Shown piece by piece: positions 1 to 64,000 of a stretch of 64,000 bases of DNA. The DNA is taken from contig JBNZDD010013707.1 in assembly GCA_050575255.1 (NCBI GenBank), positions 4,980,233 to 5,044,232 of the forward strand, written 5' to 3'. The position numbers were made by a program, and so were the translations under genes. The DNA is from Harriotta raleighana (Eukaryota). How positions within the stretch are numbered: the first letter of the stretch is position 1; each line of letters opens with the position of its first letter. The notes below the pieces were generated by a model that saw only the letters and a program-made list of their open reading frames with translations, ran no database searches and was not told the DNA's origin.

Positions 1-42
1 AGCTACAATGGGGGCACAAAATAAATAAGCTGTATGCCATAC

Positions 43-94
43 CTTTGGACTCATCCTGTTGTTCACTCAGAGCTTTTTCTTGGTTCTCTTTTTC
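43..94 (-). CDS. Duplicate of exon 6224-6275
   Basis: Identical 52-nt exon at offset 6181; the gene presumably continues left of the window. Confidence 0.6.
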
Positions 95-1509
95 CTACAT
101 CACAAGGAAACAAAACAATTGGTAAACGTGACATACAATTAAACATTAACCAAAAAGATTTTGCGATTCAAAGCTCCGCCATCACAAACTACAATTACTG
201 TGAATAAAATTAGTCGCATTTCTCAGACTTTTATCAAAAAGGTGTAAAATGTTTCTTATGTGCAGATTTTGTTGTAAGTGAATTTAAAATATCTAGTAAT
301 TAGGCTCAGAAAAGTACATTCATATTTACAGGCCTTCTAACGTGTAGAATTTGGGTATTTATTTTTTTCTATTAAAAAAAACTGTCCAATTTATGCTTAG
401 GAATAAAAATGGCAATTGGGTAATTGTATACATTTTTGCATAAAGACTTTTTTTACTATGAATTGAAAGAGGATGTTTGAGATGTGATGAAATAAGATGT
501 TTCAGAAACATTACTTTGAATCTGTTAGGCTTTACCCCTAGTATTTATGCTGCTTAACAGTTACTCCGCCTGGTGGTGAAATAGAGAACAGCTTTGATAG
601 GAATCAAGTGACAAACAGTAAGCTTTGCATTTCCCAAAGTAAAACAAGTTAAGAATGACAAACGATCATTCCAGTCTATGAGAATGTATTCTTCCAGTGA
701 CCTCTCTCATCATAAAATCTAATTATATTTTCAATAACTCAAATGTTCTAGGCCTTAACACTATTGAAAACAATTATCGCCTTTTGAATTCGTTTTTCTT
801 CATCAAAAAAAACTTTCACTCATTTACATTTTTTAGGCAGTGAGAATGTATTCCTAGCTGTTGATATTCACCGCAAATGTGTAAACACAGGACTGATTGC
901 ATTCATATCTTATAAACTATGTTGGACAGAACGTATTCCAGTGCTCATTACATACACATAACGTCAATAATGTGCATATTTTGAGGATGTAGCTTACACA
1001 AAGTGATGTGCAGGTAGATTAGATATAATTTTCATATGAATGAACCAGCCATAAATAGCAGTGAAAATCTTATGAAGTGACATACTGTATTATGAAGTCC
1101 ATATCAATCAGGTCAATGGAAAAGCATTTTTTGGTAAACAGTATGATGGTTTTGCTTGGGTGAGGCATGGATTTTTACATGTTAATGCCAGGATTTGAAA
1201 TAAATGATTTAATCATATTTATCCAACTGCTCACTTTGTGTAGAGAATGAAATAGTTTCCCCCTGGCTGGAGATAATGGTTACTGCAAACTGATTAATAG
1301 CAAATTAAGCTCACAGCTAAAATACTGACTATAATGTTCAATGGTTATCCTAGCATTAGACACTTATTGTACACTATCGATATTTAGGCCAAGTAATGAA
1401 GGTAATAATACTCCCAGAGTTACCTCTCTTACCTTTCCTAACATCCCTATATGTATCTGCCATCTGCTTCTCCTGCTAATCTGCACTAACAGGAAGGTCC
1501 ATGCCTAGC

Positions 1510-2460
1510 ACCAAACTGCACTGGCTCTCTGTCACAGAGCAGATTGACTTCAAGATCCTCACCCTTGTGTTTAAATTCATCCAATCCTTGACACTTCACG
1601 ACCTCTCTAACCTCCTCTCTCCTCACAGCAGTACCTGCTGCCTACACTGTCCAGCCTCCTCCTTGTTCCCTGAATCGTCCACTCCACCATCGGCGGCTGT
1701 GCTTTCAGCTACTATGTCCTGAAGGTTTGGAACTCCCTTCCTCAAACCCTTCGCCTCACCCCCTCCTTTCCCATCTTCAGTTTGCACCTAAAGAACTTTC
1801 TCTTCGGCTGTGCTTAGGTTCATCTTTCCCCTCCCCTTGGCTTGGCCTCAGGTCCCACCAATGTGAAGCGCTCCGAGATGCTGCCCAGTGTGGAAGGCAT
1901 TATGTAAATTCAATTTGTTGTTGTTATTGTCACAAGCTGCATTCCTCAGGGCTCTATCCTTGGTCCTCTCCTCTTTAATATTTACCTGATGCTGCTCAGT
2001 GATGTCATCCACAGATATGAGATTAACTTCCATATGTATTCAGATGAAAGCCAACTCTATCTCTCTGCCTCCACCCTCGATTATTCCAGGCCCAATGGTG
2101 TCCTGACCGATTACCTGTCAGACATGAAGCCCTGGATGAGCTACCCTGGCTCCACTGGCTTCCCACTACAAGATTCTTGTCCTCACTTTTAAAGCCCTTG
2201 ATTATCTTTTCACAGCCTTCTTTTGTGACCTTCTAAAACCTAACCAACCTACCCAATCCCTCTGCTCAACAGACATTGGCCTGCTTTACATTCCCTGCCC
2301 CTGCCACTACATCATCAATGGTCGGGCCTTCACACCTTCTGCCCCTCATGCCCCTCATTGTAACTCCATCTCAAAGTCCCTTCACTTTCCACCTTCCCTC
2401 GCCTTCTTCAAGGTCCTCTTAAGATCTTCCTCTTTGACCATTTGCTTTTGGTCATCTTCC
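1510..2460 (+). mobile_element. Degenerate L2 fragments (duplicate at ~7690-8640)
   Basis: LHWLSVTEQIDFKILTLVFK C-terminal motif, (ttg)n tail at ~1915-1930, and RT remnant PQGSILGP / FHMYSDESQLY. Confidence 0.85.
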
Positions 2461-2928
2461 CCACTCCTACAAATTTCATGATGAATTTTAAATACAATAA
2501 TAACCTTGTTCACTCAATTAATGCTTTGTTTCTTTAAAGTACAAATACGCCATTTGTTAGAAATAGAGTAAAGGGACATTAAGATGCAACATGTGGGTAA
2601 TAGAGAGAGATGTGAATTAAACTACTTGTGGAGACAGCAGAAGTGGATTATGTCAATAAATTCAACAAGAAATTGGATGGCTATTTGGGTGCTGAAGAAA
2701 TTGATTGAACGATGTAAGAGTGGTGATGTAGGTTTTAATGTATTTTGGGTTGAGTCAATAGTAAACACTAGCATGGGACATGCTGGTGTTTACTATTTCT
2801 GTACATTAATTCCTATATAATTTAGACAAATTATGGCCTAATCTACATAATTTTTAAATGTTAGTCAATTGAAAAAACTAATATTTATCTTTAGCACAAA
2901 TAATCTAATTTTATTTAAAGAGTTATAC

Positions 2929-3090
2929 CGATGTGTCTGAGGAATAATCTGATTTCATTTTCTCATTTTGCTCAAGTGCTTCATGAAGTTGACTTCTCAG
3001 TTCCTCCAATTGACTACTATGCAGTTTGTTCTGATAGTCCAGTAAAATCTTCTGCAAATCCAATTCCCGTTGACCTTTTTCCACGTCTTT
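2929..3090 (-). CDS. Duplicate of exon 9110-9271
   Basis: Identical 162-nt exon at offset 6181; probably redundant assembly copy. Confidence 0.65.
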
Positions 3091-3689
3091 CTGACAACAG
3101 AAACCAAATTAGCTAGTTACAAATGTACAAAACTTTTGGAGTAAGTGACCAAAACGTTTTTTTAACATTACATTAATATACAAGAGATTTTCCTTTGATG
3201 AGAAAATCACATTTAATGGATGCTGGGGATAACAATCTAATAATAATCTTTGCATTTGATACAACACCTTATCACATCATGGAAATATCTCAAAGCGCTT
3301 CACAGGATATTCTGTAAAGTGATGGGTATTGATGAATACATTTTAGCTGTGTGCAACTCAGATTAATTCAAGATGAGCAAATCCTGGGACAACAAGAAAC
3401 AATTACAACAAATTACATTTGTGTAATGCCTTTCCCATGCAATTGTTTCAAAATATGACATTAAACTAGAAAAATGCCAGAAAGAAACATTCCTCTCCAA
3501 TGTCGTTCCCATTGGTGAGCTCTGTGATGCTGGAATGCACATTCCACTTCCGCCTCTTAGCCTTCTACTCCTAATGAGGAGCTTTTATTCAACTGAATCT
3601 ACATAGAGCCCTGTTGTAACATGATAATTGGGGTCCATAAAATGATTGCCGGTCAGTATTACTGCATTTATTGTCCATGTTTACAGATA

Positions 3690-4160
3690 TCTCGTGCTCA
3701 ATTTAGACATCAGGTTCGATCCCCAGTTACCCTTCCTCCCCCACATCCAGTCCCTGACCAGCATTGCTTTCTTCCATCTCCGCCACATAGTCCATCTCCG
3801 TAAATACCTCACCCCAAAAGCTGCCGAAACCCTGTTCCATGCCTTTGTCACCTCTCAGCTGGACTACTCCAATAACCTCAGTACCAGTCTACACTCCTCC
3901 ACCATCCACAAAATTCAGCTAAAACTCCGCTGTCCACATTCTCATCCACACCTCACCTCTCCTCACAGCAGTATCCACACTACTGGTGTCCAGCCTCTTC
4001 CTTGTCCCTGAATCCTCCGCTCTACCATCGGTGGTCGTACATTCAGCCACTACACCCTGCTCCCCCTCCCTCTTGCTTGTCCTTAGGCTCCACATTATTA
4101 AGCATTCTGAGCTGCCTCCCAGCATGGAGGGTGCGGTACAAATGCAAGTTGTTGTTGTTG
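3690..4160 (+). mobile_element. Degenerate L2 3' fragment (duplicate ~9870-10355)
   Basis: AFFHLRHI..LRKYLTPKAAETLFHAFVTSQLDYSN motif and (gtt)n tail. Confidence 0.88.
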
Positions 4161-4469
4161 GCTTGTTTCAAACACTGGCCAGAATCCGAAAGCTACAAAT
4201 AATCAAATTCTGGGACTTCAAATTGTAACCAATATCACTTCCTACATGCAACAAATCTCAGGTGAATCACAGAATGACATGTTTTCGTAAATTAGTGTTT
4301 TTTTTAAATGTAATTCTTACACTGCCCCATTAAAAAAAATCATGAAAGATACCACATTTCTTAGAAACAGGCCACAGAATTCCATACACACCAAGACAGG
4401 ATAAGGATACAGGATAAGTGAATACTGGTTCAGGAATCTGAAGGGCAACTTTTGGGACAAATAGTATGA

Positions 4470-4990
4470 ACAAAAACAAAAAAATTATATTTGCATAGTG
4501 CCTTTCAAGTCAGGAGGACACTGGGAAATCAGTATTTCTGACTTGAGCTGGGATCCGGGAGGGTGGAGGACAGCGGGGAGGGAGGATGACTGAAGGTACG
4601 GTCATAGAGGAGGATCTTGAGATTGATCTTGAATGAGGCATGGGAGGGGGCAAGGTGGAGGGACTGTGGGTTGGAGTTCCAGAAGATGGGAGCAGAGTGG
4701 CTGAAGGCTCGCCTACAAATGGTAGGTCGGATGAGCAGGGGCGGATGTGTAGCAGGCAACAGAACGGCACGCAGTTCTGATGAATGGTCACGACCCGAAA
4801 CGTTGACTCATTTTTTTTGCTCCCTAGATGCTGCCTGATCTGCTGAGTGTTCCCAGCGATTTCTGTTTTTGTTCCATGGAGGAAGATGCTGTCAGCGCCC
4901 GAGGTATGGAGGCACTGACTGAAGCCAAGCAGCAGGGCCTTGGTCTTGTTGACATTGAACTGCAGGAAAAGAATGGTACCCTCAACTCAT
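4470..4990 (-). mobile_element. L2 3' fragment interrupted by a Penelope-like tail (~4775-4873)
   Basis: RAFSHSAPIFWNS.PQSL motif on minus; inserted cgacccgaaacgttgact...gatgctgcctgatctgctgagt...ccagc block resembles fish/shark Penelope terminal repeats. Confidence 0.65.
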
Positions 4991-6223
4991 TTTGGAGTCC
5001 TGTAGCTCAGTGGTTAGAGCACTTGCCTTAAAAGTGAAAGATCTGGGTTTGATTCAGGGTGAAATGTTGGGCAAGTTTCCTTACTCCACAGACCTAATAA
5101 TAATCCCTCAAACAAAAACAATAATAAAGTGTTCATTTCAATTCATTTGTGGGACACGGCTGTTTCATCGTGCTGCCACGTTTTGGCCACATATATGCAG
5201 TTAATTCATGNAAGATGTGAAAAGTGCTATATCAAATGCAAGGATTATTATTATTACATGTCAAAAGATTCTGTGGCAGATTCAAATGGAGCAACAAGTT
5301 TCACCCATTGCAGGACTTATACCTACACTGCTGCAGTAAATTCAGTATGACACAGGTTAATACTTAAAAAATTGTTCTGAATATCTCAGTCAAAAGGTGT
5401 GTGCAACACAGGAATGTATTCTGCAAAGAATCCTTGGGGATAAGTCCATCGTAAAGCAGCAGTGCCCTCTGCAGAAAAAGTACCATGAAGGTTTGATTAT
5501 GATGCATTTAGTTTTAAAATGTGCACGAAGAATAAATCACACAGAAAAAATAGGGTGGTGAAATATTAGCAGGTTCCCCAAAGTGAACGACTGTGCGGGA
5601 GGAGGAGTGTGGATAGTAGAAGATATGGACTCTTTTACACATATTGTATTGACTACCTTCACAAACACTTGTGTAAATGCCAATTCTGCTCTGATTCAGA
5701 CATTTGTAAAATAGTATTTTTCATCCATCATTTATTTCGACACTTTAATTCCTAAACATCTTGTGAGCTGTAGCATCTCAAGCATTTGCATATTTTGTGT
5801 CGAGACACGGAGCCAATTTGTGCATAGCAATGCCACATAAACAGCTATGAAGTGAATGATCAATTTTATGTGGGGGATTGTTACTTGAGACATCAGGAGA
5901 AACTCCCTTCTCTTTTCGAGCGATGCAATGGGATCTTTAATGTCCGCCTGAATAGGTGAACATGTCCTAGGTTTAAGGTCTCCTCTGAAGGTGGTCACCT
6001 CCGACAATGCAGCACATCTCTAGCATAGCTTCAGAGGTTCAGCTGAGACTACATGAGTTCAAAATCCTGACTTGTGGTTTGAAAACCATAATCTTCTGAC
6101 TCAGAGGCAACATTGCCAGATTTAAAACATGAGCAGCACTTAGATCACAGTCCAGTAGCTCAAACAATATTTGTTGGTTACAGCTACAATGGGGGCACAA
6201 AATAAATAAGCTGTATGCCATAC

Positions 6224-6275
6224 CTTTGGACTCATCCTGTTGTTCACTCAGAGCTTTTTCTTGGTTCTCTTTTTC
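6224..6275 (-). CDS. Coiled-coil gene exon (copy in right duplicate)
   Basis: 52 nt, tgatgtag/gtatgg, phase 0-1, EKENQEKALSEQQDESK. Confidence 0.72.
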
Positions 6276-9109
6276 CTACATCACAAGGAAACAAAACAAT
6301 TGGTAAACGTGACATACAATTAAACATTAACCAAAAAGATTTTGCGATTCAAAGCTCCGCCATCACAAACTACAATTACTGTGAATAAAATTAGTCGCAT
6401 TTCTCAGACTTTTATCAAAAAGGTGTAAAATATTTCTTATGTGCAGATTTTGTTGTAAGTGAATTTAAAATATCTAGTAATTAGGCTCAGAAAAGTACAT
6501 TCATATTTACAGGCCTTCTAACGTGTAGAATTTGGGTATTTATTTTTTTCTATTAAAAAAAACTGTCCAATTTCTGCTTAGGAATAAAAATGGCAATTGG
6601 GTAATTGTATACATTTTTGCATAAAGACTTTTTTTACTATGAATTGAAAGAGGATGTTTGAGATGTGATGAAATAAGATGTTTCAGAAACATTACTTTGA
6701 ATCTGTTAGGCTTTACCCCTAGTATTTATGCTGCTTAACAGTTACTCCGCCTGGTGGTGAAATAGAGAACAGCTTTGATAGGAATCAAGTGACAAACAGT
6801 AAGCTTTGCATTTCCCAAAGTAAAACAAGTTAAGAATGACAAACGATCATTCCAGTCTATGAGAATGTATTCTTCCAGTGACCTCTCTCATCATAAAATC
6901 TAATTATATTTTCAATAACTCAAATGTTCTAGGCCTTAACACTATTGAAAACAATTATCGCCTTTTGAATTCGTTTTTCTTCATCAAAAAAAACTTTCAC
7001 TCATTTACATTTTTTAGGCAGTGAGAATGTATTCCTAGCTGTTGATATTCACCGCAAATGTGTAAACACAGGACTGATTGCATTCATATCTTATAAACTA
7101 TGTTGGACAGAACGTATTCCAGTGCTCATTACATACACATAACGTCAATAATGTGCATATTTTGAGGATGTAGCTTACACAAAGTGATGTGCAGGTAGAT
7201 TAGATATAATTTTCATATGAATGAACCAGCCATAAATAGCAGTGAAAATCTTATGAAGTGACATACTGTATTATGAAGTCCATATCAATCAGGTCAATGG
7301 AAAAGCATTTTTTGGTAAACAGTATGATGGTTTTGCTTGGGTGAGGCATGGATTTTTACATGTTAATGCCAGGATTTGAAATAAATGATTTAATCATATT
7401 TATCCAACTGCTCACTTTGTGTAGAGAATGAAATAGTTTCCCCCTGGCTGGAGATAATGGTTACTGCAAACTGATTAATAGCAAATTAAGCTCACAGCTA
7501 AAATACTGACTATAATGTTCAATGGTTATCCTAGCATTAGACACTTATTGTACACTATCGATATTTAGGCCAAGTAATGAAGGTAATAATACTCCCAGAG
7601 TTACCTCTCTTACCTTTCCTAACATCCCTATATGTATCTGCCATCTGCTTCTCCTGCTAATCTGCACTAACAGGAAGGTCCATGCCTAGCACCAAACTGC
7701 ACTGGCTCTCTGTCACAGAGCAGATTGACTTCAAGATCCTCACCCTTGTGTTTAAATTCATCCAATCCTTGACACTTCACGACCTCTCTAACCTCCTCTC
7801 TCCTCACAGCAGTACCTGCTGCCTACACTGTCCAGCCTCCTCCTTGTTCCCTGAATCGTCCACTCCACCATCGGCGGCTGTGCTTTCAGCTACTATGTCC
7901 TGAAGGTTTGGAACTCCCTTCCTCAAACCCTTCGCCTCACCCCCTCCTTTCCCATCTTCAGTTTGCACCTAAAGAACTTTCTCTTCGGCTGTGCTTAGGT
8001 TCATCTTTCCCCTCCCCTTGGCTTGGCCTCAGGTCCCACCAATGTGAAGCGCTCCGAGATGCTGCCCAGTGTGGAAGGCATTATGTAAATTCAATTTGTT
8101 GTTGTTATTGTCACAAGCTGCATTCCTCAGGGCTCTATCCTTGGTCCTCTCCTCTTTAATATTTACCTGATGCTGCTCAGTGATGTCATCCACAGATATG
8201 AGATTAACTTCCATATGTATTCAGATGAAAGCCAACTCTATCTCTCTGCCTCCACCCTCGATTATTCCAGGCCCAATGGTGTCCTGACCGATTACCTGTC
8301 AGACATGAAGCCCTGGATGAGCTACCCTGGCTCCACTGGCTTCCCACTACAAGATTCTTGTCCTCACTTTTAAAGCCCTTGATTATCTTTTCACAGCCTT
8401 CTTTTGTGACCTTCTAAAACCTAACCAACCTACCCAATCCCTCTGCTCAACAGACATTGGCCTGCTTTACATTCCCTGCCCCTGCCACTACATCATCAAT
8501 GGTCGGGCCTTCACACCTTCTGCCCCTCATGCCCCTCATTGTAACTCCATCTCAAAGTCCCTTCACTTTCCACCTTCCCTCGCCTTCTTCAAGGTCCTCT
8601 TAAGATCTTCCTCTTTGACCATTTGCTTTTGGTCATCTTCCCCACTCCTACAAATTTCATGATGAATTTTAAATACAATAATAACCTTGTTCACTCAATT
8701 AATGCTTTGTTTCTTTAAAGTACATATACGCCATTTGTTAGAAATAGAGTAAAGGGACATTAAGATGCAACATGTGGGTAATAGAGAGAGGTGTGAATTA
8801 AACTACTTGTGGAGACAGCAGAAGTGGATTATGTCAATAAATTCGACAAGAAATTGGATGGCTATTTGGGTGCTGAAGAAATTGATTGAACGATGTAAGA
8901 GTGGTGATGTAGGTTTTAATGTATTTTTGGTTGAGTCAATAGTAAACACTAGCATGGGACATGCTGGTGTTTACTATTTCTGTACATTAATTCCTATATA
9001 ATTTAGACAAATTATGGCCTAATCTACATAATTTTTAAATGTTAGTCAATTGAAAAAACTAATATTTATCTTTAGCACAAATAATCTAATTTTATTTAAA
9101 GAGTTATAC

Positions 9110-9271
9110 CGATGTGTCTGAGGAATAATCTGATTTCATTTTCTCATTTTGCTCAAGTGCTTCATGAAGTTGACTTCTCAGTTCCTCCAATTGACTACTA
9201 TGCAGTTTGTTCTGATAGTCCAGTAAAATCTTCTGCAAATCCAATTCCCGTTGACCTTTTTCCACGTCTTT
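9110..9271 (-). CDS. Coiled-coil gene exon (copy in right duplicate)
   Basis: 162 nt, tgttgtcag/gtataa, phase 0-0, KDVEKGQRELDLQKILLDYQNKLHSSQLEELRSQLHEALEQNEKMKSDYSSDTS. Confidence 0.8.
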
Positions 9272-11186
9272 CTGACAACAGAAACCAAATTAGCTAGTTA
9301 CAAATGTACAAAACTTTTGGAGTAAGTGACCAAAACTTTTTTTTAACATTACATTAATATACAAGAGATTTTCCTTTGATGAGAAAATCACATTTAATGG
9401 ATGCTGGGGATAACAATCTAATAATAATCTTTGCATTTGATACAACACCTTATCACATCATGGAAATATCTCAAAGCGCTTCACAGGATATTCTGTAAAG
9501 TGATGGGTATTGATGAATACATCTTAGCTGTGTGCAACTCAGATTAATTCAAGATGAGCAAATCCTGGGATAACAAGAAACAATCACAACAAATTACATT
9601 TGTGTAATGCCTTTCCCATGCAATTGTTTCAAAATATGACATTAAACTAGAAAAATGCCAGAAAGAAACATTCCTCTCCAATGTCGTTCCCATTGGTGAG
9701 CGCCGTGATGCTGGAATGCACGTTCCACTTCCGCCTCTTAGCCTTCTACTCCTAATGAGGAGCTTTTATTCAACTGAATGTACATAGAGCCCTGTTGTAA
9801 CATGATAATTGGGGTCCATAAAATGATTGCCGGTCAGTATTACTGCATTTATTGTCCATGTTTACAGATATCTCGTGCTCAATTTAGACATCAGGTTCGA
9901 TCCCCAGTTACCCTTCCTCCCCCACATCCAGTCCCTGACCAGCATTGCTTTCTTCCATCTCCGCCACATAGTCCATCTCCGTAAATAGTCCATAGTCCAC
10001 CTCACCCCAAAAGCTGCCGAAACCCTGTTCCATGCCTTTGTCACCTCTCAGCTGGACTACTCCAATAACCTCAGTACCAGTCTACACTCCTCCACCATCC
10101 ACAAAATTCAGCTAAAACTCCGCTGTCCACATTCTCATCCACACCTCACCTCTCCTCACAGCAGTATCCACACTACTGGTGTCCAGCCTCTTCCTTGTCC
10201 CTGAATCCTCCGCTCTACCATCGGTGGTCGTACATTCAGCCACTACACCCTGCTCCCCCTCCCTCTTGCTTGTCCTTAGGCTCCACATTATTAAGCATTC
10301 TGAGCTGCCTCCCAGCATGGAGGGTGCGGTACAAATGCAAGTTGTTGTTGTTGGCTTGTTTCAAACACTGGCCAGAATCCGAAAGCTACAAATAATCAAA
10401 TTCTGGGACTTCAAATTGTAACCAATATCACTTCCTACATGCAACAAATCTCAGGTGAATCACAGAATGACATGTTTTCGTAAATTAGTGTTTTTTTTAA
10501 ATGTAATTCTTACACTGCCCCATTAAAAAAAATCATGAAAGATACCACATTTCTTAGAAACAGGCCACAGAATTCCATACACACCAAGACAGGATAAGGA
10601 TACAGGATAAGTGAATACTGGTTCAGGAATCTGAAGGGCAACTTTTGGGACAAATAGTATGAACAAAAACAAAAAAATTATATTTGCATAGTGCCTTTCA
10701 AGTCAGGAGGACACTGGGAAATCAGTATTTCTGACTTGAGCTGGGATCCGGGAGGGTGGAGGACAGCGGGGAGGGAGGATGACTGAAGGTACGGTCATAG
10801 AGGAGGATCTTGAGATTGATCTTGAATGAGGCATGGGAGGGGGCAAGGTGGAGGGACTGTGGGTTGGAGTTCCAGAAGATGGGAGCAGAGTGGCTGAAGG
10901 CTCGCCTACAAATGGTAGGTCGGATGAGCAGGGGCGGATGTGTAGCAGGCAACAGAACGGCACGCAGTTCTGATGAATGGTCACGACCCGAAACGTTGAC
11001 TCATTTTTTTTGCTCCCTAGATGCTGCCTGATCTGCTGAGTGTTCCCAGCGATTTCTGTTTTTGTTCCATGGAGGAAGATGCTGTCAGCGCCCGAGGTAT
11101 GGAGGCACTGACTGAAGCCAAGCAGCAGGGCCTTGGTCTTGTTGACATTGAACTGCAGGAAAAGAATGGTACCCTCAACTCATTTT

Positions 11187-11482
11187 GGAGTCCTGTAGCT
11201 CAGTGGTTAGAGCACTTGCCTTAAAAGTGAAAGATCTGGGTTTGATTCAGGGCGAAATGTTGGGCAAGTTTCCTTACTCCACAGACCTAATAATAATCCC
11301 TCAAACAAAAACAATAATAAAGTGTTCATTTCAATTCATTTGTGGGACACGGCTGTTTCATCGTGCTGCCACGTTTTGGCCACATATATGCAGTTAATTC
11401 ATGTTACAGTATATTCTGTGAAGTGCTTGAGATGTCTAGAAGATGTGAAAAGCACTATATCAAATGCAAGGATTATTATTAT
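11187..11482 (+). mobile_element. tRNA-derived SINE with Deu-like core and L2-like tail (duplicate 4994-5210)
   Basis: ggagtcctgtagctcagtggttagagc A box, degenerate B box, core, tail aaatgcaagg(att)n. Confidence 0.9.
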
Positions 11483-12448
11483 TTAAGAAATAGGCTTGAT
11501 GGCGTACTACTTATGGGTCGGTATACTGGAGAGATTCGATCAAATATAATAACAAAATACAATACAATTTACTTTTATATAGCACCTTTCGATTGGGAGG
11601 ACATCCCAAACTGCAAATAAGCTGAATGGCTATTTTTAATTTTTATTTCTGCTGTGATTAGTGGAGGGCAGAGAACAACCAAATCATTTGCCAGTTTGGA
11701 ATGTACAATACATTGGTAAACAAGCCAAGAGGATATTATCTAAAAATAGGAGGCTTCAAAACAAAATGGAAAGTTGACATAATCGTGAGACTTTTTCAGT
11801 TTATCTGGCTCCACTCACTGGAACTCAATCCGGGAGTACCTCTGACTCACTGCCACTCTTGTCACTCTCAAAGGTCCATTGGTCTCCTCCTCACCACCCT
11901 CGGCACCCAATACAGCTCATCTGCCATGGCGGGCTTATTAAGCGTCTTAATAAGCAATGTCCTCCTGATGTGAAATGTGCTATGTAAATGTAAATTGATA
12001 TTGCTTTGCATTTGTTTCTTAAAGGGTCAACATTTTTTCAAACGGAGTCTGATTAGACCAGTCATGTTAGGCTCTGATTCAAAATAAAATCAAACTGGGC
12101 ATTCATTCCCAATAACCACTTCAAATTATTGCATATCTCGGGAAAATTCAGCAATCAGAGTTATGGAAGTAATTTTGTGAAAACAAGTTTTTAATTATCT
12201 TCCAAAGCACAGCACACTTAACATAATAGTTGTGGAATGTCCACATTCCTTAAACAACGTTGTACTGGATTCAGCGTCTCTTGTTACTATATTGCTAGGC
12301 TCCTGCTCACAAAAACAAAATTGGTAAGACATCTTCAAAAATCAAATCTCTAAGATGTTAAACTTCCAATGGTTTAGAAAATTATTATCCAGAACTCTTG
12401 AGTTATGCTATCCAGAGGTCTTTTTTTCATATTTCCAATACACTGCAT

Positions 12449-12855
12449 TAACAACAACAACAACAAAAATTACATTTGTATAGCGCCTTTCACATCAGGA
12501 GGACGTCCCAAGGCACTGGACAGTTATACTGATTCAGACCCGAGCTGAGGAAAAGGGCGGGTGGGGGTGGTGGGTGGAAGGAATTGCTGATGGGTCCATC
12601 GAAGAGGAGAGTCTTGAGGCAAGACTTGAAGGAGGCCACGGAGGAGGTGAAGTGGAGGAACTTTGGGATGGAGTTCCAGAGGTTGGGGGCAGAGTGGCTG
12701 AAGGCTTGCCTACTAATGGTTGGGTGGGTGGGTTGGGGAACATGGAGCAGGCCACAGTCTGCTGAATGGAGGGGATGGGCAAGTTGTTAAGGGGATAGGA
12801 CGTCACAAATGTAGGGTGGGGCGAGGTTGTGGAGGGCTTTATATGTGAGGATTTA
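12449..12855 (-). mobile_element. L2 3' fragment
   Basis: (aac)n tail followed by reverse complement of the L2 tail and the APNLWNS C-terminal motif. Confidence 0.85.
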
Positions 12856-13149
12856 TTAAGGATTGGTCAGACATCAGGCCATTGCCATGGCTACCAGTCA
12901 CCTTCCAATTTTCCAAATATATATGAATCTATACGGTTGAGCAGTAACCATGACATCAGTCATGATGCCTCTTAAGAGGCATTATTTAAAATAAGAGGAA
13001 AACATTTATACTATATTATCTGAACTTGCCCTATCAGGATATTTTTTCCCTCAAATGTTACGCATTATTTTTCCTGGACTTTTTTTATTTTACCTAATTT
13101 CAACTTATCCTTAACTTATCTTTCCCTATTGTAAAAAAAAAGGCACCTC

Positions 13150-13478
13150 CTTTGACATTGGGTCTGCTCCATGTCTCCCGTCCGACCCACAATAATATTG
13201 TCGGCTAGGATTTCAGCCTCTTTGCCCCCACACCCTGGAACTCCATCCCACAGTTCCTTCACCTTGCTTCCTTCCTTGCCTCCTTTAAGGCTGGTCTCAA
13301 GACCCTCCTTTTCAATTGTGCCTTCAGCCACTCTCCCACCTCTCTCCCTTCCCTTCCCACTACTCCCTACCCTGCCCCTATCCCATGTCCGGGTCCCGAC
13401 CCCTGACTGTTCAGCATCTCGGAATGTCCTTCTGACATGAAAGGCGCTCTATAAATGGTAATTTGGTTTGTGTTGTAT
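13150..13478 (+). mobile_element. L2 3' fragment
   Basis: APTPWNSIPQ motif and tgtccttctgacatgaaaggcgctctataaat tail. Confidence 0.8.
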
Positions 13479-15479
13479 TTGTGATTTACTTGTGAACTAT
13501 GTTGAAATGTTTTGGTATGACAGGGTAAAACAACATAGCAACATAACATAACAAACTTGTTCTTTCTTTTTAAAACAAATCATTAATATTCAAGTGAGTA
13601 AAACAAATGAAGGGATATGACAGTAGGTAGGATGGGGTTATTTGTAATAAGTGTGCCATGGAGTAGGCCAGTGGCAGAGTAGGCTTGATGGACTGAATGG
13701 CCTATTCCTGTTCTTAATAACTTATGTTCCTGTGCTTTTTTTCGTCCTAGCTTTTACTGTCCGTACAATTGCAGGTCAATTGTACGATCAATCAAGACCA
13801 AATAGGTCGATGATTGGCAAGGTCACGTGAAAGTAGTGATCCTGTCAATCTCTGATCCAGATTTATAGTGGAATGTCCCGAATGGTTGGGGGCAAAAGCA
13901 AACAAATATCAGGAAAAGATCGACATGACATGGTTCACTATGGCGTTCTAAGTATTAAATTAGTCCCTCCACTTGTTTGGCTTGTTTACCATTTTGAACA
14001 ACTGTGGTGCAGATTTCAACCATGCAGCTGTGTAAAGGCATTGAGCAGAAGTCAGCCACATCCCCACAGGGAGAAAAATCTTGGAATTGTTCTTAGACTT
14101 AACTTGGCAGCCAGCATCAGAGAGCAACAGAGGCGCATTGTAGCCCCCGGGTGCAGACCACCCCTGTTGGTTGTCTGTGATAGGGCGAGATCCAGAAATG
14201 GTGGGAAGGAAAAATATTATTTTTCTTTAAGTTTCATGCTCAAAGAAGAAAATATGTTTAAAATTAATGTGAAATATCATATTCACAGGACTTGTTTTTT
14301 TTTACAGATAAGCAGCATCCTGTCCATTTTGTTTGGTAGATTTTGTAGCAATAGGACTGTGAAAATATTTCTCATTGTGCAGTGTGCCTTGTTCACCTAC
14401 AAAATACACAGTCACTGCGTTTTACAGTAAATCTTGTGAAACTCTTTGAGGCATCTTCCTGGCGTGAAAGATACTATATCAATTGCAAGGATTTTTCTTC
14501 ATAATAATAATAGCATTCAAAGAATCACTCTCTAAAGGTATAACTCTAAATATTTCAACTTAATAGTAATTTATTTATAATAAATTAATAAACACATAGA
14601 GAGGTAATCTATTGTCGGGTTCTTAATCATAGAATTAATTTTCTTTTTTTTCATATTTTACTTGCAGTTGAGTGCAATTCCCTTTATAATTTACAGAATA
14701 ACAGTTTTGTTAACATCATTCTAGACAAAAGATAATGAAAAATGTCTGTGTACTACAGGGTAAAAGAAATTGAGTGCAGAACACTTAAATCAACAAAGTG
14801 CCTTCAAAGGAAATCCATCTAATCAGTATTCAGACTTTAAGTATTGCATTTTGTTTTCCCCTTCAAATCAATTACAGACCTCAAGATCCTCTTTACTGGC
14901 AATATGGTAATTTCAAATCAAATCCAACTTGTAACAGGGGTTGATGTTTATTTCAACATGCTAAAAATAACAAAAGGACGAGAAAGTGAAGAAAAGGAAA
15001 ATGAGTTTAAGGCCATTTTATTATCGATCAGAATAAGATATGATTTTTAAAAAATGAAGAATGTAGTCCATTAAACAGATCAAGGAGTTTTTAATAATCA
15101 TAATAAGAATTATTCTTTGCATTTGATATAGAGCTTCTCACCTCTTCTAGATGTCTCAAAGTGCTTCACGGAATATACTGTAAAGTGAATTGACTATATT
15201 TGTGGGCAAAACGCATTACTTAACTGTAATATAAAGGTCAGATGTAAAAGGATTAACTTGTGATTACAATATGTGATCCTATCGGCTTAATACAACAAAT
15301 CTGATCAAATGCAACAGGAACAGTTATCTATTAAATCAGCCTGATTGGATCAAATTTTTGCATTTGTTGTACCATCACAGTGTTTTTTTTAACTGTAAAG
15401 AATATCAAACATTACTTCCCTGCAGACAAAATTATTTAACTAAAACTCCTGGTTCCACACACCATGTCACAATCAAGTG

Positions 15480-16518
15480 CTATGCTCGTTGAGCGAGTGA
15501 GCGGGGATCGAGGGGCGGAGCCGAGGCCTTGCCGGGAGGGTATAAAGTCTGAGGTCAGTGACTGCGTCGTGTTGAGCGAGTGAGCGGGGATCGAGGGGCT
15601 GGGGAGGGGGAGGGCCAGAGGGGGGCAAAACTGGCAGAAAATATAAAAACGTGACGTCAGCGGGCCGTCACACACAAAAAAAAACTAACCCGAGCGACTC
15701 CTCCCATCATTAGCAGCGCATCACCCCCACACAATAGACCATCAGCGCATCAGCATCAACACACCATCAGCGCATTGGAATTAGATCACCAGCAGCTTTA
15801 CAGATAGATCATCATCCCCCCACCCTCAGGATAGGTGTCAATGGCTGGGCTGACTTGGCTAGTCACCCCCTAGCCATGGCCACACATCCTGCAGGATGAT
15901 GCCGCCCCACTGATCCCTTGCTCTCGGCTCTCTGCGTGCGCATTTTGGCTGCCGCCCCGACCCGAGCCTCTCCCACCTTCCCAAATGTCTGCCCTCCCAA
16001 TCCCCTCTATCCGCTACTCCCATCCTGTCCTTCTCTCCCACTTTCCCCCCGCCCTACCCCTCTGCACCCCCTCCCTGCAACTCTCCCGCTCTGCCCTGCT
16101 CTCTCTCCGCCCTCCCCGCCTTCTATCGCTACTCGACACCCCTACAGCCTCCCTCTGCTCCAGCCTGGGAATCCTTCGCCGGGCTCACCGTGGCACTCGG
16201 CGTTGTCCAGCAGCAGCCACACTGACTGCCCCATCCCACACCACCGCCGCAAGCCACACCGGCCACAGACCCGGGGGGCTAACCTCTCCTCCCTTATCCC
16301 CATCCCCACTACCCCAGTTGCCCAATCCGGTCCCTCCTCCCTCCCCTCACATCCCTCTGCCAATTGTTCCCTCCACATTGGACTCCAAAATGTCCGCTCC
16401 CTCTGCAATAAAGCCCTGGTCATCAACGATCTCATCCTCGATGAGAACATTGACATTATGGCCTTAACGGATAATCCTGGAGGCGAAGAACAACCCAAGG
16501 CTTCTATTCTCCACCACA
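15480..16518 (+). mobile_element. L2/CR1-clade LINE 5' portion (UTR plus start of APE endonuclease ORF)
   Basis: CpG-rich UTR, then LHIGLQNVRSLCNKALVINDLILDENIDIMALT (APE N-terminus), then IILEAKNNPRLLFSTT linker sequence; 5' boundary approximate. Confidence 0.85.
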
Positions 16519-16967
16519 NNNNNNNNNNNNNNNNNNNNNNNNNNNNNNNNNNNNNNNNNNNNNNNNNNNNNNNNNNNNNNNNNNNNNNNNNNNNNNNNNN
16601 NNNNNNNNNNNNNNNNNNNNNNNNNNNNNNNNNNNNNNNNNNNNNNNNNNNNNNNNNNNNNNNNNNNNNNNNNNNNNNNNNNNNNNNNNNNNNNNNNNNN
16701 NNNNNNNNNNNNNNNNNNNNNNNNNNNNNNNNNNNNNNNNNNNNNNNNNNNNNNNNNNNNNNNNNNNNNNNNNNNNNNNNNNNNNNNNNNNNNNNNNNNN
16801 NNNNNNNNNNNNNNNNNNNNNNNNNNNNNNNNNNNNNNNNNNNNNNNNNNNNNNNNNNNNNNNNNNNNNNNNNNNNNNNNNNNNNNNNNNNNNNNNNNNN
16901 NNNNNNNNNNNNNNNNNNNNNNNNNNNNNNNNNNNNNNNNNNNNNNNNNNNNNNNNNNNNNNNNNNN
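16519..16967. other. Assembly gap
   Basis: 449 consecutive N. Confidence 1.
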
Positions 16968-17394
16968 TGTCTCTCTCAGTCTCTCTCTGTGTGTCTCAGT
17001 CTCTGTGTGTGTGTCTCTCTCAGTCTCTCTCTGTGTGTCTCAGTCTCTGTGTGTGTGTCTCTCTCAGTCTCTCTCTGTGTGTCTCAGTCTCTGTGTGTCT
17101 GTCTCTCTCAGTCTATCTCTAACCCCCTCACACTCTCTCTCAGTGTCTCTCTCAGTCTCTCTCTCTATCTCTAACCCCTTCCCACTCTCTCTCAGTGTCC
17201 CAGTCTATCTCTAACCCCCTCACACTCTCTCTCAGTGTCTCTCTCAGTCTCTCTCTCTATCTCTAACCCCCTCCCACTCTCTCTCAGTGTCCCAGTCTAT
17301 CTCTAACCCCCTCCCACTCTCTCTCAGTCTCTCTAACCCCCTCCCACCCCTCTGTATGTCTCTCTAACCCCCCCCCCCTCTCTGTGTCCCCCCC
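16968..17394 (+). repeat. CT/GT microsatellite grading into a minisatellite with ctctaacccc units
   Basis: (ctctctcagt)/(ctgtgtgt) repeats, then repeated tctatctctaaccccctc(a/c)cactctctctcagt units. Confidence 0.92.
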
Positions 17395-17397
17395 TAG

Positions 17398-17587
17398 TGT
17401 GGCCTGGACGATGTTTGTGAGTGCCTTCTGGCACGGCCTCCACTCAGGCTACTACCTGAGCTTCCTGACTGTCCCCCTGTGTCTGGCGGCCGAGGGGGCG
17501 ATGGAGGTGGGCGTTCGCTCGCGGCTGCCGCCCTCAGGCCTCCCCGTCAGGCTCTACGACCTGCTCCACTGGTTCTGGAAGATGAGG
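17398..17587 (+). CDS. MBOAT7: MBOAT7 (LPIAT1) last coding exon fragment, truncated by N
   Basis: ccccctag acceptor then VAWTMFVSAFWHGLHSGYYLSFLTVPLCLAAEGAME...LLHWFWKMR, matching human SAWTMLLSAYWHGLHPGYYLSFLTIPLCLAAEG...HWFLKMR, including the catalytic His of WHG. Confidence 0.92.
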
Positions 17588-17588
17588 N

Positions 17589-17662
17589 CCAACTGTCCAG
17601 CGCCTTGGGACGTCCTCCTGACGTGAAACGCGCTCTATAAATGCAATTTTGTTGTTGTTGTT
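17589..17662 (+). mobile_element. L2 3' tail
   Basis: gcgccttgggacgtcctcctgacgtgaaacgcgctctataaatgcaatttt(gtt)n, the same tail seen in other L2 copies here. Confidence 0.8.
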
Positions 17663-18107
17663 GTATGCCCATGCTCACCCTTCGTGGAATTCTCTCCTGA
17701 AAAAGCTTTTACCTTCTCTCTCCCCCTCTGCTTTCAAAACTATTTTAAAAAATTGTCCATACTATTTGTCAGCACCCTTAAATTACTTCTCCTTTACATC
17801 CTACTCAGTGATTCACATTGTCGTGAAGTGCCTTGAGATGTGAATTCAATGTAAAACGGGCTTCTGTGATAGAATATTGGAGGATTTGAGGAAAGTAGAC
17901 GCATTTGCCATATTGGGGATCGGATAGATGGCTTCATTGGCAGAGCAAACTGTGACACCAATAAAATTCTATGTCCTACATACAATGCATATTACTGTAT
18001 TTTTGTAAAAGTTAAGACATCATTTCCAAAATGTTACTGTTCTGTTTCATGCACGGAATTACGATTAGCAAAAGAGAATCATGGAAAAGCTTTTACAAAG
18101 TATCTAC

Positions 18108-18208
18108 CTTTGCGACTTCTGCCTGGGATTTAAACTGCGTACATTCCAGAGTCATTAGCTCATTCTGTTTCATCATCTCCTTCATCTTTAGTTCTTTTCC
18201 TTCCAAAT
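18108..18208 (-). CDS. Coiled-coil gene (FAM186-like) exon
   Basis: 101 nt, ttcacag/gtagat, phase 1-0, (D)LEGKELKMKEMMKQNELMTLECTQFKSQAEVAK. Confidence 0.85.
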
Positions 18209-18776
18209 CTGTGAATGCAAAAACATAATGAACATATCCTGGGACATAGCATTCGATACTTTATAATCTGGCCTCCATTACAAAACGGAACCATATGAAT
18301 TTGTTTCATGCAAATTAAACTGAACAAAAATGGGAAACTTTGGGCACTGTTCTTAACCGTATCTGAATCCAATCTGGGAAATAAAATAACAAAGAATAAA
18401 GGATATGTTTACAAATCATCTGTTAGCTGCTTCAGGAAGACAAGTTTTAAAGATACTTAACTCCACCTGAGAAGCCATTGCGACAGTAGAAAGAGGAAAG
18501 TAAACCTGAAGTAATAATCTTTGCATTTGATAAAGTGCTTTATTTTGTCGTCAAGGATTCTTAAAGTCCTTCACAGGATTTGATTGTAAGTGTAGTGATT
18601 GCATACATTACAACTATTGCTGAAGGTGTTTTCTTTCTACCTGAATTGATGTTCTGGCTTCTTGTAAATGGCATCAAAATATTTCTAAAAATAACGTGCA
18701 CCAGAATCTATTTTATATTTCTATTACAGTTTTAGCAATAGGAAAATGGAATTGTGTAGAGTAGGCAGCCGCTTAC

Positions 18777-18862
18777 CAGAGTGGGCCAAAACGAGTTGAT
18801 CAGCTAACTTCAGCATCTGTTCTCTTGCCTGCTGCACTGATTTCTCTAGTTTGCGTTTCCTT
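18777..18862 (-). CDS. Coiled-coil gene (FAM186-like) exon
   Basis: 86 nt, ttttaacag/gtaagc, phase 2-1, RKRKLEKSVQQAREQMLKLADQLVLAHS; continues the previous exon in frame. Confidence 0.85.
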
Positions 18863-19392
18863 CTGTTAAAAGTATTAAATCATTTGATAAATGCAAATTA
18901 ATTTGGTGCTTACACTGAGAACAGGGATAGTGCTCTATGAATTTATTCAGCTCAGTCATGAATTTATCCCAACTAAGAACAGTTATTCAATGCAAAAAAC
19001 AGGGAAAATAGAATTTTCAAAGAAATGTGGAATTTTCCCAGGTCCTGTATTAAGTTAAAATTGATGGTTTCCCAACTTAGTTGTATTGTATGCTGTTGGC
19101 ATGAAGGTCACTGTATAAATGTGTGTTTTGTTGTCAGTATTCTATAGTGTCAAATTTTCAATATTTATAAAATCTATGAATTAAAGTTTTTTTTGTGTGT
19201 ATGTTTATCAAGATGAAAGTTGTCAGTCCTGGAAAATAAGACACTCTCAGTGAGGATCTACACACTCAGTGAGGAAATAGCATACGATGTTTAAGAAATT
19301 AATGGGACTAATAAATAAAAGAAAACCCAAGCCTTTGTCAACTTTACCTAATGACCCAGCTTTTACTCATCACTTGACATTACTTTAAAGTA

Positions 19393-20017
19393 CAGTAAAA
19401 GCCCATTTATCTGGCAGTCATGGGACCTGGCCAGTGGCGGTTCAATGGTTTTCTGGTTGAACTTTGTTTAAAAATATATATATATTTTTAAATTAAAAAT
19501 TATTTTAACACATACATATTAATAATAGAATAAATAATAATAGATAATAACAATATTGTATGGGTATTTGTAAATGTTGCACAGTACCATATAAATAATA
19601 GACTAAATACAGTAATAACAGATACTGTAATAACAGAATATTGTATGGCTACTTTAATGTAAATGTTGAACAATACTGTATAAATATAGACTAAATACAC
19701 TAATGACAGATACTGTAAAAACAAAATATTGTATTAGTACTTTACTATTTATACTTACCTTCTGTAATGGCAGCAATGGAAGGAAAACAATACGGCATTA
19801 TCGCGACTTTTAAAAAAAACGGCAGGAGTGAGTTTAGACTCGACTAGTGGCCAGCCGAAATATCTGCACCAGTACTCTCGTGCGACATTCAATTCATTAA
19901 ATGCGTCATCACTATTCTGCCAGGTAACTTCCAGTTTATCAAATCGGGACTTTTTTTTGAGATTCCGGTCAACGGGTTTTCCGGTTCATCAAGTCACAGA
20001 TAAACAAGTTTTTACTG
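19393..20017. mobile_element. Tc1/mariner (Tigger/pogo-like) MITE
   Basis: ta|cagtaaaagcccatttatctg ... cagataaacaagtttttactg|ta; TA TSD. Confidence 0.82.
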
Positions 20018-23000
20018 TACATAACTTTAAATTTGCTTCTCCCTATGAAAAAAACAATTCCCCAGATAAAATTGGTGATTCATTTCATGACTGTTTATGA
20101 ACCATTTTGGTGTGCAAATTGGTTGCTGCATTCCCCAACAAATACACAGTCATTACACTTTACAGTAAATTCTGTGAATCTCTTTGAGGCATTTCAATAA
20201 GACACTATATCAAATGCATTTTATATAGCACTTTTCACATCTTCTGGACGCCTCAAATCGCTTCACCGAATATACTGTAAAGTGAATTCACTGTATATTT
20301 ATGGGAGCTACACTTAATTGGCAGACAATTATAGAATAAATGGTACATAATTAATATTTCACAAGGACAGAAACATATTTCCTCTCACCGAGTCCAATTT
20401 TTATAATGTGGACAGGATCACCAGTTTAAAGAGAACCTATTTATTTTATTGATAAATTAAAACGATTTTCAGGAACGTCTGACTTGGGCACATCTCCAAT
20501 GCATATATTCATTCAGTGGTGCTTAAAATCGATCTCCATGTAATGTCATTGTCAGCCTCCAGATGTCTCACTGTCTGCATCTTATTCCTCGCTACAGTCT
20601 ATAAGCGAATGAGAATAGCAGCGGATACCAAAACACATTGACATGGGAAAGGCAAAGTTGTCATCCGTAACCAAGCGAACTTTGCTCAGTCACTGTGAAA
20701 TTTCCAAAATTTATTTCAGTGTCTAAACAGGATTCAGTGCAAATGTAACATTATTGTAACAGTAAATTATATAATTTAAGGAAAACATTGGGTTTCTAGC
20801 AAAATATGAAAACAAAAAAGACGAACACTATAAAAAATATACATTTTTAATAAACAGATTTTAATTTGTGTTCTTTCTTATTCTACTTTCCCACAAGACT
20901 CAGTTTCCTCTAACAACAAGATTGTCTACTCCCACACACCATGGCTATGCTTGGCTAAATTCTGCCATTACTGGAACGAAGACATTGCTTATGAGGAAAA
21001 TCCTTCCGATTTTGCATGTTAAACTATGTTTGCTGTAAAGTGTGGGTTCCTTATGCTGCAAATCTCTGTGCAGAGACTTTGCAAATCCAAATACAACAGC
21101 AATTTGCATTTATATAGTGTCCTTGATGCGGGGTAATGTCGCAGAGTACTTTGGGAATTAATATTGGAGAAAAGGTTAGGCGGAGAAATACTTTGTGTGA
21201 TGTGATCCTCAACTGCATTTCCTTCCTATCTTATCTCCAGTCAAGCATTTTACCAGCTAAATGGGTATTGTTTGCCATCAATTCTCCACTCACATTCATG
21301 TATAAACATGCTCCCAGGGGTGATAAACAAGCACATGTCCACAAATTAAAGACAAAGCTAGGACAATAGGACAATGTATTAGTCATTTTTTTTGCATACA
21401 TCAGTCTTTCAGTCTGACATCAGCAATCTTTGTGGTACTTAGGAGGTTCCTAGGTAACTAGAGTTCAAACAGACATGACCTAGTTATTGATTTAGTTCCA
21501 CGCAGTTTGCAAGATATTATCAAATAATATGGATAGGGGTGGTCACTGAATATATCAAGGGATGGGACATGAGGGCAGCTGGCTAGTTGAATGTTGCTGT
21601 TTTTTGGGGGAACTTTGGGGACATTCTGGAGTTTCTTGATCCAGGGAGTGCTTGTGCCGAACTTTTCCTTGGGAGATTGAGTAGTTTGGTGAACTATAAT
21701 AATAATAATTGCATTTGATATAGCGCTTTTCATGTCTTCTAGACGGCTCAAAGCGCTTCTGAGAATATACTGTAAAGTGAATTGACAGTATATTTCTGGG
21801 TGAAAAATTAGCTACTTCTCTCTTAAAAGTTTTCATTGAATTGGTTTCCACCACCTTTTCAGGCAATGCATCCTTGTTCTAATTTTCAAATGTTTGCAAA
21901 CCCTTGCTCACCTTCCTTCCTACTACAGTATCTGGTCCACTCTTACTGCTCTGCTAAGTTTGACCTGCTCCATGTTCCTACCCTTCTACTCCACTCCTCC
22001 ATATTTCCAAATCCCTCTACTTTGAATATTCCCTCTCCACTTTCAAACACCTTCAGAGGACCCTAAAAACTGTTTACTATACCATCTAAACCTTAACTCC
22101 CTCATGTAAACCCTAACTTCCTCCAACGCCATCCTAACCAGATCCCATTTCATCTCCATCAAGCTTCCCCACTAAATCTTTAATTTATTTCATTTTATTT
22201 CATACATTCAGAATACCCATTCTACTCTCCCAATGTTACAGCTCCAAGATGCTTTTTATATCAGTCCAGCATCCTGGCCTCAAACACCTATCCTGGGAAG
22301 CTGTTGTTAATTACTCTCTTGGTGTTCTGCTGCTTGTCCTTCCTGAAAGCAATGTTCTGAGTTGACTTTCTCAATCCCGTTTCCGTAATAATTTGAATTA
22401 GAACAAAATACTCTATGTTCTGTCTTGGTTTGTAGGATACAATGTAAAACAAGACCAGACATGTTTGAAAGTGCCTAATCATTGATGCTGGCAGTCCCTT
22501 AATAGGACAGGACATTTTTTCATACGGCTGCCTTAGTTCATTGGTTAGAAAGTGAGGCTGGCTTACACAGTCCGTTAAATTAAACAGTGCTAAGGCAGTA
22601 TTTGAAAAGAGAAGATGGTTTATCCCGGTGTCCTGGCCAACAATTCCCTCATTCTATTGGCTATTTGTGAGGTCTTTGTGAGCAAGCACAAACTCTCACA
22701 AAATACACAGTCACTGCAATTTACAGAATATTCTGTGCAGTGCTTTGAGACGCCTCGATGATATGAAAAAGTGCTATATCATAAACAAGATAATTATTAT
22801 AGTTTGAAACAACATAATTTTTTTTTAGATATTCTTAACCAATTACAGTATTGAGCTACAGAACAAATCTGCAAACATGCAGTTCTGGAGCCCAGGCGGT
22901 GAGCTGGGTTAAGTTTCAGGAGAGCTGATGCCACCTGCCTACTCTATGTTTAGTTTCTGACAATTGTGTAGACCAGCCTGACTCAAGTTAATAACATTCT

Positions 23001-23523
23001 CACCAGTCAGAAAATTGTGGATTCAATGGGTTCATGGGTATATATAGGTACTTTGAACTCATAGGCTAGGGTAACACTCTAATGTGCTGCATTGTTGGAG
23101 GTGTCATCCCTTGAATCAGACTTTAGACCAAGATCCTGTTTGCTTGTTCAGGAGGACATTAATGATACCATGAAAGAGAGTTCTCACTATATCCTGGTTA
23201 ACGATCCCTCTGATAAAACTGGTCATTCAGATCATAGGTGTTTATCGGACATTGCTGTGTGCCAATTGACCACCACAATGATCCACTTTGAGTTATCCAG
23301 ATGTGGAAGGTGCTCACCAAGTCCAAGGATTATTATATAATTCAATTTTGCACTGCACATGAGCAGTGTAATTTTTCTCAGGCGCTGCTCTGTACACTGG
23401 CAGAATTTTATTGTTTGGTCAACCAGGTCTATGATATAGCTCAGCTTGCCATTGATATCACTGTCTGGCAAGCTTTCCTGCTGCTTGTTCAGCTAGGAAC
23501 ACCCTAAATATTAGGGCTTTGAC

Positions 23524-23910
23524 TTACAACAACAACAACATTACATTTGTTTACAGCCCTACGGGAGGATGTCCCAAGGTGCTGGACAGACAGTATAGCA
23601 GACCTAAGATGTGGGCTAGAGATTGGGAAGGGTGGAGGGCAAGTGGGAAGGAGGTTGATTACAAGCACAGTCAAAGAGGAGAGCCTTGAGGTGGGTCTTG
23701 AAGGAGGCAAGGGATGGGGCGAGGCGGAGGGACTGCAGGATAAAATTCTAGAAGATGAGAACAGAATGGCTGAAGGCCTATGCGCCAATAGTGGGGCTGG
23801 CGAGGCAGGGGACTTGAATCAGGTCGGAGCCTGCTGAGTGGAGGGAGAGGATTAGGAGGTCGCAGAGATAGAGGGGTAGGAGGCTATAGAGCGCTTTGAA
23901 GGTGCAGGAT
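23524..23910 (-). mobile_element. L2 3' fragment
   Basis: (aac)n tail plus reverse complement of the L2 tail; homologous to 12449-12855. Confidence 0.82.
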
Positions 23911-25084
23911 TAATAAGAACTGAGATGACTACCTGCCCCCAGTAAGTGGTCTGCTCTTCCAAGGCCTACCAATGAGCCAGACTGTCTTATTGTCATCACC
24001 AGCGTCCTGGATTACTGCTGATCGGCTTGGCTCAGGAACTGGACTATCCAGACTGTCTCAGAGGGTTGGCTCCATTCCGATATAATCATTACCAGGCATG
24101 TCACCATGGAGCCAGTTCAGCTCCAAGGAGACTTTGCTTAAGTCAAGGAGCTGAGTGACAGGCAGTGTGTGGTAGGGAAATTGGTCACAGTGTGATCAGG
24201 AAGTATTCAGAATCCACCCCCCACCCGTCTCCCCCCCACAATGTGTGCTCCTTCTGAGAAGTTAAAAACAATTAGGTCTTTTTGAAATACTTTCAGCTCA
24301 GCAACGTGTCATCAAGAGTGCCAGAAATCAAGATGTTAACTATCATAAAAAGCTACTGAGCACCTTCTCCATAGATTTTATGTTTCTCAGTATTAGAAGC
24401 AGTCTGCCGTCTTGCTGGGCAGGGGAGTAGGGAAGCAATTAAACTAACAACTTAGGACACCACAAGAGAGTAAGGAAGAAGGAAAAGTCATTTGGCAAAA
24501 TGCCTCCTGCTTAAAGCTTGCCATTTGCAATTTGCACCATCATTAATTCTCCTTGACTTATTTATTAGCCTGAAAGCGGTAATATACTACTTTCCAACAG
24601 AGAAAATACTCACGTTCCTCAATGACCCACAAAGGTACTTGAATTTCAACTTAAGCAGCTTTATGAAGTAAAATAGTTCATCAATATCGATTTGTTTTGG
24701 GAGCACAGGATGATCTTATACTTGTACAGAAATTATACATTTTGGAAAAAAACATTTAAAGGAATCTTTCGCTGGAGAAAGTTCTGTAATAGCGTTTCAA
24801 AAGATTTTCTTTTTACCCCACACCCCACCCAGTAAGAACATGCCTTGTTCACCATCTATTTTGCCCACAAAATATATAGTGAATTCCCTTTACAGTATAT
24901 TCTGTGAATTGCTTTGAGATGTCTTGAACAAGTAATACATCAGATGCAAGGATTATTACTGTATTTTGAAAACATACTGTAAACATTGGCTGGCCTACAG
25001 TAATCTTTTACATACCAATTTCTTACTTCATGCCATTGTTATACTGTTCGAAGTGAACAGCAGAAAGCAGATGGGAAGTGTAGT

Positions 25085-25415
25085 AATCAGTGGTTAGAGC
25101 ACTCGCCTTACAAGTGTGAGACCTGTGTTCGAATCCAGGCAGGTCAGGATGAAACCTTGGAAAGTTTCCTTACTCCACACACACACGCCTAATAATAATC
25201 CCTCCAAAAAAAACACGATAATAAAATTGGTAATTTCAATCCATGACCGTTTGTCGCATACTGCTGTGTACAAATGGCTGCCGCGTTTTACCCACAATTA
25301 TGCAGTCAATTCACTTTACAGTATATTCTGAGAAGCGCTTTGAGATGTTTAGAAGACGTGAAAAGCGCTAAATCTAATTTAAGGAACATTATTATTATTT
25401 TTATTATTATTATCG
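25085..25415 (+). mobile_element. tRNA-derived SINE
   Basis: tcagtggttagagc ... gttcgaatcc B box ... (att)n tail. Confidence 0.92.
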
Positions 25416-25799
25416 TATTTAGACTACCTGCATTGTCCTGCACTGAGTAACATAGGAGAATACAATACAAGGACAAGAGAAGGACATTCGATCCATCAAG
25501 CTTATTCCAGATTGATAGATCTGAGTTATGGTCTCCAAAATGTGGAATTAAATGCATGTGCTGAGCTCTTCGAACCCATGTTAATTTACTTTAATTATGT
25601 TCTCTCGTCCTCTCTCCGTACCCTTGTCCTCCTTTGCCTTCTACATAAATTGACCATCCATCCTCCTCAACCACCTCTCCATCCTCATCCCCCTTGAGCC
25701 ACACTCTTGTATTCAAGTTCCTCTTGATGCAGCACCCTCAGTATGTCTGTACAAATATTTTTTACCTTCCGACCCTGCTAGGCTACCTATGGCATACTT

Positions 25800-26985
25800 C
25801 AAGACTCTTTCTTTAGCCCCTTTCTTTTCCTCGTTTATATGTCTCCTCTTGGTGATGTCATCAACAGACATGGGGTCAACATGTAGACAACACTCAAATC
25901 TAATTCCCCTCTAGCTACAACCAAAGTCTACTGATGTTCTGTTCTCTTGCATGTCAGACCTCAACACCTGGATGTGTACCAACTTTCAAAAGACTGAAGC
26001 CACTCCTTGACTCTCATCAACCTCTCCTCAACTCAGTTCTGATCTCCTTAACCTCATCGGCTTATCCCTCAGACTCACCAAACCTGTGCTCATACTAGTT
26101 TGACACATTGGGTCCTGGACCAGGATCACATCCCTCCACCTCGGACACTTTGGCCACTACCAATTGTACCTCACCTCTAATGCAGCTGATACCCTTATCC
26201 ACACTTTTGTCACTTCGGCCTTGAATATACCCCCATCACCCCAGTTTTTGCTAAACTCAACTGGCTTCCTATTGCAGAATGAATCAACTTCCTTGTCCAC
26301 CTTCAGATCACAGCTGATGTCCCCGTTGCTCTCTGACTTGCTTACACCCCACTCCCCTACCCACCTTTGTGCAGCTGGCTGTGATCTCCTGCATGTCCTG
26401 TAGCTCAGTGCTTAGAGCATTCGCCTTACAAGCATGAGACCTGTGCAGGGCGAAACCTTGGGCAAGTTTCCTTACTACACATGCCTAATATTAATGCCTC
26501 AAAAAATAATAAAGTTGGTCATTTGAATCAACCTCTGTTTGTGGGTCACTGCTGTGCACAATTGGCTGCCGCGTTTCGCCCACAAATATACAGTAAATTC
26601 ACTTTACAATATTTGCTGTGAAGTGCTTCAAGACATGTAGAAGACGTGAAAAGCGCAATATCAAATGCAAGGATGATTATTATTATTGTATTATGTTCCC
26701 TCACTCCACGATTAATGGCTGTGCTGTCAGCCACTACGCCTTGAAACTTTGGAACTCTTTATCTCAATCTCAGGACCTTGCGTTCTCCTTGTCCACCTTC
26801 AGATCACACCTGCAGATGTTCCTCTTCAACTTACATCCCTACGTTCACCTGTTCCCTCTCCCTAGCTCGGAATCAAGCTCTGCTACTGTTAAGTGCTCCA
26901 AAGCATTTCCCCATATGAACTTATTGTTATTTCAAGATGACGCCCTGCGTGAAGGGTGCTATATCAATCTGTTGTTGTTGTTGCT
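25800..26985 (+). mobile_element. Degenerate L2 RT/3' fragment split by a SINE
   Basis: RT remnants, ADTLIHTFVTS, ALKLWNSL, (ttg)n tail; SINE inserted at ~26395-26687. Confidence 0.78.
26395..26687 (+). mobile_element. tRNA-derived SINE (B box deleted)
   Basis: Same family, inserted in L2. Confidence 0.9.
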
Positions 26986-28917
26986 GATGATGTTATAAAA
27001 GGCCAAATATTTGACTCTAATAATGTTGAAAATGGTCCATTTAAAAGTTGATGGTCGGTACAGTGGGTTGCAGTCTCGACAACCAAGCTCCAGAACAATT
27101 CAATCTCAGATGGCAATTCACCTCAACTTCAAGTAAGGCTGCATTTTTCACGGTTACTCACTGTGAAATGCAGAATATAAATGGGCACTAGAGAGACTAG
27201 AAACACTAAGTCAGACCTCAACGCAGTGCAGCCCCCCCTCCCAGGTGCTCAGTCTGCCACACAGTGTGATCAATCAGATCTGACTTGTTTTCTAGGTTCA
27301 CATCCATCTGGGCCAAATCGAGACTAGTTCACCCATAGCCAACAGAGAAAAAAAATCAACTGAGGAAGTGTCACATATAAACCATGAAATGCATTACATT
27401 GCAACCTATCCTCCAGATAAATATGTTATTCAGTTTATGGCTGTTCAGAGATTGCTATGGATAAATTGACCTCAAAATACATATCAATGATCTGTGAAGC
27501 ATTTTGAGACATTCCACACGATAACTATTTATACATATATCTATGAGAAATAATACAATAATGATCCTTGCATTTGATATAATGCCTTACCATTCATATG
27601 TCCCAAAGTGCTTAAGAATAATAATATACTGTAGATAGATATTATATAATATTGATATAGATAGAGCATCCTTCATATTGGAATAACAACTAAAAGACTG
27701 ATTTAGAGCCCATGTTGAAGTGAGCTGAGGGAGGTGAAGCGGATGGGGAGGTGTTCAAAAATGCAGTCAAAGATGTAAGTGTTCAGGCAGCATTTGAAAT
27801 CAGAGTGGGCGAGACCAAGGGATTTGGGCACTAGAGGGTGGGGAATAGTGACTGAAATCTTGCTTATTGATGGTGTGATGATCAGAGGAGAGGCTGAAGT
27901 TGGTTAAGCAGAGGGAGTGAACAGGCAAGTAGGGTCACAGGAAATTGTTGAGACAGTCTGAAGCAAGGACATGGAGACATTTGAAGATGAGGGTCTAAAG
28001 TTTGATCCATAAGGGGATAAGGAGCCAGTGGATCTGGATGAAGACAGGCATGAAGGGTTTTGGAACTTTGTGTGGATGAGGCTGTGGAGTTTTGTATGAT
28101 CTAGAGTTTAGAAAAATTGAGTTTGAAGGCGTGTGAATGAGGATTTTGTCCATATTATCACCTCTCTGCCTTTTGGCTAAGATCATGTAAAGTAGTTTGG
28201 TGTAGTGTCGAGGCTAAGGCAGTGTCAGAGGCAGATGGTGTTTTGGAAATGGAAGAAATTAGACTTGTCTGAGCCAGGATAAAAAGTTTGAAGGAGAGTT
28301 GAAAGTCAAGGAAAATACTGAGATCCTGAACAGGTTTCATGAGGCAGATTTATTAAGTGAGTGTCTGAGGTGAGAAGGTAATCAACATTGAGTTTGAGAA
28401 AGTTATAGCTCACATGCGATGAATCAAATGCAAAGATTATTATCATAACCAGTGAAACCAGTGTTTCTCTTTGCAAGAGTCACCAAATCTAATCCTGCTT
28501 ACTTCCCACAACCTTTAATTTTTCTCATTCTCCAGAATCTATTAAATTCCCTTTAAAATCGTTTTATGGTCTCCAACAACAATTTGTGGCAGAGAATGCC
28601 ACATTCCAATCACCCTCTTTAAAAAGCTTGTTTTCTATCCTTCCCCTTTAATTATTTATGATTATCTTAAATAAGTTATGTTAGCTTATTAACTTCAAAT
28701 TTGTGACACAAAGCGCATGTTACAATCACCTACTGGGACTGTAATGTTTAAAGAATGAAATTGGCAAACATTTTACCATCCCCTTCCTGCTTCTGAATGT
28801 TTTGCTTAAATGCTAGTAAGTTGCAAATGTTATAGTTTGGCTGTCAGACTCTTCGATAAAAGGACAAATTAGTTTGAAAGCAGCAGGCCTCTTTTTAATG
28901 GGCAATACTGTACTTAC

Positions 28918-29027
28918 TTCTTATTGTCCTTTTTAAAAGCTGGAGCAGTCATGTAGTTTATTACCTCCTGGTTCAGTTCCGCTAAGCGCCGAGTTGCCTG
29001 TTCAGCAGCGTTGAGAGCTTCATCCAT
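28918..29027 (-). CDS. Coiled-coil gene (FAM186-like) exon
   Basis: 110 nt, aag/gtaagt, phase 0-2, MDEALNAAEQATRRLAELNQEVINYMTAPAFKKDNK(K). Confidence 0.82.
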
Positions 29028-29290
29028 CTTCACACATACACAAAAAAAAATCATTTGGGATTTGAAAATGAACATTTGACAAATAAGAGCACAGTTTTCT
29101 TTTTTTTTCCCCTTGCTCTTTCTCTGATCACACACTTTTTGGAACACAAATAAATAGGAAACTAAAGGAATGCCCAGTGCCAATCATGTTCCTTTATTTG
29201 GGTAACTGGTCCAAGGTATAAAAAGACAACAATTAAACATCAATCATATTTGCTAGTTATACTTTGAGAGTTATACTTGAGAACATTTAC

Positions 29291-29386
29291 CCTTTCTGAT
29301 ACATCTTCAAGTTCAAACTCATCTAATTCAAGCTCATTGAATCGTTCTTCTTCTGATGCAAAGAAGTCCACATGCTTACTGAAAAA
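29291..29386 (-). CDS. Coiled-coil gene (FAM186-like) exon
   Basis: 96 nt, strong polypyrimidine tract tttgtctttcag, donor gtaaat, phase 0-0, FFSKHVDFFASEEERFNELELDEFELEDVSER. Confidence 0.85.
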
Positions 29387-30654
29387 CTGAAAGACAAAAA
29401 AAAAGGACATGTTATATTCAACGTACTTGTTTACTGAGCTTGGTAACCACTCAAATCCACTGCAGTATCCTCTGAAGCTCACCAGCTGTGCACATACTGA
29501 AACTTTCACCTTGAAATGCAGCTTAAAATACAGCTGCAGATAAACTTTCTGCTAAACACTTCCCATGGGAGACTCCGTTAATTAAAGCATGTTGTTCATG
29601 ATCGGAGAAGGCAATTTGTGTTATTTTTGTGAAATCAGGCTAAAAATTACCTCGTCGGGCACCAGCTTTTTGTCTGTATTTCACAAATATAACTGACAAC
29701 AACTTTTTAGCTACTTTGAATTCCACACGAAATGCAAGAGAAAATAACTTTGGGTGCTGGCAAACATTACCAATTGTAAAACGACTCACAGTGGGTGGTG
29801 GGGGGTGGGGGGTGGGAGGAGTGGTGGGGGGGCAATTATATTATAGCCTCTAATTTAATAAACATAGGAGCTATTTTATTTCAACAGCACTAAACTGCAT
29901 GAAGGTAATGTTATATTATGTTAATCCTTGTGCTGCTACTGGGAAGAGAGGAATTATGAGATTTGGCTATTTTCATAGCCTAGGCTGATACCCTAAAGCA
30001 GTGTTGGCCTTGCAATGTTCGAGCTGCTAAACCAAGACCCTGTTTGCCTGTTCAGCTGGACATTCAAAATTCCATGCCACTGTTTGAAAGGAGAACAGAA
30101 TTCGGAGACTCATTTCGATAATCACTTCAAGGCTGTTCTCGGGACACGTTTTTCAGTGCAGTGAAGCGGTACAGCTCCTGTGAAGCTCTTTGAGACATTT
30201 TTCTGATGTAAAAGATATTAAACCAAATTTGCTTTCCTCTAAAAATTGGGGAAAATTGGAAAATAAAATAGTTGACGGCTGAAATCAGTCTGCAGTCACG
30301 CCTCATTTTCATGAAATATCATTTGCTATAACTCACATGGGAACACCATTACTATCAACTATCATCTCACCAGCAATAAGGGAGGGACTGCATCGGGAGT
30401 GATGACAAATTAGTTTCATTTAATATTGATTTCTTAAACTTGAATAATTTTAAAACTAATTCAGCTGCTGACTGGTCTCCTATGCAGATTTAGTATTACA
30501 CACAACCATTCTAAATTTGAGTGCAAAGAATTTCCTTGTTCCTTAAAATAATCCTCATAATAATTGCACCTGATCATATGGATTTATGTACAGTATTTGA
30601 TATTGGGGAATGTGTATTTGAAGGTAAAAACTGTGTATCTGAGTTTTGTATAAA

Positions 30655-31050
30655 ATAATAAAAATTTGTACATTTGATACATCGTCAAAGATTTTCACTG
30701 GAATTATTGTAATGTGTGACTGTATTTATAGCAAATGCAGCAACCAGCTTGCACAAAGCAATGTCCCACAAACTGCAATGAAATAAATGACAAATTTTAT
30801 TGAGGGGATTCGCTGAAGTTTCACTGGAGAAACTCCCGTCTGTTTCCGAATGCGGTGGAATCTCTAACGTCCAACCTGAGCGGCAGTCAGGATCTCAGTT
30901 TAATGTCTCATTTGAAGGTTGGCACCTCTAGCATTGCAGCATATCCTCAACATTAGATTGGAGTATCAGCCCAGACTATACTAGTTCAAATTCCTAATGT
31001 GGGGTACTAGGAACCACAACCATCTAATTCAGAGGCCAGAATGCTACCAA
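30655..31050 (-). mobile_element. Old DeuSINE-like remnant (similar remnants ~5810-6130, 36340-36640, 62340-62710)
   Basis: gcaaccagcttgcacaaagcaatgtcccacaaa ... ggaatctctaacgtccaacctgag ... tttaatgtctcatttgaaggttggcacctc blocks resemble the reverse Deu domain of shark/amniote SINEs. Confidence 0.65.
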
Positions 31051-31691
31051 CAAAATAAAAAATAAATAATAATCCTTGCATTTGATATAGTGCTTTTCGT
31101 GTCTTCTGGATGTCTCAAAGCGCTTCACAGAATAGACTGCAAAGTGAATTGACTGTATATTTGTGGGAGAAATGTGGCAGCCAATTGCGCACAGCCATGT
31201 CTCACGAACAGTTGTGGATTGAATGACCAAATTTTATTTATTTATTTATGAGGAATTATTATTGTGATTTTGATGCAGACTTGTACACAAATACACTTGC
31301 GCCAATCAATCACGAAATGTTCTAAGGATTATTTGCTAATTTGTTACTTAAATAATTAATACTGAGATAAAGTTTTCTGACATGCCTTAGCAATGAGCAC
31401 TCTGCTCCTGGTCACTGACGCTTCCAGTTTTCTCTCCTGCACATCAGCTGTAAGCAGCCGAGTAAAAAAAAAGTAAAGGAAACCAACTATAAAGCTGGTT
31501 TCCTGGTATGGGTCATGGGAATGCTGATCCATTTCCATAGAAGGATTGTAAACATTTGGTTTACTTGTTTTTATTATATTCCTTCCCCATGGTATGGCTT
31601 AAATTCTTAGCTCTAAATGTACTGCAGCTGTGTAAAATGCTCAAACCTCAAATATCATACACTGAAAGTGCAATTCCAATCGAAATATTAC

Positions 31692-31820
31692 CTCACTGAG
31701 CTGAGATAGGATCATGTGTCTTTGACTGCAGGCTTCCTGATAACCAACAATGAAGACTGTCATTTGTTTCTGATATTTTTTTCGTTTCACTGAGTCCAAC
31801 AAAGTTTCCTCCAGTTGGTT
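31692..31820 (-). CDS. Coiled-coil gene (FAM186-like) exon
   Basis: 129 nt, tctcag/gtaata, phase 0-0, NQLEETLLDSVKRKKYQKQMTVFIVGYQEACSQRHMILSQLSE. Confidence 0.8.
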
Positions 31821-32982
31821 CTGAGATAAATTGACATTTGAGTTATTGAACATGTTTGAGGTTGTGAACCACGTAAAACTGAACTAATTGTTCATGCAAA
31901 AGCTTTCCATCAGAAAATGTAAAAAGCACACGACTAGTAATAATCCTTACATTTGTTATACAGCCTTATTACATCATAGAGACATCTCAAAGTGCTTCAC
32001 AGAATACACTGTGAAGTAAATTTACTGTATTTTGTGGGCTAAATGGGGGATCCAATTGCTCACAGTTGTGGATTGAATGACCAAATTTTATTTATTTGTT
32101 TATGAGGAATTATTAGTCCTGGAAAGTGATCCGCCAATCAATTAACAACTGGTTGCTATAGACGAAAAAGTTACTTACTAATAGATAAACAGAAGCATAT
32201 GGAGAAAGGAAACTTGTTTAAGGTTTTGCCCTGCAAACCAGGTACTCTTGCTTCTGAGGTTCTAGCCAATCAATACATGGCAAGATTCCACCAGTTGGCC
32301 CAGTTAGTAAAGAAAGTGAATTAAAACAAGACCACCAAGATCCCCCACACAGTCTGTGCTGAGTGAGCTGATAATAAGGTTTTAGAATTGGCTCTTAGTT
32401 CCTTTGGGCTAAGGCTGATGTGATGAAGTTAATCAAGGAACCAGATTATATCACTTCACAGTAACTATCTGCTAGACAGTGAAGAAGTCAAGGTTTAGTT
32501 GTGAGCTTGCCCACAATATAACATCCTGTCCAGTTGCATTTCCTAGTTTCACTTGAGAAAAATGGTTACTTTGGCAAAGTACTAAAAGGATAGCCGGGTG
32601 GAAACAAAAACAAATGTTTGTTTCAACAAAGAGGTTTAACGCATTTAGTAGTCATTATTTTCTATTTATTTCTTCTCTAAGCTTCCCGACATGATGCATC
32701 ATAGATTATCCCCATATTGGGCACGAGCAGGAAATTTGCTGCTTCTATCCATATAATTCTGTATGTGATCACTAGGAGGTGCGTGAGAAAAGTAACTCAT
32801 GTCAGTTTTCTGACTTCAGAAAATGGTCTACACTTGTGACAGGAGAGAACTAGGCTTATTAGGTTTATTATGACAGCATCAAAATCTTTGTCAAAGAAAA
32901 TAAGGAACACTAACAACAGCAAAATTACATTTGTATAACACCTTTCGCATTAGAAGGCATCCCAAGTCACTAGAAAATGCTT

Positions 32983-33312
32983 GGAGTCCTGTAGCTCAGT
33001 GTTGCTCAGTGGTTAGAGCATTCGCCTTACCAGCATGAGATCTGTGTTCGAATCCAGGCTGGTCAGCGCAAAACCTTGGGCAAGTTTCCTTATTCCACAT
33101 GCCTAATAATAGTCCCTCCAAAAAAAACATGATAATAAAATTGGTCATTTCAATCCATGACTGTTTGTAGCACATTGCTGTGCGCAATTGGCTGTGGCGT
33201 TTCGCCCGCAAATATACAGTCAATTCACTTTACAGTATATTCTGTGAAGCGCTTTGAGACCTCTAAATGATGTTAAAAGTCCTATATCAAATGCAAACCT
33301 CATTATTATTAT
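32983..33312 (+). mobile_element. tRNA-derived SINE
   Basis: Full length; A box partly duplicated (gctcagtgttgctcagtgg); gttcgaatcc B box. Confidence 0.92.
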
Positions 33313-33519
33313 ACAACTTGCATTGGGATATTAAACTACAGCAATCTCATTAAAGTCCTGCAGTTTGTTAAAAACAATGTTTTTCATCCAATACTAGATG
33401 CATCAGCAAATGACTATTATCCATTCTGACTCTGTCTCACTCTGGGGAGAAATTCCTTCTGGTTACTCTTAAATTCTTAAACATAGCCGTAATTTTGAAG
33501 CTAGTTTTCTGTGAATTAA

Positions 33520-33902
33520 TAAGAAGAATAATCCTTGCATTTCTTATGGTGAATTTCAGATCTTCTAGACACCTCAAAGCGCTTTACAGAACGCACAGCA
33601 ATGTGCTATAAACAGTCATGGATTGAAATGACCAATTTTATTATCGTGTTTTTTTTGGAGGGGCTATTATTAGGCATGTGGAATAAGGAATGACTGTCTA
33701 TATGTGGATGAGACATGGCAGTCAATTGTGCACAGTAGTGTGCCACAAACAACCGTGGATTGAAATAACTAATTTTTTTTTGAGGGATTATTATTAGTCA
33801 TGTGGAGTAAGGAAACTTGCCTAAGGTTTCGCTATGCCTGGAATTGAACCCAGGCCTCTCGCTTGCAAGGCGAGTGCTCTAACCACTGAGCTACAGGACT
33901 CC
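33520..33902 (-). mobile_element. tRNA-derived SINE with internal 99-bp insertion
   Basis: Reverse complement of the family consensus, with an extra block at 33592-33690. Confidence 0.9.
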
Positions 33903-34400
33903 ACAATAATATCTGAAGAATCTTTGCTATCTGAAGAATATGATACAGTGCCTTATCATGTCAGCAAGCCATCTCAAAGCGCTTCTCTGGATTTTCTGTA
34001 AAATATAGTGACTGTGTATTTAGGCAAATGCAACAGCCAATTTGCACAAATTGCCATGAAGTGAATGAACATTTTAGCTAGAGGATTGTTAGACAGGACA
34101 ACAGAGGAAACTGTAACATACAATAATAATCATAATAGTAACAGTAGGAATTTTAGCTGTTTTTTTCCCTACTTAAACTAGGGCATTGAGTGAAATGCAA
34201 AGATCCTTCTATCACATTTTCTGAGATCAGATATTTCAGCACAGACTGGAATTGAGCATGGGACCATCCTAATATGTATGGTGAAGTCGGTCACTGCATA
34301 AATTTCCTGAGACATTGGGGATTGCTTCATGTTATTTTTCTTTTAAGAGGAGAGAGACAGTGTGTAGGGGCATCATTCACGTTTTTAAGTTTAGACTCAC

Positions 34401-34481
34401 CAGATCATTGACAAACTCCATATTCGCTCCATAAAGCATGCCTTGGAGTGGTTTTCTGCCTCTTTCATAATCACTCATGGT
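34401..34481 (-). CDS. Coiled-coil gene (FAM186-like) exon
   Basis: 81 nt, ggcag/gtgagt, phase 0-0, TMSDYERGRKPLQGMLYGANMEFVNDL. Confidence 0.8.
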
Positions 34482-34757
34482 CTGCCAAGACAAGTGTGGA
34501 GATTAGCTAGATTTTTGTTCATCATGAATACAATAGAAAGGCAGCAAAGAGAAAATAATGCAAGTCATCAACACTCTTTGTGATTGTTTATTGAATCCAT
34601 TACTGGGAAGGTGCATCTCCTTTACCTACTCCCCATATCCAATTGCTAATGTTATTTATACCGAATCAACAATTCTTTCTTATAGGTTTGCTTAGAGTTA
34701 ACTTCTTATTGTTGCAAAGCAGCTTACAATTCTCTAGTCCAACATGGGCTCTGTAAT

Positions 34758-35046
34758 ATAATAATAATCCTTGCATTTGGTATAGTGCTTTTCACGTCTC
34801 AAAGCGCTTCACAGAATATATAGTAAAGTGAATTGTGTGACGAAGCGCGACAGTTAATTGCACACAGCAGTGTCCCACATACATTTGTGGATTCAATGAC
34901 CAAGTTATTATAGATTTTTTAGGGGACGGATTATTATTAGGCGTGTGGAGTAAAGAAACTTTCCCAAGGTTTTTCCCTGAGCTGCCTAGATTTGAAACCA
35001 GGTCTCACGCTTGTAAGCTGAATGCTCTAACCACTGAGCTTCAGGC
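34758..35046 (-). mobile_element. tRNA-derived SINE
   Basis: Reverse complement of the same family. Confidence 0.9.
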
Positions 35047-36649
35047 AGTCACATTTTGCATGATAAACATGAGTAACTTGGTTTAAAAGGCTATCACCAT
35101 TCTCTGCTTTAGAACTTGCAAGATTTGTTCTAAGAAATCCAAAGCTAAAGAATATATATTGTTTTATCAGCTATGGAAGAATCCAATATTAAATATCTTT
35201 TTCTCTTGTGTCAACTCAAAAAATGCAACCCGAAGGATGCCAGAATCTGCCTAAGTGTTTGAGTCAATCACACCTGATCTGGGGAGAATTTGGAATTAAT
35301 ATGCCCCCAAATCATTACAAAAATCATTTGAAAGAATTGAAAGAGATTTTGGCATTACAGTACTAACTGTTGGTGTTTATATTGAGGCTGTTAAGGCTAG
35401 AACCAGATCCTGTTGGTTTTGTGGGAAACATCTATTAATAGCAATGTGATATTTAATTATAGTATCTTCAAAATATGACAGTAAAATAACAATCAAATGT
35501 CAAGCAAGCCTGATAATGATAGAGAATCAGCTACCCAACCTTCAAACACAAGATAGCATCAGAGAAGAAACCTAAGTTGAACTTTCAAGCCAGGTTTAAA
35601 AAGGAAAACAGAGATATAGCACAGGACTGATATCTTGTAGTAATGTTTTACTTCAAAAATTAAGTGTTCTTAATTCAAATACGTTACAAAGCTGGCAGAA
35701 AGTCAAAACAATTAGCTACCATCTCCTTCACCTATTCTCTGTTCGATCTCTTTCTCAATATTTCACTATTGTGAACATTCAGAAGTCACAAATGGGTGTG
35801 ACAGTAAAACTGTCCTTTCATTAAGATGTGAAAACCAAGCACGAGGAGTCTCTGTATACCGGCACGCTGTCTAGTTGGAAGAAAGTCTCTTCTCTCTAGA
35901 TCAGAAGAGAGATATGGATAAAGTAGCCCCTTCAGCTGGTTTGACCTCCTTTCCACAATAATTCAGAACACAATCTTAACTGGTCTCTTTCTATCCACAA
36001 TTATCCAGGATATTTGTTCAGTCCTCGCACAGGACTCCCTTCCAGACATTGTTGTTCAATGGCAAAGATTGCGAAGCAAGGCTTTGGGAATCCGGTTTGC
36101 TGCTGGCAGTTGGCAGCATACTGCGTTTTTAATGGAAAAGGAGCCTCAACCCCTTAACTGAAGTCAAATTCTGCGAGCTAGAAGTCTAAACTTGCGGGTC
36201 ATGTTTCATAGACTTAATTATTCAGAATGGCGAGGAGTCTGCTCCCACACACACTGGTACATTCTATGCTCTAAATATCAAATGTAATAATAATTTGACC
36301 CCATTCATTTTCCAAACTTACACATGAAGTAATCATAATCCCTGTATTTAATTATGCCTTACATTGTCATTGAAACGTCTCAAAGAGCTTCACAGAATAT
36401 ACTATAAAGTGGATTGTCTACGTATTTTGTAGGCGAACATGGAAGACGGTTTTGCGCGCAACAAGGTCCATCAAAGAATCATGGAGTGAGTGGCCAACTT
36501 TATTTCAGAGAATGTTGAGTAGAACACTGAGAGAAACGCCCGTCTCTTTTCAATGAATGCCATGAGATCTTTAACTCCTACCTAAACAGGCAGGTGCGAC
36601 CTTGGTTTAAAGTCTCATCCGAAGGACGGTTGTAGCACCATGTACTTAC

Positions 36650-36847
36650 AAGATTCACTCTCCTCTTTATCCTCTCCAGTTCTTCCCTCATTTCCTCCGC
36701 TTTCCTCTGGCTCTGAATTTGTGCTGTTTGCTTTAGCACAGCAAGTGCTGGTCCATCTCCTTTGTCTAGGAGTTCAATCTCTTTCATGTAATCCTCCATG
36801 GAAGCCAGGGATAGCACACAGGGAGCAGTAAACTTTGATTTACTCAT
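36650..36847 (-). CDS. Coiled-coil gene (FAM186A/B-like), first identified coding exon
   Basis: 198 nt, caacag|ATG and CTT|gtaagt; MSKSKFTAPCVLSLASMEDYMKEIELLDKGDGPALAVLKQTAQIQSQRKAEEMREELERIKRRVNL. Confidence 0.8.
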
Positions 36848-37361
36848 CTGTTGATTAAAGATATTAAATATTATGTCCAAAGCACACAAACAAACAATGC
36901 AATTGTTTTAAAATATTGTAAAGAAATCTGAGAGAAACTCTCTTCTTTTTCCAACTACTCTACTGTCAAAGGATCCTTAACATCCACCCGAAAGGCCGAT
37001 AGGGCCAAACGATGGCACCTATGACAAGCAATGCTTCGGCAACATACCCCAACACTGTACTACTCTGTGGGCCCAGACTTTCGAGTTCATGTTTTGACAG
37101 GAAAAAATCGACTGATCCAAAGGTTGAGTAACTCTCAACCACTGAGTCAAGCGTACACCTACTTGCTCCTTTGAGTGAGATTTTAACCTTTCCTTTTTAA
37201 ACCCATTTTCCACCATGCAGAATGATCCTGGGAGGTAAACATGAAGCAACCAAAACCTTGCAATAAAGTATTTTATATCAAGTGAAATGCTCTACATCAT
37301 CATGGAAGAATTTTCTGTAACCAAAATAACACACAATACAGTACCTTATTGTTGGACCAGG

Positions 37362-37699
37362 TAATAATAATAATAATAATAATCCTTGCATTTGATATAG
37401 CGCTTTTCACATCTTATCAACGTCTCAAAGCACTTCACAGAATATACTGTAAAGTGAATTGACTGTATATTTGTGGGCGGAACGCGGCAGCCAATTGCAC
37501 ACAGCAGTGTCCCACAAACAGTCATAGATTGAAATGACCAATTTTATTATTGTGGTTTTTTTGGAGGGATTATTATTAGGCATGTGGAGTAAGGAAACTT
37601 GCCCAAGGTTTCGCCCTGATCTGCCTGGATTCGAACACAGGTCTCATGCTTGTAAGGCATGTAAGGCGAGTGCTCTATCCACTGAGCCACAGGAGCTCC
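37362..37699 (-). mobile_element. tRNA-derived SINE (young)
   Basis: (taa)n tail, full body, ggattcgaac B box. Confidence 0.93.
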
Positions 37700-37717
37700 C
37701 ACAAAAGATACTAGGGA

Positions 37718-37930
37718 CATAGGAATAGGAATAGGCCATGCTGTCCCTCAAGCCTATTCCACCATTCTATTAGATCACTGCTGATCTGTACCTCAACTCC
37801 AATTACCCACCTCTGCCTCATATTACTTAATACCTATCAAAAATGTATCCACCTCAGTCTTGAAAATTTAAATGGATCTAGCATCCACAACCTTTTGGGT
37901 GAGAGAGTTCCAGATTTGGTGAAAAAATGC
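37718..37930 (-). mobile_element. CR1 3' end (duplicate ~40447-40660)
   Basis: ataggaataggaataggcc...aagcctattccaccattc...gatcactgctgatctgtacctcaactcc is typical of chondrichthyan CR1 3' UTR in reverse. Confidence 0.7.
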
Positions 37931-38334
37931 AAGGTGTTGGGATTCTTCCTACTTGGCTCCCATTAATCCTACAAGTCAACTTGGCAATGGCGACTGTGTA
38001 GTGTTACCTGGTTAAACTCTAGCAATACCATAGTCTGGGGTTCCGAAGCTTTGGCTTTGGCCAACCTGTAGCTAAACTTTTCAGGATTAGGTAAGCAAGG
38101 TGATCCTCTCCAGGGAGAGAGTGCAAAATTCCATACCAGAGAAATAAAGTCCATTCATTTGTGGAGCTCTCAGCATTTTGGCTTGTTTATTGTGATGAAA
38201 GGTTTCTATGCGTGTCAGACTCTTGGCTAACCAAACAAAAGCTAAATATATCACACTGCTAACAGATGACATGACTCAATATTGCACTCAGCTACTTTCT
38301 CTTTTTTCTTACCAAAAGATTGCCAGAGACCTTT

Positions 38335-38670
38335 TCACAACGATTTGATTGAAGTATTTAAAATAATGAAAGAGGGATCCATTCCAAGGGGCATGGCTTT
38401 CAAATCAGAGCCAATACAGTTAGAACTGAGATCAGAAAGCATTGCCACACACATAAGATTGTGAAGATGTGGAAATCACTGTCTCAGAAGGCTAGACAGG
38501 CAGAATCAATATTGATGATTGAAAGAGAAATAAATATTTGGGTTATAGCGTTATCAATGTGTGTGGTGAAAAGCAGAGGATTGGGACCAAGCCATCTGCC
38601 TAGAGCTAATAAATTACTGGAACAGGCTGGATGGGCTGTATGGCCTCTTTCTATTCCTATCTTAAAATAG
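38335..38670 (+). mobile_element. Degenerate CR1 3' fragment (duplicate ~41065-41400)
   Basis: DLIEVFKIMK and V.MW.SL motifs, then gatgggc...tggcct...ttcctat 3' end. Confidence 0.7.
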
Positions 38671-41600
38671 GTTTGAAGGACTCTGAGATACTATCCTGAG
38701 TGGAGGGTATTATATAAGTGCAAATAGTTGTAATTGTATTTATTTCCTATGTTTACCCTTTAAACACATTTTCACATACAGGACAGTGTTGCACATCTTA
38801 CACACGAAACATTTATTGTCAGTTAATCTTAAGAGATCTATCTTTCGTTATGAAGACATTCAAATACACTGTTAATCGCTCTAAAGCAAATAATAAAACT
38901 TTTTTTTTAAACAATAATCAACATCATCTACTCACTACAGTTGGTAAATTCTTCCAAAACAGTTGCAGTGTGCATCAAGACACGGGTTCCTTTTTCTTCA
39001 AAAGTAAAGTATTCAAATTAATCGGTACATTAAATTAATACAGTTTGTTCTTTTTACATCAACATGTTTTTTGTTAAAAAAAATAGTTACTACACCATCC
39101 TGACAACCACGTTGAATTCTTTCCTTTTGTTTTTCAACCGATCTGCCCACTGTGACTTCAGTCCTTCACACACAGAACCCGCTGCTCACTGTGTTGCTGC
39201 AGAAGCGGGTGTAACTATCAGTGTGCAGAGGGTGCAGTGTGTTGTGTGGCGCTTCAAGCCTGCCAACACGGCTGGATCGGCCTGACCTGTGTCGCCTGGT
39301 TACCAGTAAGTGAAATGCAATAGATGCTTCTCCCCCCACCTCCCACCCCCCACCAGCCCTGCGATGACTCTGGGTGTGAAATGAATCAAAACGTGAGAAA
39401 GACAAGAGAGAGAGAGAGAGAGAGAAAAACACGCACACAAATCAACCTGCAACAAACTCTTGTTAGAAAGCGTGGACAAAGTACTGTAGCTGAGGTCACT
39501 GTACACGTAACAACAGCCTGATTCAAAAGCTCAAGAATGGCTTTTGCCAAGTCCTTGTGTTTGGGGTTTGGTGCCTCTTTTGCAATCCTCGGTTGTTACT
39601 TGATAGTTTATTGGTTTTATTAGTTTGTAGAAAATTTTGTACCACATACCTTAAACCCAGGTCTCTCACTCGCCTTGCAACTGAGAGACCTGGGTTTAAT
39701 TCCAGGCAGGGCAAAATTGTGGTCAAGTTTCCTTCTTGCACATGATTGAAAATAATCCCTTAAAAAAATGCCACAATAATAAATTGGTCATTTCAATCCA
39801 CAACTGGGACATTGCTGTGTGCAATTCGCTGTCATGTTTCGCCCACAAATGTACATTCAATTCACTTTGTGGCATATTCTGTGAAGCACTTTGAAACGTC
39901 TAGAGCAGTGGTTCTCAACCAGGGGAACATGTACCCCAGGGGGAACAAAATTACTTCCAGGGGTACAGGTGGTGGTACATTGATTTATTTAGCTCCTATT
40001 TAGCATTTTATAGCCTTCCAAATTGTATATTAAATTGTTATTCCCCTCATTTTGTATGTGCTAGTTCTTTTGTTATATAAGAAAAGCTTGGTCATAAAAT
40101 GCAAGTGGAATGAGGGGGTGGTGTGTGTGTGTTAGTTTATGTGCTCCTGTGGCTTAGTGGTTAGAGCACTCACCTCACAAGCATGAGACCTGTGTTCGAA
40201 TCCAGGCAAATCAGGGCGAAACCTTGGGCAAGTTTCCTTACTCCACATGCCTAATAATAATCCCTCCAAAAAAANNNNNNNNNNTTTTTTTGGAGGGATT
40301 ATTATTAGGCATGTGGAGTAAGGAAACTTGCCCAAGGTTTCGCCCTGATCTGCCTGGATTCGAACACAGGTCTCATGCTTGTAAGGCATGTAAGGCGAGT
40401 GCTCTATCCACTGAGCCACAGGAGCTCCCACAAAAGATACTAGGGACATAGGAATAGGAATAGGCCATGCTGTCCCTCAAGCCTATTCCACCATTCTATT
40501 AGATCACTGCTGATCTGTACCTCAACTCCAATTACCCACCTCTGCCTCATATTACTTAATACCTATCAAAAATGTATCCACCTCAGTCTTGAAAATTTAA
40601 ATGGATCTAGCATCCACAACCTTTTGGGTGAGAGAGTTCCAGATTTGGTGAAAAAATGCAAGGTGTTGGGATTCTTCCTACTTGGCTCCCATTAATCCTA
40701 CAAGTCAACTTGGCAATGGCGACTGTGTAGTGTTACCTGGTTAAACTCTAGCAATACCATAGTCTGGGGTTCCGAAGCTTTGGCTTTGGCCAACCTGTAG
40801 CTAAACTTTTCAGGATTAGGTAAGCAAGGTGATCCTCTCCAGGGAGAGAGTGCAAAATTCCATACCAGAGAAATAAAGTCCATTCATTTGTGGAGCTCTC
40901 AGCATTTTGGCTTGTTTATTGTGATGAAAGGTTTCTATGCGTGTCAGACTCTTGGCTAACCAAACAAAAGCTAAATATATCACACTGCTAACAGATGACA
41001 TGACTCAATATTGCACTCAGCTACTTTCTCTTTTTTCTTACCAAAAGATTGCCAGAGACCTTTTCACAACGATTTGATTGAAGTATTTAAAATAATGAAA
41101 GAGGGATCCATTCCAAGGGGCATGGCTTTCAAATCAGAGCCAATACAGTTAGAACTGAGATCAGAAAGCATTGCCACACACATAAGATTGTGAAGATGTG
41201 GAAATCACTGTCTCAGAAGGCTAGACAGGCAGAATCAATATTGATGATTGAAAGAGAAATAAATATTTGGGTTATAGCGTTATCAATGTGTGTGGTGAAA
41301 AGCAGAGGATTGGGACCAAGCCATCTGCCTAGAGCTAATAAATTACTGGAACAGGCTGGATGGGCTGTATGGCCTCTTTCTATTCCTATCTTAAAATAGG
41401 TTTGAAGGACTCTGAGATACTATCCTGAGTGGAGGGTATTATATAAGTGCAAATAGTTGTAATTGTATTTATTTCCTATGTTTACCCTTTAAACACATTT
41501 TCACATACAGGACAGTGTTGCACATCTTACACACGAAACATTTATTGTCAGTTAATCTTAAGAGATCTATCTTTCGTTATGAAGACATTCAAATACACTG

Positions 41601-42634
41601 TTAATCGCTCTAAAGCAAATAATAAAACTTTTTTTTTAAACAATAATCAACATCATCTACTCACTACAGTTGGTAAATTCTTCCAAAACAGTTGCAGTGT
41701 GCATCAAGACACGGGTTCCTTTTTCTTCAAAAGTAAAGTATTCAAATTAATCGGTACATTAAATTAATACAGTTTGTTCTTTTTACATCAACATGTTTTT
41801 TGTTAAAAAAAATAGTTACTACACCATCCTGACAACCACGTTGAATTCTTTCCTTTTGTTTTTCAACCGATCTGCCCACTGTGACTTCAGTCCTTCACAC
41901 ACAGAACCCGCTGCTCACTGTGTTGCTGCAGAAGCGGGTGTAACTATCAGTGTGCAGAGGGTGCAGTGTGTTGTGTGGCGCTTCAAGCCTGCCAACACGG
42001 CTGGATCGGCCTGACCTGTGTCGCCTGGTTACCAGTAAGTGAAATGCAATAGATGCTTCTCCCCCCACCTCCCACCCCCCACCAGCCCTGCGATGACTCT
42101 GGGTGTGAAATGAATCAAAACGTGAGAAAGACAAGAGAGAGAGAGAGAGAGAGAAAAACACGCACACAAATCAACCTGCAACAAACTCTTGTTAGAAAGC
42201 GTGGACAAAGTACTGTAGCTGAGGTCACTGTACACGTAACAACAGCCTGATTCAAAAGCTCAAGAATGGCTTTTGCCAAGTCCTTGTGTTTGGGGTTTGG
42301 TGCCTCTTTTGCAATCCTCGGTTGTTACTTGATAGTTTATTGGTTTTATTAGTTTGTAGAAAATTTTGTACCACATACCTTAAACCCAGGTCTCTCACTC
42401 GCCTTGCAACTGAGAGACCTGGGTTTAATTCCAGGCAGGGCAAAATTGTGGTCAAGTTTCCTTCTTGCACATGATTGAAAATAATCCCTTAAAAAAATGC
42501 CACAATAATAAATTGGTCATTTCAATCCACAACTGGGACATTGCTGTGTGCAATTCGCTGTCATGTTTCGCCCACAAATGTACATTCAATTCACTTTGTG
42601 GCATATTCTGTGAAGCACTTTGAAACGTCTAGAG

Positions 42635-43272
42635 CAGTGGTTCTCAACCAGGGGAACATGTACCCCAGGGGGAACAAAATTACTTCCAGGGGTACAGGTG
42701 GTGGTACATTGATTTATTTAGCTCCTATTTAGCATTTTATAGCCTTCCAAATTGTATATTAAATTGTTATTCCCCTCATTTTGTATGTGCTAGTTCTTTT
42801 GTTATATAAGAAAAGCTTGGTCATAAAATGCAAGTGGAATGAGGGGGTGGTGTGTGTGTGTTAGTTTATGTGCTCCTGTGGCTTAGTGGTTAGAGCACTC
42901 ACCTCACAAGCATGAGACCTGTGTTCGAATCCAGGCAAATCAGGGCGAAACCTTGGGCAAGTTTCCTTACTCCACATGCCTAATAATAATCCCTCCAAAA
43001 AAAACACAATAATAAAATTGGTCATTTCAATCTATGACTGTTTGTGGGACACTGCTGTGCGCAATTGGCTGCCGCGTTCCGCCCACAAATATACAGTCAA
43101 TTCACTTTACAGTATATTCTGTGAAGCACTTTGGGACGTCGATAAGATGTGAAAACCGCTATATCAAATGCAAGGATTATTATATTATTATTATTATGTG
43201 GTTGGGTGGGAGTACACGATAATGTTGAAAATTAACAAAGGGTACATTACTGAAAAAGATTGAGAACCACTG
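42635..43272. mobile_element. hAT (Charlie/MER5-like) non-autonomous element
   Basis: TIRs cagtggttctcaa / ttgagaaccactg, perfect 8-bp TSD gtctagag at 42627-42634 and 43273-43280; left half repeated at 39906-40274. Confidence 0.92.
42873..43197 (+). mobile_element. tRNA-derived SINE (young) nested in hAT MITE
   Basis: Full body; candidate TSD ttatgtg at 42866-42872 and 43194-43200. Confidence 0.92.
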
Positions 43273-44093
43273 GTCTAGAGGATGTGAAATGAACTGTATC
43301 AAATGCAAGGATTATTATTACCAGTATTATAGAAATATTACAATCATTCTTGCCCAAAATGAAAGAACAATAATTAGTGCTTATCACGACATCAAGTTCT
43401 CCCAGGTTAGAGTTGGTGGCATCAAGCTCCAGTTAGAAACAATGAGTCACACAAGGCTACAATGTCCTGTAACTGTGGTTACTGAACACAAAACAACAGC
43501 AGGCTTCAAAACCTCAAGAATTAATACAGTACTTCTATTAGGGTTTTGTTCTTCTTCTGTTTAACAGGCACATCTAATCTAGCTTGTTATTTATTTCTTT
43601 TATTGGTACTCATCGGATCTTATATTACATAGCACACTTGCTTGCAGACTGTGTACAGTGAGTACTGAGAAATGCCCACTCTGCTTACAGGCTTTGTACA
43701 AATGTTTGCACACTAGCTTGTCTTGAAGTCGTTATTAAGTTGAAGAGTTAATTTTTTTTAAACAGTCACCAGTTTGGTATGGGGCTGGAGGAGAGGTCTG
43801 GGGAGCACAGTATTCTGATCAATGTTTCTTATCAATGTATTGATTAAATTTTCTGCTGCTGAAGATGGGAAGTCAACTGTGGAGAGGCACTTTCAAGAAA
43901 GGAACTATAATTTATCATGATATCTAACACTGTTGGTAAAGAGACAAGAGTTTCAGGTGTACAGCTAAAACTGTACTTTCTCATGAACCAGTAATACACA
44001 AACGCACCCTCCATAAACTCACCCCCTCCCCTCCATACACTCAGAGAGAGTGGAAATTGCTTAAGCTGGGAACACAATGAGGCCTCTACAAAA

Positions 44094-44598
44094 TAACAAC
44101 AAAATTACATTTGTATACATGCCTTCCATGTTGGGAGGACATCCCAAGCCGCTGGACAATCAGTGCTTTGAACTCAAGCTGGAGTTCGGGATTGGGGAAG
44201 GTGGAAGGCAAGGGATGTAGGAGGTTGATCAAAAGCATGGTTGAAGAGGAGGGTCGTGAAGTGGGTCTTGAAGCAGGCAAAGGAGTAGCGTGGTGGAGGG
44301 ACTGTGAGATGGAGTTCGAGAAGGTGGGGCAGAGTGGCTGAAGGGCTGCCCACCAATTGTGGGGCGTGCAAAGCGGGGAGCATGAAGAAGGCTGGAGCCC
44401 ACTGAGCAGAGGGAGCGGACAGGTTGTTAGGAGGTCGCAGAGGTGTGGGGGAGCAAGACCGTGGAGGACTTGGAAGGTGAGGAGCAGAATCTTGAACTAC
44501 ATTCTCTGTAGGGAAGTAGCCAGTAGAGTCAGGCGAGGGTCTCACAGAGCCAGGTGCAGGAGAAGATGTAGGCTGCAGAGTTCTGGATGATCTGCAGC
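44094..44598 (-). mobile_element. L2 3' fragment
   Basis: Reverse complement of L2 tail and C-terminus, homologous to 12449-12855. Confidence 0.82.
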
Positions 44599-44699
44599 AT
44601 TGGCAGCCTCCACTGTGCTCACTGCATCACGCATTGATGGTTGTCCCACCTTTGAGCACCCACCTCAAGTGCCTATCATCCACTTTCTTTGTAAGGCTC

Positions 44700-46165
44700 T
44701 ATCTTGCCTCCGGAAGGCAAATCCCCACCTCTCCCCTACTCTCATATACATCTGCACCTTTCGCAACTCTCTTCGTCACTGGTGTCCTATGGACATTTCC
44801 CCCCACAATTCCCAAACCCTCAGCCCCTCCACCCTCTTGCATCAGCATCCCTACCAGCATCAGTCCTCAACACATCTGCTCCAAATTTACTGGCTCCTTC
44901 ATGAAGGATATCTCTGTCTCCTCCCATCCCTGTCCCTCTGCACTGAATGCCTATTCATCATGAGTGACTTAAACCTTCACCTCAACTCCTCCTAGTCCAT
45001 CTCTTCTGACTTTACTGCCCTCCTCTCTACCATAAAGCTCACCCTCCATGTTATTTCTCTGACTCCCAATAGTGGACACCTGCTTAACCTGTGATCTAGA
45101 TATCTCTTGTCTGTCCACTCACAAAAGGCCACCTCTGGCCATATCTTCCTCTCCCTCTCCTCTCCTTCCCTTTCCCCCTCCCCTCCTCCAAGCCATCCGC
45201 CGTCTTTTTCAGCCCAGGAAAGCAGCTTTTGCCCAACACGCTCTCATCCTCAGACCTTCTCTCCCTCTGGCCTTCCTCCCACACCAAACCTGAATCAGGC
45301 ATCAAGCTGCTAAACAATTGCCTCCCCTCCACCTTTAATTTCCCGAGATTCCCGATCTTGCTCCCCCTGGTATAATAGTTTTCTCCACTCCCTCAAATTC
45401 CACACCCGGTTGCTTGAACGCAGATTGCACAGAACTGGCCTCATGGTTAACCGACATTTGTGACTTGAACATCTTCACACCTACCACCACTCCCTTTTGC
45501 AAGCCAAGACTGTATTCTATTCACAGGTCATTCTGAAAGCCAAAACCAACTACAAAATGCTATTCTCCAATACCCACCAACTCTTCAGTGCTCCCCATCA
45601 AGCATCCTCAATCTTAACAACTAATGCCAAGTGTGAAGAGGTCTTTGAATTCTTTATCTCCAAGCCAGATATCACCTGCCTGGCTGCCTCCTCCTCCTGC
45701 CCCATGTACCTGACCCCCCCACCTTACATTCTTTTCCATAACCTATTCCTCCTCCCACAGTCATACCTCAGGCCTCAACTGACCCTCCTTTGCCCCCATC
45801 GCTCCTTCCTCCCTCTCATCCTCCATCATCCAGATAAAAACCCACCAGCTGCTGCCTCAAACTCCTCCCCACCCAGCTGTGGGTAACTCAACTCCCCCCT
45901 CCTCCGCCCATTGCTGGAAGGCACCATAAATGAGTCCCTATCCTCAAGATCAATCCACCCCCACTCAAAACAGCTGTAATATCTCCTCTCTTAAAAAACT
46001 TCTCAAACTTGCCCTCACTGGCCAAAGCCCTGGAATGCTTTGTTCCAAACCATTTTTGCTCACACCTCACTCTCCACTCCCCACACGAACCCCTCCAGTC
46101 CAGTATCCCCCCTGCCCACAACACAGAGACAGTGCCAAATGAAATGTGCTATAAATATGGAAGTT
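44700..46165 (+). mobile_element. Degenerate L2 endonuclease/linker region
   Basis: FIMSDLNLHLN (GDFN-like), GHLL.L, PWYN, VILKAKTNYKMLFSNT remnants, C-rich strand. Confidence 0.78.
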
Positions 46166-48179
46166 GTAATTTTTAATTAATGTTATAATGGAATACAATA
46201 CAAATTTCCTAACTAACTATTTGTATTTACTTTTAGTTTAAAACTTTCTGATGATATGAGCTAGCTTTAGGTTTTGTGATGCATTTAAAAACATGAGATG
46301 CTGAAGATAAAGCTATTCTTGGACATACATTATAAATATAAAGCACTATTTATAAACACATGTAAGTGTTCAAAATGTAGCAAAAACAGATGTAAGAGTG
46401 CAGTTCCCATCAGGTGGTGGGTAAGGCTATAAAATATAAAAAATGAAAGAAAAACGATGCCTTAACATGCATACTATTTTAATCCAAGTTGATTAAAGCG
46501 TAGTATACAAAAATTCTAATTCTGCAGATTTTCTGAACAATTGAATAGCCATGACCTAGTCTGTTTACTTACAGTGGCTTGAAATATATTCACAGAACAA
46601 TTTACTTCAACTATTTTATAGGTAATAGAGTTTAAACTGCAGCAATTTTTAACAGATGTCTAAATTAACAAATTTCTAAAATGTGGAATGTACTGAATAA
46701 TGCATTTTGCGCATTCAATGTTTAAACAAATATGTTAAGAAACACCAAAATAAAACCCAATGTCAAAAACTATAGGGTCTTTGTATGATTGCAATGACTG
46801 AAATTGAAAGTTCTGAAAAGTATTGCTCACTTGAGAGAATGAGACTTTTCAAATAATACAGTATTTTACAGATGAGTTATAAGTAGGGGAACAATCCCTT
46901 ACATTATTATAACAGTTTTACACCAGGGAGACTGGAGATCTAGGAACAAGGCAATACGTTTCAGTGCAACACTATAAGTTACTTCTACAGCTGTAATTTC
47001 TCATGATCCAGTGATACACGCAAGGAAAATGAGATCAGCTGTTTGTCAAACTACTTGTTAATTAATCATTCATACAACATAAACAGCTAGGAAGTGTTTC
47101 ATAAAAATATGTGCATCCCCATCCACTTTAAAAAGTTTTAAAAGGCAAAAATTGTGAACCAAACAAATGCTAACTACAGCTGTATAATCATCAGTACAGA
47201 ATGCAAATTCCAGAAGTTGACTGTACTGCAGCCAAACCAAACATCAACCAACCAGTATTGCTAACAGTTGCAGATAATATGAACCGAGGTTAACCTTTCG
47301 TTTCCCAATGAACATTAAAGAACATGTTACCTAGAACTCAGAGCAGTGTTTTTGTTTCTAAAATTATAAAATTGTATTTAATACCTGGTGATTGATGAGT
47401 GGAATTGGTGTAATAGAATAAATTAAAATAAAAACAAGGGTAATGAAGAAAAAAAGATGGTTCAAAGAATTACTTTGGATGTTTCCAGCTCAGAGGTACA
47501 AGATTGGTTTGGATGAAAGAGGACCTTTGGTCGACACTACTGTCTTCGATCACAATATCAAGCATCTTCTTAAATGTGCCCAGTGTCCTGGCTCCTACCA
47601 CCTTTCTTGGCAACAGTGTGTTTTGTGTACAGCCCGGGCTAATACATGATGAAAAGTCATCATACGTCAGTTGGTTGTATTTTAAGTAAGTTTGTACAGT
47701 CTGCCATTTAGCGAAAGCTGCCATTATTCACCTCAATTTACATTCTCACTTAAAGGCTAATTGGATCTAGTTATGGTCAATTGAAAAGTATACTTGTGCA
47801 ATAGGAGTGTTCTTCTGAGATTGGGGATATTGTTGGACATTGGAAAGGGATCTTTCTTGGACACTGGAATCTTGCTAAACCTGATCTGGAAGAGTTGATG
47901 CAGACAATAAGTGCCAGGTGAGGAATTTGTTCCACATTTTGACTGTTTCTATTTCCAAAATGCGATGATTAGAATCAGAATCAGAATCCTAATAATCCTT
48001 GCATTTAGTATAGAACCTTTCGCATTGGGAGGACATCTGTAAACGATTCACAGGATTTACTGTAAAGTGTAATGACTGTATTTTGTAGGAAAACGCAGCA
48101 GCCAATTTGCACACAATAATGAGAAGCACTAAATCCTGAATCATCAGACCATTTTGACTGGTGCCTTCTTAGCCAATAT

Positions 48180-48503
48180 AATAATAGTAATAATAATCCT
48201 TCCATTTGATATAGTGCTTTTCACATCTTATCGCTCTCTCAAAGTATTTCACAGAATATATTGTAAAGTGAATTGACTGTATATGTGGGCGAAACGCGAC
48301 AGCCAATTGCGCATTGCAGTGTCCCACAAACAGTCGTGGATTGAAACAACCAATTTTTATTATCGTGGTTTGTTTTTGATGTATTATTATTAGGCATGTG
48401 GAGTAAGGAACTTGCCCAAGGTTTCGCCCTGATCTGCCTGGATTCAAACATAGGTCTCACGCTTGTAAAGCGAGTGCTCTAACCACTGAGCTCCAGGAGC
48501 TCC
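48180..48503 (-). mobile_element. tRNA-derived SINE
   Basis: Full-length reverse complement of the family. Confidence 0.92.
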
Positions 48504-51500
48504 ACAATATACTTAAGAAGGGCAGCTTTATTAATTAAAATACTAAGAATTATAAAGTGAACTAAATTATCTGGCAAGCTACTGCTACATAAATTATTGA
48601 ATAGAATGGTCTCTCAGCTGAGTATTACTTGTGGGGAAAAAACTGCTATGTTTTCACTTGTTGCTAAATCAGTCTTCACTTCATAGTTGGTCCATAAGTG
48701 TGTCACTTAATTGCTACATGTTTGTAAGCTTCTAAAGTTATTGATTATATTGTCTGCAATTGTGATGTTATATTTATTGGAGATATACAAGTGAAACTTG
48801 AATAGATCATGCCATTAAAAAGTTGAAAGTTATGAGGTTTTGTTCCAAACTCAGAATCCAGCACAGAAAGGCATTGCAATGTTGGATATATTGTTCTCTG
48901 GGTATGCGTAAAGTGATGGTCCACCTTAATATGTTTGTAAAATCAATCAACAAACTAATAAATTAAGAGACAATTTAAGAAGTTAAGAAGTCCTCTAATT
49001 CAGAAATTCAGTAATTCTCAATCCTAATGTTAAACCTTAGATGCAATCAACTTCGCCAACACCTTAAAAAAATTCTGCTTGGTGAATAACAGAACCTGTA
49101 ACTCTGATTGTAAGCAGAGTACAGTATATCAAAAATGGTGAATGAGAAAGAAGCTCATTATATGGAAACTTACTAAGTTTATTAGCCCTAGATTTATACC
49201 AATTCTGATCTAATCAGAGCCTTTCAAACCTGTTTGCAATTCTTCCCTTGTTTTGTTCAGATGAAATCTTTGGAAAGGTGCTGCAACCTGCTCTCAGGCC
49301 TCTTCCAATTCTACTCTGAATCAGCAAAGAGCACAAATAGCAGCTCCCTCCAATTTTCCCTGTTTCTAGGAAGCGTTTGACCATATGCCAACTCCCCATG
49401 TGCAATTTCAGCATTTTCTGACAGTTCAGTTCTCCAGCTGTTTTTCTTTTTTACCTTTACTTTTCCCTGGTGTTTTGTTACATTATAGATTGCGGATAAT
49501 CAACAAGTCTTTGTTTGGCTCTTAGCCCTTTCCATTCTTGAGTGCATGTGCTGCACTGAAATAAAATTCAATTTACGTCCAAGAAACATTTAAAATTTAA
49601 ATTTTGACTTTAATGAGCTGCACAGAAGCTGTGACTGTAGATTGTTACTATAGATTCAAAGGGCTTACAAGCTTCACCAATGTTTCCCGTTTCTTGTTCT
49701 TGAAAATGTTTTGCTTTATTTTAAAAATATCTGCAAAAAATAATTTAATGATATCTATTTCCTTAAAACTTTATTCTGCCCAATGTCCATCCATTAATTA
49801 AAGTTTTAAACCAGCTGGTCTTTGAATATGGTAGGATTTTACAATTTAGGTGTTCAAAATTACTTTAGGTTTCACTGCGGTTAAGATCATCGAATAGAAG
49901 TGTAGGCAAACACAGTAAAACAATTAATTTGTCAATGTAACAGGGATTTTTTCATTTTAGGTTCTGTACATAGAGGTTCTTATGTATTTTTTTGACAATT
50001 GACTTCTCATTTAGCCTTAAATTAGACTTAATTACCATCAATTGACATGTGAACATTACAGGATAAAAATGTGACATGTGATTATCACATATCACACTTT
50101 TCACCATTTGGCATGTTTAATGTACTTCATTAATAGCTCTTCCATTTAGCAGAATAAACATATCTTTGAAGGCTATTAAGGATTCTCACTTGGTTTTTCC
50201 ATTTAGAAATGAACACATGGAAAGTCTTTTTGCACCACAGGCAACAGTAAAATACTACATAATTTTAGTTCTACAATAGGAGGCATAGATTTCTAATGTT
50301 CAGTTTGTTGGCATCATATGCTCCAAATGTCACCTGTTGACCATTTATTTTTAAATTCAAAATTATATAGAATTGTGGAAAACTCAAATGTAACCTTAAC
50401 TTGGAAGGTGGTACTTTTGAAGAAATGTGAAATACCAGAGGCCACATGGAGACTGAATTCAAATTTTCCACAATTTTACAGACCAAAGAACAACTTGTAC
50501 TTCTATAGCTCCCTTCATGTAGGGTAATGTCTCAAGAGTGCTAAAGTAAAGGAATTGAATGCTAAGAAAGGTTAAGTGAAAAAGAGTAGGTGAGAGGTAC
50601 GTTTTGAGGTGGGGTGAGAGGCAAGTTTTGAGGCTGAACATAAAGCCAGAAAAAGGGAGTGAGTGGAGTGCAGTCGTCTTACATAATCAGACTTGGTAGA
50701 ATTTGGGACATTATGATAGGGAGTAAATGGAATACATGGCAACTCTATTATAGTGTCCTTTAATATAGCACTCCTACCCCTTTGAACTCATGCTACCCTG
50801 ATGAAGATACATTTATCTGTTGGTGCTGACAAGCCTGTGTCCTGCACTAAAACATCTCCAACATCTCAGTGGTCAGGTTGATGCTGTTGTCAATTGTTGA
50901 ATGTTGTGCACAAATGTGATATTCACAGAAAGCGCTACTGAAATAATCTTGTCTTCTGGGATGGTATCCTGATGACAAAGGCACTATATAAATTGGAAAT
51001 TTCTTTGATGTACTGTATTTTGAGGCACTTTCTGTGCATAGTCTGCGAGAAGTGATATCGATGGCAATCTGATGACTTGGAAGTAAAACATGTTTTCATG
51101 CATCACTATGCAGTAATGCAGTGGAAGAGATATTGGAGCCAGCCAACTACATTATAGTGGGATATTTGCCTACCTAATCAACCATATGCTAAGAACCCAG
51201 CCAACTCTTTACCAAAAAAAAGGCATCACAACTGAGTCAGTTTCTATCCTGACCTATACATTCCTACCGGAGCAAGCTTACATTCCTGTGGCTCCCGAGC
51301 TAAAGTCTAAATCAAGACCAGCAATCAAACTTTCCCAGTATAGTTTAGACATTCTCTGAGATATCAGAAGAGCATTTCAACTAATCCTTATTCAATGCTA
51401 CAATCACAATTCGCTGGCACTGAGTTTCTTTAATTGTTTTCTAAATGAAACATCCTGTTTAAAAAAAAGTACCTTTTCTTTTACAAAAAAGTAAAAATGT

Positions 51501-52340
51501 AAATTGAATACTGAGTTGCAAAATAAATGTTGGCAATTATGAGCCAAACAAATAAAACAACTTAAAAACTAGTTCATATGGTGTTTCTTGCTACAGTAAT
51601 ACGCTTCTAGCTTGTTTCTGAGAAATAAAATATCTGGCTAAATGTATATTAGGCATTGAAATCAGATGCTGGAATTTCATATGGATGAATCACAATAAGG
51701 CTCAGAGCATGGTCAGTGCATTTACTGCACTAAATCTTCAACTTCCATCCAATTCAAACTTAGGCACATAATAAGATTGATTTTATGATTACTGTACTTT
51801 GAAAATAAAACCATATTCATCATTGTAAAAAGTGCACTTCCCAATGTTTATCACAAAATCTGTAACACCAAAGGAAAAGTGTAACATTTAGCATTTAACT
51901 TCCATGAAACCTCCGAAATATTAGATTTTTTTAAAAAAAAGACGCTTTCACTAAAACAGCATAACAAATACAAAACTCCTTTTCCATTTGATACAAGCTG
52001 CTAAACACAGTTGGAAATAGCAGTTTTATCTTCAATTACCATTACTCAGCATTTCTTAATCATTTAAGTAGCTTTCCACATCTGGGTATGCCTTCCACCT
52101 GGTTAACCAATTTCAACTCATTATGGACACTAGAGGTATTAATCAGTTCTTGTTTTCAACAAGGTAACACCTTGCTCTTGTTTGCAGTTCCATCCAAATC
52201 CAGAGTTTGATGATTGTTCCTGTTGCAGATTTTGTGGAGAACAATGTTTCATTGGAGAGTTTTTCTGGATTTGGATAATGTGGGGTTGAATCACAGTGTA
52301 GCTATATCAAGTGAAGTGAATGTTTTGCAACTAGTATAAT

Positions 52341-52437
52341 TTATAGGAAGAATTCTTGTAACTCTGCGTCCTCCTTGCTTTTATTGAATAATTTCTTCTG
52401 TACGGGATCCTTGAAGTCATCATTAAAGTGGTCGTGC
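52341..52437 (-). CDS. SNCAIP: SNCAIP terminal coding exon, two reading frames
   Basis: Acceptor tttgtcttctgtttatag; frame 0 gives ARPL* (stop ends 52423); frame +1 gives HDHFNDDFKDPVQKKLFNKSKEDAELQEFFL*, resembling human synphilin-1A ...EPESKELFL*. Confidence 0.8.
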
Positions 52438-53778
52438 CTATAAACAGAAGACAAATTAAAATGTAGTTGGATATTTAGATCATAAATTCACAGGTTACAG
52501 AGCTTAATTTGTTTTCTAAAACACACTTGTGACAGAAACAATGAAAGACAAAAGTGCTAATAAACTTTCTGTGTGGAATTTGGAGACTGAAATATTATAG
52601 TTAAGGTATCCTAACTATAGTTGGGGTATATAATAGGGTATCTTCCATTATCTTCCATCTTCTGCTTTATGCCTTCACTCCCTAAAAATCTGGAATTTGA
52701 TGAATGTTAATCTAACACAAGGATGACATTGATTTCCGGAGTCAAAGGTGCTAATGCTCAATGAGACTGTGAATGGGACAAATGTGGTTTTCTAATTCAC
52801 ATTGTTATTGGGTTATTTTTTCCTATCCCATTTCAAAAAAAAATTCTATTTTACTATGAACAAACATTTTTGCTACTGCCAGTATAATCTTACTATGAAA
52901 AGTAATTTACTTTAGGGAATATAAGGGAGAAAACAAATCAATTAATCTTTTGGCTCCATAAATAATATAGATATTTTAAAAATTTGAAATTAATATATTT
53001 TTCAGATGAAATCAAGCAGTTGAAACGATGTTTTGAAATGATCAAATCATTCATTTAAACCAATTTTAATTTGGTAAAAGCATGTGATGAATTATATTAT
53101 ATGATCAGAAAGTATTTATTATTCAATAGTGATCAAGTTCTGTGTAGAAATTTTGCTTAAAACTTAAAATATAATTTGAATTTGGGCAACTTATCACAAA
53201 ACAAGAGCTGTAATGTAGCAGTAATATGCAGTTTGTCCTCTGATAAATAATGATTGTAAATCTGATGAATGTAACATAGGTGACAAAAGTTATGTTTTGA
53301 AACAAATATTTGCATTTTAAATGCAATTCTAAGCATAGATCGGAAACTGTTTTATTATTGCTTGATAGCTAATCATTTTTCTTTCAAAATATAGAGAAAA
53401 ACTTAGTTAGTTGAAAATCAAACACATGTTTTGAATGGGCTACTGCGACAATGAACTGACAATGTGTCCAGCTACTGTGGCAATGAATTGTCTTCTGATA
53501 CTTAATAAGTTTGTATTTATGTTAATCAAAGTTACTATTTGTTTCACTTCAATAGCATGACCCAACACTGTTAGAAAAAAAAACTGTGAAAGATAACTTA
53601 AAGTAGTTATTGCTTTCAAACTATTCTAATCTAAATTGTTAATAAGATGAATAAGAATGGACTAGGAATGTTCTACACTTGTTAGATGATGTCAGAGGAG
53701 GTTAATACTGAATATCTACACACTAACTTCAATGTGCAATAATTTGTGAATTTTTTCTTTAGGGGCATTCAAACATAC

Positions 53779-53843
53779 CATGCTTTGTTTCCCTGAATCA
53801 GTAAGCATGCAGGACGAGGAGGAGTGCTGCTGTTGCAAAGATC
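53779..53843 (-). CDS. SNCAIP: Putative SNCAIP frame-shifting cassette exon (synphilin-1A-type)
   Basis: 65-nt exon, cttcttctag acceptor and gtatg donor, phase 0-2, DLCNSSTPPRPACLLIQGNKA(W); same position and phase as the cassette giving the human synphilin-1A C-terminus. Confidence 0.7.
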
Positions 53844-55032
53844 CTAGAAGAAGCGAATGCTTATTCAGATCCACCAGATCAGAGAAAAGCCCCAGTCACC
53901 AAAGGGGAACACATGCAGTTTTTAAAAGAAGACTTTGTTCATGTGGATTGACTATTTTTTTTTAAAAAGAGGAAAACATAAGAAATTTAAGTGATTCACA
54001 TTAATTCCCCTTTCAGAAATTGAATAAACAAGTGGTTTCCTCCTTATTCACTGAGCAGTCGTGAGAACACAACAACACTTTGAGTTATTTAACTTGCAGC
54101 TGTACAAATACCATCTTATCCTCTCTTTCCTTGTCCAGCAGCTGTTGTATAGATACCTGTTTCACTAGAATTTTTGTCCTTTGAGCAATTAAAACTGCAG
54201 TGCTCCAAATGGCCCTTTGATAAAAATTAAAAGTAAAGTCACCATCAGAAGTTAATTACAAAAATAAATCACAAACCCCAACTTAGTATTGTTGATATAC
54301 AAAGCCTGTTCTCTTCCAGTTTAAGTAATCCAAGGATAATTCATTCAGAAATGATTAGGTCTATCTGCCATCAATCTGACCTTCACTACATTAGACTTAA
54401 ATTTCTTAAACTAAATTCTAGCAATATTAGAGTTGGGATTTAAATACAGATGAGGTATGTCAGTCCTAATATTGTCAGCCCCTGAATAATGGCTGAATTC
54501 CGGTGAAATTATGTTAGGGATCAAATATTTCAATACTGTAAGTGATTCTTTAGTATTTTAATATGCAGTATTCTTTTGAAGATCCAGGACAGACAAGATA
54601 GTCCAATGACCTTCTTCTGTGCTGTAAAGTTCTGTATCTGGTGATACAATTTTGACCTTATTGTATTAAGCATTCTTTCATATTGTATTGGGAGGTTGGG
54701 GGGCGGAGGGGGGCGAAGCTATACTGTGCTGATAGAGTTTTTTGGCAAATGGAAATCTAAAGCAAATGTTTTAACAGAAAAAACATAATTTCAAACAGAA
54801 AAAACACAAAACAAGATATGAAAAGCACCATATATAAAATATATATATAAAAAAACACAGATTGATAGATGATAGGTACATTTTCACATAGGGTCGTGCA
54901 ACTTTAAATAACTGATTTTGTTACCGACCCCATAGTGAACTCATTTCTTTGTAAAGAAACATAGCAGTGCTTTCCTGATGAAAAAATATTATCTATATCC
55001 AATTGTTCCTAATAAGCAAACACTGTAGAATA

Positions 55033-55712
55033 CAGTAAAACCTTGTTTATCTGGTACCCAACCGAATGGCATACTCAACCAACCAGTATCTCCCAATACA
55101 ATTCACTATTCCAGCAACTGGATCTCATACCGTAGCCATCTGGGACACTCTCGGCATGCTCACTTTGTGCATGCGCGCAATGAGTGCGCAGATAGAGCAC
55201 ATACGGCTTGCTGCATGTGGCGAAAATTGCTGCTGTTATCTGCTGGCGTATAGTGGCGGAGGCATGGGAGTTAGCAATAAGTTGACTGGAGACTACTTAA
55301 TACTTAAATAAAACAGAAGTATGTTTCATAAATAAATGTATACCTATTACCATTACTTTCATTGATAATTAATGATATGAATTTTTAGTATTAACATTAG
55401 CTTATCAAAAGTTACTGGAGGGCGCTCATCTGAAGGCTTGCCTAGGGCGCCAAATACCCTTGCACCATTCCTGCTTACCGGACCCTGAAATGCCTTTTTA
55501 CCAATCATTTTACCGAGTGTGCTGGAATGCTTTATTGATAAGTATCCATACAATATTCTGTTATTATTTAATCTATTATTAATATGGTATGTATTAAAAT
55601 GTTAATTTGGGGGGGGGGGGATTTTCAGCAACTTGCCATATGAATATCCGCCATATTTGATGAATCGGCACCGGTCAGGTCTTGAGGGTGCCGGATAACA
55701 AAGGTTTTACTG
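55033..55712. mobile_element. Tc1/mariner (Tigger/pogo-like) MITE
   Basis: ta|cagtaaaaccttgtttatctgg ... ccggataacaaaggttttactg|ta. Confidence 0.87.
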
Positions 55713-57140
55713 TATACAGATACAGTAATTAAAAGAAGAGCAAAAATTTTAATTAGGAATTTAATGCATTTTAAATAATTTTTAATGTGTGGTACATGTA
55801 AGAAGCACTTGCTACTTATATGTACTGCACATTAGCATTGCTGGATTGTTGATCAACAACAACACAATTATGTTTGTAGTGCCTTTTTGGAGGAGTTGGA
55901 CAAGAAGGGAGTTTGCGTCGTTGACCCTGGATGTTATGAACGCGTGTATGAACGTGGTTCTACAGTGTATGCTTCAGTAGGAGGAATTAGTTTAATATTT
56001 ATGTCAGCACTGCGATGTTTTGGTCTTGCACAAATCCGCAAAATGTCATGACATTGTAAGATCATAAAGAAAAAATGCAAATAAAAGTTTTGCCAGAATT
56101 CAAAATTCCATTCAAATAATAAACAAAATCAAACATCAAACACAGCTAAATGTTAGCCAAAAGATGTGAAGAACTCAGCAGTAAAACAGTGTTCTGGTGA
56201 AATGGTTATCATTTGATTGTTGTTCTTGTATTAATAATGAACTAGAGGGAAAAGGGATTGCGATGAATGAAGTTCTGCAACAAAATTAATTTTCTGTGGC
56301 TTGGAAATAAAGTAAATTCATCAATTTCAATAGCACAGAACTAAAGCAAGAAATAATCTGCATCCAAGTAAAAGGATTTAAAAAAATTAGTTAAAAAGAT
56401 TAATGTTATAGAAATGGCACGCATTTACTCTTTTTACAACGAGCGAAGTTGGCTACTGAGTAAAGCTTCCTCAACGTTGCTCAAAATGTCTTGAATGTCA
56501 ACCTCAGAAGAACAGAGGCATGAAGGTGTCCATTTCTTACCTCAATTTATTTCTCAGAGAAAATGTAGCCAGTGAGACACATGGGTCTTCAAAAGCTAAG
56601 GTTTCTGAATGTTTTGTGTATTCCATACAAAAAGCCCTTTGAGACATCTCAAAGATGTGATAAGGCGCTGTATCAAATGTAAGGATTATTATTATATTCT
56701 CAATAATAGTAGCAGTTTAAATGTGGAACATCAATCTTGGAACCATTCACCTGTTACTCATCTACCCTATACCATTTTTCTATTGCTAAAATTGTTAAAT
56801 AATATCATAACTAAATAAATAACATATTCTTTGTAATATACACACATACGATTTTTTTAAATTTTGATGTATGGGGACAAATTTGTTCTGTTGCATATCA
56901 AGTTAACATTATGTGATGAATATCACAAAGAACATGTTATCAAACACTGCAAAATTGCACCTCTATAGCTTTGTGTTTTACATGGGCATTAAAACCTTTT
57001 ATAAAGCACAGTACCAGAATATGCTTAAGATTATTCATTTATATTTCTTCACAATAAATCTACACAAAATAATAATTGGTACTGATTTTAAAGGCTAATT
57101 TAATTTAAATTATATGTAATAGCTTTTATACCACACTCAC

Positions 57141-58176
57141 TGTCTTGGTATTAACTTTTGTGGGAGTTAGAAGACTCGCTTTTGAACCTCCAGGTTTCTT
57201 TCCTATGGAATTCACTGGTAAATTAGGAGTGGATGTCATGATTAAATGAATGGCTTGTGAGTTATTGTTGTTCTGGTTACTGTTAATAGGTTCCACTGGC
57301 GATCGAAAATGTCCAACATAGCGGTTCCATTGGTCACCCATTTCTATACTATATGGAAACATTGCTTCACTTTCTGTGCCCTTCCCGTTATCTAATTCAA
57401 TTACTGTTTGCTCAATTTCCACCACGGGCTCCTCAAAGGTCACTCTTAGCTTTAAATTCTGGGAAGTTCTACTTTTTGAAGATGGTGACTTAAGAGCACT
57501 TTTAGGACTGTTTGTAGTTTTCTGTGTAGCACTGTCAGTATAAGGCAGAGGTTGTTCTTCAGTAGACTGTGTCCTGACAGGACTTCTTATCTGATGCTGA
57601 CAATCATAGCTTTCAGCAGTAGGGGAACAGCTTTGCTCGTCTGATGAACCAGAGCTTTTAGTGGCAAAAGGAAACATTCTGCCTACTGCTGAAGTGTGCT
57701 TTTTAATCATCAAGTGCAATTTTTCAGTGCATTCCTCTTTTTCAACAATGGGCTGTGGCCGTGGCTTGTCAACTTTTTTAATGGGAGAATTCTTCTGGTC
57801 TTCATTAAAATGGGAGTCAGTGTCTGACTCACTAGAGGACCTCTGAGAATATCTCAGTCTGCACAGTTTCAGTTCCCTTTTGTCTCTCAGGACCTTCCTT
57901 GTGGACCCTGCTACAACACTTGCCTCCTGCCCCTCCTGAAATTCCAAAGAAAGTTTTTCTTGCGTGGAGACATTTCCAGAAATCTCTTCTCCCAGGAGCT
58001 GTCGAAGAATTTTATCTGCTTCTTCGCCTTTTTGTTTCAGCGTGCCTCTCGTGACGATCTTTGACTTTCTATCGGTGCTGTAGGTTGCTGCTCCCCCATT
58101 TGGATTCCCACCAGCCATCTTTTGATCCCGCAACACATGAGCTGGTTTCTTACCGGTCTCTGGCGATAAAGAGGAA
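57141..58176 (-). CDS. SNCAIP: Synphilin-1 large C-terminal exon
   Basis: 1036-nt exon within ORF 57126..58214; acceptor ...acaaccag, donor gtgagt; motifs DKILRQLLG.EIS.NV.TQEKLSLEFQ, KRELKL.RLR, RPQPIVE, SPKSALKSPSSK.RTSQNLKLRVTFEEPVV, NQNNNN. Confidence 0.96.
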
Positions 58177-59279
58177 CTGGTTGTGGCAGAAAATGAACAC
58201 AACAAAAAAGGCATCAGAAGGAAAGTTCAAACATTTTGTTCACTGCTAAACAACCCCATCGACTTTGAGTTTTCTGAGCAAATCTGCAATGAACAATGCT
58301 CTAACTGTTTAGGAACAATGATATAATTAATGCCAATTTCCGTTTAAGAAAACAAAATTAAATTCTCACTTTTACCCACAAGTTAACAATTCATTCACCC
58401 ACAAATACACAGCCACTCCACTTCACAGTAAATACTGTGAAGCACTTTCCAACACGAAAGGCTCTGTTCCAAATACCAAACCAGGAATATTATTATGATT
58501 ATGATTATTATCTTTCCCCCTTTCATCCCTGGTACCCTCGCTTCCATGACTGTTTGTGGGACACTGCTGTGCGCAATTTGGCTGCCGCGTTTCGCCCACA
58601 AATATGCAGTCAACTTTTCCTACTTTTCTTCCCCTTCCCCCTCCCCCCACTTGACTGTACAGCGCCTTGGGACATCCTCCTGACGTGAAAGGCGCTATAT
58701 AAATATAAATAAATAAATGAATAAATGAATAAAATAAATAAATATTATTACTACAGCTGTATATTCACTGAATAAATTCTTGTTCTGAGTTGAAACTACC
58801 CATTATCTTTTCCATCCAGTCAATTTAAAAGCAAAGATTTTACCTCGCTGAGCTCAGAATTGCTGCACAGTACTACAAAGGGAATAAAACGGTATGAGAG
58901 AGGATTAGGGAGAGGGGATTAGGAGGGGTTAAGGCTCCTGTGAAGAGTAAACAGCAGTATGGACAAGTTGGACTAAATGGCCTGTTTCACTCTGTGCAGT
59001 TCTATATAATTTATAGATTGAAGTACCAGACAGAAAATGGACTTAAAAGCATCCAACAACAGGTATACAGAAACAGTAATAATTTCAATACTTACAACTT
59101 AATAAATTAGAAGCATTGAAATACTTTGAGATGCTATTGAATTCTGCAGATAAATTTACTTTGTACCAATAGTAATAACTGTAGAAAAAATAGGTTACTT
59201 GCATATCTCACAGAATCAGAAAATCACACATTTGAGTATCCGAGTCTCACATGCCTCAATCGGGTGAATTTTAAGAATC

Positions 59280-59540
59280 TTAATAATAATAATCTTTGCA
59301 TTTGATGTAGCGCTTTTCACATCTTCTAGACATCTCAAAGCGCTTCATAGAATATACTGTAAAGTGAATCAACGATATATTTGAGGGTGAAACGTGGCAG
59401 CCAATTGTGCACTGCAATGTCCTACAAACAGTTGTGAATTGAAATGACCAATTTTTTTGGGGGGAGGGATTATTATTAGGCATGTGGAGTAAGTAAACTT
59501 GCCAAGGTTTCGCTCTGACCTGCCTGGATTTGAACACAAG
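59280..59540 (-). mobile_element. tRNA-derived SINE, 5' truncated
   Basis: Tail, core and B box of the same family. Confidence 0.9.
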
Positions 59541-61370
59541 ACGTGGGGGGGCACTATATGGAATGAGTCAGTGGTCCAAAGTAATTGTACTTGTCCAGTT
59601 GCCACTTACAAATCAGCATTTGTGTCTGTTACATAAAACTCATTGCTTTAAATTGTCTCTGTCTTCTAATGCAAAGATCACAAATGCTACTAAGTGGTCT
59701 GCAAGACTGTTTCAAAATCAAGGTTTATTTATTCTGAGAATTCTGCTGATAAAATACTCCCTGAATCCCTTGAATGTAGAGCACAATAGTCTCTCCATTC
59801 AAAAATTGTGTCAAATTATTTGTACAGATGTTATAGCTATACATTTGGAAATTTATTAAACTCAGTAATCATTAATCTGTCTGAACAAGCAGATTTAAAA
59901 AAATAGAGTGTTCAAGCTCTAAAGTTTCATCCGGTTTTAAGTGGCTGTTGTACACATGGTGCATACCAGGTAACCTTAGAATCAAACTGGTTATTATAAA
60001 AGTAATCCTTAAAAAAAATTAGGCCACATGACTGATATAGTTACTGAGAATTGTAGCTCCTATGTATTCAGGGGATATGGGAATAGAAAATCTGATGTGC
60101 AAACTGTGGAGGAAAGTAGCAAAGCATGCCTCCCTTACTACACAGCAACGGGTTTGAATCAAAAAAAGACACGAGGGTTGAAATTCCAGTCAGCATTCTG
60201 TGTCATTACATTAATGGGACAACCTCTAATGGGACTACCCCATTATTTTCTTGTTCGATTACAGTAGAGTTGCTTATCGTCAAAGTCGTCTTAAGGAGCA
60301 TCAACTAGAATATCAGGCCTCTGACCAATCAGTTGAAAATCAGTCTGCACTATGTCAGGACTCGAGGCAGATCCCACTGTTCCAAAGCAATTTTCACAAA
60401 CTAATATGTGCTGGATTAATTGTAACTCCAGGTCTGCAAAATAGATGCCCATTTTCTCTCCTTTCGTCTCCTGAAGTCATTTTGGACTCTTATTTGCCTT
60501 TGACTTGAGTAATATTCCACAGCATCTTGCATTTTGCCCACAAAATACGCAGTCAATTCACTTCACATTATTCTGAGAACGCTTTGAGACATCTCAACAA
60601 TATGGTAAGGCACTATATCAAATGCAAGGATTATTATTGTCATTATCTCATGTAGCTTGTCCATTATTCATGTGTGGAAACTGACTTTGAGTACTGCCTG
60701 CCTATTGGACCACCGGAAGTATCACACCAAAATATAATCCAAATGATGAATGTAATCTGACTTTCTAACAAAATAAAAATGGTCAATATTATCTGATGAA
60801 AATCAGAAAAAAATGAAGATCGATCGAACCCTCATGATAAATAAATAAGGAATATTGAAACTGCTCTTGCTCTTAAAAGAAAATCAAGCCTAAGGAGAGT
60901 TTATTCGGCTCCAAATATTTTGCCCAAGTACAGTAGAGAAAAATATACTTAGAAATACAAGAATTCTCACAATCATGGACATTCTCAGATCCATCTCCCA
61001 GGTGTTAGAATCATCTGCTGGATTGTTTTACACAAATGAGCTGCATGTGTCTCCGGTTAGTGATTCCATTTACTTTAATAAGGTTAGGCACGTTGAGCCA
61101 GCTGTGGATTTGCTGGAGTTCCCTTGACGGAGGAAAACACAGTATCTCTGAGTATCCAACACTGCCCAGATGTCTCTGTGCTTTCCTTGGATTGGGAAAA
61201 TCTACGTACTAGATTTTTCCTAGTACAGGATAGCTAAAGGGAATACTTTGGAACAGAAGGAACTTCCTCTAGGTTTATTTCCCGTTTAAACAAGTATTTA
61301 GTGTGCGATTCAGAAAAACCTTCATTATTATTACAATGTTAGAGTTGCAGTTAAGTATATAAGCAGGTAC

Positions 61371-61466
61371 CTTGGAGATTGAGAATCTGATCCTTCTGCT
61401 GGTGTTGCCTGGGCTTGTAACAAATGCTGAAGTTGGTTTTGCAAAGTAATTCTCTCCGATGTTTGC
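61371..61466 (-). CDS. SNCAIP: Synphilin-1 exon (coiled-coil end)
   Basis: 96-nt exon, gcag/gtac boundaries, phase 2-2, QTSERITLQNQLQHLLQAQATPAEGSDSQSP, matching human QTVERVTLQNQLQQFLEAQ...; joins flanking exons in frame. Confidence 0.93.
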
Positions 61467-61697
61467 CTGCAAGCAGATGCACACACAGTAAATTGGGGGT
61501 TCTTTATTGGATTCTACTGAAGGATTTCAATATTAATTTGTGATGATATAAATATATAAATATTGAATGGATCCTTGACTGATGAAAACAGATGCCGAAA
61601 ACAAAAAAAAGTGGTTTCTACCTGGTCTTTAGATGGGAAATGCATTTTCTCAGCTTTCTGGCTCTATTGCTTCTGAATATACAATAGTTATATAATA

Positions 61698-62086
61698 CAG
61701 TAAAACCCCGTTCATCTGTGACCCGATCAACCGTGACCCGATTTAATTGCTCGACCCCTTCCCGGGGCAATTCCCCATTGCAGAATCGCGAGTTGGCTCA
61801 CTTTGCGCATGCGTGCAATGCATGCACATGCGCACTTAGTAAACTTATGCAAGTAAGTTTTAAAAATGTTGTTTTACCGATTTTTTCCTGACTCTGCTGG
61901 AATGCTTTATTGGTAAGTATCCACACAATATTCTGTTACTATTAATGTATTATTAACATGGTATGTTTTAAAATAAGTTAATTTTTTAGATTGGGTTTTC
62001 GGCGACTTGTCCCCCGTTTATCCGGCACCGTCAATTAGTCGACTCCCCCCCCCCCACCAGTGTGCCGGATAAACAGGGTTTTACTG
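61698..62086. mobile_element. Tc1/mariner (Tigger/pogo-like) MITE
   Basis: ta|cagtaaaaccccgttcatctg ... ccggataaacagggttttactg|ta; internal blocks shared with 55033-55712. Confidence 0.87.
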
Positions 62087-62804
62087 TATAATAATCCTTG
62101 AATTTGATATAGCGCTTTTCACATCTAGACGTCTCAAAACGCTTCACAGAATTTACTGTGAAGTGAATTGACTGTATATTTGTAGGCAAAATAAATAGCG
62201 CCTTTCACTGTGGGAGAACATCTAATGACTATATGCTTAAATATACCATAGATCTTTTTTTTTGTTTATGTACAATTCCTATGCAAGTCGTAAGGCGAGA
62301 TATGAAATCCAAGCATTATTATTGTTTCAATATGATCTTATCATGGCATCAAAATGTCTCAAGGCTCTTTCCAGGATTTACTATAAAGTACATTGATTGA
62401 ATATTTGTAGATATAACCAATTTACACATAGCAATGTGCGACAAACAAGTCTGAAATGAATAACCAATTTTATCTGGGGTTGCAGGAGAGTCTCAGGAGA
62501 ATTTGCCAGGATAGCAGGGCAGTCTCCCTTCTCATTTCAAATAGAGTCATATCTTTAACATCCACCTGACGAGGCAGCAATTTCACATCTCAAGCAAAGG
62601 ACAGCATGTCTGAAAATGCGGCGCTCTCCCAGGTTTGCATTGGTGTGTCAGCTGTGAGGTGTTTGAAGTTTCAATCTCCTCAGAAATGAGTGTTACCAAA
62701 TGAGTCGGGGTAACATCTGGCCTCAGGTGATTTGTTCAATGCAATGTAGACTATTTCCTTCTGATAACTGTTTCGGTTTGCATTTGGAAACACTTGTGAC
62801 TTAC

Positions 62805-62974
62805 TCTTTTAGCTGTTTTGTTAACTTTACCACTTGTGATGCCAGCGACATGCAGGTTTCGACAACTACCAGGTAGCGTGAGCAGGTGGTATGTCCAAGC
62901 CGCTCGGCACTCTGAGAAGGCTTCTCTCCAGCCTGATTCTGTACGGTAACATTTGCTCCGTATTCCACCAATGT
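62805..62974 (-). CDS. SNCAIP: Synphilin-1 exon (ankyrin repeat into coiled coil)
   Basis: AG/GT-bounded 170-nt exon translating TLVEYGANVTVQNQAGEKPSQSAERLGHTTCSRYLVVVETCMSLASQVVKLTKQLK(E), nearly identical to human synphilin-1 as I recall it. Confidence 0.96.
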
Positions 62975-64000
62975 CTAAACAAGAACATTTGAATAAAAAT
63001 CAGGGCGAACAACAGCAGAAATAATTCTTGTGTATAAAAAACATTAAGAAAAAATATATCGAGAAACAAAAAGGGGGGAATTGGAAGAGTAAGTCTTCTT
63101 TATTGGTTTTAAAAAAAACATCCTCTAATTTGATTCTTTTGAGCCAAAAGAAAATTTTATAGCAAGAAAACATATTGAACACTCTGAAAAATGTTGTGCA
63201 AAATACATAATTAATCAATAAAGTATTACTGTTTTAAAAAAAAGTAGCTAAAATGATATGAGGTTTACATCGTATTTTGTCTCGAAAGCAAAATGTATAA
63301 TTGTGATTTTATTAAATAGCTAATACAGTACTGTATTTTGGTTTTATGTCGATTCCACCCTCACATGGTCTCCTCCACTACGGTGAATAATTGAGGTTCT
63401 ATTGTATTGGATTATGATGTACTGTCAAATAAATAACATACGGATAATATACATTCATATTTATATCAAGCCAAAAATGTGGTGTGATTAGTGTAGGAGC
63501 TTTTACATGAATCAGAAAAGTACCTGAAGACAACTTAGATGACCATGTTGGGAAGCAACATGAGCTGCACTGTTGCCGAACTGGTCAACTTCATCCAAAG
63601 AAATCCCCTGTTCCTGCATATACTGTAGAAGCCACAGGAGTGTTTTTTCCTAATTTAAAGACCGCATCAACAATTTTAGAACAGAAATGCGTAAAGTGCT
63701 AAGAATCACAGTCGTTTCCTACTCCATGAGAACGTAGCAGTAGAAAAGATTGAACAAATTTTATAAAAATCTATCAAAATGGATTCTTAAAACTTTTCCA
63801 TAATAAAATCTAACAATATATTCCTTGGAGATGCAAAAACAACAACAAATTATATTTGTATAGTGCTGTTCATGTCAGGAGGATGTCCCATGCAGTAAGA
63901 AGAACCTACAGTTCAGAACTCTGCAAATATTTTCAGGTGTTGGCTATTTGACATATTGTAACAATGCATACTTAAACGTAAAATATTTAGGAGATAACTT

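Follow-up and report, generated by a model that had tools for sequence, protein, structure and literature searches.

The 3' end of SNCAIP in the chimaera Harriotta raleighana very probably carries a conserved splice switch, in which inclusion of a small cassette exon would place the last exon in its second frame and end the protein in E-F-F-L, and omission would leave a four-residue end. We lean towards a proposal in which this switch produces a synphilin end that probably acts as a class II PDZ-binding tag, probably turned on and off by splicing. The long tail has so far been treated as a quirk of the aggregation-prone isoform; the invariance of four to five terminal positions in synphilins as distant as those of lamprey and human suggests a specific partner.

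Anatomy of the 3' end of SNCAIP

The window analysed here, a 64-kb stretch of one H. raleighana contig, holds SNCAIP on the minus strand, as are all features given below, and the gene is single copy in this genome. The locus combines ankyrin repeats with the alpha-synuclein-binding coil PF16700 (the coil was scored using the protein of C. milii, and the corresponding exons are present here), and its best matches are synphilin-1 proteins, as expected of an SNCAIP orthologue. Upstream exons lie at 63524..63649 (ankyrin region), 62805..62974 (ankyrin/coiled-coil region) and 61371..61466 (96 nt, phase 2 out, from spliced contigs and frame analysis). The large penultimate coding exon at 57141..58176 (1036 nt, 3n+1) is entered in phase 2 and left in phase 0; it is 95% identical to C. 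milii synphilin-1. The 65-nt (3n+2) frame-shifting cassette at 53779..53843, with acceptor CTTCTTCTAG and donor GTATGT, is the counterpart of the extra exon in human synphilin-1A. A simple AG/GT scan of the intron yielded 14 candidate exons; three of them, this cassette included, share the top donor score (7/9), and no other candidate matches a known protein. Neither the cassette nor the last exon has a copy elsewhere in the 64-kb window that would suggest a repeat origin.

From its acceptor at 52437, the last exon reads A-R-P-L-stop in frame 0 (52423..52437), the end of the skip isoform. In the +1 frame (52341..52436) it encodes 31 residues and a stop at 52343-52341, so that cassette inclusion gives a tail of 53 residues. 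Re-derivation of splice sites and phases agreed exactly with the initial annotation, which had placed a phase-0 end at 57141, a 65-nt exon and a last exon read in +1, and translation of the spliced exons reproduced both its skip end, ARPL*, and its inclusion tail ending at 52341. The dual-frame character that it ascribed to the locus is slight, the two frames overlapping by four codons here and one in most amniote and ray-finned models, with a range of one to five. The 61371..61466 exon, if spliced directly to the last exon, would likewise land in the +1 frame, and a published table lists this direct route for both human and mouse (PMC7392665 supplement).

Evidence from transcripts comes from four runs of one study on a related chimaera, about 3% diverged from the window, which we took as RNA although the record carries no RNA label. 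The large exon is covered by spliced contigs in all four. Of the junctions that had been proposed for checking, the skip junction 57141>52437 is present in spliced contigs of two runs, and no inclusion junction appears among the joints and pieces listed for the four runs (15 out of 866 joints, plus 32 pieces, in repeat-crowded tables); contigs of the other two runs end 29 letters beyond the large exon. Read depth over the cassette was rejected as evidence of inclusion, as the 451-nt bin concerned also takes in low-complexity matches. Inclusion in Harriotta is thus something we infer from a C. milii model and from conservation. In 14 hand-picked species, ranging from chimaera to gorilla, gene models exist for both the skip and the inclusion form.

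Reading through the large-exon donor, GTGAGT, gives V-S-V-V-stop (57126..57140), which may be a third C-terminus; TATAAA (57130) and ATTAAA (57104) follow downstream. Of the window's 54 GTRAGT sites, one gives x-x-x-V-stop. Models of C. milii, coelacanth, bichir and paddlefish have a four-residue read-through end of the same type, and an intron read-through end S-x-V recurs among fishes; read-through of the cassette donor, giving W/R/Q-Y-V, is likewise a recurrent end, seen in models of paddlefish, sturgeon, marmoset and rodents. The V-S-V-V read-through is a putative mRNA end.

Conservation and age of the long tail

A profile of 48 bony-vertebrate tails, which contains no chimaera row and, because its rows were chosen by end motif, is circular at the end positions, matched the +1 tail frame and no other when all 3377 six-frame pieces from the window were searched (E 2.8e-4; runner-up 1.8). 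Against the same profile the spliced tail scored 21.9 bits, and 2000 shuffles reached at most 7.7. As judged from sequence, the +1 match is not due to chance. We repeated the motif count without the end-motif filter on 90 distinct jawed-vertebrate inclusion-length tails: the last four positions read E-[LFV]-F-L in 89, the single exception being a cassette read-through, and the full end E-x-x-E-[LFV]-F-L, the form in which the earlier candidate motif is borne out, is present in 87. In Harriotta the conserved motif is E-L-Q-E-F-F-L (52344..52364), a predicted class II PDZ-type ligand.

Three lamprey models end in E-A-Q-E-F-F-L, and the tail is therefore older than the jawed vertebrates; the initial annotation was right in calling the feature ancient but, in making it a jawed-vertebrate one, understated its age. 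The +1 end is common to lamprey, bony-fish, chimaera and human synphilin and hence no mammalian oddity, as had been claimed, and the human +1 end cited in support was confirmed together with that of mouse (PMC7392665 supplement). Positions 0, -1 and -3 are invariant in all 30 aligned inclusion proteins, lamprey included. In the same alignment, conservation is 0.53 in the cassette and 0.40 in the mid-tail, both below that of the disordered N-terminus (0.62). Within the tail that had been suggested to be under selection, constraint is confined to the last ~9 residues. An invariant end behind a loosely conserved cassette and mid-tail is what would be expected of a short motif dependent on a free C-terminus.

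Between the two chimaeras, 44 of the 53 tail residues are identical (18/22 in the cassette part, 26/31 in the last-exon part, against XP_007897520.1), a lower identity than that of the large exon, and it exceeds a neutral simulation only by a borderline margin (P 0.055 for a nucleotide identity of 88%, 0.008 for one of 85%). Conservation of the +1 frame in other chondrichthyans, on which the earlier reading had been made to depend, is seen in C. milii, which keeps the tail, but in none of 36 shark and ray models. The inclusion form is also absent from all 11 teleost-type representatives, again models and not genomes; zebrafish-type models may be without the synphilin long end, and one hagfish model is missing the tail. 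If the models are right, the tail is dispensable in large clades, and on the sequences sampled its distribution among jawed vertebrates is patchy.

Hemichordate and echinoderm synphilin orthologues also end in an aromatic residue followed by L. Homology of the whole tail to invertebrate ends is unsupported (hhalign probability 0.2-0.3%), and, of 18 vertebrate tails tested, none reached P<0.05 with a deuterostome profile and two did so with an all-invertebrate profile. A tail-only word search returned two candidates, neither of them scored, and was set aside because isoforms are hidden within clusters.

The terminal motif as a candidate docking tag

There is a good likelihood that the terminal residues form a binding motif, and somewhat better than an even chance that the partner is a PDZ domain. 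Class II PDZ ligands (classes as defined in PMC2891790) have a hydrophobic residue at -2 and often E at -3, e.g. EFYA and EYYV, according to PMC2133028. In 89 of the 90 tails, the synphilin end has hydrophobic residues at -2 and 0, E at -3 and a free C-terminus; the invariant F at -1 and the near-invariant E at -6 go beyond the minimal PDZ motif. We hypothesize that free C-terminal E-[LFV]-F-L would dock in a PDZ domain of the CASK/MPP/Tiam/syntenin type, the ~45 residues ahead of it serving as a loose spacer, and that docking would link synphilin, a scaffold with ankyrin repeats and a PP1 motif, to a membrane or synaptic complex. Nothing in the literature searched connected synphilin with a PDZ partner via the long tail. 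Tentatively, inclusion might be tuned by TGCATG, which we take to be an RBFOX-type element: one copy lies upstream, 74 nt from the cassette acceptor (53912..53917; putative function) and a second inside the cassette (53811-53806), and these are both of the sites in the 4703-nt intron, a post hoc observation from a scan of six motifs.

A bolder reading, possible though doubtful, is that the 1A end is the ancestral synphilin C-terminus, a PDZ ligand as old as the deuterostomes, with vertebrates having a three-way 3' switch: class II with the cassette in, none with it out, and a class I S-x-V end on read-through, fixed in teleosts by donor loss. If this were true, synphilin's normal function would hinge on a PDZ partner beyond the reach of the reference isoform. 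Synphilin-1 binds alpha-synuclein and parkin, and PMC4468357 describes its normal job as unknown; most Parkinson's studies work with the 919-residue reference form, which is without the long end.

The switch could be real and E-x-x-E-[LFV]-F-L be a short helix for a non-PDZ partner (a TPR, FERM or similar groove) or for the protein's own ankyrin/coiled-coil region, which we consider rather unlikely. Glutamates spaced i, i+3 together with the invariant F-L would be consistent with a helix face, and AlphaFold2 models the tail as a helix; however, the pLDDT of that helix is 37-53, comparison of the tail with PDB structures gave a chance match only, an atlas search with the chicken tail gave no usable match, and invariance at the very carboxyl end together with a fixed stop fits a carboxylate-binding pocket. 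Separately, the tail scored 0.01 against synphilin's own ankyrin/coil region.

It is improbable that the tail chiefly governs stability or aggregation, as a degron or anti-degron end, and not location. Frameshifted ends encoded in 3'UTRs often reduce stability, as reported in PMC7392665, but the effect there is tied to proline-rich, poorly conserved tails, and the synphilin tail is proline-poor and conserved at its end. Reviews call synphilin-1A aggregation-prone and, on overexpression, neurotoxic; it also lacks ~394 N-terminal residues, whose absence may carry the phenotype.

We give similarly little weight to the idea that the chimaera cassette is a decaying relic, rarely or never included, as seemingly in sharks and rays. 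It would account for the skip-only contigs of the related chimaera among the joints listed, for the newer C. milii RefSeq model, which is the skip form, for the borderline chimaera-chimaera conservation and for the absence of inclusion from the shark and ray models. Yet in both chimaeras the splice phases are still canonical, the 53-codon frame is open, and the same stop and the full terminal motif are kept; the older C. milii model carries the cassette. That the cassette is a normal, near-constitutive exon and the short end a roleless splicing leak is very improbable: the short ends do vary (A, H, T, I, AQPL, ARPL, ARTPQ) and lamprey models have the long end only, but skip is the assembled form in two of the four runs, is modelled across jawed vertebrates and is the reference human isoform.

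Relation to known C-termini

Both splice forms are already public as C. milii gene models. In that other chimaera species all three ends are modelled: inclusion (XP_007897520.1), skip (XP_042201621.1, with an end identical to the A-R-P-L of Harriotta) and read-through (A0A4W3J5F0). These models were generated automatically, and neither conservation nor function is discussed in them.

The human gene, too, has a small extra exon ahead of its last exon, inclusion adding ~50 residues and skipping leaving a short end (PMC4573652, PMC2671999 and PMC4468357), a 3n+1 large exon and the terminal motif found in the chimaera (PMC7392665 supplement); the chimaera differs in its 65-nt cassette and four-residue skip end. 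At the level of DNA and gene models, the frame-shifting extra exon that leads to a long, unique C-terminus in 1A is thus present. The alternative N-terminal frame of 1A (+1 of a 73-nt exon), by contrast, is open in four mammal models and is closed by a TAG at the exon junction in Harriotta, as assessed for one route (alternative-frame start, two exons skipped, join to the ankyrin exons). The chimaera therefore has the 1A tail and not isoform 1A, so that the synphilin-1/1A switch which the initial annotation saw conserved in a cartilaginous fish is conserved in its C-terminal tail but not in its N-terminal half. Since that half is not encodable by this route, aggregation-proneness would not be expected to carry over.

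With the class II PDZ ligands syndecan (EFYA) and neurexin (EYYV), partners of CASK, p55 and Tiam1, the motif shares E at -3, hydrophobic residues at -2 and at the C-terminus, and a free end. Synphilin differs in being a cytosolic scaffold and not a membrane protein, in its added invariant F at -1 and E at -6, and in that its binding is predicted.

Frame-switched ancient C-termini in brain genes are a class already known, with 53 regions and 82 genes described for ancient splice-derived dual-coding C-termini (bioRxiv 10.64898/2026.05.28.727796). SNCAIP is absent from the main texts of that study, PMC7392665 and PMC13247117, but has an entry in the supplement of PMC7392665 via a different splice route. 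Like the C-termini in these three studies, the synphilin switch has a penultimate exon of non-triplet length, both stops within the final exon, a brain-expressed gene, and conservation to jawed vertebrates. It differs in a frame overlap of just one to five codons, which places SNCAIP nearer the class of alternative C-terminal length.

Skip and inclusion ends of SNCAIP

The 3' end of SNCAIP, which encodes synphilin-1, lies on the minus strand of the window as a single copy in the 1.1-Gb genome, and re-derivation from the sequence reproduced exactly the exon coordinates and both protein ends of the initial annotation. The 1036-nt large exon (58176-57141) starts in phase 2 and ends in phase 0; its product shows 95% identity with synphilin-1 of Callorhinchus milii and 63-79% with the shark and ray proteins, which marks the window as chimaera DNA. 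This exon can be joined directly to the last exon, which starts at 52437, to end A-R-P-L-stop (skip), or through a 65-nt AG/GT cassette exon (53843-53779) that places the last exon in the +1 frame, where the stop at 52343-52341 closes a 53-residue tail (inclusion). A profile of 48 bony-vertebrate tails, its rows chosen by their end motif, matched only the +1 tail (E 2.8e-4) when run over 3377 six-frame pieces, the runner-up having an E of 1.8; with this profile the spliced tail scores 21.9 bits versus at most 7.7 for 2000 shuffles. In the window the third frame of the last exon is also open for more than 30 codons; duck (P0024), bearded dragon (P0102) and paddlefish (P0020) protein models appear to use this frame, and their ends showed no conservation.

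We aligned contigs of four out of five candidate runs (X1-X4, from one study; none is recorded as RNA) to the window. Because these run across five exons with the introns removed, show ~3% divergence from the window in exon letters and carry a 9-nt insertion, we take them to be spliced RNA of a related chimaera. They bear out one of the two proposed splicing routes: the skip junction is present in two of the four runs (X2 and X3), and the X1 and X4 contigs end 29 letters beyond the large-exon end. No inclusion junction was found among the joints listed (15 of 866, crowded by repeats), so inclusion in chimaeras rests on C. milii model XP_007897520.1; two further C. milii models represent skipping (XP_042201621.1) and read-through (A0A4W3J5F0). 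An AATAAA at 52385-52380, within the +1 coding frame and 40 nt past the skip-form stop, would, if used, serve the skip form and truncate the inclusion form ahead of its stop; the X2 and X3 contigs extend beyond it, to about 50957.

Elsewhere in the window, two tandem duplications (1-5210/6182-11403, 99.5% over 5.2 kb; 37556-40274/40285-43003, 100% over 2.7 kb) probably reflect misassembly or very recent copying. Minus-strand open frames at 36907-36581 and 29551-29243 resemble exons of a gene lying downstream; neither had a match in Pfam or PDB.

Conservation and age of the tail

From jawed-vertebrate proteins (the best 120 of 284 and best 120 of 461 matches, plus cluster members; five anchor-less rows excluded), we counted each distinct tail of 47-56 residues without an initial V, whatever its end. 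The resulting 90 tails, a set rich in mammals whose members are not independent, end in E-[LFV]-F-L in 89 cases and in E-x-x-E-[LFV]-F-L in 87, the one outlier being a cassette read-through. They include fishes (chimaera, bichir, reedfish, sturgeon, paddlefish, gar, bowfin, lungfish) and tetrapods (caecilian, frog, reptiles, birds, platypus, marsupials, placentals), and 14 hand-picked species have skip and inclusion models together. In paddlefish, sturgeon, marmoset and rodents, models that run through the cassette donor end in W/R/Q-Y-V, and read-through of the window donor, GTATGT, gives an end of this type; these matching ends make it likely that the phase and donor of the cassette are orthologous across these vertebrates. 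The human +1 end, given in the initial annotation as bearing this terminal motif, indeed does so, as does that of mouse, in supplement rows of PMC7392665; there, leaving out the large exon (3n+1) gives access to the frame, a route that is also in frame in the window.

An alignment of 30 inclusion proteins shows no variation at positions 0, -1 and -3 (counted back from the last residue) and the same residue at -6 in 29 of them, and conservation of the cassette (0.53) and mid-tail (0.40) lies below that of the disordered N-terminus (0.62). The two chimaera tails share 44 of 53 residues, borderline above neutral simulation (P 0.055 at 88%, the reference being the 87-88% identity of last-exon/3'UTR pieces). 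With the terminal positions invariant and the rest low or borderline, selection is thus clear at the terminus and weak in the remainder of the tail. Two stretches in a disordered region of the large exon (~57520-57420), S-P-K-S-A-L-K-S-P and K-L-R-V-T-F, show essentially no change between lamprey and mammals; R-V-T-F, which we take to be a PP1-docking-type motif, also occurs in protein model P0238.

A profile search over 1.84 billion representatives retrieved a lamprey synphilin ending E-A-Q-E-F-F-L; three Lampetra models have this end, and the Lampetra synphilins are sister to those of jawed vertebrates in our tree (98/99). The skip form was not seen among lamprey models, and the single hagfish model (isoform X2) has a different end. 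Since lamprey models carry its end, the tail is older than jawed vertebrates, a dating that does not yet extend to the switch. Seven hand-picked full-length invertebrate relatives that form a clade with vertebrates (two hemichordates, a crinoid, a sea urchin and three others) end in [FY]-[LF], which none of 96 unrelated ankyrin proteins does. The models omitted from the seven (P0334, a shorter urchin model, P0225, and two fragments) lack this end, as do the nine proteins of the sister clade. Because the seven stem from three lineages at most and homology to vertebrates over the whole tail is not significant, deuterostome ancestry of the tail end is a lead only. Fifteen of 16 synphilin-like proteins of invertebrates (P0216-P0347) carry, ~15-45 residues before the C-terminus, a W-Y-[ED]-x-S-acidic motif that resembles the A-W-H-[DN] found where the vertebrate cassette meets the last exon, again without significant homology.

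Lineages whose models lack the tail and a candidate third end

The initial annotation had seen the switch as apparently conserved in a cartilaginous fish. Chimaera models show it, and among sharks and rays none of 36 gene models (20 species by name count) has the long tail. Of the 32 extending to the end of the exon, 28 run into the intron and four join the last exon in frame 0; 11 have M, L or D as the first residue, which a GT donor would make V, and this suggests that the donor was lost in several lineages. In Scyliorhinus canicula (P0007/P0129), the original donor is seemingly lost and one three codons on is used to reach the last exon. Teleost-type gene models (11 representatives, three named and eight assigned by look) likewise lack the tail, nine ending in S-x-V. 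The tail is older than had been claimed and, among gene models, patchier.

Read-through of the 57141 donor encodes V-S-V-V-stop. The donor imposes V-S and not V-stop: among the window's 54 GTRAGT sites, this one alone gives such an end. Models of C. milii, coelacanth, bichir and paddlefish end in V-S-[AV]-V, and S-x-V has the form of a class I PDZ ligand (PMC2891790). We regard V-S-V-V as a candidate third C-terminus; the teleost ends look like this form minus the donor codon.

Isoform 1A, proposed function and known systems

The tail had also been equated with that of synphilin-1A, the aggregation-prone human isoform, whose definition combines the extra exon with another start and the absence of two exons (PMC4573652, PMC2671999); an in-silico pig variant resembles it (PMC4468357). 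The tails correspond, and the N-terminal part of the isoform does not carry over: at a 73-nt upstream exon (L002, G000:C13707, on the same genome), ~18 kb past the window end, the 1A-type frame hits TAG at the junction. The same N-terminal frame is open in mammal models. The tail is best regarded as belonging to full-length synphilin, as a module that most models carry in that form, rather than as isoform 1A.

TGCATG, which we take to be an RBFOX-type element, occurs in the 4703-nt intron at two sites only, 74 nt upstream of the cassette and within it (a post hoc observation; 0.27 per kb in the window). Under the RBFOX position rule, sites so placed would repress inclusion. A stop in the last exon does not trigger decay (PMC7392665), and decay is expected of neither form, since both stops lie there. 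AlphaFold2 is confident for the ankyrin/coil region alone (tail pLDDT 37-53).

Among the synphilin/SNCAIP papers listed, including those for PDZ, RBFOX, lamprey and elephant shark, we found none on the evolution of this tail, with subscription journals mostly uncovered (further background: PMC13247117, PMC13160074). Brain-gene-enriched dual-coding regions of jawed-vertebrate age, 53 in number, have been described (bioRxiv 10.64898/2026.05.28.727796); SNCAIP is absent from the main text as accessible and may be in the tables. The observation is real, and synphilin-1 is a well-supported new case of this already known class, with a motif that can be tested. Because conservation is limited to the carboxyl end and the stop is fixed, the tail end is probably a terminal ligand, and E-[LFV]-F-L, a predicted class II PDZ ligand, fits the known class II ligands EFYA and EYYV, which bind CASK, p55 and Tiam1 (PMC2133028).
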